Numbered from the stretch's first letter, positions 1 to 26,380 are shown. The stretch is DNA of 26,380 nt from a virus (IMGVR_UViG_3300021963_000032), one strand, 5' to 3'. Made by a program: numbers and translations. Notes: generated from the letters alone by a model not told the origin.

Positions 1-2
1 AA

Positions 3-1394
3 GGTAATCAGTCTATAGGTGGTAATTACGGACACGCAGAAGGTTATCAAACCAAAGCAGCAGGAATGTATTCACACGCCGAGGGATTTAATGCATTTGC
101 AATAGGTGATTATTCACATGCCGAAGGTGAGAGTGCCTTTGCTTACGGACAAGGTTCACACGCCGAGGGTGTTAGTGAGACCTACGGTAGTTACTCACAC
201 GCAGAAGGTAATGGTAGCATTACATATGGAGAAAGTTCACACGCAGAAGGTCGCAAGACATATTCCGGAGCTGGAGCATATAACCCTGATAGTTCAATTG
301 CAGCCGGTGTATTTTCATTAGATAAATACTATGGTGATTTAACAGCACAATTTGCAGCAGGTACTTTCATAGTATTACAAGACAAGGATGGATACACAAA
401 TGGTGGATTCCCAGTAACAAGGATGCTTGAGATTGCATCTTCAACAATGAATGGAACACCAGCAACAGAAATCACACTAGTGGATACTAGCGTTGATACT
501 GGTGGTGGGAATAAATACCGAGTTGGGTACTCGTCCAACGGCATTGATACTGAATTATGGCCACTATATTGGAGTACTACAATTGGTAATGAATCACATG
601 CACAAGGTGTCGAGTCTGTAACTGTCGGATTATACTCGAACGCATCCGGAGGAAGTACTATAGCTCTTGGTGTAGGTCAATCAGTGGTTGGTTTATTAAA
701 CACACCAACCGAGGATAGTTATGCCTTTATTGTTGGAGGTGGTAATGAATCATCTGGTGCTAGAGACAACACGCTAGTTGCTACAACAGCGAATGTTACA
801 ATCAATCGACCAACAGTAATATCGTATAATACTGGCGGTACACAAGCGCTAAACACAACCGATCCAGAAGTTAGAACTGCACAAGTTTATGATACTACTA
901 CAAAGTCCCGCGACGTACAAGAGAAGATTTCCGATTCTATCGGAAGTAATCCAGTTAGAAACTACACCGGAGACATTATTGAAGGATATGTTAATCTATC
1001 TAACATACCTTTAGATGGACAACTATGTTACCTGGATAGTGATGATTTGTGGTATTTAGTAGATCAAAGTAGTACAAAAGCTACCTTCCTACTAGGACTA
1101 CCATTTAACATAGATACAGGAACTGGTAGATGCCAGATATTATTAGAAGGTCATGTAACGGTTACTGATTCGGGAGGAGGATCGGGATATCCATACGTCC
1201 GCGCAGCTGACTCTGGTATACCGGTATATATAGAGAACAATACAACAGTCGGTAATATGGACACCACTGTACCGACAACAACGAGCGGTACGAATGTAGT
1301 AAGGGTATTAGGACATTGCTATTATCAAAACTCAGTCAACACTAATAATTGGCAAATGAAATTTAAACCATCAAATGATTGGGTATTAATTTAA
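3..1394 (+). CDS. Tail fibre / receptor-binding protein with YadA-head-like beta-roll repeats (5'-truncated by window edge)
   Basis: Frame is open from base 3 (GNQSIGGNYGHAEGYQTKAAG precedes the M at 66). There are six ~14-aa HAEG repeats, further degenerate repeats (SHAQG, SNASG), an FIVGGG..RDN segment and a C-terminus VVRVLGHCYY...FKPSNDWVLI. It lies upstream of the tail sheath. Confidence 0.7.
   Translation, partial: GNQSIGGNYGHAEGYQTKAAGMYSHAEGFNAFAIGDYSHAEGESAFAYGQGSHAEGVSETYGSYSHAEGNGSITYGESSHAEGRKTYSGAGAYNPDSSIAAGVFSLDKYYGDLTAQFAAGTFIVLQDKDGYTNGGFPVTRMLEIASSTMNGTPATEITLVDTSVDTGGGNKYRVGYSSNGIDTELWPLYWSTTIGNESHAQGVESVTVGLYSNASGGSTIALGVGQSVVGLLNTPTEDSYAFIVGGGNESSGARDNTLVATTANVTINRPTVISYNTGGTQALNTTDPEVRTAQVYDTTTKSRDVQEKISDSIGSNPVRNYTGDIIEGYVNLSNIPLDGQLCYLDSDDLWYLVDQSSTKATFLLGLPFNIDTGTGRCQILLEGHVTVTDSGGGSGYPYVRAADSGIPVYIENNTTVGNMDTTVPTTTSGTNVVRVLGHCYYQNSVNTNNWQMKFKPSNDWVLI
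33..260 (+). repeat. Coding tandem repeat, ~42 nt unit encoding (S/G)HAEG-x9
   Basis: CA(C/T)GC(A/C)GA(A/G)GG recurs six times at 39-42 nt spacing. Confidence 0.85.
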
Positions 1395-1404
1395 TAAAAA
1401 ACAA

Positions 1405-2139
1405 ATGGGAAGCATACTAAAAACAGAGAACCTATCAATAATAATCTTAGAAAATCCAGACTATTCAATAGGTAAATTGACACCTAACTCGATTATCGAC
1501 TACAAGCTTACTATAGTAGGTATTACAGATGAGGGTAAACCCGTATACACAGTACATGCAAGTTCGGGAGGAACGACTTTAGGAAAATTAAACACACTAC
1601 TTTCAGAAGTACCTCAACCAAAGACTCAGCAAATTCAAGTCGAGTTAGATGTGTATTTAAACACAAAAGACGAAAAGATACACTATGCAACAGTATCTTC
1701 GGCAAATGACATGGCTAAGAAGTTTAGTGAAGTAGAGTCAGATTATCCATACATATTTAGTACTGACGGAGATGTGGAGATTAGACTGATCGCAGACTCT
1801 GCGATGGAGGATATATTAAATTGGAGTGGTGAGAGTATAGATATAGATGATTTGCGAACTCGCATCAACGAGTTAGATAGTATTATCAAGTCAACTCAGT
1901 TAAAAATGCAATTCCTAAAAAAATCATCAACAACACAAGCATATAATGGTCTTGGATTGGATAAAGTAGAGGAAGAGTTTGCAAAAAAAGGAATACCCGA
2001 ACCATTGCAAAAACTACAAGACAGCTATACAAAAATGTCCATGGTTACTTCGCTTGATGGCGATATCAAAGTTAAGGCTAACCTAATTGCAAACATATAC
2101 AAGAACTATAGTGCATTTATCAAACTAACTGGTAATTAA
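1405..2139 (+). CDS. Hypothetical protein (244 aa)
   Basis: Long ORF tightly packed between neighbours, A-rich initiation region; no recognised motif. Confidence 0.6.
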   Translation: MGSILKTENLSIIILENPDYSIGKLTPNSIIDYKLTIVGITDEGKPVYTVHASSGGTTLGKLNTLLSEVPQPKTQQIQVELDVYLNTKDEKIHYATVSSANDMAKKFSEVESDYPYIFSTDGDVEIRLIADSAMEDILNWSGESIDIDDLRTRINELDSIIKSTQLKMQFLKKSSTTQAYNGLGLDKVEEEFAKKGIPEPLQKLQDSYTKMSMVTSLDGDIKVKANLIANIYKNYSAFIKLTGN

Positions 2140-2141
2140 GA

Positions 2142-2738
2142 GTGGAAGATAGTCAAGTATCAGGTATTTCAGTATCGTTGATAGCTAACATGCGTGGTGT
2201 CGAAGCAGCATCGATTGCTAGCATTGGAGGCGTAGCAACTAGTGCTTTACAAGGATGGCCAGCAGCTGCTTATGGATATCCATTAGTTGATCCGAACTAC
2301 ACTGTAACAACTCAAAATGCATCAGCTGGATTAGGAATGGCTTATACCCGTATCAATATAGCTATGTCTGTTGATGCTCGAGCTAACACTGATAACGCAA
2401 TATACATGGGCTGGGTTGATCAGCAACAACCTGGTTCAAACAATTGGACACGACATCAAACCTTTAGTACAACGTTTAACATTGATAAAAATGGTCAACC
2501 CGTTAGATGGAACGCAAGCAATTTAACAATAGCCAATTCAGTATACGGAATAAACTCAGGTAGTGGAAGTCCATTACCATATAGTCTCTTCACTAACCAA
2601 CTCTATAGATTTACAGCTTTCCCAATCTTTGACGATACATCATCTTATGCATCGATTATAATAAATGCTGGTGATGCAAACAATGCACCAACAAAGATAT
2701 CGTACCAAAGCTACTTGGACGGCATTGCTCACTTTTAG
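2142..2738 (+). CDS. Hypothetical, probably virion/tail-associated protein (GTG start)
   Basis: 198-aa S/T/N/G-rich ORF; N-terminal short repeats (VSGISV, MRGVEA, IGGVAT); position in tail module. Confidence 0.5.
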   Translation: MEDSQVSGISVSLIANMRGVEAASIASIGGVATSALQGWPAAAYGYPLVDPNYTVTTQNASAGLGMAYTRINIAMSVDARANTDNAIYMGWVDQQQPGSNNWTRHQTFSTTFNIDKNGQPVRWNASNLTIANSVYGINSGSGSPLPYSLFTNQLYRFTAFPIFDDTSSYASIIINAGDANNAPTKISYQSYLDGIAHF

Positions 2739-2750
2739 AAAACAAACACA

Positions 2751-2758
2751 TATTTATA
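2751..2758 (+). promoter_or_regulatory. TATTTATA motif, putative late promoter
   Basis: Exact 8-mer repeated in 7 intergenic gaps; 15 nt before ATG 2774. Confidence 0.65.
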
Positions 2759-2773
2759 TTAAAATAAGTTATA

Positions 2774-3046
2774 ATGGAAAAAGCAGTTTTTACACAAGAG
2801 GAAGTTGACCAAATTAAGTTACTTCAAGACAAGTATAATACACTAGGTGTACAGTTGGTACAAATTAAACTTGCAATGAAGAATGGAAAGGATTACCTAA
2901 AATCCTTAGAGGAGGAAGAGCAACGAATTGACGAGCAGATTTTTGAAACAAACATGGAAGAAAAGGAATTAGCTAATCAATTGGATGTGAAATACGGACA
3001 AGGGTCGCTAGACTTAGAGTCTGGTGAATTTACACCAAATTCTTAA
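2774..3046 (+). CDS. Small coiled-coil phage protein (possible tail-fibre assembly chaperone)
   Basis: Acidic helical 90-aa protein ending KYGQGSLDLESGEFTP; between fibre genes and sheath. Confidence 0.55.
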   Translation: MEKAVFTQEEVDQIKLLQDKYNTLGVQLVQIKLAMKNGKDYLKSLEEEEQRIDEQIFETNMEEKELANQLDVKYGQGSLDLESGEFTPNS

Positions 3047-3075
3047 CAAAAACAAGGTTTCGAGTTCCGTTGTGA

Positions 3076-3083
3076 TATTTATA
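3076..3083 (+). promoter_or_regulatory. TATTTATA motif, putative late promoter of sheath
   Basis: GATATTTATATTAAA, 25 nt before ATG 3109. Confidence 0.65.
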
Positions 3084-3108
3084 TTAAACTTTAACAACTT
3101 ATTACGAC

Positions 3109-5487
3109 ATGGCCGAAAGAATAGTATCACCAGGAGTATTTACAAACGAGAAAGACCTTTCGTTTTTGCCTGCAGGAATTGCAGCAATTGGAGCAGCGAT
3201 CGTTGGACCAACAACTAAAGGACCTGCGTTTGTACCTACAGTGGTAAACAACTTTAATGACTTTATCGCGAAGTTTGGTGGTTTGAGCGAAGACACTTAT
3301 GTACCTTACGCAGTTAAGAGTTACCTAAACAGCGCCGCTACGGTGACTGTTGTGCGTGTTCTTACATCTGGAGGATATAATGCAAAATCAGTACAAATTA
3401 TTTACTCAGGTTCTCTTGGGTTTAAATTAGTTGGTGTAATTTTACCATCTACTGCAATTGGCTTCTCAACTGGAAACGGATTCGAAAAATCAGCATTTAC
3501 TGGTTCAATCAGTGTAACTGGATCCAAAGGATTCATCTTATCAGGATCAGGAGTATCAACTCAAGTATTAACAGCATCAGCTAACCCAGCAAGTGTAGAT
3601 TCATTTACAAACGTACTAGGTACATCAGTAAAAGGAACTAAGAAAGGATATGTGTACACGTACGCTAGCGACTTCTTAAGCTCTAATGCTGGTTTATCAG
3701 GATCTGTCTTCTTTGAGACTGGATCAACATCAGCACTTGTAGACTTGTCTAGTTCAATTTATGGAAACTATGCACCAGCTGCAACACCATACATTACATC
3801 ACAAATTATTGGGGGTTCTAAACTTCAATTATTTAAAGTAGTGTCTTTGGCAGATGGAACAGACACAAACACTGCATACAAAATTAGTATTGTCAACACA
3901 ACTATCCCAGGAACAGATCCAGGATCAGACTATGGTTCATTTACTCTATTGGTGCGTGAATACGGTGACACAGACCAAAGACCAGTTGTTCTTGAGTCTT
4001 ACACTAACTTGAACTTAGACCCAGATTCTTCTAACTACATCACAAGACGAATTGGAGATAGAAGCTTCTCAGTAGATGCAGCAGGTGTTGTATCAATTAA
4101 TGGAGATTATAGAAACGTATCAAAATACATCCGTATCGAGGTAGCTGACGACGTTAAGAACAAAGCAATCAGTGCAAATGTTAAACCATTTGGATATGAG
4201 GCTTTGGTACAACCAATCTCTTCAAGCTACACAATGCCAACAGCTTCTATAGTTAGCCAATTAACTCAAATCAATGGTTCTTATAGTAAGAAAGCATACT
4301 ACGGATGGGATTATGCATCTAATGACAACGTTAACTTCTTGAAACCTTTAGCAAAAGGAACAGTACAATTAGGAAACGGATTCAACTTAGATGAGTGTTT
4401 CTTACACCCAAGTGCATCTAAAGCAAACGCCAACTCTACATTCGTAGGAGGATCAAGTGTATCAGCTTCAGTCTTTGTAGGACTAGATGTAAATAACGTA
4501 TTGAAATTCAACATACCATTACAAGGTGGTTTTGATGGAATGGATCCAGCAATACCTAAGTATGTAGGTTCAGCTATTAGACCAAACAACCTATTTGGTA
4601 TGGATTGTACAAATGCAAATACGCCAGGTGGAGCAGCTTATGTAAAAGCCCTTAACACAATCGCAAATGCTGACGAGTATGATATCAACCTAATCGTTAC
4701 TCCAGGAGCAACAATCAAAGATCACGCAGCGATTATCAACAAATCAATCGAAGTAGCTGAAGATCGTGGAGATGCATTTGTATTAGCAGATCCAATCGTA
4801 CAAGGAGGATCAGTAGCAGCAGCAGTAGCAGCAGTAGTAGATTCAGGAATTGATTCAAACTACGTAGGTACTTACTGGCCATGGGTTAAAATCATCGATA
4901 CAGATAAAAACAAACCGGTATGGGTTCCACCAAGTGTAATCGTACCACGTGTAATGGCATACAACGATTCAGTAGCATACGAATGGTTTGCACCAGCAGG
5001 TCTAAATCGTGGAGGTGTATCTGAAGCAGTAGACGTAGAGTTGAGATTGAACCAAGCACAACGTAATGACCTTTATGAAAATAAAGTAAATGCGATTGCA
5101 ACATTCCCTAACCAAGGAGTATGTATCTGGGGTCAGAAAACACTACAAGCTAAACCATCAGCACTAGATAGAATCAACGTACGTCGTTTGATGATTACAT
5201 TGAAAAAATTCATCGCATCTTCAAGCCGTTACTTAGTGTTCGAAAACAACACAACAGCGACTCGTCAAAGATTCTTGAACATTGTAACACCATACTTAGA
5301 GACTGTAAAATCTCGTCAAGGATTGTATGCTTTCCGTGTAATCATGGATGAGACAAACAACACACCTGACGTAATCGACAGAAACATCATGTACGGTCAG
5401 ATCTACTTACAACCAGCTAAAGCAGCAGAATTTATCGTATTAGACTTTAACATTCTTCCTACTGGAGCAACTTTTGATAACGCTTAA
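3109..5487 (+). CDS. Contractile tail sheath protein (T4 gp18-like)
   Basis: N-terminal SPGVFTNEKDLS, IVGPTTKGPAFVP; C-terminal YWPW, WFAPAGLNRG, WGQKTLQ, LDRINVRRL, IYLQPAKAAEFIVLDF. Confidence 0.95.
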   Translation: MAERIVSPGVFTNEKDLSFLPAGIAAIGAAIVGPTTKGPAFVPTVVNNFNDFIAKFGGLSEDTYVPYAVKSYLNSAATVTVVRVLTSGGYNAKSVQIIYSGSLGFKLVGVILPSTAIGFSTGNGFEKSAFTGSISVTGSKGFILSGSGVSTQVLTASANPASVDSFTNVLGTSVKGTKKGYVYTYASDFLSSNAGLSGSVFFETGSTSALVDLSSSIYGNYAPAATPYITSQIIGGSKLQLFKVVSLADGTDTNTAYKISIVNTTIPGTDPGSDYGSFTLLVREYGDTDQRPVVLESYTNLNLDPDSSNYITRRIGDRSFSVDAAGVVSINGDYRNVSKYIRIEVADDVKNKAISANVKPFGYEALVQPISSSYTMPTASIVSQLTQINGSYSKKAYYGWDYASNDNVNFLKPLAKGTVQLGNGFNLDECFLHPSASKANANSTFVGGSSVSASVFVGLDVNNVLKFNIPLQGGFDGMDPAIPKYVGSAIRPNNLFGMDCTNANTPGGAAYVKALNTIANADEYDINLIVTPGATIKDHAAIINKSIEVAEDRGDAFVLADPIVQGGSVAAAVAAVVDSGIDSNYVGTYWPWVKIIDTDKNKPVWVPPSVIVPRVMAYNDSVAYEWFAPAGLNRGGVSEAVDVELRLNQAQRNDLYENKVNAIATFPNQGVCIWGQKTLQAKPSALDRINVRRLMITLKKFIASSSRYLVFENNTTATRQRFLNIVTPYLETVKSRQGLYAFRVIMDETNNTPDVIDRNIMYGQIYLQPAKAAEFIVLDFNILPTGATFDNA

Positions 5488-5496
5488 TACTTAATA
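5488..5496 (+). promoter_or_regulatory. Degenerate TATTTATA-like motif (TACTTAATA) before tail tube
   Basis: ATACTTAATATAAA resembles ATATTTATATTAAA and occupies the equivalent position. Confidence 0.3.
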
Positions 5497-5506
5497 TAAA
5501 CGACAG

Positions 5507-5995
5507 ATGGCAAATTTAATTGAAAACAACGAAATCTTCTACACACCTTACGAACCTAAGGTACAGAATAGATTCATCTTATCTGTAGAAGGCATCCCAG
5601 CTTTCTTATGTAAGAAAGTGTCTCGTCCAGGTATTGAGTGTGGAGAAGTAGTATTAGACCACATTAACATCATCCGCAAGATGAAAGGAAAATGTAAGTG
5701 GAACGATATCACAATCTCTATGTACGACGCAATCGTACCATCAGGAGCACAATCAGTAATGGAGTGGGTACGTGTATCTCACGAGTCAGTAACGGGCCGT
5801 GACGGATATGCAGATTTCTACAAAAGAGATTTCGATATCTTCGTACTTGGACCAGTAGGTGATAAAGTAGAAAACTGGAAAGTGAAAGGTGCATATATCA
5901 AAACTGCAACGTTTGGAGATATGGACTGGTCAACAGAAACTCCGGTTGAGATTTCTTTAACACTAGGAGTTGACTACTGTGTATTAGAATACTAA
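5507..5995 (+). CDS. Tail tube protein (T4 gp19-like)
   Basis: 162 aa directly after sheath; EPKVQNRF, KWNDITISMYD, VMEW, YKRD, GPVGDKVENW, FGDMDW. Confidence 0.9.
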   Translation: MANLIENNEIFYTPYEPKVQNRFILSVEGIPAFLCKKVSRPGIECGEVVLDHINIIRKMKGKCKWNDITISMYDAIVPSGAQSVMEWVRVSHESVTGRDGYADFYKRDFDIFVLGPVGDKVENWKVKGAYIKTATFGDMDWSTETPVEISLTLGVDYCVLEY

Positions 5996-6012
5996 GATCA
6001 AAAACTAATAAC

Positions 6013-6049
6013 AAAAAAGTCTCAGTAACCGCTGGGACTTTTTCTTTTT
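6013..6049 (+). terminator. Rho-independent terminator after tail tube
   Basis: AAAAAAGTCTCAG-taaccg-CTGGGACTTTTT stem (one G-U) followed by CTTTTT. Confidence 0.8.
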
Positions 6050-6056
6050 CCATGCA

Positions 6057-6064
6057 TATTTATA
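6057..6064 (+). promoter_or_regulatory. TATTTATA motif, putative late promoter
   Basis: Immediately downstream of terminator, 33 nt before ATG 6098. Confidence 0.65.
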
Positions 6065-6097
6065 AAGGAATCAAAGTTACTAAAAAAGTTTTATTTT

Positions 6098-6973
6098 ATG
6101 TCAAAAGTTCTTAACGACGAGTATCCAGCAGGAAAGATGCTCACAGACGAAGAGATCAAAGCCAAATTCATGGCTGAGTCAATCAACACTGGAACCCTAG
6201 AAACAGTATCATCACCCTCAATCGTACCAACGGAAGTAATCGAACTACCATCTAAAGGTTGGTTCTACCCAGAAGGGCATCCACTTTCAGAAGGAAAGAT
6301 CGAGATGAAATACATGACTGCAAGAGAAGAGGATATCCTTTCATCACAAAACCTTATTAAACAAGGGGTGGTAATTGATAAACTATTGCAATCACTTATT
6401 GTTACTAAAATCAACTACAACGATTTACTTACGGTAGATAAGAATGCAATCTTTATTGCAGCTCGCATCTTAGCTTATGGTAAAGATTACGATGTAGAGA
6501 TTGCTTGTCCAAGCTGTGGAGAGAAATCAAAACACAGTATTGACTTAGGAGATTTTGACGATAAACTAATTAGCTGGGAAGGATTCGAAAAAGGACAAAC
6601 TACTCACACATTCACTTTACCAATTGGTAAAAACAAGCTTACTTTAAAGTTCTTAACACATGGTGATGAGAAAAAGATTGAAGAAGCCGTGAAAGGGTAT
6701 AAAAAGATGAGTAAGCTTTCTGGAGTTGATCCAGAATTGTCTACACGTTTGAAACATATCATTGTAGCAGTTGATGGAAACGAAGATAAGGGAATTATCA
6801 ATAAGTTTGTTGATAGTATGCTATCACGTGACTCTTTGGAATTACGCAAGTATCTAAAAGAGGTAACTCCAGATATCGATACAACATTTGGATTCGAATG
6901 TCCTCATTGTCAGTTTGAACAAGAAAAGATGGCATTGCCCATCGGGGTGGGGTTTTTTTGGCCTGGGGTCTAG
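6098..6973 (+). CDS. Tail/baseplate hub assembly chaperone (T4 gp26-like, Zn-binding); 'G' product of a G/GT-type pair
   Basis: IELPSKG, MKYMTAREEDIL, ARILAYG, two CxxC motifs (CPSC, CPHC), ends FFWP; lies between tube and tape measure. Confidence 0.8.
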   Translation: MSKVLNDEYPAGKMLTDEEIKAKFMAESINTGTLETVSSPSIVPTEVIELPSKGWFYPEGHPLSEGKIEMKYMTAREEDILSSQNLIKQGVVIDKLLQSLIVTKINYNDLLTVDKNAIFIAARILAYGKDYDVEIACPSCGEKSKHSIDLGDFDDKLISWEGFEKGQTTHTFTLPIGKNKLTLKFLTHGDEKKIEEAVKGYKKMSKLSGVDPELSTRLKHIIVAVDGNEDKGIINKFVDSMLSRDSLELRKYLKEVTPDIDTTFGFECPHCQFEQEKMALPIGVGFFWPGV

Positions 6974-6983
6974 TTATAGACCC
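6950..6983 (+). promoter_or_regulatory. Putative programmed ribosomal frameshift site (GGG-U7 plus hairpin)
   Basis: GGG TTT TTT TGG (T7 at 6953-6959), 6-nt spacer, perfect 7-bp hairpin GGGTCTA-GTTA-TAGACCC (6966-6983). Confidence 0.65.
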
Positions 6984-7169
6984 ATGATGCAGGATCAGAT
7001 TTTTGATCTAATGTATTACGGAAAAATGGGATGGACCTACACAGAATTGTATAGTCTTCCAGTCCACCTACGAAGGTACTTCTATCTAAAACTAGCAGAC
7101 ATTCGGAAGAAAGAAAACGAGCAGCAGGAACAGCAAGCTGCTGAGATAAAATCTAAATCAAGAAGATAA
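6960..7169 (+). CDS. Tail assembly chaperone C-terminal extension ('T' part), probably expressed as a frameshift fusion
   Basis: Overlapping +1-frame ORF GLGSSYRPMMQDQIFDLMYYGKMGWTYTELYSLPVHLRRYFY...; the W-x4-L-x2-LP-x3-R pattern resembles tail chaperone extensions. An independent start at ATG 6984 is also possible. Confidence 0.65.
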   Translation, partial: GLGSSYRPMMQDQIFDLMYYGKMGWTYTELYSLPVHLRRYFYLKLADIRKKENEQQEQQAAEIKSKSRR

Positions 7170-7196
7170 GCCAGCCAAGCGTTGGCTTTCTTTTTT
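7168..7196 (+). terminator. Rho-independent terminator
   Basis: AAGCCAGC-caagc-GTTGGCTT stem followed by TCTTTTTT. Confidence 0.7.
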
Positions 7197-7202
7197 GGTT
7201 GA

Positions 7203-7210
7203 TATTTATA
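7203..7210 (+). promoter_or_regulatory. TATTTATA motif, putative late promoter
   Basis: GATATTTATATTAAA just after terminator, 12 nt before ATG 7223. Confidence 0.65.
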
Positions 7211-7222
7211 TTAAAATCAAAC

Positions 7223-7558
7223 ATGAGTAATCAAAACTTTGAAACAGCCCTACGACAAGAGATCCGAAAGCTAGCTAAGAAAAAGCTGGCAGAGGGTATG
7301 CTTGAAGAAACGGTAGTTAACTGGATGCTCGATAAGGTTAGTAATTTTGTTAAAGGACACTTTAATAGCGTAAAGGATTATCAATACGCTAGACTAATGT
7401 CAGATCCTAAATTCAAAGGTCTTCATAAGAGGTTTGGTATGAGTGAGAAAGATTTTATGTCAAAAGCTACTACCTTAATTAAAAAAGATCCAAAAGCGTT
7501 TATCGATATATTAGCATACGATGTACGAAAAGGTTCGTTTGCAAAATACTTTAGCTAA
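7223..7558 (+). CDS. Hypothetical protein (111 aa), possibly head-packaged
   Basis: ATG 7223 is preferred to TTG 7199, which overlaps the promoter motif; N-terminus LRQEIRK..LAE..LEE. Confidence 0.6.
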   Translation: MSNQNFETALRQEIRKLAKKKLAEGMLEETVVNWMLDKVSNFVKGHFNSVKDYQYARLMSDPKFKGLHKRFGMSEKDFMSKATTLIKKDPKAFIDILAYDVRKGSFAKYFS

Positions 7559-7560
7559 GC

Positions 7561-10272
7561 ATGGCAGCTCCTAAATCCGAAGATTACATACCAAAAGATC
7601 TCGCATCGCAAATTGCAGAAGCAATTGCTAAGGGAATAAGTATAGGATCTAAACAAGGATTCTCCGGAGCAAACTTCATGCAAGATATGACTAACCAAAT
7701 GACAGATTTTGTCAAAGGTCAAAAAGCAAGAGAAGTTAACGAGAAGGTGTATGCACAATCACTAGCTAAGGGTGTTAGCACTAGACAAGCTGAGATACAA
7801 GTACTTGCAGAGATGGCAAAGCAGGAAAATGCTCATGCTATTAGATCGCTACAAGGTAAGCTAAAGAATAAGAACTTATCGTTTGACGAAAGAAGGGAGC
7901 TACAAGGACAGCTAGACGTGCTACGTGAAATGCCAGGCCTATTAGAATCCATGACAACTGAGCGAATAAAGCAGCTTGAAGTTGAGGAGAAGCAAGCTAA
8001 GCTTCAGGAAGACCAAACAATGGTCAAAGAGAAGTTTGAAGAAATAAATGATAAGCTCAAAGCTCGAGTAGGAATCACAGACGAGCTACTAGATCAGTTA
8101 CGAACTCCAGAAATGGCAAAAGCATTGTTTGCAGATGCTATAATAGAAAAGCTAGATAAAGCTGTTGAAAGCTTCGAAGGTTTCCGTGAAATGGGACTTA
8201 GTGCTGGTGATGCGGTTAATGCGCAGTTTAAGGGAATGTCTTTTGCATCTATGCTAGGTCTCTCTGACACAAAGGGAGTCTTGCAAGGAGTCGTTGAAGA
8301 ATTTGGTAACGTAAATGCGTTGAGTAGTGAGACCGTAAATGATTTAGGTAAGATGGCACACCATCTAGGTATCTCAGGTCAAGAGGCCATGAAACTAAAC
8401 GCATCTCTATCCCAAATGGGTGGAGAGACTTCAGAGTCAGCAGCTGCTGCAATGGAGCATACAGCTCACTTAGCAGAAGCTCAAGGAATCGCTGGTAGCA
8501 AGGTGTTTGGTGATATGGCAAAGAATACTGGTGCAATGGCATTGTACAGTAAAGGAGGCGCAGAAGGGTTTGGAAAAGCTGCCATTGAACTACACAAGAT
8601 GGGAGTTGAAATTGGAACAGCAGCGAAAATGGCTGATGGTCTATTGGACTTCGAAAGTAGTATCAACAAGCAGATGGAAGCATCTGTGCTATTGGGTAGA
8701 GAGATTAATCTCGATAAAGCAAGAGAGTTAGCACTTAGTGGAGACTTAGAAGGTTCCACAGCGGAGGTGTTAAAAAATATAGGAGGTTCTGCAGAGTTCG
8801 ATAAGATGAACGTAATGCAGAAAAAAGCATTAGCAGAAGCCACTGGAATGTCTGTTGAAGAGTTACAAAAATCAATAGACGCTCAAGAGGAATCTAACAA
8901 GTACTTTGGTGAAGGAGCTAGCATGGCTGACCAAGCCTTAGGTACTATAATGGAATACGGATCCGCAGCAGCTGGATTCATGAAAGAGAATGCAGAATTA
9001 ATATTATCAGGTACACAATTCTTACTAGATGGTAACCTAGCAAAAGCAAAAGGCTTTGCAATGGAGGCAGCTCACTGGGTTAAACAAAAAGCACATATGC
9101 TTTGGGTAAAAGCTCAATCCATGTTAGGAATGGGTGGAGGTGCAGCCGGTGCAGTAGATAAAGTCAAGTCTCCGGAAATCAAAACCGAAGGCATTGATAA
9201 AGCATCCAAAATCAAAAGTGGTGGAGGCTTTAAGAGTGCAATGAAAGATCTCGCTGGTGGATTCAGAGAGATGGGTGGTGCTGATGTAGTAAAAGGTATA
9301 ATTAATACAGCATTAGCAGGACCTGCCTTGATAGTAGCATTACCATCAATTCCATTCCTATTGTTTATGGGATTGACTCCATTAAAGTTATTGAAATCAA
9401 ACTTCACAGGATTAGCTCAAGGTTTAGCTAAAATGGGTACGGGTGAGGCTGCAATGGGATCACTTAACTTAATGTTATTTGGAGTAGCAGGTGTCGTAGG
9501 TGTCGCTGCAATTCCATTTATGGCTTTTATAGCTTTCGCAGGAACATTTGTTGGTGCTGGATTAAAAGCATTAGCATCAGGAATGTCCGCACTAGCAAAA
9601 CCGCAAGTAGCGTTAGGAGCGTTAATACTAATGGGTCTTGCGTTATCGTTAGGAGCTAGTATCATGATGATGGGTATTGGTATCGGAATAGCAGCGGCAG
9701 GATTATCCCTAATGTTCAAGGAGTTGGCAAACATGCCAGTAGCTTCAATGATGCTATTACCAATAGCATTGCAACTTATGGGAATAGGTTTACTTACGTT
9801 AGGAGTAGCAGCATTAATCGCAGCACCAGGTTTATTCTTCGCAACACTAGCATTAGCAGGATTTGCAGGAGTATTAGCTTTAATGCAACCGATAATGGAG
9901 ATGGGAGGATTAACAGCAATCGCTGATGGTCTAGTTTCAATAGCAGCCAGTGCAGGTGGTTTAACCGAAGTAGGACTTGCTGTAATGGGAATAGGTGCTG
10001 GTTTAGGTATGATGGCATTGGCTGGTCTAATGGCGTTACCAATTATTGGTGCTTTGATAGGATTAGCAGCAGTAGCACCGGCATTAGGAGCTTTAGGAAG
10101 TATGTTCGGAGGCGGAGGCGGTGACGAAAAAGAAGATGATAAAATGCAAGTTATAGCGGATAAGCTAGATCAACTAATCGCAGTTGCTTCTAAGAGTGGT
10201 GATATTAATATGGATGGTAGAAAGGTAGGAGAGATAGTTCGACTAGGTCTTAATACCTCAAACGTAAGATAA
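7561..10272 (+). CDS. Tail tape measure protein
   Basis: 903 aa, helical Ala/Gly-rich, LLDFESSINKQMEASVLLGREINLDKARELAL segment, long hydrophobic C-terminal third, ends INMDGRKVG; canonical position after tube and chaperone. Confidence 0.85.
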   Translation: MAAPKSEDYIPKDLASQIAEAIAKGISIGSKQGFSGANFMQDMTNQMTDFVKGQKAREVNEKVYAQSLAKGVSTRQAEIQVLAEMAKQENAHAIRSLQGKLKNKNLSFDERRELQGQLDVLREMPGLLESMTTERIKQLEVEEKQAKLQEDQTMVKEKFEEINDKLKARVGITDELLDQLRTPEMAKALFADAIIEKLDKAVESFEGFREMGLSAGDAVNAQFKGMSFASMLGLSDTKGVLQGVVEEFGNVNALSSETVNDLGKMAHHLGISGQEAMKLNASLSQMGGETSESAAAAMEHTAHLAEAQGIAGSKVFGDMAKNTGAMALYSKGGAEGFGKAAIELHKMGVEIGTAAKMADGLLDFESSINKQMEASVLLGREINLDKARELALSGDLEGSTAEVLKNIGGSAEFDKMNVMQKKALAEATGMSVEELQKSIDAQEESNKYFGEGASMADQALGTIMEYGSAAAGFMKENAELILSGTQFLLDGNLAKAKGFAMEAAHWVKQKAHMLWVKAQSMLGMGGGAAGAVDKVKSPEIKTEGIDKASKIKSGGGFKSAMKDLAGGFREMGGADVVKGIINTALAGPALIVALPSIPFLLFMGLTPLKLLKSNFTGLAQGLAKMGTGEAAMGSLNLMLFGVAGVVGVAAIPFMAFIAFAGTFVGAGLKALASGMSALAKPQVALGALILMGLALSLGASIMMMGIGIGIAAAGLSLMFKELANMPVASMMLLPIALQLMGIGLLTLGVAALIAAPGLFFATLALAGFAGVLALMQPIMEMGGLTAIADGLVSIAASAGGLTEVGLAVMGIGAGLGMMALAGLMALPIIGALIGLAAVAPALGALGSMFGGGGGDEKEDDKMQVIADKLDQLIAVASKSGDINMDGRKVGEIVRLGLNTSNVR

Positions 10273-10273
10273 C

Positions 10274-12190
10274 ATGAAGCCGTTTAAAACAATAAGCTTA
10301 GTAGATAGACTCCAAGCGAGTAGCTACAATGAAATTTCAGCAAGACCATCTTCTGAACCGGCTCAAGGTGAGATCAATTTAAAAACTAAAAACAAGTCAA
10401 AAAATAGAGGAAGTGTTGAGTTAAAGGCTATCCCAGACAATCGCAGAAGAAACGAGGAGATACTAAAGACACTACAAAAGGCAAGACCTGAGAGTGCACT
10501 TCCAACAGTAGGTAGTTTTATAACACCACCGATAACTTCGTTTATACTTCCAAAAACAGAAACAAAGTATGGAATGACCATGCAGTTGGAAGATAGATTG
10601 AAGCAATCAAGTAAGGTAGAAAACACAAACCACCTACCTCACTTCTTTTTGTCAGACACATACACAGACTACATAAAGATAAAACCATTTGGAATATTTA
10701 ATCACATCAGTGATGTGGTTGTACCTAGGTTTAATTTTACAACAAATAGAGGAGGCACCGAAGTTAGTACATGGGATTTTAATTCTCTAGCAAACCAAGG
10801 AGCAACTTTTTCCAATGGAAGCTACATTTCAGTAGCTAGAATAGCTAAACCTACTACAAGTGTGTTAGTATCACAAGGTACCTTTTTTACTAATGGTGCA
10901 TTTGTATCTCAGGTAACAATTGGTCAAGCTATATCACAAGACTCTATTCTTAGTGGTCAGGGAGGTGTGTTTTCGAATGGAGGTTACACTTCAAATGTAA
11001 ATTTAGACAAACCTAGAGAGACAGCGAATCAAGGAAGTACTGAACCAGTAAAATCGATATCACCATTAGTGGTTAGACTATCTCAAGGTCTTACTATAGA
11101 TAACGCAGGTAACTTAAAGAGCTACGTTAAACCGCTAGAGCCCGTTGAATTAGCTAAACCAGAAACAACAACACCTACACTACAGCAGACTAACTTTAGT
11201 GCTTTATTATTTAATCAAGGGACAATAACGCTGAAGAGTGAAGAGTTTCTAGCGAACCGAGCTATATCAATACTACTACCAAGAGTAGAGCATGGAAGTG
11301 CTTACTTGCAAAGAATAAACTTTGCTAGAGAGGTGTTTGGTCAGGGATCTATAATATTGCAGGTAACCGACTTTCCAAACAAAAACTTCAACGGTCAGAC
11401 ACTTAGAAAGGCTCAAGGAGAGGATTGGTTCGCAACAAACAGACCTGCAGTAGGTGAAACTGATGTATCTAAATTATTAACAAACCAACTCTCAGAAGCA
11501 GCAGCTAAGGAGTTACTGAAAGGTGTTGTTAAGGGTTGGAAGTATGAAAAAACAAACGCTAGACAAGGTACCGCTCCAGAAGGTAATGTTAGAGTTGTAT
11601 CTCAATCAATTCCATCAGCTTGGAATGAGAGTACAAAATCAACCAAACCTGGAAAAGTAGAGAGAAGGAGTTTGGGAATAACACCTGACGGTGAAGGAAG
11701 TGATTTCATTACTTTGCAAATAGAAAAGGTTTCTGGAGGAAGTATTAGGTTTAAGGCACTATTAACATCTCTTAGTGATAGTTGGAGTCCAAGTTGGACA
11801 GACCAAAACTACGTTGGACGTCAAGATACTTTGAAAGTATTTAAGGGGGTTACTCGTAGTGTGAGTTTAGGTTTTAAAGTAGTAGCGTGGAGTGATGCAA
11901 CTGGAATGTTTCAAAAACTAGAAAGCTTAGCAAAAATTACTTCGGTAGGTTCTCCAACTGGTCCTGGATATGTGAAAGGTCCATTAATCAAGCTTACAGT
12001 AGGAAAGTTGTTTGATAAGGTGTATTGTGCTTGTAACTCATTGAAGATAGATTTCAACCCAACAGAGTTTACTTGGGATATTAAAAAACAACTACCAATG
12101 CTAGCTGATGTGTCGATGGATGTAGCAATCCTAACGTCAAACAACGCACAGATGTTTAATGCCGATACTAATAGATATTACAACTACTAA
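10274..12190 (+). CDS. Baseplate / tail-tube initiator-like protein with long repeat-containing N-terminus
   Basis: C-terminal FKALLTSLSDSWSPSW..YVGR...FKGVTRSVSLGFKV...GPLIKLTVG fits a tube-fold baseplate protein; follows TMP. Confidence 0.65.
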   Translation: MKPFKTISLVDRLQASSYNEISARPSSEPAQGEINLKTKNKSKNRGSVELKAIPDNRRRNEEILKTLQKARPESALPTVGSFITPPITSFILPKTETKYGMTMQLEDRLKQSSKVENTNHLPHFFLSDTYTDYIKIKPFGIFNHISDVVVPRFNFTTNRGGTEVSTWDFNSLANQGATFSNGSYISVARIAKPTTSVLVSQGTFFTNGAFVSQVTIGQAISQDSILSGQGGVFSNGGYTSNVNLDKPRETANQGSTEPVKSISPLVVRLSQGLTIDNAGNLKSYVKPLEPVELAKPETTTPTLQQTNFSALLFNQGTITLKSEEFLANRAISILLPRVEHGSAYLQRINFAREVFGQGSIILQVTDFPNKNFNGQTLRKAQGEDWFATNRPAVGETDVSKLLTNQLSEAAAKELLKGVVKGWKYEKTNARQGTAPEGNVRVVSQSIPSAWNESTKSTKPGKVERRSLGITPDGEGSDFITLQIEKVSGGSIRFKALLTSLSDSWSPSWTDQNYVGRQDTLKVFKGVTRSVSLGFKVVAWSDATGMFQKLESLAKITSVGSPTGPGYVKGPLIKLTVGKLFDKVYCACNSLKIDFNPTEFTWDIKKQLPMLADVSMDVAILTSNNAQMFNADTNRYYNY

Positions 12191-12191
12191 A

Positions 12192-12485
12192 ATGAGATAC
12201 GAAGATATACCAAATAAAATTGACGAGAATGGAAGACGAGTTGTTCGTGCAACACTTTATCCGCCAATTCCAAGAAAGGAATCTGACATCTATGTAAGAA
12301 CAACTCCAGGCGACCGCATTGATCTACTAGCGTATCAGTACTATGGAGATCTAACTAAATGGTGGCTTATAGCAGAAGCAAATGCAATTGGAAAAGGAAC
12401 CTTTGCAATTCCACCAGCTACATTATTGAGAATACCAAAACAATATGATGACGTACTACAAGAGTACGAGAGGTTAAATAAATAA
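12192..12485 (+). CDS. LysM-like baseplate wedge protein (tail X / gp53-like)
   Basis: TTPGDRIDLLAYQYYGDLTKWWLIAEAN...LRIP; ATG 12192 follows the upstream stop. Confidence 0.85.
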   Translation: MRYEDIPNKIDENGRRVVRATLYPPIPRKESDIYVRTTPGDRIDLLAYQYYGDLTKWWLIAEANAIGKGTFAIPPATLLRIPKQYDDVLQEYERLNK

Positions 12486-12488
12486 GTT

Positions 12489-14447
12489 ATGGGCAATAAT
12501 CTATTCAGTCTAAAGTCTGTACCAGATGGTACTAGAAATGAACTAAAAGCACGATCTACCGTAAAGGGTATTACTTGGGCTGCACAACGTTTTCCGTGGG
12601 TTCATGTTTCATCGATGAGTAGTATTTGTGGTGAATTTAAGACTTTATCAAGTAAGTTGAGCAATGCCGTAGGTGATTCGTATGAGGGAAACTTGGTTAG
12701 ACCAAAACCAGTAATCACAGCAGTAAAGGTCAAGAAGCAAGGTGAATTAGGAACGACAAGAAGTTGTACGGTAGAACTGAAAGCGTTTACAGACGCACAG
12801 CTGATAGCATTACAAAAATGCTACTTCCTCCCAGGAATGACTGTAAGAGTTCAATGGGGATGGTCTGTATCTGCAAATGGAGGAACAGCGCCAACGCCAG
12901 TAGAGGGAGGAATGTCAGATGGTAAGGCTATTTGCCTAATGCAAAAGAAAGCAGGAAGTAGTGCAATCTATGATGGTCTGCAAGGATTAATCACAAACTT
13001 CAACTTCAATCTTAATAACGAAAACACATGGGATTGTAGTTTTGAACTTGTAGCAGCAGCTGAAGCAACTGGAGATGGTAAAGTTGCCGTACACAATGAT
13101 AAGTGTTCTGGTTGTGAGCGAACTTATAAGAGTGAAAATGAAGCCGGTGAGTCTAAAGATGTTGTAGATAAAAAGAATTTACTAGCTACATTCTTCTACG
13201 ATGTAGATGCAGATGCTAGTGATGGTGAAACAGGATTTGGAGATTTTAAGAGTAGGTTTGCAGAAGCAATGGCACCCAATGTTCCAGTAATTGCAGGTGG
13301 TAACTATGAAGGTGAGGATAGAGATGGAACCGGAGGTTCTGCTCAATCAGCATGGTCAATGGGTAACTACGATACAACTGAGGGGTACATTTCTTACTCA
13401 ACACTTGAAGCAGCAATTAACAGATATGCATTCCCAACATCAGGTGGAAAGTTTATTTTAGGAAAAGTACTAAGTGCAGATCTTATGGTAAAATCACACC
13501 CAAAACTTGAATCAGGAGATCCAAGGATATGTGTGATTCCAGGATCACCTATGGTTAGTAAGCAAACGGGAGATAACTGGAACTGGAAGGGCAGTGTTCC
13601 TAGTATATGGTCACCGGATGAGATTGACTTTGGAGGTATCATGATCAACTGTGTTTTTCTAATGCAAGAGCTGAAAGCCGTTGAAGAGGGAGACAACAAA
13701 ACTCACACATTCATAACCAATGTAATTAAGAAGATAAGCAACACTTGTGGTGGTTATTGGAATGATATACTGGAAGTTGTAAGTACCACAGAAGACTGTC
13801 TCAATCCAAAAGACGTTCCAACATTATCAGTGGTTGATTTAAGAAAGTACAAGATAGTAGATGCTTATCCAGTACCAACGAATCCCAACAACTCAGTTGT
13901 CCGTGACTTAAAATTAGATATGAAACTTACTGGAGCTATGAAGAGTCAGGCTCTTTACTCCAATGGCGCAAAACAAAACGCAAAAGGTGCTAAGTGTGAT
14001 ACCATAGCATTCTCACCATTTGGATTGGCAGATGCCGGATCAATTGCAGTTGACGGAAAACCAAAAGCATCCGATCCACCACCATGCGATTGTTCAGAAA
14101 CAAAACAAGCTGGAAAATCAGAAAAGAAAACTTTTAGTGAAATTTTTGATGAGATGTGGGATGTGGTTGATAATGGAACAACTGGAGCAGCAATAGCAGC
14201 AGTAGCTGATGCCGTAAATGGTGGAGATGATGTTAAAGAGAAGTGTGTAGGAATGCCATTACCTTTTGACTTTGGATTCACAGTAGATGGTATTGGAGGA
14301 TTTGCATTTGGACAGTGTATCACTTCAGACAGAATACCACCAGCAGTTGCTAAATCATTTGACTTTCAGATAACTTCTGTAGAGCACGACATATCTATAC
14401 AAGACTGGACTACGACGGTAAGTACGGTTGCTAGGTTTAAAAAATAA
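12489..14447 (+). CDS. Baseplate hub-like protein
   Basis: 652 aa after the LysM protein; RPKPVITAV, YFLPGMTVRVQWGWS, C-terminal FTVDGIGG..FQITSVEHDI...WTTTV resembles hub (gp27/gpD-like) ends. Confidence 0.6.
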   Translation: MGNNLFSLKSVPDGTRNELKARSTVKGITWAAQRFPWVHVSSMSSICGEFKTLSSKLSNAVGDSYEGNLVRPKPVITAVKVKKQGELGTTRSCTVELKAFTDAQLIALQKCYFLPGMTVRVQWGWSVSANGGTAPTPVEGGMSDGKAICLMQKKAGSSAIYDGLQGLITNFNFNLNNENTWDCSFELVAAAEATGDGKVAVHNDKCSGCERTYKSENEAGESKDVVDKKNLLATFFYDVDADASDGETGFGDFKSRFAEAMAPNVPVIAGGNYEGEDRDGTGGSAQSAWSMGNYDTTEGYISYSTLEAAINRYAFPTSGGKFILGKVLSADLMVKSHPKLESGDPRICVIPGSPMVSKQTGDNWNWKGSVPSIWSPDEIDFGGIMINCVFLMQELKAVEEGDNKTHTFITNVIKKISNTCGGYWNDILEVVSTTEDCLNPKDVPTLSVVDLRKYKIVDAYPVPTNPNNSVVRDLKLDMKLTGAMKSQALYSNGAKQNAKGAKCDTIAFSPFGLADAGSIAVDGKPKASDPPPCDCSETKQAGKSEKKTFSEIFDEMWDVVDNGTTGAAIAAVADAVNGGDDVKEKCVGMPLPFDFGFTVDGIGGFAFGQCITSDRIPPAVAKSFDFQITSVEHDISIQDWTTTVSTVARFKK

Positions 14448-14452
14448 CAACA

Positions 14453-15127
14453 ATGTCAGTAAGATCCAAAAAGAAAAATAGATCAACAAACATAAGCAGC
14501 TTCTCTGCGAGAAAGAAAACACGTACGCATTTGTTTACAAAGGGTGGTGAGTTTAGTTTGGATGGTGTTGAATATATTGGTGAATACTACATAGTAGGTG
14601 ATTCTGCTTTTACTGGCCCAGCCCCAGTAGACATCACTGAAGACGTAAACCAAATTGGAGATCCAGATCTTGTTAATCCAAAAATAAGATTGGTAACACC
14701 TAAAGCTGCGGAAGGTGGAAAGCTTCTAAGAAGAGTTTACCTAGAGCAATATCAATACGACTACGAGAGAATAAAGAAGTTTCAAGTGGATGTTTTAGAT
14801 TTCATAGACCCAGTTCCATATCTATATGAACCCAAAGACTCAGCATATGAAGCAGGAGAGGACCGAAGATACTTTGTACAGAAGAGAGGAAACGACGAAA
14901 GCTATGCTATTGAAATTGATAGCAATCAATGGGAGATGTTAGGTCAATATAAAGGGATTGATGACGGCTTGTATGCATTCACGAGTGTGGTATGGAGGTT
15001 AGTAGGATCTTATGATATCCTAGCTCAACAAAATGAGCTAGCTTTATTCAAAGCTCAAAGAGTAATTCCAAGCATCCTTTACTCAGTAAAAAGCTTCACC
15101 GAATACGCTCGCTTTACTAAATTTTGA
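14453..15127 (+). CDS. Hypothetical protein, probably baseplate-associated
   Basis: 224 aa, LFTKGGEF..DGVEYIGEYY, RRYFVQKR; last gene of tail run. Confidence 0.55.
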   Translation: MSVRSKKKNRSTNISSFSARKKTRTHLFTKGGEFSLDGVEYIGEYYIVGDSAFTGPAPVDITEDVNQIGDPDLVNPKIRLVTPKAAEGGKLLRRVYLEQYQYDYERIKKFQVDVLDFIDPVPYLYEPKDSAYEAGEDRRYFVQKRGNDESYAIEIDSNQWEMLGQYKGIDDGLYAFTSVVWRLVGSYDILAQQNELALFKAQRVIPSILYSVKSFTEYARFTKF

Positions 15128-15151
15128 TAATCGGATTTTAATTAGTATATT
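15124..15151 (+). promoter_or_regulatory. Host-sigma-type (early/middle) promoter, leaderless
   Basis: TTGATA-N16-TATATT with AG before the hexamer; ATG 15158 at +1. Confidence 0.55.
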
Positions 15152-15157
15152 GTATGC

Positions 15158-16462
15158 ATGATTATAGACAGCATACAGCAATTAGAATCTTTACGTGATA
15201 GAAGCCTATTCGTATATCCAGTATTGCAGGATAGTAGACGACATAGGGTTGAGAGTGAAATTATTGCTCTAATCTTGATCGACACAAAAACACACCAAAC
15301 ATTTTCAGTAAGCAAGAATCACCCAGATGGTTTGTTCAAAGTAAAAGACTTCACATTCCTTGATGACTCTAAAATCTACAGCTACGACACAATCCTATTT
15401 AAGTATGCAGGATATGAAACTGATCGATTTGTAGATGTTCAGATGCAATATTACCTAAAGACTAATAAGAGTTGTAACTTCGAAACACCAGGAATTATAA
15501 ACCACTATGCCCGATACCTATCCGATTGTGGAGTGTTAGGATCGCTAGTGAGTTTACCTAAACACGAAAGCATTGCTTACAACCTATTCACTCGAATCTT
15601 TATTGAAGAGCCACAACCAGGATTAATGTTCTATCAACACAAGATGGTCAGCTCTTTCTTTATGATAGAGAAAAATGGAATACAAGTAAACGACAATCTC
15701 TTTACTGAAAGGTTTGGTAAAAGCTTTTCGAGAGTAGAGGATAGGAGTTATACACAATACAATTATTACACAACTACGGGACGTCCGAGTAATAGGTTTG
15801 ATGGAATCAACTTTGCAGCTCTGAATAAAGAGGATGGTACGAGAGAGTGTTTTGAAAGTAGGTTTGAAGATGGACAGCTTTTTGAGATTGACTTCAATGC
15901 GTATCACCCTCGCTTGATTGCATCACTCGTTGGGTATGACTTCGGCACAGACGATGTATACGAGCATTTAGCCAAGCATTACAACAACACAGACACTCCA
16001 ACCAAAGCACAGATAAGTTCAGCAAAAGAAGCTACATTCCGTCAGATATACGGAGGAATTAGTAAGCAGTATATGCATGTTCCATTCTTCAAAGCAGCAA
16101 GCAACCTTGCAAGATCGTTGTGGATTTTTGGAAACGAGCATGGGTATATAGAGAGTCCAATATCAGGTAGAAAGCTGATATTAGCCAATTATCAGGATAT
16201 AACCGAATACACTCTATTCAACTATTTTATTCAGATGTACGAGACTGAGTTCAATGTACTTATGCTCGAACCTATACTACTCAGTTTGATCGGTCAAAAA
16301 ACAAAACCAGTATTATACACCTACGATAGTATCTTATTTGATGTGCCAAAGCGTGAGGTAGACTATTTATTAGGGACAGTGATTCCGAGAGCAATCGATG
16401 TTACAAAGTTTCCTATAAAGACTAAAGCTGGATCCAATCTAGCCAATCTAGCCGTTTTCTAA
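15158..16462 (+). CDS. polA: Compact family-A DNA polymerase-like protein (vestigial 3'-5' exo, thumb largely missing)
   Basis: IEKNGIQVN, TTTGRPSN, motif A EIDFNAYHPR, motif B AKEATFRQIYGG, NYFIQ, motif C YTYDSILFD; only 434 aa. Confidence 0.85.
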   Translation: MIIDSIQQLESLRDRSLFVYPVLQDSRRHRVESEIIALILIDTKTHQTFSVSKNHPDGLFKVKDFTFLDDSKIYSYDTILFKYAGYETDRFVDVQMQYYLKTNKSCNFETPGIINHYARYLSDCGVLGSLVSLPKHESIAYNLFTRIFIEEPQPGLMFYQHKMVSSFFMIEKNGIQVNDNLFTERFGKSFSRVEDRSYTQYNYYTTTGRPSNRFDGINFAALNKEDGTRECFESRFEDGQLFEIDFNAYHPRLIASLVGYDFGTDDVYEHLAKHYNNTDTPTKAQISSAKEATFRQIYGGISKQYMHVPFFKAASNLARSLWIFGNEHGYIESPISGRKLILANYQDITEYTLFNYFIQMYETEFNVLMLEPILLSLIGQKTKPVLYTYDSILFDVPKREVDYLLGTVIPRAIDVTKFPIKTKAGSNLANLAVF

Positions 16463-16471
16463 ACTGGATAC

Positions 16472-16479
16472 TATTTATA
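16472..16479 (+). promoter_or_regulatory. TATTTATA motif, putative late promoter
   Basis: 16 nt before ATG 16496. Confidence 0.6.
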
Positions 16480-16495
16480 TGTAAAGGACACGAAT

Positions 16496-16738
16496 ATGAA
16501 AAAGGCGTCTATAAAAGACTATATACGAGAAGAGATTGAAGCAATTCTTCGTGAGAAGAAAATCAAGTTCAAACGTAAGGCTTCAATCAAAGAAGAGGAG
16601 TCTTCAGCAAATGCTCAAGATGATCAAAAGATAGCTCAATTGCAAGCTCAAAAGGCTGACAAGGAAAAGCAGAAAGCTGGGATGAATGGAGAGATTGCTA
16701 AATTAAAGCAACAAATAGACGCGATTGAGAAAAAATAA
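16496..16738 (+). CDS. Hypothetical coiled-coil protein (80 aa), possibly head-packaged
   Basis: IREEIEAILRE...IKEEE N-terminus then K/Q-rich coil; TAATG overlap with next gene. Confidence 0.6.
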   Translation: MKKASIKDYIREEIEAILREKKIKFKRKASIKEEESSANAQDDQKIAQLQAQKADKEKQKAGMNGEIAKLKQQIDAIEKK

Positions 16739-17118
16739 TGAGACCACAATTACTTTGCACATTCACATACATTGACAAATTACCCTACTGCCTAGGAGAG
16801 GTTTACAAAACCTATTCAGTAGAGGCGGTATCAAATGTCAAATGTTATTCTTACGTTGAGGAAACCAACAACGTGGTGTGTGTGTATAATGTCGAAGGTA
16901 GTACAAAACGAATGAAGGATACTATCTCGATCAATAGAAAAAAAGAAACAAATACATTTTATAGTATAAATGCTCTTAACTCGTTAATCCGAAGCCTCAA
17001 CAATGGAGTTTTGGATAAAACATTTAGAGTAGACTGGACCCACTACCAGGACATGCTTTTGCTGTCAGACAGTGAATACAATTGCAGAGCAATTAAAATA
17101 GAAGAGCTTTCGCGTTAA
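16738..17118 (+). CDS. Hypothetical protein (126 aa) of the replication cluster
   Basis: QLLCTF, TISINRKKETNTFYSINALN, NNGVLDK; between PolA-like gene and SSB. Confidence 0.7.
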   Translation: MRPQLLCTFTYIDKLPYCLGEVYKTYSVEAVSNVKCYSYVEETNNVVCVYNVEGSTKRMKDTISINRKKETNTFYSINALNSLIRSLNNGVLDKTFRVDWTHYQDMLLLSDSEYNCRAIKIEELSR

Positions 17119-17121
17119 GCG

Positions 17122-17150
17122 TTGCCAAAAGAGAAAAAAAGTAGTATAGT
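17122..17150 (+). promoter_or_regulatory. Host-sigma-type promoter of SSB operon
   Basis: TTGCCA-N17-TATAGT with AG before the hexamer. Confidence 0.65.
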
Positions 17151-17152
17151 TA

Positions 17153-17222
17153 AGTAAGGCCAGTAAGAAGAGGAAAGGTTCCTCAGTAAGGTCAGTAATA
17201 AACAAATAAATAAATAAACAGT
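17153..17222 (+). promoter_or_regulatory. Structured 5' leader of SSB gene (direct repeats, hairpin, A-rich tract)
   Basis: AGTAAGGCCAGTAA / hairpin GAGGAA-AGG-TTCCTC / AGTAAGGTCAGTAA / TAAACAAATAAATAAATAAACAGT-ATG. Confidence 0.5.
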
Positions 17223-17999
17223 ATGGCAATCAATTTAGATGCGATCAAAGCGAAGTTGCAACAAATGCAACAATCAACGGGAGGTGGAACCAAGTCAAGC
17301 GACTTCATGTGGAAACCACCAGTAGGAAAATCTCAAGTACGTATCGTACCCTACGCATTCGACAAAAACAATCCTTTCTTGGAATTGTACTTTCATTACG
17401 AAATTGGAAAACGTACAATGGTATCTCCGATCTCTTTTGGACGTCCTGATCCAGTAGTAGAGTTTGCAGAGAAATTAAAAAAATCTGGAGACAAAGATGA
17501 CTGGAAATTAGGAAAGAAAATTGAACCTAAGTTCCGTGTATACGCTCCAGTAATCGTTCGTGGTGCTGAGCACGAAGGTGTTAAGTTTTGGTCTTTTGGG
17601 AAACAAATTTACACAGAGTTGTTATCTGTAATTGCAGATCCGGATTACGGAGACATTACAGATTTGATGAATGGTCGTGACGTAACTGTAGAGCACATCG
17701 CTGCAGAGAAAGAAGGAGCATTCCCATCATTCACAGTTCGTGTTAAGCCTAACACAACTCCAGCTACAACTGAGAAAGATGTTGCTGAGATGATTGTATC
17801 AAATCAAAAAGAGATCACTGAGTTGTTCACAGAACCAACTTATGACGAGATGACAGAAGTTCTAGCTAAATGGTTAGATCCATCAACAGATTCAGACGCT
17901 CAAGGTACAAAGCCTGCAAGCAAACCAATCTCTGGTGCGACTACTGCTACTAGCACGGACGACATTTCATCAGCATTCGATTCATTATTTAATTCATAG
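17223..17999 (+). CDS. ssb: Single-stranded DNA-binding protein (T4 gp32-like)
   Basis: WKPPVG..VRIVP, YFHY, GVKFWSFGKQIY, DYGDITD..GRD, acidic-hydrophobic tail DDISSAFDSLFNS; directly before RecA. Confidence 0.8.
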   Translation: MAINLDAIKAKLQQMQQSTGGGTKSSDFMWKPPVGKSQVRIVPYAFDKNNPFLELYFHYEIGKRTMVSPISFGRPDPVVEFAEKLKKSGDKDDWKLGKKIEPKFRVYAPVIVRGAEHEGVKFWSFGKQIYTELLSVIADPDYGDITDLMNGRDVTVEHIAAEKEGAFPSFTVRVKPNTTPATTEKDVAEMIVSNQKEITELFTEPTYDEMTEVLAKWLDPSTDSDAQGTKPASKPISGATTATSTDDISSAFDSLFNS

Positions 18000-18004
18000 A
18001 AAGT

Positions 18005-19150
18005 ATGGCAAAGTCTACGAAGACACCCGATGAAATATCGGGAAGGGACGAATTGGCTTCTGTATTAGCAGATAGTCTAAATAAAAAGTTTAAAGACTTC
18101 AAGGCTGCGCACTTCTTGACCGGAGAGGAAGATACTCCAACAGATTTAACAGAGTGGGTCGGTACCGGCTCCTCTCTGTTAGACTTGGCAATCTCTAACA
18201 GACCTAACGGTGGATTTCCAGTTGGTAGGATTGTAGAGTTGCAGGGAATGGAGGCATCAGGAAAGAGTTTGATTGTAGCTCACACATTAGCAAATACTCA
18301 GAAGAAAGGTGGACTTGCAGTCTACATCGATACTGAGAACGCACTAAGTGAGGAGTTCTTGACGGCTGTAGGAGTTGATGTGGCAAACATGCTATATGTT
18401 CCTTTGGAAACTATTGAGGATGCATTCGATGCTGTGGAGAGTATTATCGAAACAGTTCGTAAGAGTTCAAAAGATAGACTAGTTACAATTGCATTAGATT
18501 CGGTATCGGCAGCTACTACAAAGGTAGAACAAGATGCTGACTATGAGAAAGATGGTTGGGCAACTACAAAAGCTATCTTGATGTCAAAAGCGATGCGTAA
18601 GATTACAAACATTATTGCAAAACAAAGAGTACTTCTTTTATGTACATCTCAGTTGCGTGAAAAGATGGGAGTAATGTTCGGAGACAAGTATACAACATCA
18701 GGAGGTAAAGCTTTAGGTTTCCATGCAAGCTGTCGAATTAGATTAAAGGGAGTTGGTAAATTGAAAAGCGGATCAGGTAAGACTGAACAGATTATTGGAG
18801 TTCAAACAGAAGCTCAGGTAATCAAGAATCGTATGGGTCCTCCATTCAAGAAAGCAACTTTTGATATCTACTTTAACTCAGGAATCGACGACTACAATAG
18901 CTGGTTGACAATGATGAAGGATTACGGAATCATCAAAGCTTCAGGTGCTTGGTATACATTAGTAAACGAAGAGACTGGAGAAGAGGTTAAGTTCCAATCA
19001 AAGGAGTGGAGAGGAATGTTAGATTCAGATCCAGAGTTAAAACAATATTGTTACAACAAAGTCTGCAACATCTACGTTATGAAATATAAAGATCAAAACA
19101 GTATTGATCCCGATGATGTTTCAGTAGATGAAGGAGAACTAGAAGATTAA
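18005..19150 (+). CDS. recA: RecA/UvsX-like recombinase
   Basis: GGFPVGRIVELQGMEASGKS (Walker A), YIDTENA, LDSV, SQLREKMGVMFGD..TTSGGKALGFHASCRIRL, KNR, GAWY. Confidence 0.95.
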   Translation: MAKSTKTPDEISGRDELASVLADSLNKKFKDFKAAHFLTGEEDTPTDLTEWVGTGSSLLDLAISNRPNGGFPVGRIVELQGMEASGKSLIVAHTLANTQKKGGLAVYIDTENALSEEFLTAVGVDVANMLYVPLETIEDAFDAVESIIETVRKSSKDRLVTIALDSVSAATTKVEQDADYEKDGWATTKAILMSKAMRKITNIIAKQRVLLLCTSQLREKMGVMFGDKYTTSGGKALGFHASCRIRLKGVGKLKSGSGKTEQIIGVQTEAQVIKNRMGPPFKKATFDIYFNSGIDDYNSWLTMMKDYGIIKASGAWYTLVNEETGEEVKFQSKEWRGMLDSDPELKQYCYNKVCNIYVMKYKDQNSIDPDDVSVDEGELED

Positions 19151-19154
19151 AGTT

Positions 19155-20207
19155 ATGAATAAAAAGTATCTAGCATACTTTAATGAAGTCAAACTTAAAG
19201 GTGAAGAGGCAGTCAACAGCGATACAAAGAATTCTCGCGTATTAGTTGTTGACGGTCTCAACACATTCATTAGAGCATATGCAGCAAGTCCAACAACAAA
19301 CGTCAATGGTGAACACGTAGGAGGTTTATCGGGATTTCTACTAAGCGTAGGTCATGCTATTAAAGCAATCAATCCAACACGAGTAGTCGTTGTGTTTGAT
19401 GGTAAGGATGGTTCTGCAAAGCGTAAGGCGTTATATCCAGACTACAAAGCGAATCGAAAGTTTAAGATAAGATTGAACAGAGCCGAGACCGTAGACAAAG
19501 AGGATAACCAATTGCAACAACTAATGAGGTTGATAGAGTATTTGGAGATACTACCAATAACAGTCATCGTTTCAGATGGAGTTGAAGCAGATGACGTTAT
19601 AGCTTATATTGGGGAAGACTACTTGAAAGAAAGAGAATCTCAAGTATTTATAATGTCCTCAGACAAGGATTTTTTACAACTTGTCGATGAGCGTATTCAT
19701 ATCTGGAGTCCAACTAAAAAGCAGCTTTATTACACAGACGACGTGTATCAGCAGTATGGAATCATACCAAAGAACTTTGCACTATTCCGTGCATTGATTG
19801 GAGACGATAGTGATAACATTCCAGGAGTACCAGGATTAGGAGCTAAGACAATAGTCAGCAAGTTTCCGAAAATGAATGGAACAGATGTACTTACAGTTGA
19901 TGAGTTCGTTGAGTATGCAAAGGAATTGCAAGCAGCGAATCCAAAGTCAAAGTTATACACTCGTGTGGTTGAAGCAGAGGCAGACATTAGATTGTTTCAC
20001 CAAATCATGCAACTTTCAGAAAGTGGCATTCCAGGACACACAAAGTTAAGAATCATTGACAACTTACAGACAAAGGTAGATAAGTTGGCTAAACTCAAAT
20101 TCCATACAATGTTAATCGAAGATGGAATGACAAATGCAATCCGCAACGTAGAGATCTGGTTAAAAGAAATAACTCAAAAATTAGATCAATTTACCTTGCA
20201 AGATTAA
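19155..20207 (+). CDS. Stand-alone 5'-3' exonuclease / flap endonuclease (Pol I N-terminal domain, T4 RNase H-like)
   Basis: VVDGLNTFIR, VVVFDG, YPDYKANR, VEADDVIA, SSDKDFLQL, GDDSDNIPGVPGLGAKT. Confidence 0.93.
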   Translation: MNKKYLAYFNEVKLKGEEAVNSDTKNSRVLVVDGLNTFIRAYAASPTTNVNGEHVGGLSGFLLSVGHAIKAINPTRVVVVFDGKDGSAKRKALYPDYKANRKFKIRLNRAETVDKEDNQLQQLMRLIEYLEILPITVIVSDGVEADDVIAYIGEDYLKERESQVFIMSSDKDFLQLVDERIHIWSPTKKQLYYTDDVYQQYGIIPKNFALFRALIGDDSDNIPGVPGLGAKTIVSKFPKMNGTDVLTVDEFVEYAKELQAANPKSKLYTRVVEAEADIRLFHQIMQLSESGIPGHTKLRIIDNLQTKVDKLAKLKFHTMLIEDGMTNAIRNVEIWLKEITQKLDQFTLQD

Positions 20208-20224
20208 AATAAAAAGAGTAAGTT
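20196..20224 (+). promoter_or_regulatory. Host-sigma-type promoter, leaderless
   Basis: TTGCAA-N17-TAAGTT with AG before the hexamer; ATG 20231 at +1. Confidence 0.5.
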
Positions 20225-20230
20225 ACATAC

Positions 20231-21601
20231 ATGCAAGAACAAGATACATTACAGTTTTATGGTACTGGGTTTCAGAATAAGGTACTTGCTGTCCTAATTA
20301 AGGACAGAACCTTTCTGCAACAGATTCATGATATAATCGATCCCAAGTACTTCTCTTCTGAGTCAGCTCAGTGGATAGCTAGTACTGTTTTGAAATACTT
20401 CACACAATATAAAACCCCACCAACCTTAGAAGCACTTAAAGTGTATCTTGATGAGGTGGATGTAGATTTGTTAAAAACCACGGTAGTAGAAAACCTTAAA
20501 GAGGTTATACGTTACGCAGATTCAACAGACTTAGATTTCACAAAAGATAGAACATTAGAGTTCTGTAAAAACCAAAAGATCAAAGCAGCAATCCTCGAAT
20601 CGGTACAACTATTACAAGTTGGGAAGTATGATGACATTAAAGTAGCTATCGATGAAGCTATGAAGGCTGGTACAGATAGAAATGTCGGACATGAGTACCT
20701 AGAAGATATAGCAGCTCGCTTCGTAGAAAATAAACGAAACACAATTCCAACACCATGGGACGTTATCAATGAGATAATGGATGGTGGTCTAGGAAGTGGA
20801 GAGATGGGAGTCTTTGTAGCACCAGCTGGTATTGGTAAGTCAATGGCATTGGTGAACATAGCAGCAGGTGCAGTGAAGGCAGGATTAAATGTAGTGTACT
20901 ACAGTTTGGAGCTTTCTGAGACTTATGTAGGAGCTCGATTCGACTCACACTACACCGGCATACCAAATCAGGATTTGAAATTTCATCAAGAAGAGGTTAT
21001 TGAAAAGTTAGAGAAACTTAAAGGTCGATTGATTATAAAGTACTATCCAACTAAGACGGCCACTGTAACGATGCTCGCTGCTCACTTAGATAAGTGTGCA
21101 ATGCAGGGCTTCAAACCTGATCTGGTTATTGTCGATTACGCCGATCTATTAAGAGATACAAGCTCAAAGGGTTCAGTTAGAAACGACATCATGCTAGGAA
21201 ACATTTACGAGGATTTGAGAGGTATGGCTGGAACTTACCAAATTCCAGTGTATACTGCATCTCAAGCAAACCGTTCAGCTTTGGAAGAGGATATCATTGA
21301 AGCAGATAAGATTGCAGAATCTTATTCAAAGGTGATGGTTGCTGACTTTGTTGTATCACTATCTCGTAAGGTAGCTGACAAGATAAGTGGAACTGGAAGG
21401 TGGCACATTATCAAGAACCGTTTCGGACCGGATGGATTAACATTCCCAAGTAAGATGAATATGGCTGTATCAAAAATAGACATCTACGCTGAGAATACAA
21501 TCCTAGGGAAGGAAGCAAAAGGGTTAATGCAGAACGACTCGGAAGTAGTCAGAAAAGCTTTAGCAAATAAATTTTCAGAATTAAACAGTTTTTCAAAGTA
21601 A
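20231..21601 (+). CDS. dnaB: Replicative DNA helicase (DnaB / T4 gp41-like)
   Basis: Walker A APAGIGKS, YSLELSE, VIVDYADLL, TASQANR, IAESYSK, KNRFGPDG. Confidence 0.93.
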   Translation: MQEQDTLQFYGTGFQNKVLAVLIKDRTFLQQIHDIIDPKYFSSESAQWIASTVLKYFTQYKTPPTLEALKVYLDEVDVDLLKTTVVENLKEVIRYADSTDLDFTKDRTLEFCKNQKIKAAILESVQLLQVGKYDDIKVAIDEAMKAGTDRNVGHEYLEDIAARFVENKRNTIPTPWDVINEIMDGGLGSGEMGVFVAPAGIGKSMALVNIAAGAVKAGLNVVYYSLELSETYVGARFDSHYTGIPNQDLKFHQEEVIEKLEKLKGRLIIKYYPTKTATVTMLAAHLDKCAMQGFKPDLVIVDYADLLRDTSSKGSVRNDIMLGNIYEDLRGMAGTYQIPVYTASQANRSALEEDIIEADKIAESYSKVMVADFVVSLSRKVADKISGTGRWHIIKNRFGPDGLTFPSKMNMAVSKIDIYAENTILGKEAKGLMQNDSEVVRKALANKFSELNSFSK

Positions 21602-21617
21602 AGTCAACAATGGAAAC

Positions 21618-21625
21618 TATTTATA
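21618..21625 (+). promoter_or_regulatory. TATTTATA motif before RNR
   Basis: 39 nt before ATG 21665. Confidence 0.55.
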
Positions 21626-21664
21626 TCTACACCCCCAATTATAAATTTTAAAAATTAATCTACA

Positions 21665-23521
21665 ATGACACTTTCGAATGAAATCCTAAGCGATATCACT
21701 GTCTTCATGAAGTACGCTAAGTACCTTCCAGAATTGCAAAGACGTGAAACTTGGCAAGAACTAGTAACACGTAACAAAGAAATGCACATCAAGAAGTACC
21801 CAGCACTTGCTGAAGAAATTGAAAAAGCTTACGAGTATGTCTACAACAAAAAGGTATTACCTTCTATGCGATCTATGCAGTTCGCAGGTAAACCAATCGA
21901 GATCTCACCTAACCGAATCTACAACTGTGCCTACTTACCAATCGACGATGTACGTGCATTTGGTGAAGCAATGTTCTTACTTTTAGGAGGAACTGGAGTT
22001 GGGTACTCAGTACAACAACACCACGTAGATAGTCTACCTGAGATCAGAAAACCAAACCTAAACAGAAAGCGTCGCTACTTAATTGCTGACTCTATTGAAG
22101 GATGGGCAGATGCAGTAAAGGTTCAAATTAAATCCTACTTCACTGGTGGATCTTCTTACAACTTTGATTTCTCTGACATTCGTGCAAAGGGTGCAAGATT
22201 GGTTACGTCGGGAGGAAAAGCTCCAGGACCTCAACCGTTGAAAGAGTGTTTGATGAAACTTCAAGGTATCTTAGATGCAAAAGAGGATGGAGATAAACTA
22301 TCTTCAATTGAAGTACACGATATGGTATGTCACATTGCTGATGCAGTATTGGCAGGTGGTATTCGTAGAGCAGCTCTTATCAGCTTATTCAGTGCTGACG
22401 ATAATGAGATGATTTCTTGTAAGTCAGGAAACTGGTGGGAAAACAATCCACAAAGAGGTCGCGCTAATAACTCAGCTGTATTGATGAGACACAAGTTAAC
22501 ACAAGAGTTCTTCTTTGATATTTGGAAGCGTGTTGAATTATCAGGAGCAGGAGAGCCAGGAATCTATCTTACAAATGACAAAGATTGGGGAACGAATCCA
22601 TGTTGCGAGATTGCATTACGTCCATTCCAATTCTGTAACCTATGTGAGGTAAATGTATCGGATATTGAGTCTCAAGAGGATTTTGAAAACCGAGTACGAG
22701 TAGCTTCTTTAATTGGAACACTACAAGCAGGATACACAAACTTCCACTACTTGCGTGACGTTTGGAAACGTACAACAGAGAAGGATGCATTGATTGGAAT
22801 CTCAATGACTGGTATCGGATCAGGTACAGTATTGGGATATGATATGAAAGCAGCAGCGAAGCTTGTTAAGACAGAAAACGAACGTGTAGCAAAATTATTG
22901 GGTATCAATAAGTCAGCTCGTACAACAACCGTTAAGCCAGCTGGAACAACATCACTTACATTAGGTACTTCGTCAGGAATCCATGCATGGCATAACGATT
23001 TCTATGTTCGTCGAATCCGAGTAGGAAAGAACGAAGCAATCTACACATACCTAGCAATCAATCACCCAGAGCTTGTAGAGGATGAATACTTCCGTCCACA
23101 CGATACAGCGGTAATCTCTATTCCACAAAAAGCTCCAGAAGGTGCAATTCTAAGAACAGAGTCTCCATTCCAATTACTAGATCGAATCAAAAAAGTACAC
23201 ATGGAGTGGGTTAAACCAGGACACAGAACGGGTAACAACGCGCACAACGTATCTGCAACAGTTTCGTTGAGAGATGAAGAGTGGGACATGGCTGGTCAAT
23301 GGATGTGGGAAAACAGAGAGCATTACAATGGACTTTCGGTACTACCTTACAATGGAGGTACATACACGCAAGCACCTTTCGAGGATATCACAGAAGAGCA
23401 GTACAACGAGATGATGACTTCTCTGAAGGGTATTGACTTGAGTCGAGTTGTAGAGTTAGATGATTCAACAGACCTCAAAGGAGAGGCAGCTTGTGCAGGT
23501 GGCGCATGTGAAATTGTATAA
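21665..23521 (+). CDS. nrdJ: Class II (adenosylcobalamin-dependent) ribonucleotide reductase
   Basis: RRETW, LPSMR, YNCAY, GTGVGYS, GGIRRAALI, TNPCCEI, FCNL, VKPAGTTS, C-terminal CAGGACE; no beta subunit gene adjacent. Confidence 0.9.
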   Translation: MTLSNEILSDITVFMKYAKYLPELQRRETWQELVTRNKEMHIKKYPALAEEIEKAYEYVYNKKVLPSMRSMQFAGKPIEISPNRIYNCAYLPIDDVRAFGEAMFLLLGGTGVGYSVQQHHVDSLPEIRKPNLNRKRRYLIADSIEGWADAVKVQIKSYFTGGSSYNFDFSDIRAKGARLVTSGGKAPGPQPLKECLMKLQGILDAKEDGDKLSSIEVHDMVCHIADAVLAGGIRRAALISLFSADDNEMISCKSGNWWENNPQRGRANNSAVLMRHKLTQEFFFDIWKRVELSGAGEPGIYLTNDKDWGTNPCCEIALRPFQFCNLCEVNVSDIESQEDFENRVRVASLIGTLQAGYTNFHYLRDVWKRTTEKDALIGISMTGIGSGTVLGYDMKAAAKLVKTENERVAKLLGINKSARTTTVKPAGTTSLTLGTSSGIHAWHNDFYVRRIRVGKNEAIYTYLAINHPELVEDEYFRPHDTAVISIPQKAPEGAILRTESPFQLLDRIKKVHMEWVKPGHRTGNNAHNVSATVSLRDEEWDMAGQWMWENREHYNGLSVLPYNGGTYTQAPFEDITEEQYNEMMTSLKGIDLSRVVELDDSTDLKGEAACAGGACEIV

Positions 23522-23523
23522 CA

Positions 23524-23730
23524 ATGCCAGTAATTCCCCCATCACACGATTGGATATTTCAACAGTACGTGAAGGAGCTTAAAAAACCTAAGCTCCTTCC
23601 TACTGACTTTTACTATAACAATAACGGACAGATAGTACTAACAGAGGAATACCACAAGAGAAGAGGATATTGCTGTGGCAATGGATGTAAGCACTGTCCT
23701 TATACAACACCAGATAAAACCAAAGGTTAA
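23524..23730 (+). CDS. Small Cys-rich protein, DUF5522-like
   Basis: VLTEEYHKRRGYCCGNGCKHCPY. Confidence 0.75.
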   Translation: MPVIPPSHDWIFQQYVKELKKPKLLPTDFYYNNNGQIVLTEEYHKRRGYCCGNGCKHCPYTTPDKTKG

Positions 23731-23742
23731 CCGTTTGGTGGC

Positions 23743-23750
23743 TATTTATA
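23743..23750 (+). promoter_or_regulatory. TATTTATA motif, putative late promoter
   Basis: 13 nt before ATG 23764; preceded by hairpin ACCAAAGG-TTAA-CCgTTTGGT (23719-23739). Confidence 0.6.
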
Positions 23751-23763
23751 AGAAACAAATTTG

Positions 23764-25035
23764 ATGAATAAAATAAACTGGGACGATATTATAGCCGAGT
23801 GGTCTTATAGACTACCAAAAGGCTTTCCTACTATGAAGAATGGTAAGTTCACTGTTAAGAGTGAATTAAAAGTACTACAAGAGGTTCTAGCTGAGAATGG
23901 TATCAATGAGATGCCAGACTTTACAAAGAAAGCTCCTACTCAGATCAAAGAGGAAGAGCGTACCGACACTACCTTTAGTAAGGATGAGTTGATTAATATA
24001 ATCAAAACCACTCAGCTTTCGGAAAAAGACTTGATCCGCATTACAAGAATTGTAGATTCTGTTTCCTCAGAAGAGGGGATAATCGAACTACTGTCGACAC
24101 AAAAGAATTTTGATAAGACAAGTAGCTTGCAAGTATTTCGTATGGCTACTGAATCAGGAGATTACAAGCAGCTAAAGGCGTTGTTAGAAGACCCGTCAAA
24201 GCAGATGGATGTAGATGCCTTACCGCAAACTGGAAACATTATCAATGCTGCAAAGGACGCAGGAATGTCGGATGCTTTTGCAAAGGACATGGCAAATATG
24301 GTTCCATATACATCCGTTAAGATGGGCCGATATGAAATGTTCTTGAGGTTGTTTCTTAGAGGTGGTCAGTCCCCAACTACAAAAGGTGACGTTGAGGTTA
24401 ACGGAAAGGAGATGGAAGTGAAATCTACCATATCCAGAGGTTCTGGTTTCCGACTAAGAGGTAACTCAGGTTATGGTAATGGTAAGCAGGTTCAGACTAG
24501 CTTTATGAAACAGCTTGTGAGTATCTATGGGGTTGGTGGTCCAAATCATGGGGGATCTCAAAATGTACCACAGCACATACTTGCAGCGCATAAAGAGCAA
24601 AACGGACAAATGTGGTATGGTACTAAAGACAGTTGGGCTGTATTAGCTAATCGCGATTTGATCGAAACTGGAATGAAAACCAAAGAAGAGCTTATAGAAA
24701 TGTGGGGAGCAGCTTTAGCAGAGTTATACCCTAATAGCACAGCTGATTCAATTGGCGCGTTTATAGGTCCAGCTTTTGCCGAGAATGGAAGTATAGATAT
24801 GCGAGAAGTGGCGTCAAGGTTGGCGGCTTATGAGTTTACAATCTATAGAATGAAAGAAGGTTTTGATTACTTCATTGCACTCAATTACCAAGATAACTAT
24901 GGATTCATCACTCCGGACACATCTGACGAGGCTTTGGTTAAAATGTTCACTACCATTTTTAGGGTAGTATCACTTCCTAATACTAAAAACAACTCAACAC
25001 CACAAGATTCGATGTGTGCTATTGAACTAGCATAA
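23764..25035 (+). CDS. Hypothetical protein with PD-(D/E)xK nuclease-like motif
   Basis: GRYEMFL...KGDVEVNGKEMEVKS = E..D-x8-ExK; separate N-terminal IIAEWSYRLPKGFP domain. Confidence 0.55.
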   Translation: MNKINWDDIIAEWSYRLPKGFPTMKNGKFTVKSELKVLQEVLAENGINEMPDFTKKAPTQIKEEERTDTTFSKDELINIIKTTQLSEKDLIRITRIVDSVSSEEGIIELLSTQKNFDKTSSLQVFRMATESGDYKQLKALLEDPSKQMDVDALPQTGNIINAAKDAGMSDAFAKDMANMVPYTSVKMGRYEMFLRLFLRGGQSPTTKGDVEVNGKEMEVKSTISRGSGFRLRGNSGYGNGKQVQTSFMKQLVSIYGVGGPNHGGSQNVPQHILAAHKEQNGQMWYGTKDSWAVLANRDLIETGMKTKEELIEMWGAALAELYPNSTADSIGAFIGPAFAENGSIDMREVASRLAAYEFTIYRMKEGFDYFIALNYQDNYGFITPDTSDEALVKMFTTIFRVVSLPNTKNNSTPQDSMCAIELA

Positions 25036-25051
25036 AATGAAAATAAATTAC

Positions 25052-25079
25052 AAAAGGCTTGCATACGTGAGCCTTTTTT
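25052..25079 (+). terminator. Rho-independent terminator overlapping a promoter
   Basis: AAAAGGCTTGC-atac-GTGAGCCTTTT then TT. Confidence 0.75.
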
Positions 25080-25087
25080 AGTATATT
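25059..25087 (+). promoter_or_regulatory. Host-sigma-type promoter, leaderless
   Basis: TTGCAT-N17-TATATT(TAG) with AG before the hexamer; ATG 25094 at +1. Confidence 0.6.
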
Positions 25088-25093
25088 TAGGTT

Positions 25094-25285
25094 ATGTCAT
25101 TTAACAAAGAGATAATCAGTTACAACGATCACCTCTACGAGGTAGTTCGCAAATTTAAAGATCATCCAGACTTTCCAACTACAGAAGCCAAAGATTACTA
25201 CCTTTGTGAAACCGTATTAAGGAAGGAAGGAATTTTGTATATTTGTAGAATAATAGAAGAAGCACAAGTTATAGAGAATGAGTAA
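25094..25285 (+). CDS. Hypothetical protein (63 aa)
   Basis: ORF at promoter +1; overlaps next start (ATGAGTAA). Confidence 0.6.
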   Translation: MSFNKEIISYNDHLYEVVRKFKDHPDFPTTEAKDYYLCETVLRKEGILYICRIIEEAQVIENE

Positions 25286-25718
25286 ATTCAATTGGTGGAG
25301 GGAGTCCAGATTAAAACCCAAACTTAAAAGATCGGAAGCATTAAAAGGCAGACCGTTTCTATTACAACAGATCGAGCATGGTGACTACGATCTAGCTCCT
25401 TACCTTGCAGATGCACGTAAGGTGATGAAAAGATGTGAGCAAGAAATAATCAAGACAAAGGAAGCTTGGATTGCAGGTCCGGATTCTCTAAAAGAGAAGA
25501 TAGACGAGATTGAACGCAAGCACATTAAGCGCTACAACAAGTTGATGGAAGATTTCTATATCACAGAGTTAAGAACTTTGACTGATCTGAAGTTACGTCT
25601 TTGTGTAGAGTTTGGAGTTGATGTGTGGGATAGTGCACTTAAAAGTTGCAAAGGTGACTTAAAAGACCTATATTTCACTTATCAGGATAAAGCAGAGGAA
25701 TTAATCAAAAGTAATTAA
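25278..25718 (+). CDS. Hypothetical protein (146 aa)
   Basis: FNWWR...LLQQIEHGDY; translationally coupled to neighbours. Confidence 0.6.
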   Translation: MSKFNWWRESRLKPKLKRSEALKGRPFLLQQIEHGDYDLAPYLADARKVMKRCEQEIIKTKEAWIAGPDSLKEKIDEIERKHIKRYNKLMEDFYITELRTLTDLKLRLCVEFGVDVWDSALKSCKGDLKDLYFTYQDKAEELIKSN

Positions 25719-25719
25719 A

Positions 25720-26184
25720 ATGGCAAAATACAAATCAACAAAATTATTTGATGGGTACTCAGCATGCTTCCGTCAATGGAAAGCAGAAGATACACATTGC
25801 AAGTTCCTACATGGATACGCAGTTTCGTTCAGAGTATGGTTCGAAGGTGAATTAGACCATCGTAACTGGGTATGGGATTTTGGTGGCATGAAACGATCTA
25901 AAACTAAAATTGCAGGAATGTCTCCAAAGGATTATTTTTCATTTTTATTAGACCACACTACAATTGTAGCTATTGATGATCCATACCTAGAAAACTTCAA
26001 ACAGATGGACGAAGATGGTATCATACAGTTACGCATCTTACCAGCCACTGGATGTGAAAAGTTCGCAGAGCATTTGTATTATACAATCAATGCATTCTTA
26101 AAAGAAGAAACTGAAGGACGAGTGAAGGCAGTCAAAGTAGAAGTTTATGAACACGAAAGAAACTCAGCAAGTTATGAAGGATAG
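25720..26184 (+). CDS. queD: 6-carboxy-5,6,7,8-tetrahydropterin synthase / PTPS-family protein (QueD-like)
   Basis: HCKFLHGY, WVWDFGGMK, LDHT, GCEKFAE, VEVYEHERNSASY. Confidence 0.85.
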   Translation: MAKYKSTKLFDGYSACFRQWKAEDTHCKFLHGYAVSFRVWFEGELDHRNWVWDFGGMKRSKTKIAGMSPKDYFSFLLDHTTIVAIDDPYLENFKQMDEDGIIQLRILPATGCEKFAEHLYYTINAFLKEETEGRVKAVKVEVYEHERNSASYEG

Positions 26185-26380
26185 TAAAGATCAAATAATG
26201 TTAGCTGATGGTTTCGAGGAAGCTATTATAGGCCTAGACGCTTCTCAAGAGGTAGTCAGAGTAGTGTACGACATTGACGCTATTATTTCAATCCTAATGG
26301 AGCGAGATGAGATGACAGAGGAAGATGCACTGGAGCATTTCAGCTACAACATTCAAGGAGCCTATGTAGGCGAAGGAACA
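26174..26380 (+). CDS. Hypothetical phage protein (3'-truncated; absent from the supplied ORF track)
   Basis: My translation is MKDSKDQIMLADGFEEAIIGLDASQEVVRVVYDIDAIISILMERDEMTEEDALEHFSYNIQGAYVGEGT, open to the window end; it overlaps the queD stop. Confidence 0.75.
   Translation, partial: MKDSKDQIMLADGFEEAIIGLDASQEVVRVVYDIDAIISILMERDEMTEEDALEHFSYNIQGAYVGEGT

Follow-up and report, generated by a model that had tools for sequence, protein, structure and literature searches.

The window analysed here, meaning the whole stretch of 26,380 nucleotides from the virus IMGVR_UViG_3300021963_000032, resembles part of a large phage of the myovirus type, with genes for a tail sheath (3109-5487), a tail tube (5507-5995) and a baseplate, and near-identical DNA was not found in the phage collection. 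The tail genes are followed by a replication and recombination block that holds the polymerase gene under study (P0001), two ORFs of 80 and 126 aa and genes for a single-strand DNA-binding protein (SSB), a RecA/UvsX recombinase, a flap endonuclease (FEN), a DnaB helicase and a ribonucleotide reductase (RNR). A QueD/PTPS gene is located at 25720-26184 and is also found in four close relatives. The features on which the analysis is based are as follows:

14453-15127, + strand: 224-aa conserved ORF directly upstream of P0001, present in 55 of 80 related loci, without a match in Pfam or PHROG
15158-16462, + strand: divPolA1-type family A polymerase gene (P0001, 434 aa), with its ATG at 15158 and its stop at 16462; PHROG 17, DNA polymerase, E 4e-11
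15158-15607, + strand: 3'-5' exonuclease-like domain, approximately aa 1-150, from the alignment to Bst; VDVQM matches FDTML of E. coli
15680-15781, + strand: remnant of the thumb, aa 175-208, reduced to a short helix plus a loop; DSSP assigns only the helix H179-186
15770-15799, + strand: motif 2, TTTGRPSNRF, with R209 equivalent to E. coli R668; R209 in 253/253 homologues
15890-15913, + strand: motif A, DFNAYHPR, with catalytic D245 (253/253) and His250 at the steric gate (252/253)
16013-16057, + strand: O-helix or motif B, with I286 at the R754 position, K290 (253/253), F294 (247/253) and Y298 (252/253)
16220-16249, + strand: helix Q motif, NYFIQMYETE, with N355 (248/253), Q359 (252/253) and E362 (253/253)
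16316-16342, + strand: motif C, YTYDSILFD, with catalytic D390, and with Y389 and S391 in place of H881 and E883; Y389 and D390 in 253/253
16738-17118, + strand: 126-aa conserved protein directly upstream of SSB, in 77 of 80 related loci; AlphaFold2 pLDDT 92
17223-17999, + strand: gp32-like single-strand DNA-binding protein; PF08804, E 7.5e-12; PHROG 1192
18005-19150, + strand: RecA/UvsX-like recombinase; PF00154, E 2e-56; PHROG 97
19155-20207, + strand: Pol I-type 5'-3' exonuclease or flap endonuclease (FEN); PF02739, E 4.9e-35; PF01367 at 37.1 bits, just below the 40-bit cut-off
20231-21601, + strand: DnaB-like replicative helicase; PF03796, E 2.7e-16; PHROG 19, E 6e-81

The 434-aa ORF is real, and every residue and sequence string that a preliminary description of the locus had quoted was located at its number. 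In total, 1659 homologous proteins were found, mostly 420-443 aa long and matching P0001 from end to end, so that its boundaries are right and a chance ORF is excluded. A full HMMER scan yielded 954 cluster representatives, and a relative of P0001 is encoded at 587 IMG/VR loci. Conservation was assessed in an alignment of 253 members that share 27-93% identity with P0001. Since the motif changes and the truncation of the thumb are near-invariant among these homologues, the gene is evidently intact and under purifying selection rather than decaying; with both catalytic aspartates present in every member, the alternative of a decaying gene was not borne out.

An AlphaFold2 model of P0001, built from 23 homologues (pLDDT 90.8, pTM 0.87), has the Klenow fragment as its best Foldseek match (E 1.6e-17). 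With VIA-align, model residues 1-432 align to residues 302-876 of the Bst large fragment (Z 26.2, 411 aligned), and all of the 50 best VIA matches listed are DNA polymerase I-type enzymes. At the sequence level, neither P0001 nor the family profile matched a PDB entry at E <= 1, and P0001 matched no Pfam family at E <= 0.01, PF00476 included; precomputed PF00476 matches exist for some of its homologues. The comparison of a predicted structure with Klenow and Bst, which had been suggested as a check, thus returned a Klenow-type fold from which the thumb helices are absent. P0001 shares the two-domain fold (Z 26) and the order of motifs with these enzymes and is 171 residues shorter than Klenow, the shortfall including 89 residues of the thumb, 32 of the fingers and 47 of the N-terminal domain.

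The spacing of the motifs, with the E. coli polA gene (locus L111) as reference, locates these losses. Between G174 and R209 of P0001 there are 34 residues, compared with 123 between the motif-1 glycine (NGVKID) and R668 in E. coli Pol I, and this gap measures 19-41 residues across the 253 homologues. The distance from the arginine to the motif A aspartate is nearly the same (36 residues in E. coli Pol I vs 35 in P0001), that from the motif A aspartate to the motif C aspartate is shorter in P0001 (176 vs 144), and the N-terminal part of Klenow numbers 220 residues in E. coli vs 173 here. In the model, the thumb consists of a helix of eight residues (179-186) and a loop, and a helix of four residues (228-231) lies between motifs 2 and A. 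The thumb truncation put forward in the preliminary description is therefore upheld by spacing and model, and both this deletion and the histidine at the gate recur throughout the homologue alignment.

Given that the model aligns to Bst from residue 1, an exonuclease fold can be assigned to the N-terminal domain. Remnants of such a fold had been recognized in the strings YSYDT and FVDVQMQYYL, along with the loss of the ExoI DxE; both strings were located in P0001, and no conserved D-x-E (ExoI) occurs in the family alignment. Position 77 is occupied by D in 130 and by N in 95 of the 253 homologues, and H29, H55 and D93 are near-invariant. The exonuclease-like domain of P0001 is probably catalytically dead.

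In the polymerase domain, an anchored pairwise alignment with E. coli Pol I pairs E710 with H250, R754 with I286, H881 with Y389, D882 with D390 and E883 with S391, and it retains K758 (K290), F762 (F294), Y766 (Y298), N845 (N355) and Q849 (Q359). Here, the earlier reading of the active site stands on both sides: the two aspartates, the O-helix residues and the Asn/Gln pair are kept and near-invariant, and the steric-gate glutamate, the O-helix arginine and the HDE of motif C are replaced. His250 additionally falls opposite the glutamate of DQSSLEPR, the motif A of the relatives' regular PolA, in a profile-profile comparison; this short match, which covers the region of motifs 2 and A with low probability (2.5%; E 0.019), was used solely for the placement of His250. 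The replacements are themselves characteristic of the family, as the five commonest residues at position 286 are the hydrophobic or aromatic I, Y, V, L and M (together at least 240/253), none of them basic, and residue 391 is Ser in 223 of the homologues and Ala in 28; next to N355, Y356 is present in 252 of 253. P0001 thus lacks the steric-gate Glu, the O-helix Arg and the HDE of Pol I-type PolA.

These traits correspond to a family that has already been described. [quoted passage not shown] According to the same paper, replication genes are conserved downstream and the genomes invariably encode a second, "regular" DNA polymerase, which belongs to family A, B or C; the conserved replication module holds divPolA1 and not the regular polymerase, which swaps among the three families. 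P0001 matches immuto gp1, a protein named as divPolA1, with 33% identity over residues 155-429 (BLASTP E 4e-46; tblastn E 6e-38), and further homologues are found in Microcystis phage Mel-JY01 and in a 484-kb uncultured phage. The order of genes in the window, with SSB, RecA, FEN, DnaB and RNR after divPolA1, is that of immuto and Mel-JY01, and among 80 IMG/VR loci, where these are long enough, SSB is found downstream in 76, RecA in 66, FEN in 55, DnaB in 40 and RNR in 27. On the grounds of the homology to immuto gp1, of the gene order and of the match to the published description (truncated thumb, probably dead exonuclease-like domain, palm aspartates, downstream SSB-RecA-FEN-DnaB and, in relatives, a regular DNA polymerase), P0001 is a member of the divPolA1 family, to which it adds a new lineage from metagenomic data. 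No new type of enzyme is encoded here, and because the family had already been described computationally the novelty is lower than the preliminary description implied. The name divPolA1 occurred in the literature searched only in Yutin et al. and the preprint, and no biochemistry was found; in the available part of a reclassification of PolA into 19 clusters (PMC10201439) no cluster matches divPolA1, and this apparent position outside the 19 clusters fits the failure of P0001 to match PF00476. A second divergent family, divPolA2 of the barbaviruses, likewise accompanies a regular polymerase and has lost the thumb; as PMC11348598 describes it, it differs in that its N-terminal globular domain is unrelated, its gene neighbours vary and its structural matches include RNA polymerases, whereas divPolA1 retains the architecture of Klenow and a constant set of neighbouring replication genes.

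As the window is a genome fragment, the regular polymerase and the primase were sought in relatives, and both are present there. A separate, full PolA or PolB was found in eight related records: immuto (full PolA, 778-aa ORF, 191.6 bits), Mel-JY01 and LR756508 (both PolB), the IMG/VR contigs G001-G003 (regular PolA of 750-756 aa; contigs 75-98% complete, their divPolA1 47-55% identical to P0001), G005 (41% complete; PolB) and G006, whose divPolA1 is 72% identical to P0001 and which carries a 749-aa PolA approximately 20 kb beyond the RNR side. PolC/DnaE was not found in five relatives. The relatives' regular PolAs keep ExoI (D31/E33), ExoII (N101/D105), ExoIII (Y195/D199), motif B and HDE, and 192 residues separate their motif-1 Gly from the motif-2 Arg, so that a complete, long-thumbed candidate replicase, capable of proofreading to judge by its motifs, accompanies divPolA1. 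The claim that the enzyme is not a replicase thereby gains indirect support, as a separate full-length polymerase accompanies divPolA1 in all relatives that are complete enough, in agreement with PMC11348598. A DnaG-type ORF of approximately 310-330 aa occurs in seven of eight relatives (immuto, Mel-JY01, LR756508 and G001-G004) and is missing only from G005, these calls being Toprim_2 matches that mostly lie below the Pfam cut-off, with DNAG_N matched in three phage-collection records. An AEP Prim-Pol primase was not found in three relatives. No DnaG domain was detected in the window ORFs scanned, as had been stated; however, the argument built on this absence falls, since DnaG-type primase ORFs in the relatives mean that the absence reflects the limits of the window and says nothing of the phage.

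Two conserved neighbours of P0001 were considered as possible partners or split-off domains. The 224-aa ORF was set aside as a detached exonuclease, being without a family match and adjoining a polymerase that already has its own exonuclease-like domain. The 126-aa protein always lies directly upstream of SSB, and inserted genes of 2-3.7 kb can part it from divPolA1, so that it tracks SSB more than the polymerase. Its AlphaFold2 model has no significant Foldseek match in the PDB (best E 0.029), and its best VIA matches are of the common ACT/ferredoxin-like type (Z 7, residues 1-65); an OB fold of the MP type was not seen among the Foldseek or VIA matches. The proximity of gp32 and UvsX suggested a UvsY-like or gp59-like protein. 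This identity was rejected, since UvsY and gp59 are both mainly helical, whereas the model is alpha/beta, and neither Pfam nor PHROGs gave a match. The predicted complex of divPolA1 with the 126-aa protein scored 0.00, which decides neither way.

The reading favoured here, held with about even confidence, is that divPolA1 serves as an accessory, distributive polymerase without proofreading, which belongs to the SSB-RecA-FEN-DnaB module and carries out short-patch synthesis, either gap filling or the extension of recombination intermediates, and it would accordingly be neither the genome replicase nor a primase. Since the pair of aspartates, the O-helix Lys, Phe and Tyr and, as contacts to the primer terminus and the minor groove, the equivalents of R668, N845 and Q849 are kept, template-directed primer extension on duplex DNA would be expected. 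Deletions at the tip of the Klenow thumb lower DNA affinity and processivity, and the loss of this tip leads to the expectation of a distributive enzyme, just as the presumably dead exonuclease leads to that of a non-proofreading one; synthesis would then be template- and primer-dependent and confined to short stretches of DNA. E. coli Pol I carries a fused 5'-3' exonuclease domain that P0001 lacks, and FEN is encoded by a gene of its own, 2.7 kb downstream. Together with this Pol I-type FEN, divPolA1 may fill gaps during the maturation of Okazaki fragments, in which case the function of Pol I would be split across genes, or it may instead extend recombination intermediates within the SSB-RecA/UvsX-FEN-DnaB module. 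Primer processing beside FEN, which the preliminary description had raised, would likewise be plausible. Beyond the fold, the motif changes and their conservation, the synteny and the co-occurring polymerases and primases, all of which are observed, we infer the catalytic activity, low processivity and cellular role of divPolA1. Several points speak against the favoured reading: the regular polymerase and the primase are seen in relatives and not in the window itself; the position in the module and the constancy of divPolA1 as a partner, as described in PMC11348598, could mean that it is central to replication; and the loss of R754 and E883, together with the altered steric gate, is uncommon among ordinary DNA polymerases that depend on dNTPs.

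A central role in replication is taken up by the proposal that places divPolA1 at the catalytic core of the phage replisome, with processivity supplied in trans by the DnaB-like helicase, SSB or a small partner, and that the regular polymerase is reserved for repair or another job. It heads the SSB-RecA-FEN-DnaB-RNR module across the 80 loci, as far as these extend, and its presence does not vary, in contrast to the regular polymerase, for which some relatives have a PolA and others a PolB. Nevertheless, an enzyme with hardly any thumb and no apparent site for proofreading would have to copy genomes of 130-190 kb in the company of regular PolAs with intact exonuclease and polymerase motifs and a thumb region of 192 residues, and this role is considered unlikely. 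The altered active site is addressed by the alternative of a primase or de novo-initiating, possibly ribonucleotide-using polymerase, comparable to CCPol-MP, to a minimal T7-like RNA polymerase or to a Pol-alpha-like primer extender. It draws on the near-invariant histidine in place of the steric-gate Glu, on the YDS of motif C and the loss of R754, on SSB and helicase genes nearby, on the four-residue helix between motifs 2 and A, a shortened last thumb helix having been linked to de novo initiation (Rice, 2023; PMC10061031), and on the precedent of CCPol, a PolA fold able to prime (PMC7581432). With CCPol-MP and PolA-SSB, P0001 has in common the PolA fold, the small size, a predicted lack of proofreading and the proximity of genes for a helicase and an ssDNA-binding protein, and the last thumb helix may be short in both. 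However, CCPol has no exonuclease domain, and its truncated N-terminus serves to bind a partner with an OB fold (Bebel et al., 2020, PMC7581432; Rice, 2023, PMC10061031), whereas P0001 does not share this truncation and has a complete exonuclease-like domain, its 126-aa neighbour gave no OB-fold-like match and its gp32-type SSB is encoded two genes downstream. Further, CCPol belongs to mobile elements of Bacillota with serine recombinases, in contrast to a large myovirus-like phage with a DnaB-type helicase, and it acts as the primase, a function for which the relatives of P0001 already encode DnaG-type ORFs. The equivalents of R668, N845 and Q849 are kept, and use of ribonucleotides does not follow from the gate, since His is not smaller than Glu and the 2' position need not be open. 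Tolerance of rNTPs or use of modified nucleotides, as raised in the preliminary description, gains no support from the sequence and is not contradicted by it either. With T7-type single-subunit RNA polymerases P0001 has a PolA-derived palm in common. The motif C of these enzymes is HDS, with Ser after the catalytic Asp, and resembles the YDS of P0001, but they keep the R754-equivalent Arg that P0001 has lost. Moreover, they possess a promoter-binding N-terminal domain, for which 434 aa leave no room, and none appears among the best 50 VIA matches listed, all of which are DNA polymerases. The suggestion of a primase made in the preliminary description is thereby weakened and appears distinctly improbable.

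A polymerase specialised in DNA that is damaged or modified, for instance by 7-deazaguanine in the template or the nucleotides, or in translesion synthesis or end joining, would be consistent with the altered nucleotide pocket, with the adjoining RecA and with the QueD/PTPS gene of the window and of four close relatives. In the DNA of immuto every G is replaced by a 7-deazaguanine derivative (bioRxiv 10.1101/2023.04.13.536721). The same study treats 7-deazaguanine as inserted into DNA by an enzyme of the DpdA family, which it calls a signature of such modifications, and this attribution counts against the specialised polymerase; a Pfam TGT (DpdA) domain was not found in five relatives. Mel-JY01, moreover, has divPolA1 but no PTPS, and the changed residues face the sugar and the triphosphate rather than the major-groove edge of the base, so that such a specialization seems very unlikely. 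Finally, a catalytically inert protein of polymerase fold with a structural or DNA-binding role might be suspected where R754, H881 and E883, normally conserved, are all replaced, yet both metal-binding aspartates and the equivalents of K758, Y766 and F762 are invariant or nearly so in the 253 homologues, as is typical of a selected active site, and there is scarcely any likelihood left for this explanation. The combination of pocket changes (E710H, loss of R754, H881Y, E883S and the new invariant E362) is explained neither by the accessory role favoured here nor by its rivals.

Compared with the 14 genomes of the published description, the family now comprises 1659 proteins and 587 IMG/VR loci. 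This scale is new, as are the family-wide changes of the His gate, YDS and I286, the co-occurring DnaG-type primase and the conserved 126-aa neighbour; no mention of the His gate, the loss of R754, YDS or the co-occurring primase was found in the available excerpts of PMC11348598. A natural PolA with a minimised thumb and a steric gate other than Glu offers a useful test of what thumb and gate contribute, and divPolA1 may yield a small polymerase whose substrate tolerance is unusual. If divPolA1 accepted ribonucleotides or initiated synthesis de novo, as a "Pol alpha-like" or primase-like PolA of phages that starts primers or hands them to an interchangeable replicase, a bold notion to which little probability is given here, a constant partner beside a swapping regular polymerase would be explained. 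The family is widespread in aquatic phage metagenomes, and since divPolA1 is kept beside a normal replicase and primase, it must supply these phages with a third activity.

The apparently dead exonuclease-like domain of P0001, the 434-aa divPolA1-type family A polymerase, is marked by three near-invariant residues, H29, H55 and D93, present in 244, 242 and 242 of the 253 aligned homologues, respectively. In addition, helix Q carries a glutamate, E362, that is invariant (253/253) and lies three residues after Q359, the counterpart of Q849 in E. coli Pol I. By pairwise alignment, Pol I lacks an acidic residue at this position, and E362 might compensate for the E883 carboxylate lost in P0001.

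15158-15607, + strand: apparently dead exonuclease-like domain of P0001 (aa 1-150)
16241-16243, + strand: E362 of P0001

Three loci of close relatives hold a regular PolA, in which motif B (RAKxIALAIPYG) presents Leu at the F762/Y526 position and the thumb region is very long (192 residues).

L099:1477-3717, - strand: regular PolA
L100:451-2703, + strand: regular PolA
L101:1486-3729, - strand: regular PolA

Two conserved ORFs lie to either side of the polymerase gene, and neither matched a Pfam or PHROG family.

14453-15127, + strand: 224-aa ORF, immediately upstream of divPolA1
16738-17118, + strand: 126-aa protein

The former is conserved in 55 of the 80 related loci; its counterpart in Microcystis phage Mel-JY01 comprises 219 aa and overlaps the polymerase start. 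The 126-aa protein is kept in 77/80, always with the gp32-like SSB directly downstream, and displays the motifs QLLCTF and INRKKETNTxYSINALN. Its model is a confident alpha/beta structure for which a PDB structure search returned no significant match. This protein may represent an unrecognised accessory factor of replication or recombination.

Further downstream, three genes were annotated.

21665-23521, + strand: ribonucleotide reductase (RNR)
23524-23730, + strand: small ORF matching DUF5522 (E 3.7e-18)
25720-26184, + strand: QueD/PTPS-family gene (PF01242, E 1.3e-14)

Judging from its B12-dependent class II insertion domain (PF21995), the RNR supplied by the phage appears to be of class II, whereas Flavobacterium phage immuto encodes an NrdF-type beta subunit at this position. 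The DUF5522 ORF sits just after the RNR, a placement shared by 11 related loci. The QueD/PTPS-family gene also occurs in four close relatives; a Pfam search of five relatives for TGT/DpdA detected none. In immuto DNA, G is fully replaced (bioRxiv 10.1101/2023.04.13.536721), and the QueD/PTPS gene hints at a 7-deazaguanine (preQ0-type) pathway in the window phage, as in immuto.
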